Both the position numbers and the translations under genes were made by a program. Shown here piece after piece: positions 1-64,000 of a stretch of 64,000 nt of DNA; position 1 is the first letter of the stretch, and every line of letters begins with the position of its first letter. The DNA comes from Takakia lepidozioides (Eukaryota > Plantae > Bryophyta). Where the stretch lies: assembly GCA_030704615.1 (NCBI GenBank), contig CM060733.1, positions 9,982,001 through 10,046,000 of the forward strand, written 5' to 3'. The notes below the pieces were generated by a model that made no database searches, was not told the DNA's origin, and worked only from the letters and a program-made list of their open reading frames with translations.

Positions 1-888
1 CAGACGCATCACAAAACTTTCATACCAGTCTGGTCTATATACTGGTGGTATATGACCCCTTGTACCTCACAGAAAATATGACCCATCAGTGAACTGGCAA
101 GCAAACTTCCCATGCTGCAAATGAAGACCATATGTTTGTCCAACATGAAATTGATCCGTGTACTTCGTGTGCCCATCTTCTCCACCACAGATCTGGGGCA
201 CATGACTTCACCCCTTTGGTCATTGGCTGGCCAAATCTCCTAAGATGTGAGCCGCCTAAGAACAGACTATCAACATTGTCTTTCCAAGGACTTCATTTGT
301 AAAAGCATGCAGGCACAGGAACTGCATTGTTTAGTAGCATCATGTTGACTGCTTGCACCTAAGCAAACAACCTCTGGACTCACACTGGGTAGTTGTCCAA
401 AGATGACATTAAATACGAGGTCAGACTTAAGTTCTACTCCTATTGTGACAGGACTCCACAGAATCAGAGCCTATGGCTTTTGATCCTTGGCTTTGTTTCA
501 GAGTGACTCCTGTGAGCTTGACACAGTGCACAAAGTTGTGTTGTTGTTAGAGAGAACAAGGGTGGAGTTGTTCAGGCATGACCACACACACCAGTACACA
601 TAAAGCTGGCACTGAACCCTTAGACTCATCACACAATGGGCTTTGTAAATTGACTCCAACACCCCTTGATTTCTTTCTAGAGGCAGCACCTCAGCTTTAT
701 TGATTAAACCTGTTTGCCTCTACTAAGGAAGTTGACAAATGCAATACTAAGTATTATTGCCATCTGCAACTTTAGTGGCCAAGTAAAAAAAAATTGCGTT
801 GTTCAGTCATCTGCTTCTTCAGCTGAAGAAAACATGAAGAAAAACACTACATGCTTCACACGCGACACTAGAGTGGATAACTTCCCTC

Positions 889-3800
889 CTACATCCTCAT
901 GCTGGGACCATCAGATATCCTTTCAAAGTTGCCACTGTGGCTATCAAGGATCCCTGTTCCAAAAGCCTCATCGTATCCACTTGACGAATACCAACGAAGC
1001 ATCGTGGCCTTATAGTCATCGTCCAAGCCTGCTTCTGGGCTACAATCAAGGCCTGCATCCTGCTTGTCACCCTCTGATCCCACCGCTTCCGGAGTACCAC
1101 GAAGGACCACAATTTCCAAGTCACTATCCCAATCAGTTTCCTTTCTACCCCAATGGTCCTGAATCTGCATGTCACTATCTGGTTCCACTTTCCGAGCATC
1201 ATTATCGACCCCATCTTGGAGATCACTTTTTAACTCGACTTTCAGTGTAGCACCAACTTCTGTTGAATCTGACTCAAGGACCATGCCTTGGAAGCTGCTA
1301 ATTAAATCCTCTTCAAGAGTACCACCAAGGTTCCCAATCCGCACGTCACTCTCTGATACAGTTCCCAGAGCACCACCAAGGAACTTGACTTCAAGGTCAC
1401 TCAGTGAATCCGATGCCTGACTGTGAGGGAATCTCACTTGGGCAGCACACTTCGGATTCACTTCCTCAATCCCACGAGGGATCTGAGCTTGCAAGTCATC
1501 ATTTTGATTCCCCTTTCTGCAGGTTTTCAAGGTTTCTTCCATATCAGCTTCGCCTTCACTACTTGTTAAGTCACCCTCTGATGATATTCCTTGAACTGTT
1601 ACAAAATCTCCCTCCTTTGAGTTTGGTGTCGAGCTCTCCCCAGGAACAGAGGATTCATCAGTTCTCTTTCTATCCGAAACAAAGGCTCCAAAACAAGCGA
1701 TGCTCTTTAGATCGGATGTTTCTGATCCACCCAGACAGCCAGTTGTCTGAGGAGGTTCCATGTCTTCCTCCTTTGATCTGCTGTCCACTGAACTAGAAGG
1801 GCTCCCTACCTCCGTTGCAAATGGAATCCTACCAGAAGATTGTACACAGGGCTTAAAGGCAGGTTTACCCTCAGGAACAGCCCGGCGAAAGTCTAACCCC
1901 TTGGATTGTACCATGAGATCACTCGGGCTCCCTACCTCCGTTGCAAATGGAATCCTACCAGAAGATTGTACACAGGGCTTAAAGGCAGGTTTACCCTCAG
2001 GAACAGCCCGGCGAAAGTCTAACCCCTTGGATTGTACCATGAGATCACTCGGATATAGCATTCTGTTACTGCCAGCTGCCACTTCCACCCTCACAAGATC
2101 CGACATGACTGCCATCATATCTCCAAGGATCACAAAGCCTGCTGTTTTGTAATCCAAGACATACCCAAACCGACGCAAGAACTCTGGTTTCAACATTGCT
2201 TGAAGGTAACCACTCCTATTGAGAGGTAGCACAACGTGCAACAGCACCCTGCAATCCAATATTGACTTCCTTACAAATGCATCAGCTGACAATCTATAGC
2301 CTATGTCATGTCTTACCGAAGTAAGAGAGCTACCCCTATTTTTCAGGGCCGGATGGAGCACACAAACGCCTGGCCGGGGATAATCCATCCGTATAACTTC
2401 AGGAAATCGATTAATAAGCTCATAAAGATTCTTGAAGCCAAGATATTTATGGTCCAGAGGAGCACCACATGCCCACTGGAAGTCTTTGGGAACAAGTCTT
2501 ATGTCGTAGCCATTGGGCACTTTTTCCATCATATAGACAAGCAAAGCCCTGAGCTTGTTCATGATATCCAGGGGATTGAATGGGCTCACTAAAGCCTCAA
2601 ACACTGCGGCATCTGAGACCTCCTTCCCATTCATCTGTGAACTTTTCACAATTATTGTATTCGAAACAAGCATAGACTGGAGGGGAGTACTAATGTCAGG
2701 TGTACTCTTTGGCTGGCTCCCTACCTGTTGCTTGCGAGGAGGTGGGAAGTCTGCCGCCCTGTGTCTTGCTGGAAACAGCAAATGTAATCCCTTCCGCGGA
2801 TTCTCGATCCGCACCACATCATCAAAGGATTGCGAGACGAGATCCATGAGCTTTAAAGATCCTAGTGTATGTTGGTCAAGGCGGATGCCGGTTGCAATTT
2901 CGAAGTCCCGGGGGATAAGACTTATATCATACCCCCTCTGGCCTCTGTCAGTTGCCAAACTTACGAATTGGACAAGCCAAGTTCGTAGGCTTTTCAGAAT
3001 ATTTTTTGCAATATTATTGGACGGACCCAGAGTTTCCAGGTGTCCGTTTGCTGCACGCTTTGACTCAGCGACACCCACCACATTTAGGTTGTGAGGAATG
3101 GGCAGCAAAGGGCTGTCTGGCATCCTGGCAGAAACAGAAACCTGGGGACACGGTATAGGTGAGGTAAGAAACAAATTGGAAAACTCAGAGATATTCGCAA
3201 GGCTGACAGACAAAGGCGCCCACGTGCTTGGGGATGCAGGGTGCAGCCATCCCATCACTGAGATAGCAAGCTGCAGTATTTTGAAAATTTCTCCCAATAC
3301 CATCCCAGACAAATGAGCACTTCCACTCTTACGTAATATCTGCGCTGCCTCATACCTGTAAACCACAGCCATGCCCACAGCTCAGAAGCAAGGATTTGAA
3401 GACATGTGAATTCATCGCTAAAGAAGATGGGAAAACTTGCAGGCATCGGCAAGTGACAGCAGCTGCTGTATTGTAGAAAATGTTTAACCAGCACACACTG
3501 GATCAATCTATAAGCGACAACATACACAGCTCAGTCTGCAAAGATCTGAAGACATGCCAACTGCTTGCTAAAAAGGATTATGGGAAAAATGCTTCCAGGC
3601 ATAGCCGATGAAGCATCATTGCGCTGAAATCACACTAAAAAATGTTTCCTTATAAAGCGTACACTGAATCCATGCAAGAAAAACAATCCCATACTTGGAA
3701 GGATACGTACTGTGTGTGGGAGGCTGTCAATGACCGCTGGCCTTCAGCACCACGGACAAAATCGTGGAAAGTATGCCACAATTCTCGAGGGTAGTCGTTG

Positions 3801-5946
3801 CGTTGACTGCTTGGGTCTATGCACTGCCACAGCTCAGTAGAGCGAGGAAAGAAGACCTTTGATGACCCTACAATGACAGAAGCCAGTTCCCCAAGTTCTA
3901 CACCTGCAATCAAGGCAGGGGCCAGATCGAAGCCATAACCACACTGCTTTTCGTGGAACTGAGCACACGCCTGCAAATTGGCCTCTGTTGGCATTATCAT
4001 CTCCCGCTTTAAAGTCTCTAATGCACGACAGATCAGGCTCTGGTATGAAGAAAACAGTTGCTGACGTTGGGTTGCCGGCTGCTCTACAGGAAACAAGTGG
4101 GGCAGCAGCATGTGATGCAAAGCACCTTCTTGCCTCAAAGTTGGTCCTCTTTTCTCCATAAACTGTGAGGTACTTTTCTCGGTTGGGATGGCTTCAGCCA
4201 CCACGATATCAAGTAGAGGTCTCAAAGCAGTCGGATGCTCTTGATGTATCACGTTGGGCTTTGCTATAGCCAGCCTCGAGTGAGTGAGAAAAGTGGGGTC
4301 CACATCAGAATTGGACCTGTTGTCAGCTACTGGTACATCATGTCTCCTTGCAGTGGGCATCACACATGCACCATTGTCAGGCTTGGCTCCCACAGCAACA
4401 AAGGGCCCAGGCCCTGAACCCCTATGCTCCACTTTATCATTGATAGAGGAAGGTCTCACTTCAGGCACATAGGACTCTACATTGCCAGTCAATGGCTGCA
4501 GCTGGGGGATGAACTCGACTGAGGAAGCTACAGCTGCCTGTGAAGCTGGTTCATGACGCCTTTGTTGTACTGGGAAAGTTGCAGCTGCAACAGGAGGCTG
4601 CCCACTGATCATGTTATTAGACAGTTGACCCTTTCCATTATTGCTTGCACCTACAGATGACAAGCTCTTATTGCGTGGGTGATCTGGTGGAGCCTCCCAT
4701 CTAGTTTCAGACTGTACATCCCTGTCTTTACCGGGTGTGGGACCGTTATAGCTTGTGTGTACAGATACCCGCCCATTCACATACTCAGCTGTACTACTGG
4801 AATATTCAGGTGCCAAGACCCTATGGTTGGAGTGATCCCAAGAAGAAAGAGATTGCTCTGATCGAACTTCTGGCAAAGCTGTAGACTCAGTGTTTACGCC
4901 TTCACCACGTGCTAGGCTAGCCCAAAACCACACACTTGATGCCACACCAAGCAGCGATGGTGATACATAGAGATTAAGAGGCCGTGCCAGCAAAATATTG
5001 TAGGTTCTCATTCGAAGTCGATGAAGCGCATTGGCAAAGTCACGATCCCCTGATATGAGAAGAAAGTGTGCTGGAGGGGGGTTGTCAAGTGCCCAAAATA
5101 TCATGTCCACCAATATTGCCTTATCACTTGCATCCTTCCTGCCTGTCAACCCCACATGCTTTCTTGGTGAACACCTCGTAGTAAATGGGTGATAATAGAA
5201 AGAATTTTTCATTCAGTCTGCAAGCTGGCACACCTATTACAACATCTCAAGGCTACTCTTCCAGTCTTTCACCATTTTGGCTCCATTGTCGATGCAAGCA
5301 AGGCCTGAATAGGGATGGCTGACAACTATTTGAAAACCCTGCCCACATTCATGCCCTAACTCAAATTACAAGATACAGCTTGATTACACATCTGCATTCA
5401 CTGCAAAAGCACCTGGCCTGGAATGAACTTCCACGTGGCATGGAGAAACTGATATTTTCTGAAGAATTCCACGTGTATTACATGTATCCTCGGGAGCATT
5501 GAGCTAATCTGTCCCCCAGAATTACTAGATGAACAACATACACAGTCGAACTTTGCATTTGAAACCAGGGAACCCTACAATAAGCCAGTGAGAGAAGAAT
5601 AAACAACACAGGTCATCCCAACTGAATCACAACATTGCTGCTTCAAAGCCACTACGGGCTTCAGGCCAGAAAAACACGAGGGCCTACGCAATTACAAACC
5701 TGATGGAACATGGTGCAAGTTGATTCCTGTGCTGGATAGTGCTCTTTGAATGTTCCTGGACAGTAGCGTTGTGTCACAATATGCAGAGATAGAAATTGGC
5801 CCTTTGAAATTGGCCTTACTGAGCGCTGATCCCACGTTCCGGGCAATAACATGGGGGTCAAGCCCTGCAGGCACCTGGCAATTTTCAATGTCCCACCAGA
5901 CAGATATCTTTGCTGTACTCGCTGCAGAGCTGCTACCTTCTGCCAT
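889..5946 (-). CDS. NYN-domain endoribonuclease with three LOTUS/OST-HTH domains (MARF1/limkain-b1-like plant family), ~1381 aa; exons 5946-5700, 5142-3711, 3355-889
   Basis: NYN motifs VWWDIENC, KDASDKAILVDM and LLISGDRDF are present. GT-AG junctions keep frame (4146 nt total). Three LOTUS-like units (GYDISLIPRDF..LDQHTLG, GYDIRLVPKDF..LDHKYLGF, GYLQAMLKPEF..LDYKTAGF) precede an acidic tail. Confidence 0.9.
1801..2052. repeat. Perfect 126-bp tandem duplication inside the last exon of the NYN-LOTUS gene (42 aa x2)
   Basis: 1801-1926 is identical to 1927-2052; the peptide PSDLMVQSKG...FATEVGS occurs twice in frame. Confidence 0.95.
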
Positions 5947-6633
5947 CTTGCCTTCCTTCCTGCCCACCCCCTAGGTTTATGTACAACGCGCTCCTACCTT
6001 GTTTCCACGCTCCGATTAAACAGAAACGGGTACAAACAGACGCTTCTTCAAGTCTTCTCAACAAGGGACAGATGCGAACCTGCAACCTGCCAGCACAAGC
6101 ACAAATTCAATCAACCCATTACTCAACCTCCATTCCCGCAACGGATCAGTATGAGGCCAAAGATGCCGTCGAAAACATCCCCCCACTAGAAATTCAACCA
6201 GTTACTAGAAAGACCCGTATGTTGCCCTAATTGAGGAGGAATGCTCCACCTTTCAACGGTTACTTGAAGCCTAAGATCAGTCTAGGGAGGTCGCGGCGGG
6301 CGACCCAACGTTGGCGTTAAGCACCAAACATGTCTGATCCACTCTACTCCCGCAACTGCTCCGTCTCCGACAAGAGAGCGCGTGCGATCGGCATACACCT
6401 CCATGCCCGCACACGACATGCCTTATAAACTACTCGCTCTCTCTGCATCGCTCTCCGCTTTTTCTTTAAACCCTAGCTTGCTTCTTCTTGCCTTCTTCCC
6501 CCCTATAACAACTTACGCGCCTTTTGCCGCTTTTCTTTTCTTTTCTTTTCTTTCCTTTTTCTTTTTTCTTTTCTCTTCTTTCTTTTTTTTATCAGAAAAA
6601 GGATACTTTTCCTTTTTCCGTTAACAGACTATA

Positions 6634-6705
6634 ACGTGGTAGATCAGTTAGATAGTGCACTAACGGGCACCGCAATGGTTTTGGGCTCAAATCCGGCTAC
6701 CGCGT
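6634..6705 (+). other. Degenerate tRNA-like / SINE-head sequence
   Basis: 72 nt. The ends pair (ACGTGGTAG / CTACCGCGT), with an A-box-like TAGATCAGTTAG, a B-box-like GGCTCAAATCC and a GTGC/GCAC stem. Confidence 0.5.
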
Positions 6706-6927
6706 CTTGTGTGGTATGGTTTGGTGTCTCCGGTATGCTTCATGGCCTAATAAGAAAAGGGGTTAATTTTTTACCAAGGGCCTGAATCCAAGACGCACTC
6801 CTAATATGGAGTATCATTGTGACAGACTCGCAATACATTACTATGGATAGACAAAGTAAAATAAGAGTCCCGACAGATTTCTCTACGAGTACAATCGGTT
6901 ACCCCTTTTATTTAACGAAAAAAGAAA

Positions 6928-7004
6928 GTCGGTACATAGATAAGTTGGACGGTGAACAGCATGCCAGCTTATAGTGATCCTGGGTTCAAATAACCAGTGC
7001 TGCC
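6928..7004 (+). other. Second degenerate tRNA-like / SINE-head sequence
   Basis: A-box-like TAGATAAGTTGG and B-box-like GGTTCAAATAAC at tRNA spacing; termini weakly complementary. Confidence 0.35.
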
Positions 7005-7794
7005 TTGTCGGGTGTGTTGTTGTTGTCTCCACGGGTGGCCAGTCAGGAGGTTATTTACGTCTGACACAAATTATGTAAAGGGCCTGATGTGGCTGCCTTT
7101 TCGGGGCAGCAACGGACGGTCGCCAGTCAACGCACTGTGGGCAGGGGCATACGCCGCACGCGCTATCAACGCAGGGTTGACCCCAAGTTCCGGGAACAGA
7201 TTATTTACTCAGGGAGCGGATGAAACTTGGGCAAGGAGAACCCTAACTGACCCATAAGTAGGGTTATTATAGAAAACAACAGGCATGCCAACAATGCAAA
7301 AGGCTTCAAAATCAGCTCTTTTTCGTTTTTTACTATTTTTTTGAAGAAGGCAACGGAGGCCGAGAATAGATTAAGGGCATGGAATAACAGCGGGAACGTG
7401 AACTAAGGCTTACAGAGCAACAACCCAATTGTATAAGCAGAGTTAAAAACACCTGTTAAATGTATCACTCTCTTGTAGCGGACTACATTCCTCAACCAGT
7501 CACCCCCCCCCCCCCCCCCGGCTCCCAAACCACCTGACTTCCAGAGGACATCCCATGTGAGAGTTGCCCCTACCAGATGCAAGGTCAAACTTATTATTGC
7601 CATACCAGAAAAACAGTCATGCAAGGTATCTGTATGCACATGCCTTATAGCCAGCCTTCCCAATCAGTGTCTTAGGGAGAAGCCAGTAAATTGAAGAAAT
7701 GGATGGAGAATCAGCCCAAACAGATGAATGATGGCTGGAGAGCTTCGGAGTTTTCTTGTGAGCTTAGCAAACTCTGATCCCACATGTTCCGTGG

Positions 7795-10700
7795 TCACAG
7801 CAGTCTTCCCCGTATTATTGCCTCCGCTTTCCGAACTTCCTTGATTGCTCCAATCACAAATACCTGGTGGGTGAGTATTTGCTCAGTTAGTGAATGTAAG
7901 AGTGTAGGAAAATACATACCCAATTAGCTATTGGAAAAGGTGAAGTTCTTGTCACTTGTGTTGGGCTAGTAGCACTTAGGCTGTGGGATTCTTATATCCT
8001 TTGAATTAAGAAGTGACAGCTGAATGTGCTGGGTTCAACTTAAAGCACTAGTTGGTTGCAACAAGAACATCAGGAATGGAGCATCAAATACACAGTAAAA
8101 TTTACCTTGTCTGGAGGGCCTTTAGTGCCTCCCATGAAGATGTTAGCCCTGAAAATCAATCCACAGAGCGGACCTGTTAGTATCGGGAGGAGTGAAACAA
8201 TGTGGACCGATGCATACAAGTGATGAATGCACTAGAAAATCATTTCAGAAAGAGGGAGAACTACCGGCAGGATTGCTTGATTGACTGGATTGAAGAACCT
8301 TTTTTCCCAATAATGAGCCCCATTTTCCCGTTCGGTACATCCACCACCGCCAGCACCTCCTCTTCTGGCACCTCTTCTACTGTCACATTGTCTGCCCCCA
8401 ACAACCCAAGATCAGATAGAGAGCCACACCACAGTTTGGAGGTATGGTCACCCGCAACAGAGCTACTTTCATCAAAGCACACGCTAAAACCTGTTCTGAT
8501 TTCCGTCCAAGCTATGCAGTGACATCAACATGGATACCTGATGACCATATTTCCCAACTGATCTAGTCTATCCCCACTGGTTGGTGAACCCATGCCAGGC
8601 ATGCTGTCCAAGTTAGAGCTTCCCTTTCCTATGTTCTTGAAACTGTCGTATGCTCTGAGCTAAATAGTCAATGCAGAAATATCATCCAAAGAACGGTCTA
8701 CGTAACCTTGAGTGCCATGTGGATTTCAGTATCTGTAGTTTTAGAGAGGATGCCGAGACAGACCTGCAAGAGTGGGAAGGGCTGGCCAGTCAGAAAAGTC
8801 AGTGCCAGCACAATAGCAGCGGCAGTAAAGAGAGCTGCGCACACTGAGGCGCCACAGTAAGAGCTGGGGCAGCTGGGCTACCATGCAGTGATGAATACGT
8901 AGAAGGAAGCGAACATCGTCAGCTGCCACACGTCTCATCATTTCATTCCATGGTCTGTGTGCCCAGAATTCTGGGTCCTGGATCATCAGGTGGAAGTGTT
9001 AGTCTACGGTTGACTCCTTGTAACACAGATATTGAAGTTCCACTCACATCTACACACACATAATCAATCTCGGTCAGTATATTCTGGCTCAATTATAGGT
9101 TAAATCGATTGAGTCATGGTCTGTAGGAATTACTCAGATGGGAGAAATTTAATGACTGTGATACTCCCAGAGACAAATAAAGCACTGACCTTCTTCAATA
9201 GCCCCCGAACCTCTTCCTTCTCGTCATACACCACCCCTGTTTACAAACATACATAAAACTTCATAATGGCTACATTCCCTAAAGACAAAAGGGGACTAAA
9301 AACTAAAAACCACTCTTTGGAGCCACACCTTGGCAAACCAAATAAACCACATGATATGTCTGCATGGCCCATCCCATCATGCTGAACAACTACCTTGGTT
9401 AATTGATAAGGCTTCAGAGCCAACTGTGACAAGACCGCATGGAGTCAGAATCTGAGCTGTTTACTAAGAACACAAAACCATCAATCACAAGGTATATACG
9501 AAGTTTTCATGCATTTAGGAAGTGGGGAAGAAAGAAAGAGAGATGGCATACCACAATAGCGCTCATCTGCCAGGAGATCTACGAAAGAGATGTTAGCATC
9601 TGGCACCCACTTCTTGCCGTGCTGCTCCTCCAGCAGCGCGTACGCAATCTGTCATAATCAACCAATCATCACAACCTTCAATCCAGAGAAGTGCTGTCAA
9701 TATCTGCAGGTCCGAGATGACCACTTCTCTGTCCACTACTGCGATATTAAATTACCACATGAGGCTCCATCCCTTCATATGAATCTCCAAACAAAGTGAC
9801 GGAAAAAGTGTCATGGTGAGTTGCGAAATGATTGAGATATGCCTGATTTCTTAGGCTTTGAAGAATTCACAGGTACTAAGACCGCAGGGCTCTTGGGAGT
9901 TCTTCCTACTTCAGCTATTTACATTCATAGTTATTGAATCATGATACATCCCACTGTCAATTGCTCTCTGTGGTCACTTGAACCAGCAAGAAACCATCTC
10001 AGTTGCAGTCCTTAAGTAAAACGTGGACACACATCACGGGTGAGGACCTTGCCAGCTATCACAAATATGCTGGGTCCCTGATCAGGACATGCCAATCCTT
10101 CCTACTTCAGCTATCTGTCATCCGCAATTGGTCACATCATTGATCCCACCTGAACCAGCAAGAAAGCTCAAGAACACCATTCCACTTGCAGGTCTGAAGA
10201 CAAATGTGGAGATTGTGATTGCAAGAGAGAAGCAGAAGACTGCACCTGAGTGTCAAATACATTGTGCAACTTGATTCCAAACTGAAAGTACAAAGCCTGC
10301 AACATGCAAGAGAAGACAAGACCTATCATTAGAGACAGTGTGGAGAAAGACACCTTGACCATGGAGTCCCCAGCATTAATTCTTCTTAGCTGCATATCTA
10401 GATTTCCTAAAGAGAGGTTTACTCTTCACCATGTTGTTCGTTGCCAGCAGCCAAAGCTCTCGTCCCTTGGACCTTGCAGTCCCTCAGGAGTGGGTTACTT
10501 GATCCAAAGCTCTTTGAAGCTGCAGATCACAAAATTAAATGCAAATCTGGTAGAATTATTCCAGGAGTTGAACAAGTAGTCCATGTCGACTGTATGGGCA
10601 ACCCCACAATTCAGGGACGTGCATAATCAGAACTGGAGATTGGAATTGCTAAATAAAATGGAATTTGAAGAAAGGAACAGTAAAGCTGGAGGAGGAAGGC

Positions 10701-12890
10701 ACCTCACTATCACGCTTACAGTCATGGCAGACTTTTGTGATATAGGGTGACTCCATGGCAGGTTTGCACGCTTGCATAAGGGCATCGCCTCCTTCCACAG
10801 CATCCACCAAGTACACTGCATCCTCAAATGCCAGCTGGCAACACCAGATATACACCTTTTGAGTCTTGAACTTAAATAATTTTCAAAAAGTGTTATGAAA
10901 CGCTAAACTAAGTGACAAAATCAGAGTTTTCACCCTGAATCAGACTTGGACATCCGACGATTGCTCACTGAACTTAAGTCGATTGGGGAAGGAGGCTGAC
11001 TAAATAAAGTTGCTCATCCTCTTCCTTTAAGGCCCTGAATTTATAACAAATTTGCCATCCATCACTTATATCACACGTTCGTTATGAATTGACATACAGA
11101 GAAATGAACATACTTGCATGATGCAGAGCCGGCCAGTGCGAGCCAGGTCTACTCCCTCACAATCAAAGCCAATGACAACATTCTGCTCTGGATCAGGCTC
11201 GAGAAAGGACTGTGGCAACTGTGAGAAGTGAGTAACAATGTGCACGGGCACTGGGAACATCCATGTCTCGCCCTCCCCTGTCTTAGTGCGACTCCTGCAA
11301 CCTGCACCATCCCAACATATTGGCACAATTGGATAAGATCCAAAGGAAATTTCCAATTTGTCACTGGAAAGACCTGCAAAGACCTACCATATTAGCATGG
11401 CCGGGGTTTCCTTCTGGCTAGGAATCGGCCTTAAAGCACAAGAGCTGTCACCAGGCCACTTCCTGTGGCTAAGCTACTGACTAGGACTAGAAGAACTAGC
11501 CAAATATGAGTCTGAATCACTCCTAGGGTTTACTCAACCCGAGCACATGTGCAATCCATGCGACTACCTCCCCAATCAAATGGGCATATGGATGACCTGG
11601 CACCACTGTGCTCGGACACACAAATGTCTACCCCGGCGTCATCCAGATGAAGGCATGCAGGCATTGGTGATTAGCACTCCTTTCTGGCAGCCTGAAGCTG
11701 GAGAGAATGTACTCATATGTATGATGCTTTGCCAGTACATAAATGCCGTGGTCTGGTGTCCATTGAACCCACTCGATTCAACCCCTCCTGATTGGGTCAC
11801 AATCTCAGTGTGGAACTGCCATAGCTCTCCCACTGCCAACAACATCCCATTTTCAAGATTGTGTATCAACCTAGCTGGTCACAACCACGAGGTGGAGATT
11901 GAGAGGCCAACGTAGGTTCTGAAATTCGAGCAAAACAACTCTGATGCATCCACGATTCCCATGCTGTTGATACCAGCGCTCAAAGATCCTGCCAACTTTC
12001 TTAGGAAGTCATTGCAGGTGGCTATCTACTAGATGTAACCATTTCAAAGGCTAGCCACAGTCATGCTACCTGTCAAGGTGGTGGATAGAATGTGGCCGAG
12101 CTTCTGCCAAAGGGAAACAGATGTGATGGAGAGAATTGTCCATAGACTTGAGGCGATAACCATTCTCCAGGAACCAAGATCTGTAGCTAAGGGCACTACG
12201 AGTCACCATTGCCCATGCAGTTAACATTCAGACAAAGAGGATACGAAATCCCTCGAGCAGCTGCCTGGGAAGGTGATTAGATTCTTCATTCCAAACCATT
12301 GATTGTGACCTGATTGTAGCTCATGTCTTTGGGGCATTATAATTCAATCATTCCTCACAATTTTTCGGTTGCAATTCAAGTACTCATGAAGATTACTTCG
12401 GCATTAATTCTTCACTGGAAATAAAACCCTAAACCATACCACGCACGTAAATTACGGCTCAAGTGTCTAAAACCTATAACCATACCATGTCCCGCTCATC
12501 AGGCTAACAAAATTCGTGCTCCTTTCACGCTAGGCCTCACAATCCTTCGCCAGTGATTCTAAGCAAAATTGCGATAGATAATACGCACTCCGAAATGCTC
12601 AGTTTCACGCTGTCGAATTTCTTAAACATAACCATAACACAACATTGACTGCTCAACATGCAGCAAGATTCAGAACAACAAGGACACGTTCAGATCAAAC
12701 GACAAACGCTGCCGTAGGAATTCATCACCAACACACAGCACCGAACCACAAAAAAAAATCCACGTGACAGAAACAACATGCGAAATCAGAGAACTTGAAT
12801 TCGAGTGGAGAGTCAATTACCAGGAGCATCGCCGGGCCCTGCCTGGCCCAGGGGCACGCAGGGGGGCGCAAGGGCGGGCATGGGTGCCAT
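7795..12890 (-). CDS. DEDD 3'-5' exonuclease (EXD1/Egalitarian-like) with C-terminal KH domain, ~345 aa; exons 12890-12821, 11301-11114, 10834-10703, 10296-10246, 9648-9552, 9236-9190, 8977-8764, 8391-8265, 8148-8106, 7863-7795
   Basis: ExoI GFDCEG, ExoII HDCKRD, ExoIII AADDV and KH motif MGLIIGKKG. All ten exons join in frame (1038 nt). Exon 1 is the least certain. Confidence 0.9.
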
Positions 12891-13060
12891 GCAGCTTGTC
12901 CTCCCTCCTGCTCTGTGTACAACAGCACCTATACACAGCTCCAGCGCGGTTTACCGCACGGTTGTACGCGCTGTTTTTCCCACAGGGTATGCGCGTGGTT
13001 TACCGCACAGTTGTACGCTCACTTTTTCCAAAAAAATAAATAGACAATTTTGTTTTAAAA

Positions 13061-13340
13061 GGCGTTTTGTTTTTGAAATTTGGAAAACAGCACGAGTGGC
13101 TACAGAGTGTTGCAAAAAGTAGACGACAATCATCCACTGAAATTAGGATAGAATCCATTTCCGTACTACAATCCATTTATATCATCCATATTAGGCGAAT
13201 TCATCCGTAATTTATTTTTTATTTGGAGAAGTTTGGCGATTTCACCCATGGAAAAATGGGAATATTCGACAGAATAGTTTATTTTATTTTTTGAGGTCGA
13301 AATTCGAAATCTGGCGAAAATTCGCCAATAAAGAAACGCC
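13061..13340. mobile_element. MITE-like dispersed repeat (copy 1) between divergent genes
   Basis: Short inverted ends GGCGTTT/AAACGCC; the body is a diverged reverse complement of 36139-36413. Confidence 0.7.
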
Positions 13341-13953
13341 GTTAGGGCAATAATGGTTACAACAGATCGGACGGTCACAATAGTTTACGAATATGTAAGA
13401 CATACGATGAGTATATACTAGTAAAATATATACCCGTATAATTCGGATACGTATGTGGTCTGATCGGCTTCTCTGCATCTTCTTCGCTGTGCGCTGGATT
13501 GGACTCTCACAAGGTCTTCAAGTGATAAGATTTGGTCACAGCTCTGTGTGTTCGAGTCTAAGGCATGCAAGAGAAGAATTGGAGGTGAAAAGCTTGTCAT
13601 TGAAGAGTTGTCAGTACTTCTGCTTGTTGTCTGCCGTCTCTTCTTTTGCCATGGCTGACGCCTGGTGTTTTTGATATTGTTATGTCGTGGTAAGTTTTGG
13701 TTCTGTAGTCAAACAAGGGGATTATAGTCTGCAAGCACATCTTGTTTCTCACAGTGGTGTTTGGTGCATGATCACAGAAGCACTCGTCATCTACTACGCA
13801 TATCTGTAAAGTTTTGGATCCCATCGTAATACTTCGGGGTACGGAGAAAAGTCGACTGGGATCTTGTTTGACAGGGTTGAGATCCGGAAACGTTAGCGCT
13901 TCAATCGCTGCCGCTTCTCGGTGTTCACCAACTGAGTCAGATCCAAGGAAGCC

Positions 13954-14299
13954 ATGGGAATGGGAGACAAGATGGGTTATGCGGATTTAGAGAGTGGCTT
14001 TGGCCACGATTCAGCATTATATCCAGGAATTGGCTCTGATGAAAATGTGCTAAGATGGGGTTTCATTAGGAAAGTGTATGGCATTTTGAGCATCCAATTC
14101 TTGTTGACAACAGCTGTGGCCGCTTTCGTCGTGCTTTCCAGACCCGTCAGCACATTCTTCCAGCAGAGCTCGTTCTTGATTTTGTTCATCGCGATTTTGC
14201 CCATTATCTGTAAGTGATTCCTGCCTGTCTTCCTTATACCGCGTCAATGGGCCCATCCTCGAAAGAGGGCAGTATCCCGGCGTGGGAAGTGGCTCAAAG

Positions 14300-14334
<35 letters not shown>

Positions 14335-16415
14335 ACTCACACACGCACTCACACCAGTGAAATCAATGATAAGTAAGTGCTGTAATGGCTCACTACGACA
14401 AAAGTTGAGGAAGCACTTACAGTCAAGCTGTATGTACTCATTGCAGTGTGCTAATACATTGAATCCAGACCTCCTGAGATTAGCACTGCGACAGTGGGAA
14501 CACAGAGTTTCCCTTACTGCTTGGCTCTTTAACCTCACCACCCAGCACGGGGGGATTGATCGATGAGCCACTAGTTGTATATCCGCCAGATTGAAGAAGC
14601 AAATCACTTCAGAGTGGAGATCTGCTCCTTACTCAACTTCTGGTTTTTCCGTTTCCAATTGTGTTGTACGTGGTGGTTTCAACAGAAGTGCAGTGCTAGT
14701 GGTGAGGTCAAGTCACAGGGTGGGGGAACCTGGGTGTCCCTATCCTACTGTCAATCTCTCTCTGGAGGCCTGGATTCAAGTGTAGGTAGCAGCTAGCCAC
14801 GAGTATGAATTTGTTCTTCATGGATTTCATACTATCAGAAAACCCTATGGGCCAGCATTCTTCTGGGTTTCCTTCCTCTTTCTACTGTTTCTTCTTCTAT
14901 GTGACTTCCCCATGATGTTTTGAACCGGTGTCTTTGTTTCCATCTTTAGCTTGCCTTTGTTTCCATCTTTGAAAGCTATTCCTTGGGTGTGGCTATCTCA
15001 GTAAGTCCTTGAGTTCAGGGTTTGCTTGACTCTCACATTGAAAAATATCAAAAACCCTAGGACGAGCTACAGTGTCATCAGGGTATAGTATATGCAACAT
15101 TCAGTCAATGGTGAATGAGTACATCTTTGTCAGTCTTAAGACTAGGATTTGGGCCAGATGTAAGCAGTGAAGGAGACAAAGCATGCCAACATTAATGAGC
15201 ACTTTCACAGAAGTTTTCCTGAATACTGAAGGTTTAGCTGTGTCTGTCTGTGTGTGTGGGAATGTGTATGCAGTGATGTGCCCACTTTATTACTACCAGC
15301 AAAGCCATCCAATTAATCTGATATTATTGGGCCTATTCACGGTTGCTATAAGCATCACCGTGGGAATCTCGTGCTCTCTCACAGAGGGTATGTTGCTTTG
15401 TTTGATAATCAAAAAGCTGTTCCTAACAGGTCCTATTATATATGTGTATTTATCACTTTTCTTTGTATCTGAGCTGCACAAGCTGCTGGAACATGCTGCT
15501 TTGAAGTCAAGTCTGTGATGGACTAGGCCTCAAGGACGGAGTGACCCGTAGTTTATGACTGTTCCATAATGCTTGACAGCTTTTGGCATTAAATATCAGT
15601 TTTCAGCGCGCTGGATGGTTGCACTTTCAAAAAACTTTTTGCTTATTTATCTTCTTTGTTGTAGTAAATCTTTGCAATTGTGCTGACCATGGCTTTGTGT
15701 ATTGGATGGCAACAGGATGGATAGTGGTGGAAGCCCTACTCTTGACGGCTGTGGTTGTAGTGTCGCTTACTGCCTACACTTACTGGGCTGTGCAGAAGGG
15801 CCAAGATTTCCACTTCTTGGGCCCTATGCTGTTCACGAGCATTATTGTCCTCATCTTGTTTGGCCTTATCCAGGTCTGCTCCTCTATCTTTGCTTGAGCT
15901 ATATTTTCTTTGTTGTATCACCATTTTGAGTTGATGAGTTAACATACATCCCATGGTGTGTGTGCCTACACCGTAGGCAACTGGGGGTTGAAGTCCCCCC
16001 TTACCTTTGTTTAAGTTATTTAACTCAGCCACGGTTGATGCCATCTTTTTTCCCAAAGTTGCAGCTTTTTAGTCTCTGGTTGGATGACGGGTCAAGGAGA
16101 GCTGGACTGGCTCTCTGCTCGATTTCAACCTTGTTTTTCTTTGGATGCTTTGAGAATACGGGAGGAAAACTAACGTGGGGTCGTGGATCATGTGTTGGAC
16201 AGGCATTCTTTCCCATGGGTCCGCTCTCACAGACCATCTATGGTGGGTTCTCTGCACTCATATTTAGTGCCTACATTGTGTATGACACTGACAACCTCAT
16301 CAAGCGCTTTACATATGACCAATTCATATGGGCATCGGTGGCCCTTTATCTTGATGTCATCAACCTCTTCATCTCCTTGCTACAGATTCTCAGGGGTCTC
16401 CAATCTAGCAACTGA
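13954..16415 (+). CDS. Bax inhibitor-1 / LIFEGUARD (TMBIM) family membrane protein, 246 aa; exons 13954-14209, 15274-15387, 15716-15873, 16203-16415
   Basis: Motifs LRWGFIRKVYGILSIQ, HPINLILLGLFT, YIVYDTDNLIKRF and ALYLDVINLF; in-frame GT-AG splicing gives 741 nt. Confidence 0.95.
14300..14345. repeat. (CT)n/(CA)n microsatellite in intron 1 of the LIFEGUARD gene
   Basis: Direct reading of the sequence. Confidence 0.85.
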
Positions 16416-18042
16416 GGCCTGTGTGTGTGTGCATCTAGAGAAAGGGAGAGGGGGGGGCGGCAGCAATGGGAAGACCCCTTTCTCCTTGAAAATAATTGAA
16501 AGCGAAGAGAGAGGAGAGAAGAAAGGAGCCAGTGTTGTCCAATGGTCTAGTTTGTGATGAGGAGGGAGAGAAGAGGAAATGGAATTGTGTTCTTATGTTT
16601 GGGTTGCTATAGTGCCACAAACAACACACATTTAGATTGAGCATGGGAGAGGAAAGTGAGGTGGGGAAGAGGGAGGGAGAGTGTGGAGTAGTACTGGAAG
16701 AGTGACAGATCACTGAGCTGTGGAAGTTGAGAGCAGCATAGAAATGCTCTGTGATGACAGTCTACTTTCATGTAGCGCAGACAGTAGAAATTCAGGCATC
16801 ACATGTAGCAGGGTCATGGGTCTGTCAGGGAAGTTGTATTGGTGAAGACAAAGCCATCTGTTCAAAAGAAGTTGCAAATGCTGTCTAAATTTTCATCTTT
16901 GATGGGTTTGCCCAGCTGGATGCTGGTGATCATTTGTTTGCCTTGTTCTATCATTTTTTCCATGTCAGTTCAGAGTTTACTAGGGTCCCAGATAATCCAC
17001 TGTCCCCAGAAAATATGCGTTTCAATCTATGATATGTCCCAGCACTTGTGGTGCGAATTGCACTGTACCCGCGCAATCCTAGATCGGTGGTGGTATGTTT
17101 GGATGTTGTATGTTTGCACCTTGATAGTCACCTGCACATTATCACTGTTGTGTGTGACCTTTGAGTAGGTGTGCCATGAAAGATAACTGTATTAAATTAG
17201 TATCCATCTGCGCACTAAAGTGAGACATCCCTCTCTCTCAAGCTGAGCCGGGTCCATCACTTCAGACATGATTGTGTTATTATTGATGTATGCATTCTTA
17301 TGACGGTATCATAAATGATGGTATGCCAAAGCAATCGTAAATGATGGTATCATTCCCAAGGGCTACTGCCTTCCAGTGGAGGGTGGACGCCTTGCATTTG
17401 ATTAAAGCATGCCTACATCGATCTTTGGAGAATGGTGAAATGCGGTCAAAATGTTGAATTGGGACCCGCAATTTCTTCCCCATAAACATTCATGACCCAT
17501 CAAGGATTGAAAACGACAGGTCACAGAATTGATGGCAAGAATGAGCTTTGCTGTAGTATATTTTAGTTTTGATAAGTACAGTAGTAATGAGGGTGAGGAG
17601 TGGTGCAATGCGCCGCCATTCACCACCCATCACACCAATCACTTCACAAACAGGATGCTTTGCGGATCTTATATCGTCCACTTGTTCTCTCGTTCCCATT
17701 ACTGACCCCATTACTATCTTCGCGCTTTACTACTGACTGGAGACTCTACCCACACCGCACGAAGACGACGAAGGCATTTCGGTAACCATTTCTCGTTATC
17801 ACGGAGATTGCAAGTTTGCAGAGTGAAGGGGTTTTGAATGGGTACTGTACAGGTGGAAGTGCAAGCTCTGGCGAGGCCATGGTTGCAGCTGTAGACAAAA
17901 AGACTAGAGAAGCTGGTAGAGGACGTAGCAGATTACGTGCGCGTTTCCCAAGAGACCCCGCAACATCTGGAGGTCGAGAAAGGGTTCTTGAACAAGACGG
18001 CTAACATTCTGGCACTCTCAACACAGCCTCAGTGGTACATGT

Positions 18043-18190
18043 AGAGAAACTTCATCCTGCGGTTGGTACATAAGAGAGCTAAGCTGTTAGACAACTTAAC
18101 AGACTACATGCGCTTTTTGGAGGAGACTTCATCCTGCACTTGTATGTAAGAGAGCTAAGCTGTTAGACAATTAAGTAACAGACCACATGC
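18043..18190. repeat. Imperfect ~78-bp tandem duplication
   Basis: ACTTCATCCTGC...TAAGAGAGCTAAGCTGTTAGACAA..TAACAGAC.ACATGC occurs twice. Confidence 0.75.
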
Positions 18191-18213
18191 TCTTCTTGGT
18201 ATACAAGGAGCTT

Positions 18214-18449
18214 TTAGGACTTCCCCTCTATTGGGAAGAGGGTATGTTCCAATTTTTCCCTCCTTAGAGGCCCCTGACAAATGGAAAATAAAAAACCCTT
18301 ACAAAAATCCCTTTGGCACGTTTATCAGAGGGAAACTTGGAGGGAAAGTGCAACATTCCAACCATTAATCCCTTGCTATGAAAAGCTGGAGGGAAAGTTG
18401 AAGGGGGAAACTGTAAGAGGAAAAGATGAGTAGGGGGAAAATGTCCCAA
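18214..18449. mobile_element. Possible small MITE, GGGAAA-rich
   Basis: Imperfect inverted ends TTAGGACTTCCCCTCTA / TAGGGGGAAAATGTCCCAA. Confidence 0.35.
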
Positions 18450-18499
18450 TCCCCCTCTGTTGTGCTTATCAGGGATTTGTTTTGTTTTTTTTTGGTTAA

Positions 18500-19739
18500 C
18501 CCTTAAGTGTCAAAACTCATTTTCACCCTCTCGTGGAAAAACATGAACCTGGCCCACAATTTCTTTTTATCTAGAGAATCTTTGTGTCCCTGTAAAACTG
18601 ACCGTTGGAATTACTTCCCACCTACCCCACCTCCTACCACAAAAAGTTTCACCAAAATCCAACGGCCAGATCTGAAGATTATAAAGTGTGGAGTGGGGAC
18701 AAAAAAAAATCTCCACTAAGAACTAGGTGCCAAAAAAAGCAGTTTTTTGCTCGTATTTGGGCATTTTTAATTTTTTCTGTTTGAGAGTCTCAAGAATGTT
18801 GTTCCATACCTGATAACACACATTCCCATAAAATTTCAGTTTTTTCTGAAATGTTCTCAAGTGGGCTCCTTTGTAGTGACAAATTGGGGGTCAAAATATG
18901 CCATTTTCTTTGGGCAGGCCAAAATCTCTCTTCCTAAAATTATACAAAAAAATTCAGCTGGTCAATCTCTAATCCCTCCGGTTGAAATGACATGGGATTC
19001 CATATGAAGTCCCCGAAAAACTTTGAGGCCAATCAGCCAATGCCACCGTATCCTTAGGTTCCCTGCCCAAGACTTCAAATGGCACACCTATGTTATAGCC
19101 TGCAGGCCTAGGATATTTGGAGCCGTAGCCCAGAAGGGCGCGGGGTTGGGGAGCTCCTCTGGCTACCCGGCCCTGCTTTCATGCCCTGCTTTCATGGGGG
19201 GCCACTCCACCCGCAACCCTATCAAACCCCCAGCCTGGGTTAGGCCCACCCGAGATTTTCTCGAGCCGCGAGCTCTGCCGCCATCGCGGCTGCGCTCCCT
19301 CCAGTCCGCCCTGCAATGAGCCCATCGTGTTGGCTGGAGCTGCCATCTCCATCGATCTCATGTTAGGGTGCAGGCCTGGGTATACCCAGACCTGCGCAGG
19401 CCGCCATACCCACCGGGCAATCAATGGGTTGGGGGAAGCGTGCCGCCCATGCCTTTATGGGGTATCATTCATTCACCCTAACCTGACCGCAGTTGCCATG
19501 CCAGCAACTTGGGCAGGTTAGGGGTGCCAAAATGGCCTCAAAAGCTGAGTTGGCCCCCTTCCAATTGATCGAGATCCCTATCCCTTCAGGCATTGACCAA
19601 TTGGCCAATGCCATATGAAGGGGACCCGATTATCTGTCGATTGAGCCAAAAAAAAGGCCAATCAGCCTTAACGACAGGAAATTATGGCTGGTTAAAGAAA
19701 CCTAACCAAACCAAAACGGGTCGGTTTGACACTTAAGGG
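18500..19739. mobile_element. Non-autonomous piggyBac-type element (1240 bp)
   Basis: TTAA at 18496-18499 and 19740-19743 flank perfect 15-bp TIRs CCCTTAAGTGTCAAA / TTTGACACTTAAGGG; no transposase ORF inside. Confidence 0.85.
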
Positions 19740-19889
19740 TTAACAGGGGGATCGCAGCCCTGGTTAACTTTACTATAAGACGTCCATGGAAGTTCCCCAC
19801 GTGTTTCGCCCCTTCATGGAGGTTATTTTTTCCTCCCTGTTCTAAAAATTCCCATAAATAAATTTCCAGGGCCCATATCCCCTGTTCTG

Positions 19890-19925
<36 letters not shown>

Positions 19926-20847
19926 CCAACCAGGGCCACTGCCCCCTTTTACTGCAAAATATATATATTTTTTGGTGGGACAAGCCTTTATAAATAAAAT
20001 TTATTTTATAAATAAAACCATGAAAATTATTTTAGTATACAGAAATAAATAATTTAAAATATATATATATTTTTTTTGTTTTTTGTTTTTTAAACAGGGG
20101 TCTGGCCCTGGAAACCTTATTGGAATTATTTGAAGGGAAAAAAATTAAAACCCTTAGAGTGCCACAAGGCTGATCGCACGGAGACCGTATTTTTATTTAT
20201 TTATTTATTTATTTTAAATTTTAACAGGGGACCTGACCCTGGTTGGTAACTTTATTGCTGAATTATTGAAGGGAAAAAAATTAAAACCCTTGAGGCTGCC
20301 ATAAGGCATATCGCATGAGAGCCATGCATGATAACTGAAGTTCGTCACTGAGGATTCTTCCCTGATATTCCGTAAGAAGAAGTAGTGCTCTACCGGCGTG
20401 TTGCCTATTAAATTGGCTTTACAAGCCCTAGGGAGGGTGTATGAACCCCTGGAAAAAACTATGTGATAGAAGACATAGACTGAGTCGAACTGCCGACTAA
20501 AGGACTACTAGATAGAGCCAATAAATGTTCTAGTCCAAGTCCAAGCAATGGAACAGCGCATACTGCTCCTGCATGCCAAGAAGAAAAAGCCTAAAAAAGA
20601 GCCTTGCATATGTGCCTGACTAGGGTTAAAATAAGGAGAAAAAGAGATAGATGGGGAAAAGAGAGGGTAGGGTAGGCGCGAAAACGGAACGCTGTGGAGA
20701 TTGTGAAGTGGAACGGGGCGGCCGGTGGAGCTGATCAGGGGAGGAGGAGAGGGTCAGCCGAGCCAGAATGAAACGAAAAGCTATCGATGGAAGTGGAGTT
20801 GTATTGCAGAAGACGAACGGACATGTTTCCAGTTGATATCGGATCTT

Positions 20848-23800
20848 TCAAATTATGGGGAGGCCGAAGAGGAGACCTTTGTGTCCCTCCCAACAGTAGG
20901 GGAGTTTGTCTGCCCATACACAGGAGAGGTCATCAGAGCAGCGACAAAGGATTCCCTCCTTGCCCCAATTGGCGCAGAAGGCAGAGATGAGGGTAGGCAG
21001 ACGCTGAGGTTTCTTGGCAGCTTCTGCACACAGTGAGGCCCACGCTTTTTTAGCAGCAATCAACAGATCAAAGAAAACCAGAGATAAGATTGCTGACACA
21101 GAGGTGTTATCATTGTTGATTGCCCAGGCACATCGACTTTTCCAAATGTTCCAGAGTACCGAGCTTCTGAGAGACTCAAAGACAGGGCAGTCGGTGGCTT
21201 TGGATTTTTGGCTTTTGCAATAGTTAAGTAAGATTGCCATGGATCCAAAGTGCAATGCATCCCAAGAGCTATAGAAGCTTTGCACCATCGGCCAGATGGA
21301 TGTTGGTGCCAGACAGTAGAGAAGGCAGTGTTCCAGTGTTTCTATTATCTGATTTGTTCAGCAGTGACATAGGAGCGCATCTTTGTAGTTCAGAAACTGG
21401 CCCACCTTGAGAACCCTGTTTGCTACTTGCCATAAGAATGCACTGATTTTGGCTAGCTTTGTCTTATCCCAGATGGTTGCCCATATGCCCTTCCAGTTCT
21501 CCTGATTGAAGTTTTCATGAGCCCATCTGCCTTCCCATTTTGAGATAGGAGGGCTAGCTCCGAGCATCGCTCTGTAGCCCATCTTGGCAGTGTATGAGAA
21601 CAGGGGGTGGAGCTCTTCCTGGAAAGCCCATTTCCATTCTGATGGGTCAAGTTGCAATGTAGAAATGCCAGAATTCCCAAATAAGACAAAAGGTCCTTTG
21701 CTAAGCCAAGTAAGGGTGTTATCCCTCTGGGAGCAGTAGGATTGAATACTTTGTCCTGGGAGGTCCAATGGCAAATACGAACCAGGGTGGTATTGAAGGT
21801 AGGGACTGTGACTAGGTCCTGATTGGAGAGACAGAGACATCTTGAAAGGTCATTCGCTGTGAAGCAGAAACCCTTGAACCAATGCTGAGAAACCACGGAG
21901 ACGTAGAAGACCTGCAGAGAGGGAGGATTGTGCATAACCCATTGACCAGGATGAAAATCACCTTGCCCTGCTCTGAGAATCAGTTTCCAGGTGTCTGGGA
22001 TGGAGAGGATGATTTGAGCAATCCCGGATCTAAGGCGGGTGGTCCCTAGAGCTTGCTGTAGCGATTGGGGGGAGCTGACCCATAGATTGTTGACTGTCGA
22101 GATACCCCTAGATTCCCAAGCTACCCATTTCTTTGCTGCTTCTCTTTCCAGAAGAGAGAGGTTCGGTTCATTAAGGAACAAGTGTTGTCTTAGAGTTTCC
22201 TGGAACATGGATGGGTCCTGTTTCCTCAAGAATGGCCTGAGGGAATTCCAGGAGTTCCAGATTGAAGACCAAAGAGGGGAACCTGGAGATTTGTGGTTGA
22301 AGCCTTGCAGCAGCCAGCGATTAGATGCAGGCCAGAGGACTCGTTGCAAGGGTGAGGAGGAGGAAATGGCGGATGAGACCATGAGCTTCCACCAGCCGCC
22401 CTCCGGCTCTATGAATCTGGGAATCCATTTTCCCAAAAGAGCCTTGATTTGCAATTCTGGATCCAAAACACCTAGGCCTCTTATATTCTTTGGAAGACAT
22501 ATTTGGGCCCAGGAAACTTGGGGTCTTTTATTCTGGGTGGAAGACTCCGCCCCCCAGATGAAGTTCCTGATTAATCTTTTGATTTCTTTGATGAGTTTCG
22601 ACCCAGGTCTCCAAGTTGAAGCAAAGTACCAGATCCCTGCCAGCAAGATTTGGTTGGCAACTAATGCCCTACCAGTGATGGATAAGTGACAGGACCCCCA
22701 GTAGGCCAGGTTGCGTTTGAGCTTCAGAATTGTGGGGCCTATTCGCTGCTCTTCAGACAGGTTGATACCAAAAGTGTGCCCCAGTAATGTGGTGGGCTCA
22801 CCTTCTTTAAGCCATTGAAGCCCTAGATGTTGCCCCTAGGAAGGGTTGGCCCCTATGGCAGATTTAGAGATGTCACCAAGAAGCATGGCTTTGGTTTTGG
22901 ACCAGTTAACTCTAAATCCAGAGACACTGCAGAAGTGAGAGAGTGTACTTTCTGCCGCCGATAGGGAAGGATCGTCAGCTTGAAGCAGCAGAAATGTATC
23001 ATCTACAAACATGGAATCCTTAACATGTTTGTGGTGGTTATTTTTTGGGTTCTGCAGGTTGAGGCCTCTCACTTGAGTGTTATTGTCCAGCATGTGACCA
23101 AGGGTATCAGCTACAAAAAGGAAGAGAAAGGGCGCTAGAGGGCACCCCTGTCTGACTGAGCGTTGTAGCATGAAGGGCTTGGACAGATGCCCGTTGATCA
23201 TAACTCTGCTAGTTGCTCCCTGAAGGAGAATCTGAACCCACTGGCGAAAGCCAAGTGGAATGCCTGATTTCTTTAAGACCGCCATGAGAAAAGACCAATC
23301 TACCTTGTCGAAGGCCTTTTCAAAATCCAGGAGCCAGAGGGCTAGTGCCTGGCCAGAATTGCTTGCATAGTGGTTAGCCTCCTGAGCCATGAGGACGTTG
23401 TCTAGGATGTATCTTCCTTTCACATAGCCTGCATGACCAGACCTGATCATTGAAGGGAGAAGGGGCTGAATGCGGAGCGCTAGGGCCTTGGCAATGATCT
23501 TGTAGGCGACATTGAGCAAGGTGATGGGCATGTAGTTGGAAAGGTTAGCTCTGTCACCTTTCTTGAAGAGCAAAGCTATGACCCCCTGAGTCATGGAGTC
23601 AGGCATAAAGCCTTGGGCCTTAATGGCATTGGCCATTTCGCAGAAGTCCTTGGAGATGGTCGACCAGAGAGATTTGAAGAACTCTACTGGCATACCGTCG
23701 ATCCCAGGGGCTTTGTTGTTGTTCAGGGCTTTAAGGGCATCCTCTAATTCTTCAGGGGTAAGACTTGCCTCTAGAACGATCGCTTCCTCTGCCTTCAGAG

Positions 23801-25404
23801 TAGGGATGGTTTGAAGGCAAGCAGCAAGCATGTCTGGGTAGTCATGGTCCTTCAAGTCTGCCTAAAACAGAGAGGAGAAGTGATTGAAAGCAGACGCGCA
23901 CATTTGCATGGGGTTGGAAGAAGTGTTACCAGGGAGATCCGTGTAGAGCTGGGAGATTGACTGAGAGGATCTACGGAGCTTCACTTCTTGGAAGAAGTAT
24001 TTGTTCATTTTTTCACCCTTCGTTGACCAGTTGACCCCTGCCTGCATTTTCATTTTGTTTTCTTGCTCTATGTGGTAGCGGAATGTGCCATAAGCTCCCT
24101 GTCAAAGACGAAGCAAGTGCTGGAAGTGTAGAGAGGGGAATTGCAATGGATGGCTATCAGCAAGCGAGAGTGGACAACAAACCTGGAGGACCAACATTGA
24201 ACAGTTGCCCTGGGTGCCAAGCTTTCAAGTTCCCAGTTGAATGGTTGGACACTGGAGCATGTGTCGAGGAGCCCATAGGTAGTGTTTTTCACTCACAAGT
24301 GATGGACCCGACCCTTTGGAACAAGTTTCCAGATAGCCTGATGGAACTTGTGTTTACAAAGTTGCCAATAGCACCTAGTGGTGCACTAGTGGTGGACTAG
24401 TGATAGACTAGTGTTTAGTGCACATGTGTTGGGTGGTTTTGGACAACGATGTAATTGTGTAGCGATATGTATGCGCACGACAGGCTCACCAGGATCATTG
24501 TCTTTTGGGCCGTTCCGCTTTCGCTTTGTCTTCCCGACCCCATGGTGAGGCCAATCTCAATTCGCTCTCTCAGAAAACAATGGGAGTCTCTAATTTCTCG
24601 CCCCGCTTTTAACAAGTGTTACAGAGCTCATTTCAGATGATTGGACTCCTCAATGAAGTAATGGGTGAAGAGCTAGTTGCACACGATCCTGAGGGCATAT
24701 CGGGTAGCAGGGGAAAAGGAAATAAAGGAGTAGAATCTATCAAGCCTTGCCATGCAAAGATCACTAATATCTCTATTGTTGGTCTAGGTGAAGAAGGGGT
24801 TAGCCCCCAACGGGTAGCTGGGGGGTCCTTCCAATTCTGCCAAGCTGTGAGATTGGATTAGAGACTGCCAGGAGAGGTCTTCTTCAGGGCTTAGGTGAGT
24901 TGCAGTATTCCCCATTCTGTCGGATTCCTTTTCTACCATGTTGAAATCACCCGCCACAATCCATCTGCATATGTCACTGTGATACGCCATCTGGAGGTTT
25001 ATCTTGGCCCAGAGATCCGCTCTGAGAAGAGAATCGTTTGGCGCATAAATGTTGGAAAAACCTATAGGCTCAGTGTCATTAGGGAACCTTAGGGAGCAGA
25101 ATTGTGCTCTCCCTGTCTCCCAGATCTCGTCTTTGATGAGAAATTGGTGGATGGAAGGGGACAGAAGAATCGCGGTCCCTCCTCTAGTTCCTTCAATAGA
25201 GGGCTTCCAGAGAGCCGAAGCTTTAGGCCAAAGCTGATTGGTGAGCTTTAGAATTTTCCTGTCACAGAGTTTGTGTTCTTGGAGAAAGACAATAGCCTGA
25301 GTAGTGATGAGAGGTGCCAGCCAGGCTGAGAGCCTGACTTTTTTGAGGGCCATCTGGTCAGAACCCAGGCCCCTGATGTTCTAGGAAGACATGCTAACCT
25401 GCAT
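20848..25404 (-). pseudogene. LINE ORF2 (AP endonuclease - reverse transcriptase - zf-RVT) with stops and frameshifts, interrupted at ~24068-24620
   Basis: S*NIRGL, FLQEHK, NIYAPN and AGDFNM (endonuclease); KAPGIDG, LDFEKAFDKV, VRQGCPLAP and MFVDD (RT). In-frame stops at 25381, 23862 and 22836. Confidence 0.92.
24083..24630 (+). pseudogene. F-box domain gene fragment lying antisense inside LINE ORF2, itself split by a 180-bp insert
   Basis: MDPTLWNKFPDSLMELVFTKLPI joins SIRSLRKQWESLISRPAF once 24370-24549, flanked by a GCCAAT direct repeat, is removed. Confidence 0.65.
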
Positions 25405-25808
25405 CGCGGGATGGAGACACGCTGAGGGGATGAGACTCAATTGATGGCCTAGGTGAAGCGAAGAATCGAAATTTAGTACGTTTGTCTGTTGGCTTTGGGG
25501 AGGGACACCAGTGGAGCCCTGGGGGTTCCACACGGATGGGGTCCTTGAGGTGGACGAATATGACTTGGGTGCTTGGCGGACAGGGTAGAGGGTTGCATGC
25601 GTCGTCAAGAGAGATAAATCTGTTGGAATCTTGAAGGGATGTTTTAATGGATACTATGGTGGGCTGGGGGTTGATAGGCAAATTTAGAAGTTTGGAGAGG
25701 TGATAAGGAGGCAATGGGTAAGCGGATGAGGGCAGCAATTTCCACTTGTTGCCTCCAGGGGTAGAGGGGAGTGATTCAGGCGAGAGACATATGATACTGC
25801 ATACCTTG

Positions 25809-28515
25809 TCAGAAAAGAACGAAAAGAAAAGCAGGGGAATGGATTGAGCGTGGAGTGGGTGACTTACAGCCTGCACAGAGGACGTATCGTACACGGACAC
25901 CATCAGCAATTTTCGTGCTACTGGTCTTCGTCACACACCAGGGGTGTCTATCATGCTTTCGATCCATGTCTGTTAACATCCCTGAGGCTTTGTTTGACGA
26001 AGTAACAGGTGAAAACTCGAAGATGACATTGCCATTGACTTCGGGAGGCAGATACGTTACCTTCCTGACTGGAAATTTGACATAGTCGAGAGCAGCCAGC
26101 TCGGAGCGAGAACCATCGAGGTGATTTTGCCGTAGGAGCTGCACAATGGACCGGGTTGGAGTTATGCTCGAGGGTACATGCGTAGCACCTGCAGAGACGT
26201 CCATGTCGGATTTGAACGACCGTGTGGAGGACATGGGGACCTCAATGCAGTCATCTTCCTCGTCGGAAATGTCAAATACGTCCACACGAGAAGCTATGGA
26301 GAAGGATGGAGAAAGGAGGGGAGCCAGTGTCGGGGAAGGCAGCAGAGTTGTGACTGGGTGGAGGGGCCCCGGCGTGCAGTTGGGAGACTGCTGCGTGAAG
26401 TATTGCGAGATCTGGAGGTTTGAGGAGCTAGAGGTCGACCAAGAGCCCATGGGGATGTAGTTGGGGTTGCCATAGTCTTCAATTCTCTTTCGATCGATTG
26501 CATCATTCTGCGCTTCAATTTCCATGTCCATATAGGCCTTAAGAACTATGAGGGCGTTTTTTAAGGTGTCATTGGACCTGGTTAGGACCTTGTTTGGAGT
26601 GTAAGGACCTTCAAAGTGGTCCGCCTCTGCCCATACCCCTGGGAGAGTGGTTCCAGTTTGAAGAAGCTGGTTTTCGTCCATGAGAGCCAAAATATTGGTG
26701 TTTGGAGACAAGTCTTGACAAAGCCCAGGGAAGGCCTCAACGTAGGAGCCCCAAGTGACCAAAGAGTGAGAGAAAAGAGAGTAGAGAGGGAGGTTGGAGT
26801 TGAGATAGGCCTGAATCTTGTTGTAGAGGGTCGGGTTAGGGGAGCTGTCCATGGGGCTCTTAGCTATGAATGAGTGGATGTCCTGCACCGAGATCCATAT
26901 TGAGTCAAAGTGCATATTGTCCCTGGCAGTGACCCTGAAAGCTAGGTTGGGTTTCCTTCTGAAAATCATCGGGGTAAGACAAGTGGCGACTGGATCTTCC
27001 CTGGTGATTAGCTGCGAACAGCCTTTGAGAGAGAGCGAAGGAAATGTTCCCAGAGTGGCGCAAATTTTGGCAATTGTAGGGTTATGTGCCAGCGGTGAGG
27101 GGCGATGAAGTGGTGTATGTGCTTGCTCCACTGGGTGCTTGGTGATGCTGTTGGGGCATGCTTTCCCTTTGTTCTTGGCCTGTTCCATCTCCCAACTGAT
27201 AATCCCTGGAATTGGAATGGGGGTGGGCATTGAAGGAAGTGTTGCTGGAAGGTGGGCTTTGAGGATATCTGAAGAAGAGGAGCCTTGGATGCTTGCAGCT
27301 TGGAGCTCAGAGATGATGGGGCCCTTGCCTCTGTGGGATTTGGAAGCTGGTGCAGAGGAGGCCTCAATGACCATAGGGTCCTCAATTAGCCTTCTTTTCC
27401 TTGTTGGCGGGGAGGTAGAGATTTGATTGACTGCACTATCCCAAGCATGGTTGCACCGATCATGGGTAGGCATCTGGTCAACTTTCTCTAGCGAGAGTGG
27501 GTGACATAGGGAGGACTCCTTGTGATTGATTGGAATTCCTGGGTGGGGATCTGTGGTAGGAGCTGAATTTTGAATAATTTCGGTGCTTCCGTGCCCAGCC
27601 TGTGGGTTGTTCATTCTCCTCCTTTTCAGCTTGGGGCACCCTGCCTTGAGGTGCCCAAATTTTCCACAGTAATAACATGCCGAAGCTGCCGTGTCCTCGG
27701 ACACTTTCACAGAAAAATAATTGTCTTGATTGTCAATTGGTAGCCTGATGGATTCAGGAAGTTCCTGATCGTTGGGCATTAGCACCACAATCTTAGGGAA
27801 TCCGTTTTCATTCGCCTTTGATGAAATGGTTGCCCCTCTCCATGTTGGGTGCTGTTGCAGTGAGGCAGTGTATGTATCATTGTCAAAGACCGCTAGACAT
27901 CCCAAAAAAGCACCAAAATAATTACCTATAGCCGGTAAGCTCAAGAGGTATTGGTCAGGAATGTAAGGCAACGATATGATCCTTGGGCTCCAAATCTTGC
28001 CATTCCTGTTTCCCATGCATATAGACCATGGGAAAATATTGACGTTAAGCCCATGCAGATGAGGATTGAACGCTTGGGCTTTGTCTGCTGCCTCTTTGGT
28101 TGTTCTCATACTGAGCTGCATCTAAGTCAATCTGGTTGAGCTCCAGTGGGACGAGTGGGTGGTCTCTGGCGATTGCAGACTGCAGGGCAGTAGAGTTTGA
28201 AGGGGAATCTTCCGAGAGATCCGTGGGCAGGCTGCCTGGAATGGGCAGGCTCGGGGAATCTGAGTGGGGCCCGGAAGAGATCCCTGCAGCACCATTGTGA
28301 ATGGGGGGCCCCGAGGGAGGGCCTGGAGCGAACTGAGGTGGGGGACGGTTTGCCTGAGACGAACTATGCGCAATGAGACCCATGGAATGAGTTTGATGCG
28401 CAATGAAGAAGCTTGTCCCCGTTGACGGATGGAGTCTGCGAGGATCCGAAAATCTGGGGCCTTGACCTGGTGGATGGGTTGCCGGATTGAAGGCCTTGTG
28501 AGGGAAGGGCGCCAT
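25809..28515 (-). pseudogene. LINE ORF1 (Pro-rich N-terminus, CCHC zinc knuckle), frameshifted near 28100
   Basis: CYYCGKFGHLKAGC knuckle; lies upstream of ORF2 on the same strand. Confidence 0.8.
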
Positions 28516-29529
28516 GGAGAGGAAGCGAGCTGAAGCCACATGAGAGGGAGCTGGAGGAGAAGGAGGGGAGGGGCAATTGAGAGGATAACAAGAATCAACT
28601 AGCCAGATGCGTGCAAAAGGGTCCCATGCGAACTTGCAGGCACCTGAGGCTGGCCAAGCGAGGAAAGGCGAGAAGAAGGACTGGAGGAAAGGGCGCAAGC
28701 TGAAAAACGGGCCCAAACTGATCAGCTGCTATAGCGAAGCACATGCAGGGGCTTAGGGGTGAGTTAGTGAAGGTGGCTCCTAGGAAACCGAAACGATCAT
28801 TTCCATGATGAAAAAGGTAGGGATCGGATTGGCCAGGATGTTATGGCAGGGGATCAGGGGGGGGGGACTTATGTACTTGGCGGCTGCGCTTTAGGGAGAA
28901 TTAATAGAGGTGAGCTGAGAAGCATACGGCTAAGTATGCAACTCTGATGAAGATAGACAGGCTCGTCATGACAGCCGCTTAGATCCGGTGATTGGGATGG
29001 GGCTTGTCGATGGCACCAAGTATTATGTTCGGGAAGAATCGTGAGGTACAACATTAGCTTGTTTGGGACTTAGAGGCGATAGTGGGGAGGAAGGGGAGCC
29101 CAAGTGCTGGGGTTGAAGAGGTGTGGAGGCTGTCGGCGAAGCTTGCACACACCGCGCCTTGCGGAGCTCTTCTTCTTCCTCCATCGCCAGATCATATATT
29201 TTACAAAGATATTAACCTTTAAATTCTTGTAGAATAAATTTATGTTAGCTAATTCGCTTTCACAAACCTGAAAACCTGGCCTGAAAACTTTAAATTTTCT
29301 GCCACAAGCACCCAATGCATGTAGCACCTGGATGATCTCCATCGTCCTATGGACGTGCTCAGATATGCACGATTACAGAACTACTCACCGTCAGATCCTG
29401 AAGATCGTAAGGACGAGATTGCGCGCCGAAGAGAGGAGCTAGAATCGGCTAAGTCCCCTGGCTGAGCTCAACACTGTCACAGTGAAACCCTAGCGTGCAG
29501 ATGGAGATGGCGGGTGCCTGTTTGTGCAG

Positions 29530-32500
29530 GGTGGCATTTACACGCTACCAAGCCATTTGTCGCCGGGAGCAAGGGATCTGATTCCACGTATGCTACTGGT
29601 GGACCCGATGAAGCGGGTTATTATTCCTGAGGTTCGCCAGCATCCTTCGTTTCAATCTCACTTGCCTCGTTATCCTCCTCCTAATACCATACAGTAAGCT
29701 AACAGGTACACTCTCTCTGAGAGTAGCTGAAGTTGAGATGTTGCATCTAGTGTCCACATATCCATAGCAGGCTAGTTACTATCAACTTGATTTCAGCTGT
29801 GCTCGAAGAGAACACTGGTGAGCAAAGAAATGTTACCAAAGCCTGCATGTCTACCTATGTGTGGAAGTCATAATTCTTGTGCTGGTTTATGAGAAACAAT
29901 TTGAACATGTGTAGTGGTTGACGTGTGCGGAAATATGTGTGCAGATCGATGAAGACATTCTCCAGGAAGTGGTGCTTTTAGGGTTCGACCGATCTCAGCT
30001 TGTTGACTCCTTATTTAATCGTGTCAAAATAATGTACAGACTTTTTCCAGTAGGCATGGCTTTATAACATGGCTTCAAGTTGGTGGATTGTTGTGGTGCT
30101 ATACAAAACTGAGATCTGAGTTTGATTATATATTTCTCCTGTCGACAGCAGCTTCCATGGATTCCTCATTCTACTTGTAGTAGCTTCTCAACTAAGTCTA
30201 GGGTCTATTTCTCGATTTATCTTTATCTGTTGTTCCATTTCCATGGCTTGACTGATGTAGTCGGAAAGGCTGGTATAGTTTTGATTATGCCTAAGCAGGT
30301 CAGTCTGCTGGTCCATATTTGCTCGCAGTTGGATCATCTGTATGAAGTGTGGAGTTTACCAGACGAGTGGGCACTGGCATCTTTTTGGGATTAAAGGTTG
30401 GAACATTGACAGTTAGCTTGCCTGATGCAGGCAAATGTGGCATATTATCTAATGCTAGATAACAGGCGTCATCTATCTAATGGCTATCTTGGGGCTGAGT
30501 TTGAAGAAGCCAAGGTGAGTTGCAGTTGAACTGAATGAGGAACTTGTTATGGACATTTAGCATGGACCTGGGGCATGTAAGTAGCTTGTGCCCACCTATG
30601 GCTGCAATTATCTTATTGTCAAAGAGGCTGACAACCTGTCCTTGATACATGGTCACTGCAACAAAAGGGAAATTAAGCATACAGGGCATTCGAGTTATTG
30701 TTAGTTTGGCACAACTTTTGCATCAACATGTCCTGCCTTGACTGTTCAAAATTTGTGGTACTCTTTCAGAGATGTCACGTGACCTTTCAAGCTGGGTTGT
30801 ATATGCTTTTGGCAGGTTTGCAGTTTTGTTGGGTGCCTACGTGAGCCTTGGGAAGGTGATGCTGTTTCTGTTAGTCAGTGGAAGATAGGTCTAAAGAAAT
30901 TTGATGGTTATGGTGATAGTTGGATGTCAGTTATATGTTGACACTCATTGCTTTGAGAAGGATGGACATGCAGGAACACCTGATCCCCATGTTACCCATG
31001 CATTTCATGTGCTCAACTCCCTTGGGGAGACCTTCCTAAGTGAAGGTACTGGTGCATACAACTAGTATGGATCGGCGGGGTCCATCTCCTTCTCTTTTAC
31101 AACATAGGGTGGCCGCAGAGCGAAAGTGGGCTTTGGGTCTTCAGGTACCTTCATATCCTCCCACTCCCACTATCTGTCTGTTTTCTCCAAACCTGCAAGA
31201 CAATTTGATTCCAGGAGGCTGTAACTGTCGACCTGAAACCGTTTGACATTGTCTCATGTATCTCACTTACCAAATGCAAGGGTAGATTCTCCCAGTGTAC
31301 TTGTATTTCATGTACTTGTTGATGGTGTTCTATTTACTGGTCTAGGATTTCAATTGAAGACCCACGCTCGAAGCACAGGCAGTGTCGCTATCTGCGCGAT
31401 GGAATATTTCCCTATCGACACCCCAACCATGTAACCGTTAAGAGACAGTAAGGTTCCAGCAGATAAGCCTGGTGGTTGGTTAGTAATACCATGGCCGCAC
31501 TGTGGGGAGTCCTGAGAGCCACTCTTATGGCCATGTTTCACCCAGCAGCCTCGACTTTTTGTCACCACAAAATTGGGAAGATAGTATAACAGAATCCTTC
31601 CTCATTTTCCTTGAAGTGGTCAATATCCTAGTCAAGGGGTGCACTATCACTCACACCTGGTGACATGCCAGTAAGGACCATGTGGATCAGGCCAACATGT
31701 TGCAATATTAGTTCCAAAAAATTGAGGTGGAAACTTGATGGCCTGTTTGGTTTATAAGAATTGAGCATCATTTCTAAGTGTTTCATTTTGGATTTGGCTG
31801 TCTGTGAATATAACCATCAATCACAGTCCCAATCCAATCCAAAAGAGATAATCACAGAGGTCTTAAAGGCACTTCGGGAGCTGGACATTGGCTGGAAGAA
31901 GATGGGGGCCTATAATGTAAAGTGCCGGTGGGTGGCACCGGTGCCAACCCAAAGCGTGAAAAGCCTTGCAAGTGATGGCCTTTTTGATTCGCCCATGGCA
32001 GGATCTGTCTATAAGGTGTCCTCTGTCCACTGGATAGCTGACCCTCGAGGAGGTGGCAATGAGTGTTGAGTTTTGAGCCCAGTGATAGCGGAGCAGGAGT
32101 TGAAAAGAATCTTGTCAAGTTTGAAGTTCAGGTAAGCTTGTTCCAACTTGTCGCTTATGTGATCTCTAAGGCTAAAGCTCCCTATAGAAAACCCAGTGGT
32201 TAGTGCCCCTTATGGTTTCCTTGGGTGGTGGGGGGGTCAATCCTGTTGTGACCTATACAGCTGTGGATGGGAACAGTCCATTGTAGAATTGAGGTTCTTA
32301 AGATACCTGGTCTCACCGTGTGTTGCTGTTGCATGGATGTAAACAATCTGATAATGGCTGATTATGACACAGGCTTAAAAGGATGTTTTGGTAGTTTGTG
32401 CTGTCAGGTGGAAAAAAAGAGCAAAACTGATCAGAAAGGGTAACATGAAGGATTGGTAGAGTGCAGGTGTACAAAATGCGGGAGGAGAAGTACTTGCTGG

Positions 32501-32560
32501 ACCTGCAAAGAGTGGATAGTCTCTGGCTATAACATGTGCAGGATTTCACTTCACAGCTAG
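29530..32560 (+). pseudogene. SnRK1: SnRK1 alpha (SNF1/KIN10) 3'-partial, intron-containing pseudogene
   Basis: Exons GGIYTLPSHLSPGARDLIPRMLLVDPMKR (29530), UBA IDEDILQEVV (29945), VAYYLMLDNR (30431), ERKWALGLQ (~31144), PKEIITEVLKALREL (31828) and KA1 YKMREEKYLLDLQRV (32467). It carries stops and indels, and the N-terminal kinase exons were not found. Confidence 0.9.
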
Positions 32561-33347
32561 ATGTAGCTGATGACTGCTTTTTGATGGCTTCACGGTGCAT
32601 CCTTTACTGCCCCAACTTACTTGTGCCCACAACAATGTTACCTCCACTCTTTGATTGTGCAATGACTGGCATCACTATCCACCACAGGTCTTTTGCCCTG
32701 CCATATTGTACCAAACAGGATCCCTGTTTCACTTGTAGCATTTCTCCTGAAACCTTAGTGACCTTTACAACATTTTTAAAGCTTTTTGCCAGTGGAGGAC
32801 GAAGATGTAGTCCACGTTCCTGCTCCAGCGGATGAGGATATTTGAGTTTCACAGTTTTGTTGCTCTTCTGTAGTTCACTCTCTCCCAATTATGTGAATAT
32901 TGCTACATGCAATTTCAATTGTGATCTTTTAATTGACGCAATGGTGCTGCTGTATGCAATGAGGTTGTCTTCTTTGCACACACACACAAGGGGGGCTAAT
33001 TCCCAGGGAAAACACCAACCGACCAAGAGGAGTGGATTAAAGCGCATGGGGCAAACCTCACAGGGGAAAAACCCCAAGGCCTATCACTCAAGGGGAAAAA
33101 TCACACATTAGGAGAAAATAACCCACCGAAGAAAAACTGCAAAGGGAAAAAAACCAAAGAGGGGAAAATCCCACAGTGGAACCCATCAAAGCAAAACCAC
33201 AGAAGGGAAAAGAAACACACGAAAAACCCCACGGAAAATCCACGAGGTTTTTTTCCCAAAAGGTTGCAAGGGAAAGCCCACCAGATTCCCTCCGTTGCAC
33301 AGTTCCCTGTGACTTGTTCTTTTCAAGCACTCGCTAAAAGGGGGAAA

Positions 33348-34253
33348 ATGTTATTATTCGACCTCTGGACATTTGATACTCAGTCAAATGGACATCTGAT
33401 ACTTGGTCTTCCATTGGATTTCGAAGGGCTTCCATTTGCAGTCGCTGAAGGCCTCGTGTGCTTTTGTGGGTGGGTGACCAAGACGATGACTTCACGAATA
33501 TATATATGTAATCCTCTTACAAAAGCTTGGCCGGAACTCCCTCCCCTTCCTGAAGCGCATGCGACGTTTCCCCGAATGTTTCATATGATGATGGATAGCC
33601 ATACCAGGAATTACACCCTCATTGTAGGACGGTCTCCATCAGGTGCAAACAGTTTAGATTCAATCAGTGTACATCACATCGCAGTCTATAACTCCGGAAC
33701 CAACCGCTGGAGCAGCTGGAGCACAACCGATGGTGGGAATGCTTCGTTGTTTGGAACTCTCCCAAACAATCTCAACAAAAGCATTTACTGTAAGGAGGTT
33801 CATGATGCCACAGGATGCAATTCAGGCGTAAGGATTTTGGACATCCAAACGGGAGTATGGGGTGACCTCCCAAAGTTACCACCTTCACCTGATGTTGAGT
33901 GTATAACCCTAGAGCAAAGCAGCAATGGGCGTGTCTTCACGTTTACTACCCCCGAGGAGGGTGTGTGGGAATTTCGAAGAACGGAGCAGAGGTGGGCGAG
34001 GATCACATGTCTCCCCGAGCGTCGTGACTACTACCATGATCACATTTTCTTTGTTTGTGGCGATGTGCTTCTACTGGTGGAACGAGCTATTGATGAAGTG
34101 TTATGGGAGTGTGACATACACCGGCGGACTGTAACGTACAACACGTCCAAGGATGAGTGGCGTGAGTTACACAAAGAAGTGGATCGCTCCTTCGATAGGG
34201 CATTTTTGCATGGAGGATTTATGATTGAATGTAGGTTGGATGCAAAACCCTGA
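33348..34253 (+). CDS. F-box-associated / kelch-like beta-propeller ORF lacking its F-box (possibly truncated)
   Basis: AEGLVCF..IYICNPLTKAWPELPPLP, VYNSGTNRW and TYNTSKDEW motifs; a GGGAAA-rich repeat (~32990-33345) sits directly upstream. Confidence 0.7.
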   Translation: MLLFDLWTFDTQSNGHLILGLPLDFEGLPFAVAEGLVCFCGWVTKTMTSRIYICNPLTKAWPELPPLPEAHATFPRMFHMMMDSHTRNYTLIVGRSPSGANSLDSISVHHIAVYNSGTNRWSSWSTTDGGNASLFGTLPNNLNKSIYCKEVHDATGCNSGVRILDIQTGVWGDLPKLPPSPDVECITLEQSSNGRVFTFTTPEEGVWEFRRTEQRWARITCLPERRDYYHDHIFFVCGDVLLLVERAIDEVLWECDIHRRTVTYNTSKDEWRELHKEVDRSFDRAFLHGGFMIECRLDAKP

Positions 34254-36138
34254 TCAGATACTTGTGACGCGTTGATTTGTGAGAGATGCATCACTCAATT
34301 TTGTGACAGGCACGCCACATCTATTGTAGTTTTGATCCATCGTTTGACAGTTTTCTTGCAAGTTTGTGATGATCAAAGGACTGTAACAAATGTTGAAGAG
34401 GGTGCTCATGACAGTGTGGGCTGTACCGACATTGCAAATATCTCTTCAAAGGTAAGTTAGTACTGTGGCCTCTACGCACTGTGTACAGAGGGACAATGTT
34501 AAGAAAAGATTTATGAATGTGATTGCCACCCATTTTGCCAACAGTCTCTAGGGTTTACAATGATTACAGGGAATATTATGACCATCAGGGTATTTATGTG
34601 TGAGAGAAAGCTAAGAGAGGCAGAAAGTGCATTTCTCTTTGTTTCCTGTAAGTTAGACTCAAAATACATGAAAACAAGGAAAGTTCAAGTATTTTAGTTG
34701 GCATGCATGGAACTTGGCCATTTTGTGCTGTGTAGGTGCATTTGTCCGTCATTTAGTATTCCATGTTGCATACCAATAGGGCAGTGAACTCCTTACCTGG
34801 TTTCCATAAGGCAGACGAAGGGGAAAACAAATATCTGGAATTGTCTTGGGAGACAGCTTGCCCCTGACAGCAATGCCCCATATGGTCAATTTCTTAGTTC
34901 ACTTCATAACTCCATTCCAGCGGAGGGGGGGGAGGAAAAGAAAGTGTATGATACTTCCACTGAGAGCCAATTGGCCAATGAGAGATAGAGAAGATGGAAA
35001 ATATGAGGGAGAGACTGACGAGAAGTAGCCAAGGCTCACGCAGGCAAGCTAACTTCATGATGAAGGCTGGGCTTGGGAGCCAAGTAGCTGCCTCATGCTC
35101 AGGAGGCCAGTACATGCTTACAGGAAGTACTACGACCGTCGGGGTATTTATGTGGGAGAGAGAGCTGAGGGAGGCAGCAATTGTCTCTATTTCCTATAGT
35201 CTGAGTATTCCCTAGTGCACACTTGTTTTCTCCTTTGTAGTCTCACAAACTTACTACCGTATTGGACAAGTTTGCAATATCAATACCTATCTCGATAGAG
35301 ATAAAGGATTCACAATGCATTTATGTAGTAAAACTTGCTCATAAGCAGATGAACAAGCTAATTAGCCCTTAAAAGCGAACAAAAACCTGGGTGCAGTGTG
35401 AAAAGGGCCCTTGGAGTCGGCGATACTTGATTGTTGTAGTCTGTGAGTAGAGTCAGGCTACATCCAATCCTTGTCGTGCTGCTTCTCAACATCATGTGGG
35501 GGTGTGCTACAGGCTGAAACGTAAAGAAATTTGTCCACATTCCAAGGGTTGTGATACATTCGCTGATTTCATCTAACAAGGCTGCATCAGAAACGTGGAG
35601 CCCTAAGCGGCAGGGGTTTTTGTTTGAGAACTATGGCCACCATCACCTTAGGACAAATGGTGTAAGACCCAACTATTCAATAGGGAATGATGAACCATAA
35701 AGAAAATTTAACTTAGTAGGTGATCGTTATGGGGTGGCTCATGTAATGTCTTCACCGGTGAATCATTGGCAAGATCGAGGCTTGGCTATATCACTGGGAC
35801 AAATAACTTTCTATTATGTGTAAATGATTGGGGTTCAATAGATATAGATATATGGCTTATGGTATCTCCCTGCTCCTTACAGAGAGTTTCACACTTCAGT
35901 GCTATCAATACACTTCACTTCTCTTCTGAGGGAGGCCATGTCTCGGGCAATTTGGAGTCCTATTCTTACGATGGGATGGATTGAAGAGCCTCACCCTAGA
36001 GTTCAATGGCACCAAAATACTGTGGCTTATGATGAACTTCAACTCAAGATGCTCAGGAGTGTCAATTTGACATGAAGCGTGCTGAAAGCAAGAGTGTAAT
36101 GATGCATAAGCGAGTGGGCGTAGAAGGGCCCTACAGAG

Positions 36139-36413
36139 CAGCCATTCTTTTAGAGGCGAATAATCGCCAGATTTCGACCTCAAAAAATAAAATCGAATAT
36201 TCTGCCGCAAATCCACTGTTTTTTCATGGATGAAATCGCCAAATTTCTCCAAATACAAAATAAATTATGGATGAATTCACCAAATATAGATGATATAATG
36301 GATGATGGCACATATGTGGATGAATTACAGTGGCTGAACAGAATAAATGGCTATTTCCTGCAAAACTCTGTAGCCACTCGTGCTGTTTTCCAAATTTCTT
36401 AAGAAAAACACTG
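36139..36413. mobile_element. MITE-like dispersed repeat (copy 2, inverted relative to 13061-13340)
   Basis: Shares GGCGAA..TCGCCAGATTTCGA..CCTCAAAAAATAAAAT and GTAGCCACTCGTGCTGTTTTCCAAATTTC with copy 1; ends in AAAAACACTG. Confidence 0.7.
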
Positions 36414-37065
36414 CTACTGAGGCAGAGAGGTGTGCCTTTTGTCTGTGCATGAATGAATGCTCATTCCTGGCACCCCTAGCTATTACTATATATCCACATT
36501 CCCTGGTTTCGGCAGATATTGCGCTGTTGTCTAACGTGGACACACGAAATGGCAGCATGCAATGTACTTACATACAACCGTCACTTCGCCTTGCACACCT
36601 CTTTATAAAGATACGAGTTCTCGCAGTCCGAGTTCTCTAGTTCCTCTCAACAATACAAAAATAAAGTTGATCTTGAATGACTGATTAATGCGCCAAGCCC
36701 AGGTTTTAAACCTCATTAAGGCGTGCGAAACTTACTGTTTGAACTTTGAACGTTTGAGTCAAGCTGAAACTCATCAGCAAATGGGACCCGGCAGTCTTAC
36801 ATTGAGCAAGGTAGACTTACATTTCAAACAACAATATACTAACCTCAGCTGCCATGAGCATATAAGCGCCACCATAATGAAGGCCCGCAACTCAAAAAAG
36901 GAGACCAATTGGTAGCTTGCAGGAGGGAGCTCAAAAGAATGAAGATCTATCGTTTCCAAGTTTATTGAGTTATATATATGATTTCCTACAGCTGTCTGGA
37001 GGATAAGCTTTCTTTCGCTGTAACGGCTAAGACGATCTCTAAAGCTTCTGTGATGAGAGGACTTT

Positions 37066-39496
37066 CTATCTACAAAAATTGGCAGATCTCAATCTCAGAG
37101 GATACATGAAAGAGTTGGAATATTCAAATTGGACAACTCCCCCGTGTATGAGAGGCTTACCCCCGTTCACTAGACAATCATTATACGCAACGCGTGTGAA
37201 GATGTTGGCATTGGGAGGAGGAGACGATGCAAACCAGCCACAATAGACGTGAATGTCTGCTGGGGCACAGTCAGACATACAAGTATTGAGTATCTGAACA
37301 CTGTACTGAGGGATGCCCGAAGAGCCATCACAGCTTTGGGATATGCTAATGTCTTTGTTTGCGCACTCATCTGCAATATACCACAACAATGGACAATCCA
37401 TCATTAATCTGACCATGATATTCTTTCCATAGCATGAACACTTGCAGATTCTACGCTAGTCTTGAGCATACAAGTGATACCATGATCTATTGAAGCAATG
37501 GAAGCTGGGCTTTACAACTGAACATGTACAGCATAGCCCTGAATCCCCGCTGAATACAGTCTGCCCCTTAGATATACATGAAGAAGGAAGAGGAGGCTGA
37601 GGTGCTAGCTACCCGAATCACACCAATTCAACGACTAGAGGCCTGGGATGAGATTAGGAAAGCAAATCTTCAGCATCAAAGAGCTGAAAAGGATCCTAGA
37701 CTGACCACTGTGGCCAGAGACAGGAGTTGATAGCTAGACTTGTTAGAAGCAACTACCCCGATGCTACTTCCACGCCGTCACAAACAGTGACAAGAAGTCC
37801 AGATATCTGTCAAAAATGAATATGCGAATTCATTCATGTATCCTCTAAGATTCAAATCAGCAAGTTTTGGCAAATAAAGTGGAATTTAAGAACTCAGTAA
37901 TCACAAATTAAATTCAGGACTTCGCCCCCAATTCCAGTTTCCACAATGAGATATATACTTGTTTCATCTGGAAAGCTCGTGTCTTCAACCGCAACACATA
38001 GAGTCCAAGGTGGGACGAAGAACTTACTTGATAACATTCGACGGTTTGCATATCTGGTCCTTGTTCCCTGGGCAACTTGTTCCTTCCCTTCTGAGCGTCG
38101 CATAGGTCCTTCCGACGATTGATTTGAAAATGCATGGTTACCCGGTGCTGAATATCTCCTCTCCAACTCTGCATTCGAGAAAACTAAGACTGAACATTTG
38201 CACGAAAACTTAAGATTTATATGTGTCACAATAAAATGAAGGTTGGCTGGCCAGGCATAGATCACGGATCAACTGCAAAACAGAAAATATCTACATTGGC
38301 ATGTCCCTAATTAATATCTACCTGGAATTTGCACAATGTCTCCTATATATGGTGCATTTAGTATTCCAGGCTCAAGATAGCGTCTTCTTGGCCATATGTC
38401 TGAATGATAAGAACCTAGGTAGTGAATTGTTGAAGGCTTTGAATGAAGGTCAGACCAGCGTACATATATATCCTTGAAGGACACACCAATGAGAAGGTCT
38501 GAATTAAGGCCAAGGTTCGCTGTATCTGTATCCATTTGATTGCCAAGTCTAGAGACGCTGGTTCAGCCAAATGACGGACATGACCAGTGGCACGAGGTTG
38601 ATGGTAGAGGTTCATCTGGATGCGAACGTGCTGCCACAGAAATTCATGTTGATGGTACATGACGATTGCATGTTTTCCCTCTCCTAGGTACTCTATCAAT
38701 CACACAGTGTGCCTGTCTAGAACGACCTGACCTATGAGCACGAGAACCAGGACGTACGATCGAACAACGTCAAAATAACTGGACATCCTTATATAAAATC
38801 TACCGTTTTCATGTAATTTAGCGGAATCTTCTAAGTGTGCTCTCAGTTGATATTGAGTTTATATGTCAAACTTTGTATGTACACATTTCGATCTACGTAA
38901 CAAGCCATCAGGCCTCTGGAAAATGAATTCGTTCACCTGGGAGGTTCATGAGGTCTGGTTTTCTCTGTAGCAGGTTACATATTGGGAGCTTCAGCTCTGA
39001 TACCCGTGGCCGAAATACAGCTCTTGAAATGTATTGTGAATGAGGTCCAAGGAGGAGCTTACCATCATGATCTAGCAGTCCACGATTTGAAAATTTTGAT
39101 CTACTGAAGAAATTCGCTGACTCTTGAGCGTGACGTAATCCGTTACTCCTAGTGCTGCTCGAAGACTCGAGTACCCCCTCCCAACCTGCACTCAGTGACA
39201 AGTGATAATGGTTTTACGTTCACGATGAAACATGTGATATATCTAAAACATTTGTAACGGATGAAGTGATCTCCACACACTTCTTCACTGGCTTTCCTAG
39301 CTCAATTCGAAGTGAATCATTCAAGACTTGTGAAAGAGTGAAGCTCTATGATATGACTTCCTCTGAAGTCCTACGAGGTTACGTAGGCATCAAGGGGCAA
39401 GTGCCAACCTGTGTGGTCGTACGCGCAGGTGAGAAGGGGAAGATCAATAAGCATTACGCACAGGAGCCTGACCAGCAGGCTGCATTTGGCACTCAT
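37066..39496 (-). CDS. TAPETUM DETERMINANT 1 (TPD1)-like secreted Cys-rich protein; last exon 37370-37066, upstream exons tentative (39496-39409, 39185-39063, 38168-38028 and perhaps others)
   Basis: C..KDISISQ..GIPQYSVQILNTC..C....IHVYCGWFAS..DCLVNGGKPL..FEYSNSFMYPL signature; hydrophobic N-terminal exon MSAKCSLLVRLLCVMLIDLPLLTCA. Confidence 0.8.
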
Positions 39497-41244
39497 TGCA
39501 GTAGTGCAGCTGACTGGTGAAGATGCAAAACAGAGGAGAGGCTCGACAGGTCCACTATGAATGCAGAAGTTAGCTGTCCCGACGGCACTTGATCCAACGG
39601 GGCATCAGTCTTCCACCCCTTTCCCTTACACCAACTACGTCTTTCTTTCTAATGCAGACTTGGAGAACCTTCACGTTTTTCTCAGTCATGACAATGATAT
39701 TGTACAGGTCTGTACCATACTTTTCGCGCTCGAAGGAAGGGACAGCTAGACAGACAGCGTGAGAAAGAAAGGTAAGAGAGTCTAACGTATGTGTCACTGT
39801 GCGAGACTGCAAAGGCAATTCTATAAGTTTGTCGTCAGTCGTGACGAAGAAAGAGAATGTGGCAATATTCCGCTCATATAGGATGAAGCAATGTCCAGAC
39901 CCGAAAGTACAGGGTGGAATCAAAGATGGCCGCAATTCAAGCAAGTAATGATATTGCAGAGGCAGTTCTAATAAAGAGAGAATCGCTCGACAGAGTTGGA
40001 CAGAATGGTGGAGAGAAATCTGATCCTGCAGTACTTGTCGCTATGGAAATGGAACTGCAGCTCAATAAGATCACTGTGAGATATAGCGTCCTTCCGGAGG
40101 AGATGTTGTATGAAGGAGAAGTATCTAGTACTGATAGCTTGCAAACCCCACAGCTCTTTGATACTGTAAACGCAGAGACATGTAGCGAGGGCGCATGAGA
40201 CGGTGCGACACTCGCATTCTCGTGTACTTTTCACGACCTTAGAACTTCCTTGTGATGGGAAGGCACGCAGACATGATGAGGAGGAGGCGCATGGGGATAG
40301 GCAGGCGAAAGTAAATACTAGTAATAGTGTGCGCGGTGATGCCGCAATGATTGCACAGTACACCTGGTAATTCCGATTAGCTGTCCCACTCCACTTACCT
40401 TTAATCCTAGTAACTACCCGCACACCAACTGAGACAGAATCTAGAATGAATCTCGTGCCGAATATTTAATTTTCAGATAATATCTAGAAATCATTTAGAA
40501 ATGAAGGAGCATCATCAGGCCTGCAAGGCCAAAACTGAGTGGACGAGTAGCGAGCGTGCCAGATGAATTGTGTGCAGAGAAACTGGCATGATGATGTCTG
40601 GTGAGCTGGATTGCATCTCAAGGTCGTTTGATCTCTAGTGACTATTTGTGCTCAGCAAAATCGGAAAGTAGAGTCGGACCAGTTATTTGAAAGCTTTGGT
40701 GGTTGTGGCCTTGTCGACATATCCTCTGGTTGAAGCCATAGCTGCGAACAGGTGCCCACTGGTGGTTTTACAGAGAAGTCCAAGATCACTGGTAGAAATA
40801 CGTGCATAGAAAGGAGGGTCTTTTGGATTGAGAGTTGGGCGAACCCTCCTTCCAGGGTGAAAGCAGAGATATCTGCTTTGACATAAGCACAATCCAGTGA
40901 TAGTTAGACTCCGTGTGGATCATGGAGCTCCAACAGGTATATAACTAGTTTCTATGATGATTGAGAGTTCCGAAACAGAGTATTGGTACAAGTTTTGGTA
41001 ACTAGTGAATGTAGTAGCGACCCTGGCCTGGACTGGAGGGATGTCTTTTGGAAGCACAAGTGTGAAGAGGCTTCGAAACGATATGGCCATATATTCTCCG
41101 AGTTTAAGTGGAAGGGTTTTAGCGAAGGTTTTTGATGAAAGGTGTTAATCAGAAACACTGGACCACGGCCTTTGAACGAGGATCACGAAAGGGAGAACCT
41201 TACCACATTTGAACTCCTCTGGAGTTTTTGAGGATGCGCAAGGA

Positions 41245-41390
41245 TGCATGTAAGGCCGGACAACTGACAGAGGCGCAGCACATTTTGAACCAATGCAACA
41301 AGGCATTTCTGCAGACTCCAATACTTATAAATTTGTCTCTTGCAGGAGTGCAGCAGAATCAAAGACAGAGAAAGAGGAAAACAGGTGAAT
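41245..41390 (+). pseudogene. Short degenerate copy of the start of the PPR-DYW main exon
   Basis: ATGTAAGGCCGGACAACTGACAGA..CACATTTTGAACCAA..AGACTCCAATACTTA matches 43939-44075. Confidence 0.7.
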
Positions 41391-42819
41391 GTGAATGTGA
41401 AAAATGATTATCGGGGCTTCATCCCCTTTAAAAAAAATATTCGGACAAGATTAGTGAATCTTAGGTCTATTCGAAGGACAGCAAGTTGAATGCGAGAAGC
41501 CTTCTTGAACCAGCAAGAAGTGGTCGGGTATCGGGTTTCGGGGATAGAGACCCTGCGCTGAATCCAATACGGCAGACAAAGATGGCAAATACTGATCATG
41601 TATCAACAAGCTGCATCCGTGCACGGCCCACAGACTCCGCAGATGTCCCGAGCAATTCTTCCACAACATGGATGCAGCTGCTTTCCATTGCATTTCCAAG
41701 GAATGCAGCAGCAAAAGAATGGAGGTCACACCGGCATTTCTACAATGCACTGCACCACGCACTCAATCGCAGATGCTGCTAGTCTGCCATGGCCCCCTCC
41801 CTGCTCTCCTCTTTGCAGTGTCCTCGCTACTGTTTTCAGCCTAAAAACCCACGACCCCAATGTGACGATCAAAGTGATGGTTTGATGTGATACCTAGGGG
41901 TGGGGAGTTAAGGTTTTGCTACCTGCTTGGCTCACTCTTGAAGGTGAAGGGGAATTCATTGAGGAGTTGGAGAAGGATCAGCCCTGCAGCGCACACGGTA
42001 AGCATGACACTTATGCCTGCCTTGCGCCGATCCCTCAGGGCATTCCTCGCCTCCTCTCAGTCACGTCATCCAGGGATCTCAGGGGCGTCTAACAGGCCTG
42101 CACGATGCTATACTGCTTGCAGGCTTGGTCCTATTCCAGAAAGGTGTTGGCTGAACACTGTGTACCACCCTCTGCATTTTCCAAACCGTATGTCTGTGTC
42201 AAACAGTGTCAAGAAAGTTGCAGAGCAGTGGGGACCAATGGAGGAGGTCTGTGGACAGTGGGATGAGCGAGGAAGCCATCTGGACCTAGATAGCAAGCCG
42301 TGGACATGCCCACCGGCAGTCACATTCAGCAGGAAATTTGACAGTACATTGCACCTCATCAGCGGTGACATGGAGGTGAAGTACTTGGAAACTGCAAAAG
42401 TATTGTCGTTTGACGTGACGAAAACTTCTACCAAAACAGATATTCTCAGCTGGTAAGCTTTTTTTGTTTTCAAACAGCGGTGAGCCTTCTTCTCTAAGGA
42501 TGAGGGAGAAAGAGACACGGGTAGGTGAGGTACAAGGGGTCCTCTCTTGTGTAGTAAATTGGAGAAATAGGGCAGATTAGGATGCTTCATGATTGTAAAG
42601 GTTAGAGATCAACGAGGTCCAGTACCAAATAGCAGGTAGGGATTGTGTATGTGTTGGTGGGTTGTTCAAATTGTGGTTCCTAAAGTGCTATGGCAGTGAT
42701 AATGGCAAATTTGTTTTAAATTATTATTCGTACTTCCATTGTCACTCTTAGTGGTAGTTGATAAAGAGCAGGTTGAGATCGCAGGTCGGAGTTGGATAAT
42801 TGGGATCCGCTGGCTGAGA

Positions 42820-45800
42820 ATGCAGGGGACCATGTGGAGAAAGGGGTTATCATATATGTTCAAGCACCTCTCGTTCTGGACTGTTGTCTCAGCAACCTCG
42901 ATACTCCTCAGAAAAGTGCCAAGGCTCGTATTACTTCCATTTCAAATTCCCTGTAACTTGATTGTCACTGACTGTGTTATGGAGATCTCAGCTGTCCCCA
43001 ATATCATCCCTCTTCATGTCTGTTTTAGGATGACCCTCAGAGGTGATGCTTGGCAACAGTCAACAACCCACATTCTCTCCCCTTTTTGTGAATGTGAAGT
43101 GCCCTGGCACTGTCGATATGGACACAGGATGTCATATCGGGAGCAGTATGACAAGTTGGCCTAGTGTCCACATGCTGGGCGGACAAAACCGCACAGACCA
43201 ATCCTGGGATGGTTAGTATCCTGTGAGGAGTAGCCCTTCAAGGGCAAGCCATAGCTAACCCTTGCAATGGCGTAGTATTTGCTCACCTTTTTATGGTCTT
43301 GCAAGCAATCCAGCATACACACTCGTCTGGTTGGTTGGGTTGGGGTGGTTGCTCTGTAAATTATGCGTTGCTATGTAGCTACTTGCAGTGAGGGGGAAGA
43401 TCTCTGCATTTTTTTTGTGTAGGCAGGGATCACTGAAGGAGATAGGGATGGAGTCTGGGTGCAGATCAATCCCAGAGGACCAGATGTCAGAAACAAGAAT
43501 ATCAATGAGCCACTATGGATTGATAGCCACAAGAAACCTGGGCAAAAGTCTGCAGCTAGTGCTGCTGGATGTGGATTGCAAGGGTACTTCCCAGTATAAC
43601 AGCTTCTCTTTCACAAATGTAGACTGGCAGAGTTGTGATCTCTCTGTCAGTTGCATGAGGTGTTCTCCTGAGTTATTGCACTATGATTTTCATGAGGGGA
43701 GACGGAGTGACTAGGAGCCTCCTCATGATTGTTGATGAGTGTAGGAGCTTTGAGATGTATTCTGAGTTGTAGTTTTAGGGTTTAAAACTAACAGTTATGA
43801 CTCGTGCAGGAAGGCAGGGTTGCATCAGGCTCAGTTTTTTGAATCAGCCAGCTCTATCGTGACCTCTGATACTGGAAGGCGACCAAGGGAGGGAGTCTAT
43901 AAGAGCTCTTCTAGAATTTATGGGGATTTGAGGTCACTATGTATGGCCGGACAACTGAAAGATGCACTGCACATTCTGAACCAAGGAGGGATTTCAGTGG
44001 ACTCCAGTACTTACATCTACCTTTTGCGGGAGTGCAGCAAATTTGAAGACCTTGAAATGGGAAAGCAGGTGCACAACCACATTATCCAAAGTGGATTAAA
44101 GCCAGACATGTTTCTACTTAATACTATTGTCCACATGTATGCCAAATGCAGGAGCATGGTGGATGCACACCTAGTGATGGACAAAATGCCTGAACGAAAT
44201 ATGTTTACGTGGACTATAATGATGACAGGATATGTGAAGCATGGGTGTGGTATGGAGGCTTTCAAGATTTACGAGCACATGATACATGAAGGAGTGAGGC
44301 CCGACAACGTCACGTTCATTTGCGTTCTCAAGGCGTGTGCCAGCCTTGCAGCCCTGGATAAGGGCAAAGCGGTCCATGCTGACATCATCAAAGCTGGAAT
44401 TTCTCCAGATATTACTGTGGAGAATACCCTACTTCACATGTACGCGAAATGCGGGAGCGTAAAAGATGCACGTCAAGTGTTCGACAATATAGCTCAACCA
44501 GATGTGGTCTCATGGAGTGCAATGATTGCAGGATATGCTCAGCATGGGTGCGGTCAGGAGGCTTTGGAGATTTATGAGAAAATGAATACAAGAGGGGTGA
44601 CACCCAACAATGTCACATTTGTTTGTGTTCTCAATGCGTGTGCCAGCCTAGCAGCTCTGGAAAAGGGCAAAGAGGTCCATGCTGATATCATCAAAGCTGG
44701 AATTGTGCCAAATATGTTTCTGGAGACTGCCCTCGTCGACATGTATGCCAAGTGTGGCAACATGAAGGATGCGCGTCAAGTATTCGACAAAATGGCTTAT
44801 CGAGATGTGGTCTCCTGGAATGCATTGATAGCAGCATATGCTCAGCATGAGTGTGGTCATGAGGCTTTCAAGATCTATGAGCAAATGATAAGGAATGGGA
44901 TAATCCCCACAAAGGTCACATTTGTATGCATTCTCAATGCATGCGCCAGCCTGGCAGCACTGGAGAAGGGGAAAAAGGTCCATGCTGACATTAGCAAAGC
45001 TGGAATTGCACCTGATATCATTCTGGAGACTGCTCTTGCAGCCATGTATGCAAGATGCGGGAACATGAAGGATGCTCGTCAAGTGTTTGATAATATGGCT
45101 CAACGAAATGTGGTCTCATGGAATGCGATGATCACAGGATATGCTCAGCAAGGGTGTGGTATGGAGGCTTTCAACACGTATAAGCAAATGGTACGGGAAG
45201 GAGTGACGCCTGACAAAATCACATTCATTTGCGTTCTCAATGCATGTGCTGGCCTGGCAGCCCTGGAAAAGGGCATAGAGGTCCATGCTGACATCCTCCA
45301 AGCTGGAATCGCTACAGATATCAACTTAGAGACTACCCTCGTGGATATGTATGCCAAATCAGGGAGCATGAAGGATGCACGTAGAGAATTCGACAATATG
45401 GCTCATCACAATGTGGCCTCATGGAATGCAATGATTGCAGGCTATGCTCAGCATGGGTGTGGACGCGAGGCCCTCCGACTATTTGGACAAATGCAACAGG
45501 AGGGCTCGAAACCCGATGGCATTACCTTTGTGTGTGTTCTTTCTGTATGTAGCCATGCAGGCCTAGTGGATGAAGGCTGCCACTTCTTTGGTTCCATGAG
45601 TCAAGATCATTGCCTCACACCTGCAGCAGAACATTTTGGCTGTATGGTGGACCTTCTTGCCCGTGCGGGCCGATTGGATGAGGCAGAGAACTTCATCAAC
45701 AGAATGCCGATTGAACCAGATGTTGCAGTGTTGGGGGCCTTGCTGGGTGCCTGCAGAGTTCATAGCAATGTGGACGTAGCAGAACGTGTGGCAACATTGC

Positions 45801-46336
45801 TTTTCAAAACGGATCCACAGGATGCTGCAAGTTATGTGCTACTCTCAAACATCTATGCTGCTGCTGGAAGGTGGGACGATGCAGCAAAGATTAGGAAAAT
45901 GATGCATGATAGAGGTATTAGAAAGGAGCCTGGGCGCTGCTGCATTGAGGTGGACAACCAGGTGCATACTTTTGTTGTAGACGATAACGTGCATCCACGG
46001 ATTGAGGAAATCCATGCTGAGCTAAAACGATTGTCTGGGAGGATGAAGGATGCCGGGTACGTGCCTGACACACAGTTTGTATTGCGTGATTTGGAGGAGG
46101 CGCAAAAAGAATTTTCTCTCTGCCATCACAGTGAAAGGCTGGCCATTGCTTTTGGTCTGATCAGCACGCCAACAGCGATGCCTATCCGCATTATCAAGAA
46201 CCTTCGTGTATGTGGTGACTGCCACACCGCCACCAAGTTCATCTCAAAGATTTCTGGGCGAGAAATTGTTGTGCGGGATGCCAACCGCTTTCACCACTTT
46301 CAAGATGGGGTTTGTTCTTGTGGGGAATACTGGTGA
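42820..46336 (+). CDS. PLS-class PPR protein with E/E+ and DYW deaminase domains (C-to-U organellar RNA editing factor); main exon 43810-46336, tentative upstream exons 42820-42927 and 43423-43583
   Basis: Repeated P-L-S triplets (VSWNAMIAGYAQHG, TFVCVLNACASL, LVDMYAKCG), PG box KEPG, HSERLA, CGDCH and a GEYW terminus. The N-terminus resembles a basic transit peptide. Confidence 0.93.
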
Positions 46337-46789
46337 AACAAGCAATATACAGGAAGGCATCACTTGAAACACAAGACGAAAAAGTGGTACTGGCAAACCA
46401 ATTTGTGATTGGTTATGAGTCAGTACTTCTCTTTTTTTCCAGTATGATAATTGAAAAGCAGCAGCAAAGTCATAGAAGACCTCCTTTCACAGTTGACAGT
46501 GTCAGTGGACATGAAGAAATCTTGAATTCGCTTTTCTGGGTCTCTAACTGGTCATGTCTGAGCATTCCGCGATGCAATGGCTTATCCCAGCGGGAGCTGC
46601 GTAATCAGCACCCTAATTACACCAGTTGAGTGTCATGCCCACGAAAGAGTGAAGGAGAAAAGAGGAAAGAAGGGAGCTTTTCCTTCCTTGCGGCCATAAG
46701 CAGGAGCAGCAGAGATTTTCAGGCACCTCGACCAAGACCACTACTTTCGGAAGAGGGCAAAGAGAGGGAGTCTGCAAGAACTCTCCTGG

Positions 46790-47835
46790 CACTTGGGAGG
46801 ACGTGAGGACACTATGTACAGCAGGAGAACAGAAAGATGGCACTGCACACTCTTAAACCAAGGAGGCATTTCAGCTGACTAACACACTTATGCCTATATC
46901 TCTTGCAGGAGTGCATCAAGATGATAGGCAGAGGGAAAGCAGGTGGATGCCACATTATTGAAAGTGGGTCAAGCCAAATATAGTTTATACGACACTGACG
47001 CCAACCTGTATATGAAGTGCAGGATCCTCATGGATGTGTGCCTAGTGTTTGACGTAATGCAATAACGTGATGTGTTTTTTTGGACTACTGGTGGGGGCAT
47101 ATTCCAAGCTTAGATGTGGCAGGGAGGCTTTGAGATCTATAAGCAAATGATACTGGAATGGGTAATGCCTGAGAGTGCACGTTTGTTTTTGTTCTCAACC
47201 CAGCTGGGACATGCAAAGACATTCATAAAAGCCAGCATTGGGTGAGATATCATCCTGGAGACAAATTTCGAACCATGAAGGATGCATGTGATGTGTTTGC
47301 CCATATGGCTCAATGGCCAGTGATCTCATGGAATGTGACAATTGCAGGATATACTCAGGATACGGTCAGCATGACAGTACCAGGGAGGCCTTCAAGATTT
47401 ATGAGAGATTGATTTGGGAGAAAGCCACGCCAAACCAAACAATGTCACATTTAGTGGGATCCTCAAGGTGTGTGCCAAGTGAGGAGCCCTCAAAAGGGCA
47501 AAGAAGTCCAAGCTCACGTCATTAAGGCCGGAGTCAAGCCAAATATATGTATGCAGAATTCCCTCACCAACATTTATCCCAAATGTGGGAAAATGAACTC
47601 TTGAGTCCTGCTGACACTATGGCTGCGTGAAATATGGTCTCATAGAATGTGATGATTGGAGGATATGGTCAGCATGGGTAGTGGTATGGAGGCATTGGAA
47701 ACCAATGAACAATTCATAGGGGAAAGGGGCCCACTAGGTCACTTTCATTTGCATATGCAAACTTGGCAGCCCTGGAAAAGGGTAAAGAGGTCTATGCTGA
47801 TATCATCATAGCCAGATCACTCCGGAGAATATACT
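46790..47835 (+). pseudogene. Heavily degraded tandem duplicate of the PPR gene
   Basis: Colinear similarity to 43925-44750 (e.g. GCAGCCCTGGAAAAGGGTAAAGAGGTCTATGCTGATATCATCA) with many stops and indels. Confidence 0.85.
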
Positions 47836-50800
47836 GACCTGGTTGGTGTTTACTGTTGTGATACTATGGAAAAGAAGTACTGGCTCTTTCCAATACCTAT
47901 ATCAACACCCGAGCTAGGCGAAGGGAAAAGAAATGACCACGCACCTTATGCATACTCCTTATGGAGTTGAGGGTTCATGTGGCCATGAAGAAGACATGGA
48001 CTGTTTGAGGGAGTATGAGGGTGTGATAGGTGAGGGGAAGGGGACAGGCATGTCAAGGAGTTTTCCTGTGTCGGCAGACAAAATGACCAACAACCATGGG
48101 GATCTCATTCCATGTTTGCCAACGATCAGGCTTAATGGGTGAACATGTACAAACTATGCATATGAGAAGGGCTGTTGCACACAATTTTCTTTTCTATGTA
48201 TACTTGGAAGCTTGTAAGTTGATCTGTGCATTGCCACAATCTACGGATTGAATGAGTGGATCCGTGCTACAATCCGGTTGAAGGGTGCAGGAAATTCTCT
48301 CTCTGCAATATACTATCTCTGATATAACAATCCAGTTGCTTGTTTTTGACTGATTTTTCATGTCAAAAATCAGACTAGGGGTTAGAGTACGCCATTTTAA
48401 CCTGTATTGCACTACAATGTCGATTCAACTGAGATGAATATTGTCGATTCATCACAAGGTTTAATCGACTCGCTCCAATCAACAAAGGAGGTGTCAAGGC
48501 TATAGTCCTTGCATGGCACACTAAGGACTGAACCACCTAGGACCTTTTCCATTCCGGTGGGGTGCTTTACCATTGAGCTACCCGTCTTATTTTGTTCTCA
48601 CTGAGACACGAAGAAATACAAATAAAAAGACCGAATGTGACAAATGAAAGATAAGACATCGTATGCATAATGAAGATACAACATACATTGTACATAGAAC
48701 TAGTCTACATAAGCTAAGAATGATGCTACTGGTTTAGTCGATGCTCGACCTCCACAACCTCGGATAGTAGTGGATGATGAAGGCTCGATATCCGCATCAG
48801 GTGCGAGAGGTTGTGCACGCTTCTTTGACCGGCCAAATACATGACGGTGAGCCTCTACCTCGGAAGCCATCGCGGTCAATGGTCGATCTCTCACCAATAG
48901 TCTCCGCTGTATACACCATGAACAAGAAGCTTAATATTTTTATGCAAAACAAATGAATGCGTCATAATGCAATGATATTGGTCCTTGGTGTATAAGGGTG
49001 CGCTCTTGTGCAACTCGCCGATTACCCAATTGCGAAACAACTGTTGCACTTGTGCAGGTGTGGTAAGTCCCTCTCCATGTACCCGTGTCAACTCCGTAGC
49101 TTCATCAAGGGTGATCTTGCAGCCTCGAAATGACTCCCTCAAAGTATGCTTCACGTTCGACTCCAACCATATGCACCGTTTGTAATTCTTCAATTCAAAA
49201 ATCAACCAAACATTAGTACAACTCATTAGTACAATCACATTAGTATAATATTTTTTAAATTGCTCAACATAATAATGCAACAATAGAAGGATGTACGTAC
49301 ATGAAATTACTAGGATAAGATTGTCTAAATCAGTCGCAACTTGATAGACTGGGCTCTCGTCTCAGCATCAAGGCACATACGATCCCACTCCGCGATCTAC
49401 ATGATAATGTCATTTTGTTAGCAAAATTATCACAATATAAGACGATGATACATCATAGTCATATATATGTCAATAATGTCAATTAGTCCGAATGTTACCT
49501 GAGGTATGGTTGCATCCGGTCCTCCTCGACGAGCCCCTTGCGCCGTACGCAAGTTCTTCATCTCTTTGTGCTTTCTCTCTAACACCTCATTCTTCATGCG
49601 AGCAATAGTAACACTTTCAGGCAATAGTGCCGCAATCTAACCCGTATGTGCACCTTGTACGTGAATATATGACGTCATCGTGTCTCCTATGGCCATGGAC
49701 GCATGCCACATGATGAACTTCTTGCACAAGAAACCAATACAGACATAATGTTACAACTATGGTTTATGTAATAACATCCATCCATCCACAAAAAATGGCA
49801 AAAAACAATAAGCCCAAAGTACCTATCATCTCCAGTAGGCTGAAATGTGCCTAGCAACCATGGATCATAACGCTGTTGAAGACTGTCAAACCGCTTGTAA
49901 GAGTCCCACATTTGTCGAGTATGATGAAATCATCATGGAGTCGGTAATCCGTCTATGACCAGTATCCATCACCATTCATGTTCGGTTGTTAAAAATACAT
50001 ATATGTTGCAAGACATAATTTTAAAAATGGAGCCCCAGTATGTAAACCTGGAAGAATTAGATATTTACCAACAAAAGCTAATGTTGTGTCAATATCATGT
50101 TGGAGATGGACCCGTCTGATTGTCCATACAAAATATCAGAGTACTGGTGTCTTTGTGTGCATGAGTATCCACTCGACAACCGATCAGGATTGACAAGTCT
50201 ATGAACGTTCAACATTAGGAACAAACTATAATGTGAAAAATTGAATCTTTTTCGATATAATGACAAAGTATACAATGTCAAATATATGGAAAAAAAAAAT
50301 ACCAAAATATCTCACCGTCAAGATATTGTAAATACGTGTGAAGCGACTAGGGCCCTCTCAAAGAGGCATTGTCTTGTCAGCTTCATGTGCTATCCTTTGC
50401 AGATGTCGCATCATCTTCAAGACAGTACGAATGATGGCACGTTGTGCATAATAGGCTAGTCAACTCATCGGAGGCGGAGTCACCTACATTGCACGCGATC
50501 AGATTTTATCAACTTAAATGACATGACTATGCCGACTCATAAATGATTCATGTCGGACAATCCTAATTTACATTATACAAATTTTATTTTATTCTAGCAT
50601 AAAATAAATAAATAAATTTAAATAAAAATGATAGTACACCAGGACAATGGCTCGAGACACACACAACTTTGACTGTGTAGCAAAAACAAAATACATTTGA
50701 TGAGTTTTATACGGTCCATAGCCCAGTCTCGCAAAACAACCACATGTGAATGTTCCGATATGTGTTGGTGATCAATGATGGACATATCAATTGGCACCCC

Positions 50801-51122
50801 TTAGGTTTATTTTTTGCCACATGTATCGAATAATCATACAACTTGATATCACATTCCAAAAATTCAATGTATAACATTTTGAGCTTGAAACTTATGATCG
50901 GAACTCACCAAAAAAGTGTCCATTCGAGTAGTATTGAATCGCCACAGATAGAATGGTGTCATTGGGTAAAACAACATACTCATACGTGGCTTGACCATGA
51001 AGGTGGACACCTTTGTGACACCAATCAGTGGTTTGAACCCACAACCACTTCCGAGGTGGTATATGTCCATTACCATGTACATTATATTTTATTTATGTAC
51101 TACAAAATCTTCCTACCTTTAG

Positions 51123-51700
51123 TGTCATGGACATAGCACAGAGCAACTTACCAGGAGTAAATACCAGAAGTTACCAAGTTACCACGTTACCGAAAATTAT
51201 CGTGATCTACTATGATCTACCATGAGTTACCATAAATTTACCAAATTATCGAGAGTAACTTGGGAAACTGATCAGGAAGCTTCTTTTGGAGGAAACTTCT
51301 CCATCAAGATACCTCCTTTGTTTAAGGAAACTTCTCCATCAAGAAACCTCATTTGGAGAAGCCTCTTAGGGAACCTTCTAGTAGTCAGTATATATATAAG
51401 AGGCGAGACTGAACATTCTTCAGTCTTGCCAACACAAGTTCAAGCTACTCTTGTTTCCAGTCCCAGTACTCCAGTCCAGTACTCTGGTCCAGTTTCCAGT
51501 ATCTAGTACTTCAGTTCAATTTCCAGCATTCCAATATCCAAGTCAAGTTCCAGTATTTTTGTACTCTTGTACATTGTTATAAAGATCATCTTGATTAATA
51601 CCCATCATGAATTCGGCCACGCCGACCTTGACTTCTTATCTAGTCTTATACCTCTAGTCTGATCTCTTGTTTGTGTTCAGTCGTGTTCTTGTCCTTCACA
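51123..51700 (+). mobile_element. 5' LTR of a Ty3/Gypsy element
   Basis: TGTCA...TCACA termini, TATATATAAG at ~51390, short internal repeats, and gag directly downstream. Confidence 0.65.
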
Positions 51701-51759
51701 GTTTGGCGAGACTAAAGTTTGTTCCTTAGTTAGATAAGATAGAAGGCACATTTGCGGAA

Positions 51760-52602
51760 ATGGTCGCCACATTACAGAATCTTCAGCTCTAGATGAAAGA
51801 ACTTCGTACCTCTACCGCCCAATTACAAGCTGATCAGTCTCAAGATCTTGGTAACGATCTCCACAATTTGCAACAACAAATTTCATAGTTAAAGGAGTCG
51901 AACAATGGATCTTCAACCGTACGAGTCTCTACTGCAACGGTTCATCTTCAACAGATTACGAGAGAACCAAAGATCAACATGCCCGAGAAATTTGATGGGA
52001 CAAGATCAAGATTTTGCGGTTTTGTTCAACAAATACGACTGTTCATACGACTACATTCACAATGCTACCCCGATGAATGTATTCAAGTGGGATTCGTGGG
52101 CACCCTTCTATCAGGCACTGCCCTATCTTGGTTTGCACCGCTATTAGAAAAAAATTCGCATTTACTATACAATTTTAAAGCACTCATGTCCGAGTTTACT
52201 GCAACGTTTAGAGAAAATGATAGGGAGAGAGTTGTAGAGACAAAGATGCGAAATCTTCGACAAAGAGCACGATCTCCTTCCGTTTATGCTGCCGAATTTT
52301 GACAACTTGCGTACGACCTCGACTGGAATGAAAAGAACCTCATTTGTCAGTTTCGATGTGGGCTAAAAGAGAATGTAAAAGATTTGTTGCTGACAATACC
52401 AAACGTGAGCACACTGAGCGAATTCATCACCCAAGTCATTGCATGCGATAATCGTTTGTTCAAAAGACGTCAAGAAAAGCGATCTGGATGGTCGACGACA
52501 CATCATGCCGCTGCTACTACGGCACCAAACACAACGATCCATCAGACATCCGGTAGTGATCGTATGCAGATTGATGTTGTCCGATTCAAGCCATTGACGC
52601 CA
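51760..52602 (+). pseudogene. Ty3/Gypsy gag (chromovirus/PEG10-like), with stops and 3' truncation
   Basis: PEKFDGTRSRF, LLSGTALSW, LRQRARSPSVYAAEF*, QFRCGLKENVKD and DRMQID motifs. Confidence 0.88.
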
Positions 52603-53159
52603 CCTCGTACATTAAGAAAAAGCCACACCTTCCGATTGCGGTTGTCTCACCATCGTGAACGATCTTTAAAAAAAACTCATGCCAGCTCCGCTCCGTGCTG
52701 CAACTTGAGGGCTGAGTTTGATGAGAGCGCAAGACAGGCTGAAATAGGTCGAAGAAGAAGTCCTCACCACATTGTCCTCAACCTTGTGTCTTGACCAATG
52801 GAGGATTCGACTGACCATGAATCCAAGAGGACCTCTTGTGTTGTGTGTGTCTTAGTGTAATCATGTCGGATAGATCTGTGAGAGCGGCCACAGTGCATTC
52901 GAGCAATTGAAACACGGCCTGTTATCACGATGCTTCGGCACTAGGAAGACGCAGACCCCAAAAAACACTAAGTCCCAGCCCTGCACTCTGCGACCTAGCA
53001 ACCCTAAATTCGAGCCAACCTTTTGAATTTTTTGAACGTTTTGCATCCTAACAATATACAAAATGATTATATATTCCATGTTATTATGTGAAGGTATTTT
53101 TAGCTTATATATTTTTGTGTATATATATATATTCACCCTCGAAGTCGTATCATTTGCAG

Positions 53160-53587
53160 CCGTTAGATGCACTTGCATCCAACACACCACAATATTTCAA
53201 CCACGCGAGCAATGATATGTAGATACGTCGTCATTTGCAATCACATCCTCGTTCTATTGCATCCATTTATCTTTGTATTTTCCACATAGACACTCCTTGG
53301 GCAACCAACAATCGCCACGTGCAGTCGTGAATACTGGCAGTCATACATTCCCATGCCCATGTCATCCTGTTGCAGTTTTGGCCATGACTCCTAGTCGTAT
53401 CTACCATCTTCCCCTATCTGGTCAAACATGTTTGACCGCAGATCCTGACGTGGCGGAGGTACAAGGTGGCATATACGACTTCTGGTGGTCACAATTGGCA
53501 ACCAAGACTGCCCCCTTGCATTTTGTAGACATATATGCTACAACTGGGCAAATGTGGCAGACGTTAAAGCCGGGATCTGTTGTAGTG
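53160..53587. mobile_element. Possible CACTA element terminus
   Basis: TGTTGTAGTG at 53578-53587 (reverse complement CACTACAACA), just before the junction with Copia sequence. The partner end was not identified. Confidence 0.35.
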
Positions 53588-53799
53588 TATGCGTATATTT
53601 TTCTGATCTGGTATCAAAGCCAAGGTTGTGGCGGTGGTTAGATTGGGTGGGCATTAGCAATAAGGGCTATAATGACCTCAGTGAATATTATTCAAGAAGA
53701 TGGTAATAATGAGGAGATTCACGGGACCTTTCAAGTCTAGATATTAAACGAGTGATATGAAACGAATGATATGTTTGGAGTGATACGTTTGAAGGCGAT

Positions 53800-54261
53800 G
53801 ACAACTTTCAGTCTTGAATCAGATGATTAGCATTGATACATCGATTCAGGTACAACCATACATATAATAGCAACAAAAAAGCATTTCATTCACTAGATCA
53901 GCTAACTAACTCTGCTAGAGTTAAGCAGCCGGGGGGGAAACTCACTTTGTACAAGGGCAAGGAAATGTACCTTTTTGCATGCCTAACGATGAAATAAAGC
54001 ACGTCACAGATGTTTTATACGTTCTTGGAGGCTAGGTTGACTAAAAATTTGTTATCTGTCGGAGCTGTCACAGAGATGGGTTGTTAGTGATTTTCAATTC
54101 TCATGAATGTTTCAAATGAATGTTTCATATTGGATAAAAAAACTTCCAAGGTTTAGCCAGAGGAGAATGGTTTGTATCGTTTCAAGGGAATAGAAGTGGA
54201 TGTAAACTCTTTGACGTTGGAAGGAACATTGAGCTTGATGGAATTGTGGCGCAAACGTTTA
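53800..54261 (+). pseudogene. Ty1/Copia pol fragment (protease to GAG-pre-integrase)
   Basis: *YIDSGTTIHI, VTDVLYV..KNLLSVGAV and ENGLYRF...LWRKRL motifs. Confidence 0.8.
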
Positions 54262-56070
54262 GTGTTCAGACTAGCAGCAACACTCTGCGAGAGTGGGGAG
54301 GTCACTTCATCTTCTGCGGAGTTACTGGAAGGTGTAGTGGCAGAGGGATCCTCGGATTTGAGGGTCAAGACTGCCACGGCTGCGCCATGGCAAGCTGCAG
54401 CTGCCAGGTTGACGGAGCTACCAGCTAGGCCAGCCTTTGAGCACGCCATGGTGACACCTGGAGTTGTCTTGTTAGACAACCAGGGAGGCATTTTCACTTT
54501 GAGTGGACCGGCAGGCAAGAAGAAGTACCGGCCACTGCGGGTCTTGTTGGACTCAGGAGCTCAGCCACTGATGTTGGGCAGAGCTGCTATTGCAGGTTTG
54601 GGCCTCATGGAGGCGGATATGGAGCCTTGTCCTTTCCAGATACAGACATCTCTGGGAGGATCAGAGCAGGCTCGGGGCATGACACGGCGTGAGTTGGCCA
54701 TTAGACTATAGCCGGATCACCCTACAGATGGCTCAGCGATGCGAGCCAAGGCCATTGTGACAGATGCGGTCTCTTACAATGTCCTCGTTGGTGGGGCAGT
54801 GTTATACCCCATGGGCTTCACCCTGGACTTTTGGGAGGAATCAGCATCCTACAGGCCTAGCTGGCAGTCAGGGGATGGTCGTCGTGCACAGCTCCCTGTG
54901 ACATTCATTGGGGGTATTGTGGCTGCCCAACAGGGCAAGATGCCAACACTAGCCGCCTTTACGGCTGCAGTTAGTTGGCCTGGAGAGTTGCTGGCAAGCT
55001 ATGCCCATGCAAAGGATGTGCCACCTCCAGCAGAGCAGGATGACATGCATGGTACGGCGGAGTTGCCTGCCATGGTTGCTCACACTCCATTATGGGGTAC
55101 GAGCAAGGATTTGCAGCAGACTGCTGATGGACGGGTACAACAAGCCTGGGTAGAGGCCTTCGTACCGTCAGGAGAAGAGGAGAGTGCGGTAATTGCACCA
55201 GGACCACCTCAGTTGTCGCCATTGGACACCACACCTCTTGTGTGGCAGTGCCCGGATGAAGGCATATGCTTTCTGGACTTGTTTGGCGGGATCAACACTG
55301 GATTGGCTGCAGTACTGCAGGCAGGTGTACGAGTTCGACGTTACCTGTATGTGGAGAGGGATGAGACTGCACGACGCGTCTCACTACGCCATGTTGCTCA
55401 ATTGGTACAGCAGTACCCTGATTTGTTGCCAGTGTCTGCAGTTCGTGGATACCAACAAGCCTTGCCAGCAGACATTTCGTTGCTGGGGGCGCAGGATTTG
55501 GAGCGGGTTGGCTCCATTGATCTGGTAGTGGCAGGTTGGCCTTGCCAAGGGCATTCATCAGCCGGGCATGGCAATGGATTGCGAGACTCGAGGACGGGTC
55601 TGTTTTGGGAGATGGTGCGGGTTTTGCGCCACTTGCAGCTTCATCAAGTTGTATCTCCAGCATACATCTTGGAGAATGTGCCACTGATGGGTGATTCTCG
55701 GGCCAGGGTGATGGCCAGTGTGCATCAAGTCCAGTCGTGGCTTGGGTCAGCAGTGTTGCTGGATGCAACTGCAGTGGGGTCACGGGCTCATCGTCCACGG
55801 CTATGGTGGACTAATTTGATGCCACCCGCACTGCTCAAACGTGCATTTGATGGGGTGCAACGGCCAGCACACCTCACAGTGGATAGCATTTTGGACACAG
55901 GGAGGCAGTCTCAACGTGTAAGACACGATGACCGTTCGCATTTGGCAGTGGTCAACAGGGTGGGTCAACCACGAGCAGCATTACCTACACTGCTCAGCTT
56001 CCCATGCTTTTCGGGATGGTGGACCTGGCCTCTTGTGGGATAGCCAGTTGCAACAATTAGTGGAGCCCAA
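54262..56070 (+). mobile_element. Retroelement remnant encoding a retropepsin aspartic protease fused in-frame to a C5-cytosine DNA methyltransferase
   Basis: VLLDSGAQPL...YNVLVG protease with one in-frame TAG (54709-54711). MTase motifs follow: I LDLFGG, II YVERD, IV AGWPCQG, VI ILENV, VIII HRPRLWW. Frameshift near 56000; the match ends at LVEPN. Confidence 0.88.
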
Positions 56071-56613
56071 TTGGATTTATGGGAGTACACAAATGTTTTT
56101 GGTATATGGTAAGAGTAATAGTTTAGGGTACTAAGTGTCCGGCTTAAGCCTATGGAAGGGTTAAGGGAAGGGTAAAACGAAGGGTAAGGATTTAGAGGTG
56201 ATGGTAGAGGTATAAATGGACAAACAAATATAGAATACTCGCACTCACTAGAACGAGACATTGCAAAAAAACATTTAGACCGGATTGGAAAAGAAAGAAT
56301 CTAGGGGTTGTGCCAGCATTTGTTTTTTTGGGTGCATTGTCTGGTTTGTAAGCCAGAATCCCCCATGTCACGAATATATGTAGATGAACAGAATGTACAA
56401 CAGTGCAGAGTCCAACACGGCAGAAAGAAAATAGATGAACGTCCACTGCCCACTCGAGGTTCATTGCGACAGAAAAAGAAGACAGGAAGGATCACCCAAA
56501 GCAAACACGAAGGGAAAGAAGCATAAAGAAATTTTTATATCTTAAAATGAAAGACCGGAAATAACCTCAACATTTAGTCCATGGATGGAAAATGGTTCGC
56601 AAGAAGGAAACCT

Positions 56614-59600
56614 TCAGGTATCTGGCTGAAGGTTAGCAACCTCCAAATTCGCGCGCGCCTTCACTGATTCCACCGCTGTAATTCTCTTGGTGCTATTTCT
56701 TGTCGTATTTTTTCGTGGCGGCATTGTCCACACGACATTGTTCACATGGATCCATTGAGCAGGATCTGACGGGTTGTACTCCCAAACTTTTGACCAACAG
56801 TCCATGTACCTCTCAAAGTCTGAGGGGTTACCTCCTTTCTTCGGTCTCCGCCACTCCACCTTCACTTTCTTAAAATTAGGATCTTCCCTTTCTCGGATGA
56901 CATCTGAAATTGCCATTCCCATCGAGACTGGGCACGTCGTTGGGTCATGATGGCGAACGAGCAAAAAAAACCCTTTCTCAATATCCTTGAACGGATTCAA
57001 GGGTATCCTTGGACGCTCACACCTAGGGCCACAGTAAGGTTCTGGAACTTCATCCTCATCTTCCATATCTTCCAATATCTGTGGCTGGATGCCATCCCTC
57101 CGATGGTTTGAGGACCAATTTGTTTTCGGCCAAAATCCCTCAAGAAGCTGAATACGATCCAGAATGTCCTGCATTGGCTTATCAAGTTCGGCGAGAATAT
57201 TTCCCCAGTATTGGTCATATTGTTCCATCACACCCCGGTAATGATCGTCAAGCAACATTCCTTTGGTCCAAAAATCTCTGTATTTCTTAATACCAATTTT
57301 TATGAATGACTGTTTTTCTGAGGAGTCGTCCCCGACTCCCCATATCGGTCTTATTGGAACGACATCTGGTTCTCCTTCAGGGAGATATGGAGTCCCATCA
57401 AGATTGGACTTCCACATCTTAACGTTGGAGTTTGTAGGAAACCACTCCGAATCAGTAGCTGACTTCTTGTACTTCATAACGGGCCAGCCATCCGCATCCT
57501 TAATAAATCGAAAGACGTACATCTCTGAGATCCCGACCAAAGCCTCATTTCCATCATGAATACAACCCTTAACAAACTTTTTGAAGTCGGGAACCTCCTG
57601 TGTGATTTGAGGAATGAATTGCATATCTTGGGAGATCATGAATGACCTCATCAAATCCAGAAGAATATAGGTACTGCGTTCCTTTAGCTTCTTTGAGAGA
57701 TAGCTAAAGAATCCGTCAATATCCTCATGGGGTTGCCCGACCATGAGAAAACCAAGCTGGATCTCTTCAAAGACATCTTTGGCAGTGATGAGGGATAAGA
57801 AAACAATCATCCATCTGTTCTTATTGTCCTTGGAGGAGTTGTCCATCTGCAAATAAAGTCGTCTAGGAAGTGGTCGAGCACCACGTTTATCGTGCGGCCT
57901 ACAGGGTTTCAGAGCCTCCAAACATCTCGATTTACCTCTCATGAGCATTTCAAAAAAATCATTTTGAACTTCAGTGTCGAAAATGTTCCTGGATTCCCGA
58001 CATGTTGGCTTTTCTAGTTGGCGTAGGCACTGAGCCAGCGACCCAATTGTGAAGTTTGAATTGTCTTTCCAGAACTCAAGGGAAAATTGAGCGTAAGCTC
58101 CATCTCCATGTCCGTGCGTAACCATTCTTGTCAATGAGACAGACAACTGACCCAATCCGGAGACCATCTTGTTCGTCGTCTGTAGCCTCGGAATAGCCGT
58201 TTTCCTATGATTCATCTTATCATGAATAATACATAGGAACTCCTCCGGAACCATAACGGACTCATTCCTCTAGCTATGGTACAACCTTCTGCATGACTCT
58301 TGATGCCTCAAGTGCAAATCAAGCATCCGCTTATGTGCGACCTGTTCGGAACTCATCTTAATCGACTTCTTGATGAAGTCCTTGAACATCTCACATTCTG
58401 TGCACTTAGCAAAGGTGCTTCATGTTTTCCGAACCTCCACGTTAGGAAATATTCGATTGCATATACGGCTTATAGCTGGCTGCGAGACTCCTTTCAAACC
58501 GAGCAGTCTGTTTGTCTGCACCCCAACTCCCCAACAATGTCAACGTCCACTGGGCAGTGGAGGTTCTACAAAGTGGAAGAACAAGAAATCATGATGGCAT
58601 CAAAAAGAATAAAATCATCCACAGTATTTTGAAAAACGAAAGGGGACAACGAATAAAAGTCACCTCATTGGACTCCTCTCGAATTCTCTTCCAGTTCATT
58701 TCGGGTGGCAAAATTCTCAAAGTATCCCAACGTCCCTCTCCAATTCAACGTGTTTTGTGAGGCATAAGGTCAGTATTGGCATTGATAATGGACATAATGT
58801 TCCCCTCTGCCTGGAGTGTCCCTGGTCGCGGCCGCTTGACGCCACGATTTCCGTGGAAAGATGACAAACAACCCTCTTTACTGAGCTTTTTGTACTCCAT
58901 GTACGTTGACCTTCCAATTCCGTGTATTATCCACCATGCTTTCTCACAAACATCAACACCTTCTATCGTAACATACGACCTGCGCGATGACCCATCCATA
59001 ATGTGAAGTCGTTTTGAAACATTCAATCCAAGTTCTCTCCTCTCATCGAATGACAAACCCCAAAATGCAGTACGAATTGCCAAGGTTTTTCTCCAATCAA
59101 AATACTGGCAGCACTGAAGCTTGCAACAAGGTTTGCTGCCCACCGAACTCACTTCATCCAAAGTAAGATTTTTCTTGCACTTTTTTTAGTCCTCCATATT
59201 GGATGGTTTTATCTTCCTAGTAAAATGCCTGTATGCTGCTTTCAATACGCCTGTATCATGGTCGTCATTCTCCATGTCACTGCATGATCGTAGGAAATTT
59301 TCGAGATCAACGGAGAGTATCCGGCCATTTTCAAGAAGTCTTGTTTTTGTTAACGGCCATTTCACAATCGACATCAGTGAACCGGACTCTCCAAAGATTG
59401 TTCTAGTGACCAAAACCCCAACATCATCCTCTCCGAGTTTGTCATTCAGAATGATCTCGTTAGGAATGCATGCTTGAATTCGGCCTTTGAACATGGCGTT
59501 TCTGTCCTCCCCAAGAAGAAGACACTGCAAGTTTCTCCAACATTCTCTCCCCAGACCTGCAGGCAGATCCCCCCCAGTCTCACCGTTGGACGGAATATCA

Positions 59601-59933
59601 TTGCTTTCAGTGCTTTGTCCTTGATAATCACTACCTTCTGTGATGGAATGACATCCTGGGTTTCTCGGGGATGATGAATCCACAGTTTAATGCGTGCGAA
59701 CACATGACACGTCCCACACAACTGGAGTCCCAATCGCCTCCTTCAATGTGTCAGCATCCATGTGTCGATAAGGCAGAGGACAGGAGCCGAATGCGTCATC
59801 ACAAAAGATCAAGGTAACTGAAATGGTGGACGAACACAAGTGGTGTCCGTGGCAAGTTCCCCAGAAACATTCAGGCAATCTCCTGAGGCAACAACTGAAG
59901 GAGATCCAGGAAGCGACAGAAACACCCTTTGGC
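56614..59933 (-). pseudogene. Sola-like DDD transposase pseudogene; exons 59933-58664 and 58515-56614
   Basis: CCKLQCC..AFW, VCEKAW, FAKCTEC, IIHDKM, LYLQMDNSSKDNKN and FLMVGQPHEDIDGFFS motifs. Five in-frame stops are explicable as transitions, and one frameshift is inferred near 59865. GT-AG intron at 58663-58516. Confidence 0.78.
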
Positions 59934-62625
59934 CTACTTGGAACCCCATGAAGTTAGTAACCTCCACTGGGCAGTGGAGGTCCAGTAAAATCCTATTACT
60001 GGACTGAAGATTAACTTAAGGAAAGAATGACTTGCCACCGAAAGGAGAAACTTTAAGTATAACTTTTTTGACGGTTTTGAATGAGAAAACAATATGGATT
60101 GAAAAAGTAAAATCAATGTTTGGATCTACACTGGGACTGATAAAAAACAATTGGAATTAAATTGGAGTATGAGGGCGGAGTATAGACTACATCTATCGGA
60201 ACTGTCAGATGAAGTCACAATTGCCAACCTCCACTGGGCAGTGGAGGTTGGATGATATCTGTTGATGAAATAAACCACATGGATGAACAATGGATAATGA
60301 AGAAGCCCTTTGTAGATGACAAAGTGATTCTATGGATGGATGAATAATAATGTGGCGACTGCCCAGTGGAGGTTTGGGAGTAACTTTAGACAAACAAAAG
60401 CAAGTTTAGCTGGTGCACATGGAGAGTACACAAAAAATTGAGTATCATACTATCCTACGTGAGAAATGTGCAGTTGACACATGAGACTAAGGAAGCAGAG
60501 AGAGACTCAGAGGCTGCTTCAGAAGTACCCTATGGGTAGAGTGGTGCAGGACAGGCAAAGAGGTACACGTTGTCCAGAGAGGTGCATGATGTCCAGAGAG
60601 GTGCGTGAGAGAAAAGAAGCAAGTGAGAGGTTCAAAGTGGGAAGTTGGTATTGTGTGGATTCAGACGTTATATAGAGGTGACACGTAACTTTCATCTTTG
60701 AATCGCTCCAATGGCAGTGTGGTATGCTTTCTCTCCCGGATCGATTGTGGCCACCGTGGATTAAGGCGGAATCGAACGGCTTATTTCAACTCGCGAAATC
60801 TCGGCTTCATTGAAAGTGTGCACAATTTTCCATTTATTGACAACAGCCATTGTCACATTAATTATGGAACAAACGATAACGGCCGTGATCAGACTGAATT
60901 CTATCGTACTTGTACGTTAGTAGGACTACAAGTCTGGCATCATTATCGTGCGGCTCTGACAGCAGACTCTGGAATAAGCGTGAAGGATGTCGATTCTGAC
61001 AAGTGGCCTGGAGAAATGAAGTCAGGCGGCTAATCGCCACAACTAATTCGGGACTGCACATTAACAATCGATCATTATAATTAACTGGGAGGAATCTGGA
61101 GGTGAACCATAAAGCACTTTGAGATTGTTCTGTTTATATTTATCGTGCTGTTACAGTGAATAAAACACTTGGGCAGGGCGGGGCATTACATGTCGGCGCA
61201 TTGCATTGGACAGCGAGGGCGGTGCATTACAGGTGTGCGGAATGCTCTGTCGTGCCTTGCTTGCTTGCACATGTTTAATGTAGGGATGGACCCCTCGTGT
61301 CGGGTATCCCTCGATAAATGGGCAGTCCCTGTGGCTCTGGACCTTAAATCGAGGAATGCCCGACACGAGGGGCCATCTACTATCCTTAAAGCCGTATGTC
61401 TGTCAGGGAATATTGACGCCTGGCGGCTAACAGCCGAAAGTAATTGTGGACGGCTCAATATGAGACAATGATTATACAGTGTGACGAATCCGTAGGTACA
61501 GCGTTGTGTCCTCTGGCAGATTGACGACTGCCTAGGCGTGTCACGTGGGTGGTCACATGTGCGTTTGGGGCGTGGGTTAAGGTTTGTTGGCTTCGAATCT
61601 ATAAGGACTAATCTACAATAGAAATCTTCGAACCTAATTCGTCCAAAATATACTAAGGAACTTCTCGCACTATATTCAGACGATTCTAGATTATATACCC
61701 AAGAACTACAGAATGCTCCTTCTTATCTCTCTGAGTGTATCAGGCGAATAGTCTGGAGGGGTATATTTTGGGGATCTGGTGATACTATCAGGAGACGCAA
61801 GGGAGTATCCTGGAGATCCGGAGACGTCCAGTAGTTCCATGACTCCCCCGCTCGTTTCAGTGTCCAGGAGGAAGTTTGGAGGATAATATTTTTCGGATCC
61901 TGATGTGGATTCAGGAGATGCCCGGAGATGCTGGATATCCAAAAACGGTCACTTGTATTGCAGCCAATGTGTCTGGGGAATAGTATGAAGGGGTGTATGT
62001 CGGATAATCTTGGGAGTGGGCAGGAGATCCGTTGGTATCATTGTTTACATGAACGCTTTCTCTTATTTCTGCCAGGGTATCCTTACAGATGACTTGAGGT
62101 GTATTGCTCGGAGATTCGCATGCGTTCCGCGGGGATTCTACAGTCACATTTTTGTCATTGACAGACACTTTGTTCGGCTCGGTAGACCCCCAACTGAATT
62201 TTTCATCTAGTTCCGAAACACCATGTTTTTGATCTGGACGGTCCGCTTCCATCACGTCTACCGAACACCGTCTTTTGCTCCAATTTAATCTGGCTGTCTT
62301 GTACGCATCGTCAGACACCGGTTCCCCACCCTCGTTCTTCTTTCTCATTGACATAAAAACTAATCAGAGTGTGTAACTGGCTGACCCAAAGAAATATCGA
62401 ACCTCCACTGGGTAGTGGAGGTTCCCAATTATCGTATCCCAGTCTCATTGGAAAGTATATGTCACACTTACAATGTCACACATATGATTCCATCACTCGT
62501 TCCCACATCGTCTCAAACTGATTTCAATTTTCCCGTAATTATCCGATTTCGTCCTTACTTTAAAAAAATGTCTTTCAGCTTCCACATACAGAATTCACGC
62601 GAACCTCCACTGGGCAGTGGAGGTT
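58542..62625. repeat. Six copies of the 24-bp palindrome AACCTCCACTG-GG-CAGTGGAGGTT (58542, 59959, 60226, partial inverted copy at 60358, 62400, 62602)
   Basis: Direct reading: 11-bp inverted arms, with 0-1 mismatch per full copy. Confidence 0.95.
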
Positions 62626-64000
62626 CCAGTTTTTGGTTGCTCATGTGCATGACATGGGTCTACGAATACTCTACTCTGGCCTGCACGAAGCCTACTGTTA
62701 GCATATGTCTACTGTAGAATACAAGTAGACTAGGCTATCGTGGTTTTTCAGAATTGCCGAATTCAACATAATTGGATAAGAAATGAAAATTTCCATTCAG
62801 AATCGAATTTGAATGGGAAGAAATGCATCAACTAACGCTTGATTTGGGGATCAAGAAAACGGTTGAGAAATAAACATCTGGGCATTTCCGAAACCACTGT
62901 CCTCAATAAACCACCACAATGAACAAAACAAGCAATACAACCAGCACGGTAATTTCCCGCCACCCTAAACCATTACCCTAATCGACCAGAACAAGCACAC
63001 ATAAACCCAATTGCACACAAAACCACCACACAAAACCACCATACAAACCATCGGTGAATTGAAAAACAACAGTGAAGCAATGACTCAGGAATGCACTGAA
63101 GCACAGAATGGAGCAGGAGTGAAATGAATTGACAGAGAATGAAACAGCATTGAAGCAAACAACAAAGCAAACAATGAAACAGAAACCTAATGTGCACTAA
63201 AGCACGGACTGAAGCACGGACTGAAGCACTGAAGACGGTGCAGTGCAGCAGAGAATGAACCAAGATCAAAACGAATTGAATCTTGAACATGCCACATGAA
63301 TCGAGAGCGGGCCAACACAAAACTGAGAACAGGCCAACACATGAATTCAGAACAGGCTAACACAAAACGTGAAACAGAAGACGAAAAGAGGGAGTTTTTA
63401 ATTCTGTATTTGCTTGTGCCGGCCATTTTGGTGCCCCTGCAACCACAGTCCTTCGTTTGATACTCTCTTCCGCACCTCCGCCTGCCGGTAATTGCACTGT
63501 GCTCTCGCCTCTACACTCGTCAATCTCCACTCGCCACTGTCCGGTCTCTCCTCCCCGCTCTTCAAATTTTGCCTATTTCACTCTCTCACCTTTCACCCTC
63601 TCCTCTCTCTGCACTCGGCCAAGTCTACTCTTTCTCTCCACGCTCCAGTGTCCAGTCGCTGCAAAACGAGCTCCAAAACTCTTCTCTTTCACGCTCTCCT
63701 CTCTCAACTGTTAAGCTTTCACTCGCGCAGCGCTTACGCGTAGAAAATGGGAAGCCCAAAGGTTGGGCTCAAAGAGCGCACCCCTTATAAGCGACCTTCA
63801 AGGATGATCTGAACCATCGTCTCCGTCCGAAATCGACTATCTAATAAATTTGTGTTTGGTTGTAACAGAAGACATCCTACACCACCAGATTGCGTCCCAG
63901 GATTGATTGGAGATATTTGTGGCGCATTCGTATGCCGAAAGTCCTCACATTTCAAAACTGAGCATATCGCTATTTTTGAGCTTAACCCAGAGGTGACAGA

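Follow-up and report, generated by a model that had tools for sequence, protein, structure and literature searches.

The 24-nt hairpin that recurs ahead of predicted 3' splice sites in a stretch of the Takakia lepidozioides genome is most likely not a new splicing signal but the palindromic tag of the transposon in which it lies, a site where one of the element's own proteins most likely docks. The stretch, which we call the window throughout, comprises 64,000 nt of CM060733.1 (positions 9,982,001 to 10,046,000). Among related elements each lineage of DUF7869 transposases rewrites the palindrome yet keeps copies at three stations, namely upstream of the gene, in its intron and after its stop codon.

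Palindrome copies and the decayed element that carries them

Five full copies of the palindrome (h1 to h5, Table 1) run in the same orientation, each with 0–1 mismatch and with a CC centre on the minus strand. That number is far above chance, as the window contains 6 matches where shuffled sequence gives 0, so the same-orientation copies of the original prediction are real. All matches are confined to 56.4–62.6 kb, with none outside the transposon across the remaining 57 kb of the window. The true unit measures ~26 nt rather than 24 nt (62601-62626 for h5). The flanks of the copies are unrelated to each other, in agreement with the earlier remark that the intron sequence around the hairpins is otherwise dissimilar, and the borders show no target-site duplications. 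No Rfam family matched, and among 241 million metagenome records the exact motif was found once, in an unrelated gene region and at chance level. Several breakpoints of structural differences between genomic copies of the family lie beside palindromes (60255, 60375, 62602, 62636); structural differences also begin beside the half palindrome.

The host of these palindromes is best read as a single decayed, dead copy of a large Sola-like cut-and-paste transposon with a DUF7869 transposase. ‘Sola-like’ is the label of the original prediction, which we adopt as an assumption, the sequence match here being limited to Pfam DUF7869; our literature search found nothing on this domain. The two exons were searched as separate sequences, not as a joined spliced protein. 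The transposase frame opens directly past h2, with the first ATG at 59761 and conserved homology from ~59581. In the window copy it is broken by three in-frame stops in exon A (59689-59687, 59188-59186 and 58747-58745, all three absent from other genomic copies) and two in exon B (58422-58420 and 58272-58270). The family is present in high copy number in the genome, and its other copies do not have the stop codons of the window copy. The small upstream ORF is likewise frameshifted here, other genomic copies having 11 extra bases at 61920, and it has no counterpart among the related elements. An 18-nt inverted pair (56112-56129 and 62962-62979) is doubtful as element ends, no convincing ends were found in two compact relatives (L004 and L012) either, and the window element seems to extend past position 64000.

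Table 1. Palindromes and gene features of the Takakia lepidozioides window (window coordinates).
Feature	Position	Strand	Description
Half palindrome	60358..60374	+	17 nt, reversed relative to the full copies
Palindrome h6	56438..56461	+	Degenerate, 3 mismatches, reversed; ~150 nt past the transposase stop
Palindrome h1	58542..58565	-	1 mismatch; within the conserved intron, acceptor AG 24 nt further
Palindrome h2	59959..59982	-	1 mismatch; ACTAAC directly after
Palindrome h3	60226..60249	-	Perfect; member of the cluster 5' of the transposase gene
Palindrome h4	62400..62423	-	1 mismatch; ends 45 nt 5' of the ATG at 62354
Palindrome h5	62602..62625	-	Perfect 24-mer; ~250 nt 5' of the ATG of the 62354 ORF
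Transposase exon B	56614..58515	-	DUF7869 domain (Pfam E 5e-35); normal stop 56616-56614
Transposase intron	58516..58663	-	Phase-0 GT-AG, 148 nt; conserved position
Transposase exon A	58664..59950	-	Unconserved N-terminus, then conserved Cys-rich helical region
Small upstream ORF	61706..62354	-	Three SP..YSPDTL.EIR-like repeats; own stop codon

Lineage-specific palindromes and the conserved transposase intron

Seven related elements, drawn from a moss genome, a further NCBI assembly and contigs of ENA and JGI, were compared with the window. Every related lineage has its own distinct palindrome of 17–24 nt, uniform inside an element (Ceratodon L002, L003, L004, L010, L011 with two kinds, L012, L013 and L014), giving ten element types with distinct palindromes. 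The copies form a cluster upstream of the transposase gene, recur in its single conserved intron and usually appear again shortly past the stop codon; in the window, h2 is the counterpart of the promoter-proximal palindromes of the relatives and h6 of those past the stop. Only 2 of the 77 palindromes fall inside conserved coding sequence (~21 kb). Changes between lineages are symmetric in the two arms, as in CGGGAG/CTCCCG, CTGGAG/CTCCAG and CGTGAG/CTCACG, and stem mismatches on the sense strand (29 G·T, 42 A·C and 46 other) have no G·U bias, that is, no signature of RNA wobble pairing. Palindromes also stand in tandem arrays outside any gene, at 8190-8710 of L002 and 3298-3513 of L014.

The intron is where this pattern is most regular. 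Its removal from the window copy joins two frames that are contiguous in homologues, which upholds the restored frame of the original prediction. GT..CAG borders lie at one codon boundary (…NE|gt…cag|TN…) in 8 lineages, with intron lengths of 126–360 nt, and 58516 is the sole acceptor in the window with support, which comes from protein homology. Judging from these sequences, the position of the intron is old and common to the lineages. In 8 of the 8 intron-bearing lineages the homologous intron contains the palindrome of its own lineage, for which random placement would have a probability of ~7e-4 (a rough estimate); this conserved intronic site is a new detail of the present analysis. In a related clade the ORF runs on without this intron, and its palindromes are found exclusively upstream of the ORF, with none at the intron spot.

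We therefore favour, of the three readings offered by the original prediction, that of binding sites hidden in introns: the palindromes are the lineage's own, they stay off conserved coding sequence and they are always in the homologous intron. More precisely, and with reasonable though not high confidence, we take the hairpins for palindromic sites in the DNA of a large Sola-like DUF7869 transposon, specific to its family. They would be bound as double-stranded DNA by a sequence-specific protein of the element, probably a dimer, candidates being the transposase, through its Cys-rich N-terminal part, and a putative ParB-like accessory protein. Site and protein would change together, giving each lineage a private tag, and the sites would probably serve self-recognition, for gene control within the element and/or for assembly when it transposes. 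Non-coding space, in introns and untranslated stretches, may simply be where such sites can persist, which would bring palindromes close to the splice signals of short introns. Some observations run counter to such a reading: presence in every homologous intron could reflect more than available space, and the single orientation of the five full window copies is not required by a purely symmetric site. Further points against it, detailed below, are the relatives that have palindromes but no accessory gene in their available DNA, the NIF/FCP1-like ORFs as the sole Pfam result for the Ceratodon element and the fold of exon A, which gave no significant DNA-binding match.

Spacing to splice sites and a possible role in splicing

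Could the hairpin nevertheless act at the RNA level? It would then form in the pre-mRNA by the branch point, govern use of the 3' splice site and so tune the amount of full-length transposase, with a possible choice in the window family between acceptors 58566 and 58516. The former looks strong but is out of frame, lies directly before the hairpin and would cut the product short after exon A; the latter is weak and in frame, 24 nt past the hairpin. Some features of the window suit such a device. T makes up 50% of the first 98 nt of the intron, which close with …TTTGTAG, and h1 sits between this tract and a G-rich 24-nt tail that leads to the in-frame AG. YURAY-like motifs adjoin h1 (TTGAC) and h2 (ACTAAC, which bears out the branch-like motif originally reported beside the second copy), the first downstream AG comes at 17–22 nt in 4 of the 5 full copies, and no intron-bearing lineage lacks the palindrome in its homologous intron. 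The motifs GTAAGT and CAG indeed enclose h4, as originally described, although the 91-nt intron between them is itself a prediction. Hairpins between the branch point and the 3' splice site are known from yeast introns, where they shorten the effective distance, and the window intron resembles these in having its hairpin between the pyrimidine tract and the in-frame acceptor; it differs in that the seven related introns do not keep this order and that the palindrome is found in non-transcribed arrays as well.

The regular spacing to an AG, on which the idea of a splicing signal was built, proved to be weak, since such an offset is common and two extra copies do not fit it. An AG 17–24 nt past each copy is literally true for the five; as a meaningful pattern it does not hold, as an AG at this offset follows 40–41% of all positions on this strand and the interval was chosen post hoc from the same data. 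For copy 1 an AG already occurs at 13 nt, and h6 and the half copy fall off the rule, which leaves a fit of 5 out of 7 (P about 0.1). In the related elements the first AG comes at 17–24 nt in 6 of 71 palindromes against a background of 12%, so that the first-AG distance there matches the background. The nearness to splice sites in the window copy is no general rule.

Across the 8 lineages the distance from the palindrome to the acceptor of the homologous intron is 24, 36, 43, 46, 88, 111, 116 and 183 nt, hence not fixed, and the relative position within the intron ranges from 0.16 to 0.74. The introns of the relatives have ordinary pyrimidine tracts 3' of the palindrome, and most of their palindromes lie outside introns, in arrays 5' of the gene or past its stop codon, and in both orientations. 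The stems give no sign of G·U tolerance, at the RNA level the 148-nt intron folds about as well as its shuffles (z 0.25), and no transcript of the region turned up in two RNA-like runs of this species (contigs only). A spliceosomal signal would also have no need of lineage specificity. As a rule for these elements the branch-point switch is thus unsupported, and in the broader form given above an RNA-level device is very unlikely.

An intermediate account, which we consider quite unlikely, would make the intronic palindrome an internal operator between the Cys-rich N-terminal and the catalytic DUF7869 parts, where either a bound protein of the element itself or the pre-mRNA hairpin would decide whether transcription and splicing go on to full-length transposase or halt at a truncated N-terminal product. 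If true, each transposon lineage would have a feedback loop private to itself. The position of h1 between the out-of-frame and the in-frame acceptor is the arrangement that an operator switch needs.

Mobility, transposition and the proposed self-recognition

The palindromes could alternatively be mobile themselves, introner-like or miniature units inserted independently into the element and then spliced out or tolerated. They are short and scattered, with unrelated flanks, and breakpoints of genomic copies adjoin several of them. However, target-site duplications are absent from their borders, they share no common flanks, no copies occur beyond the transposon in the other 57 kb of the window, and the metagenome search stayed at chance level. 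Since 8 lineages have intron and palindrome at one codon boundary although their palindromes differ, this account would need repeated insertion at one spot. With the old, common intron position added, we discount the introner-like micro-elements of the original prediction as extremely improbable.

A stronger contender, possible though still unlikely, is that the family-specific repeats are mainly transposition sequences, that is, subterminal or internal binding sites of the transposase for synapsis, like an internal enhancer, with no role in gene control, self-marking or the binding of an accessory protein. Palindromes are present in the compact relatives L004, L012 and L014, in whose available DNA no accessory gene was found; the outermost window copies, at 56438 and 62602, form an inverted pair whose 41-nt arms are 76% complementary; and the conserved Cys-rich helical region of exon A is typical of the DNA-binding parts of transposases. 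A fold predicted for exon A (L004 sequence, 9-row alignment, mean pLDDT 68) gave no Foldseek match at E up to 0.001 and no significant DNA-binding match, with weak Tudor/SH3-like barrel matches only, for its N-terminal third; we do not rely on this model. Against the transposition account, the missing ends in the window, L004 and L012 make subterminal placement putative, and the positions of the palindromes follow the start, intron and stop of the gene rather than the ends of the element.

Family-specific DNA sites for self-recognition, the reading that we prefer, have parallels in several known systems. In bacterial ParB/parS, short palindromes repeated over a replicon are bound by a dimeric protein, and site and protein are mutually specific. 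Here the host is eukaryotic, the sites surround a spliced gene and neither a ParB domain nor a ParB-like accessory gene was demonstrated in the window or in the relatives: opposite-strand ORFs of Ceratodon L002 had a Pfam match to a NIF/FCP1-like phosphatase only, and a 625-aa ORF of the Ceratodon element had no match in Pfam, PDB or Atlas. Plant transposons such as En/Spm have subterminal repeats, the 12-bp TnpA motifs, to which their transposase binds, and in the P element splicing of the third intron controls production of the transposase. With these the present elements share multiple short motifs that would also affect the element's own expression and an intron that parts the putative DNA-binding from the catalytic portion, and, as in the P element, retention of the intron would yield a truncated protein; they differ in that the motifs are long perfect palindromes, different in each lineage, with one conserved in the intron.

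Two of the parallels were published in 2025, so that the earlier statement that no such pattern had been described is half right: ParB-like accessory genes and inverted-repeat arrays are on record in giant algal transposons. Sola1-1_Ec32 of Ectocarpus is a giant Sola-1 transposon with a ParB-like/DNA-methyltransferase accessory gene (Genome Biol 2025, PMC12477816). It resembles the present elements as a large cut-and-paste transposon whose transposase is accompanied by a divergently transcribed accessory gene proposed to bind and mark the element's own DNA. The Ceratodon relative has the same head-to-head layout, and the likeness to Sola-1 is one of layout. Dispersed palindromes and an intronic site are not described in PMC12477816. 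The Plavaka transposons of red algae carry a ParB-like gene, PAG3, with adjoining tandem inverted-repeat arrays (bioRxiv 10.1101/2025.02.11.637652). These repeats are also family-specific, lie beside a ParB-like accessory gene and are proposed sites of self-binding, but the transposase is of another superfamily, and the repeats form arrays next to the gene, whereas here individual sites mark the start, the intron and the stop of the transposase gene.

The comparison singles out specific sites and protein parts for testing. It also cautions against taking short intronic palindromes of such elements for splicing elements unless RNA data say so. The lineage-by-lineage change of the palindromes, with the three stations retained, provides strong, if indirect, evidence from sequence for a co-evolving pair of protein and site, which would amount to self-recognition by a eukaryotic transposon.

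The transposon and its 24-nt palindrome

The palindrome is repeated in a Sola-like transposon, which encodes on the minus strand a transposase in two parts, an N-terminal exon A and an exon B bearing Pfam DUF7869 (ORF 58254-56614, E 5e-35). In a large protein collection, homologues match 59860-58661 and, in a different frame, 58515-56614 without a break in their own sequence, and the 148 nt between the two parts have GT and CAG at the borders, in agreement with the intron of the original prediction (58663-58516). The window copy is dead, since there are in-frame stops in both exons (three in A, two in B). The three in exon A are absent from other genomic copies (59689 A>C, 59187 T>G, 58745 T>G), and the abundance of the family shows in 801 contigs from the organism's DNA runs that match at ≥85% likeness.

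Features of the 24-nt palindrome and of the small ORF
Feature	Position	Strand	Source
Copies 1-5, 0-1 mismatch each	58542, 59959, 60226, 62400, 62602	minus	motif search
Sixth copy, degenerate	56438	opposite to copies 1-5	motif search
Half copy, 17 nt	60358	reversed relative to copies 1-5	motif search
Small ORF with its own stop codon, ATG 62354	61706-62354	minus	ORF reading

The palindrome consists of two 11-nt arms around a CC centre, with symmetry reaching 26 nt in most copies. The five same-orientation copies described originally are all present, while dinucleotide shuffles of the sequence contain none and neither does the remaining 57 kb of the window. Their surroundings are indeed unrelated, as alignment with 50-nt flanks reveals no common sequence outside the palindrome. 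A metagenome collection contains a single exact match to its 22-nt core (L001 2351-2372), which falls within a eukaryotic gene region, intron-rich and unrelated, and is compatible with chance. Sequence contigs of other copies in the genome skip 90-108 nt or diverge exactly beside palindromes (60255/60346, 60375/60484, 62602, 62636), which may be points of rearrangement.

The small ORF contains three repeats with an SP..Y(S/T)P..YSPDTL.EIR-like motif, resembled by DADTLKEAIG near the transposase ORF start (~59755). Another genomic copy carries 11 bases at 61920 missing here, so this ORF is frameshifted; no counterpart was found in related elements. Elsewhere in the window, a long hairpin (61291-61372; 25-nt arms, 92% complementary, 32-nt spacer), unrelated to the 24-mer, may be a small inserted repeat. 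A retroelement ORF with a C-5 cytosine DNA methyltransferase domain (54739-56043, plus strand; Pfam E 1e-12) directly adjoins the left side of the transposon. The inverted pair 56112-56129 / 62962-62979 (18 nt, 16/18 complementary, containing the plant telomere-like word TTTAGGG) could represent inner-unit ends or a chance match. Short degenerate direct repeats, with CACTGAAGCA-like and GAACAGGCCAACACA-like units, occupy 63070-63380, beyond the last palindrome and before the end of the window.

Palindromes of related elements and the conserved intron

Exon A and exon B served as separate search queries, and DNA was fetched around homologous transposases from Ceratodon purpureus (L002), an NCBI assembly (L014), ENA contigs (L010-L013), JGI metagenome contigs (L004-L009) and a Logan contig (L003). 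Every relative has a palindrome of its own, 17-22 nt long, uniform inside the element and differing among lineages, with changes between close lineages symmetric in both arms. Upstream of the transposase ORF these relatives have 3-8 palindromes in a cluster or array, and in most lineages at least one lies 0-150 nt past the stop codon; conserved coding sequence (~21 kb) is nearly free of them (2/77). The closest relative is L014, with exon B 57% identical; its half-site AGTGGGGAGG (L014 1794-1973 and 3298-3513) resembles CAGTGGAGG of the window but is joined head-to-head, against tail-to-tail in the 24-mer, and a five-copy array with a 49-nt period immediately follows the L014 stop codon.

In the window and seven relatives exon A ends ...NE, exon B starts TN... 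and a GT..CAG intron of 126-360 nt interrupts the identical codon boundary. All eight introns contain the lineage's own palindrome (three in L014), with a joint probability, roughly estimated, of ~7e-4 if palindromes fell at random within each element's non-coding sequence. The intronic copy usually ranks among the best preserved of its element, and, a stronger argument than the probability, it has tracked each lineage's palindrome change, which a relic would not. The ORF is uninterrupted at this position in a clade further removed (L003 and L011 copy 1, ~34% identity), where palindromes are found solely upstream of it.

Splice-site spacing and RNA structure

The hairpins had been proposed to form a branch-point splicing switch, each lying 17-24 nt before an acceptor. 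Literally this spacing holds for all five full copies (copy 1 has an AG already at 13 nt), but as a signal it is weak: 40-41% of all same-strand positions have an AG 17-24 nt on, the interval was picked after the data were seen, and the degenerate and half copies break it, five of seven having a probability of ~0.1. Among the proposed acceptors only 58516 is supported, by homology; 59935, 60203, 62382 and 62580 have no support, and two RNA-like runs of the species gave no match to the region. For copy 2 a place upstream of the transposase gene is the simpler reading, since the frame opens directly after it (first ATG 59761) and conserved homology begins at ~59581; copies 4 and 5 precede the ATG of the small ORF.

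The distance from the end of the palindrome to the acceptor AG is 24, 36, 43, 46, 88, 111, 116 and 183 nt in the eight introns, with relative positions of 0.16-0.74, and for 6/71 palindromes of relatives the nearest downstream AG is at 17-24 nt, against a 12% background. Many of the relatives' palindromes belong to tandem arrays outside genes (L002 8190-8710, L014 3298-3513), and both orientations occur. Counted on the sense strand of the transposase, stem mismatches (G·T 29, A·C 42, other 46) show no RNA-kind tolerance. Folding the window intron as RNA gives a structure no better than that of shuffled sequences (z 0.25), and Rfam gave zero matches. The branch-point rule is not supported.

The window intron has an oddity peculiar to its family. 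T makes up 50% of the 98 nt preceding its palindrome, which close with TTTGTAG; the following 24 nt are rich in G and have no pyrimidine tract. Splicing to the AG at 58566 would cause a frameshift that terminates the protein after exon A; full-length transposase would be obtained solely via the weak-looking 58516. The layout would suit a switch between these acceptors, a reading we consider improbable; the T-rich/G-rich arrangement is not common to the relatives.

Putative binding sites and candidate binders

Judged from sequence comparison, the palindromes are most likely element-specific putative DNA binding sites co-evolving with a protein of the element. Transposase binding sites concealed within introns were among the original suggestions, and we prefer a binding-site reading given the lineage-own palindromes, their presence in 8/8 introns and their near absence from conserved coding sequence.

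One candidate binder would be a conserved region of exon A, helical and Cys-rich; another would be a ParB-like accessory protein of the kind reported for giant algal transposons (PMC12477816; bioRxiv 10.1101/2025.02.11.637652). Large opposite-strand ORFs upstream of the Ceratodon transposase include NIF/FCP1-like phosphatase domains, and no ParB domain was found in them. In several compact relatives that have palindromes the available DNA shows no accessory gene, so the transposase is still a candidate. In the Ceratodon element a palindrome also lies in 3/3 gaps between the large NIF/FCP1-like-gene ORFs (L002 2420-6493; minus-strand ORFs 2727-7945), one followed by CCTAAC and a pyrimidine tract. 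In L004 a prediction of low reliability (model m48de0ec31bd8) gives a small beta-barrel for residues 19-97 of translated exon A, which make up the first third of its conserved region, with weak Tudor/SH3/KOW-like matches (E above 0.05).

The general design was already anticipated for algae in 2025 (PMC12477816; bioRxiv 10.1101/2025.02.11.637652). New here is that placement at three stations is conserved, most notably the site in the intron.
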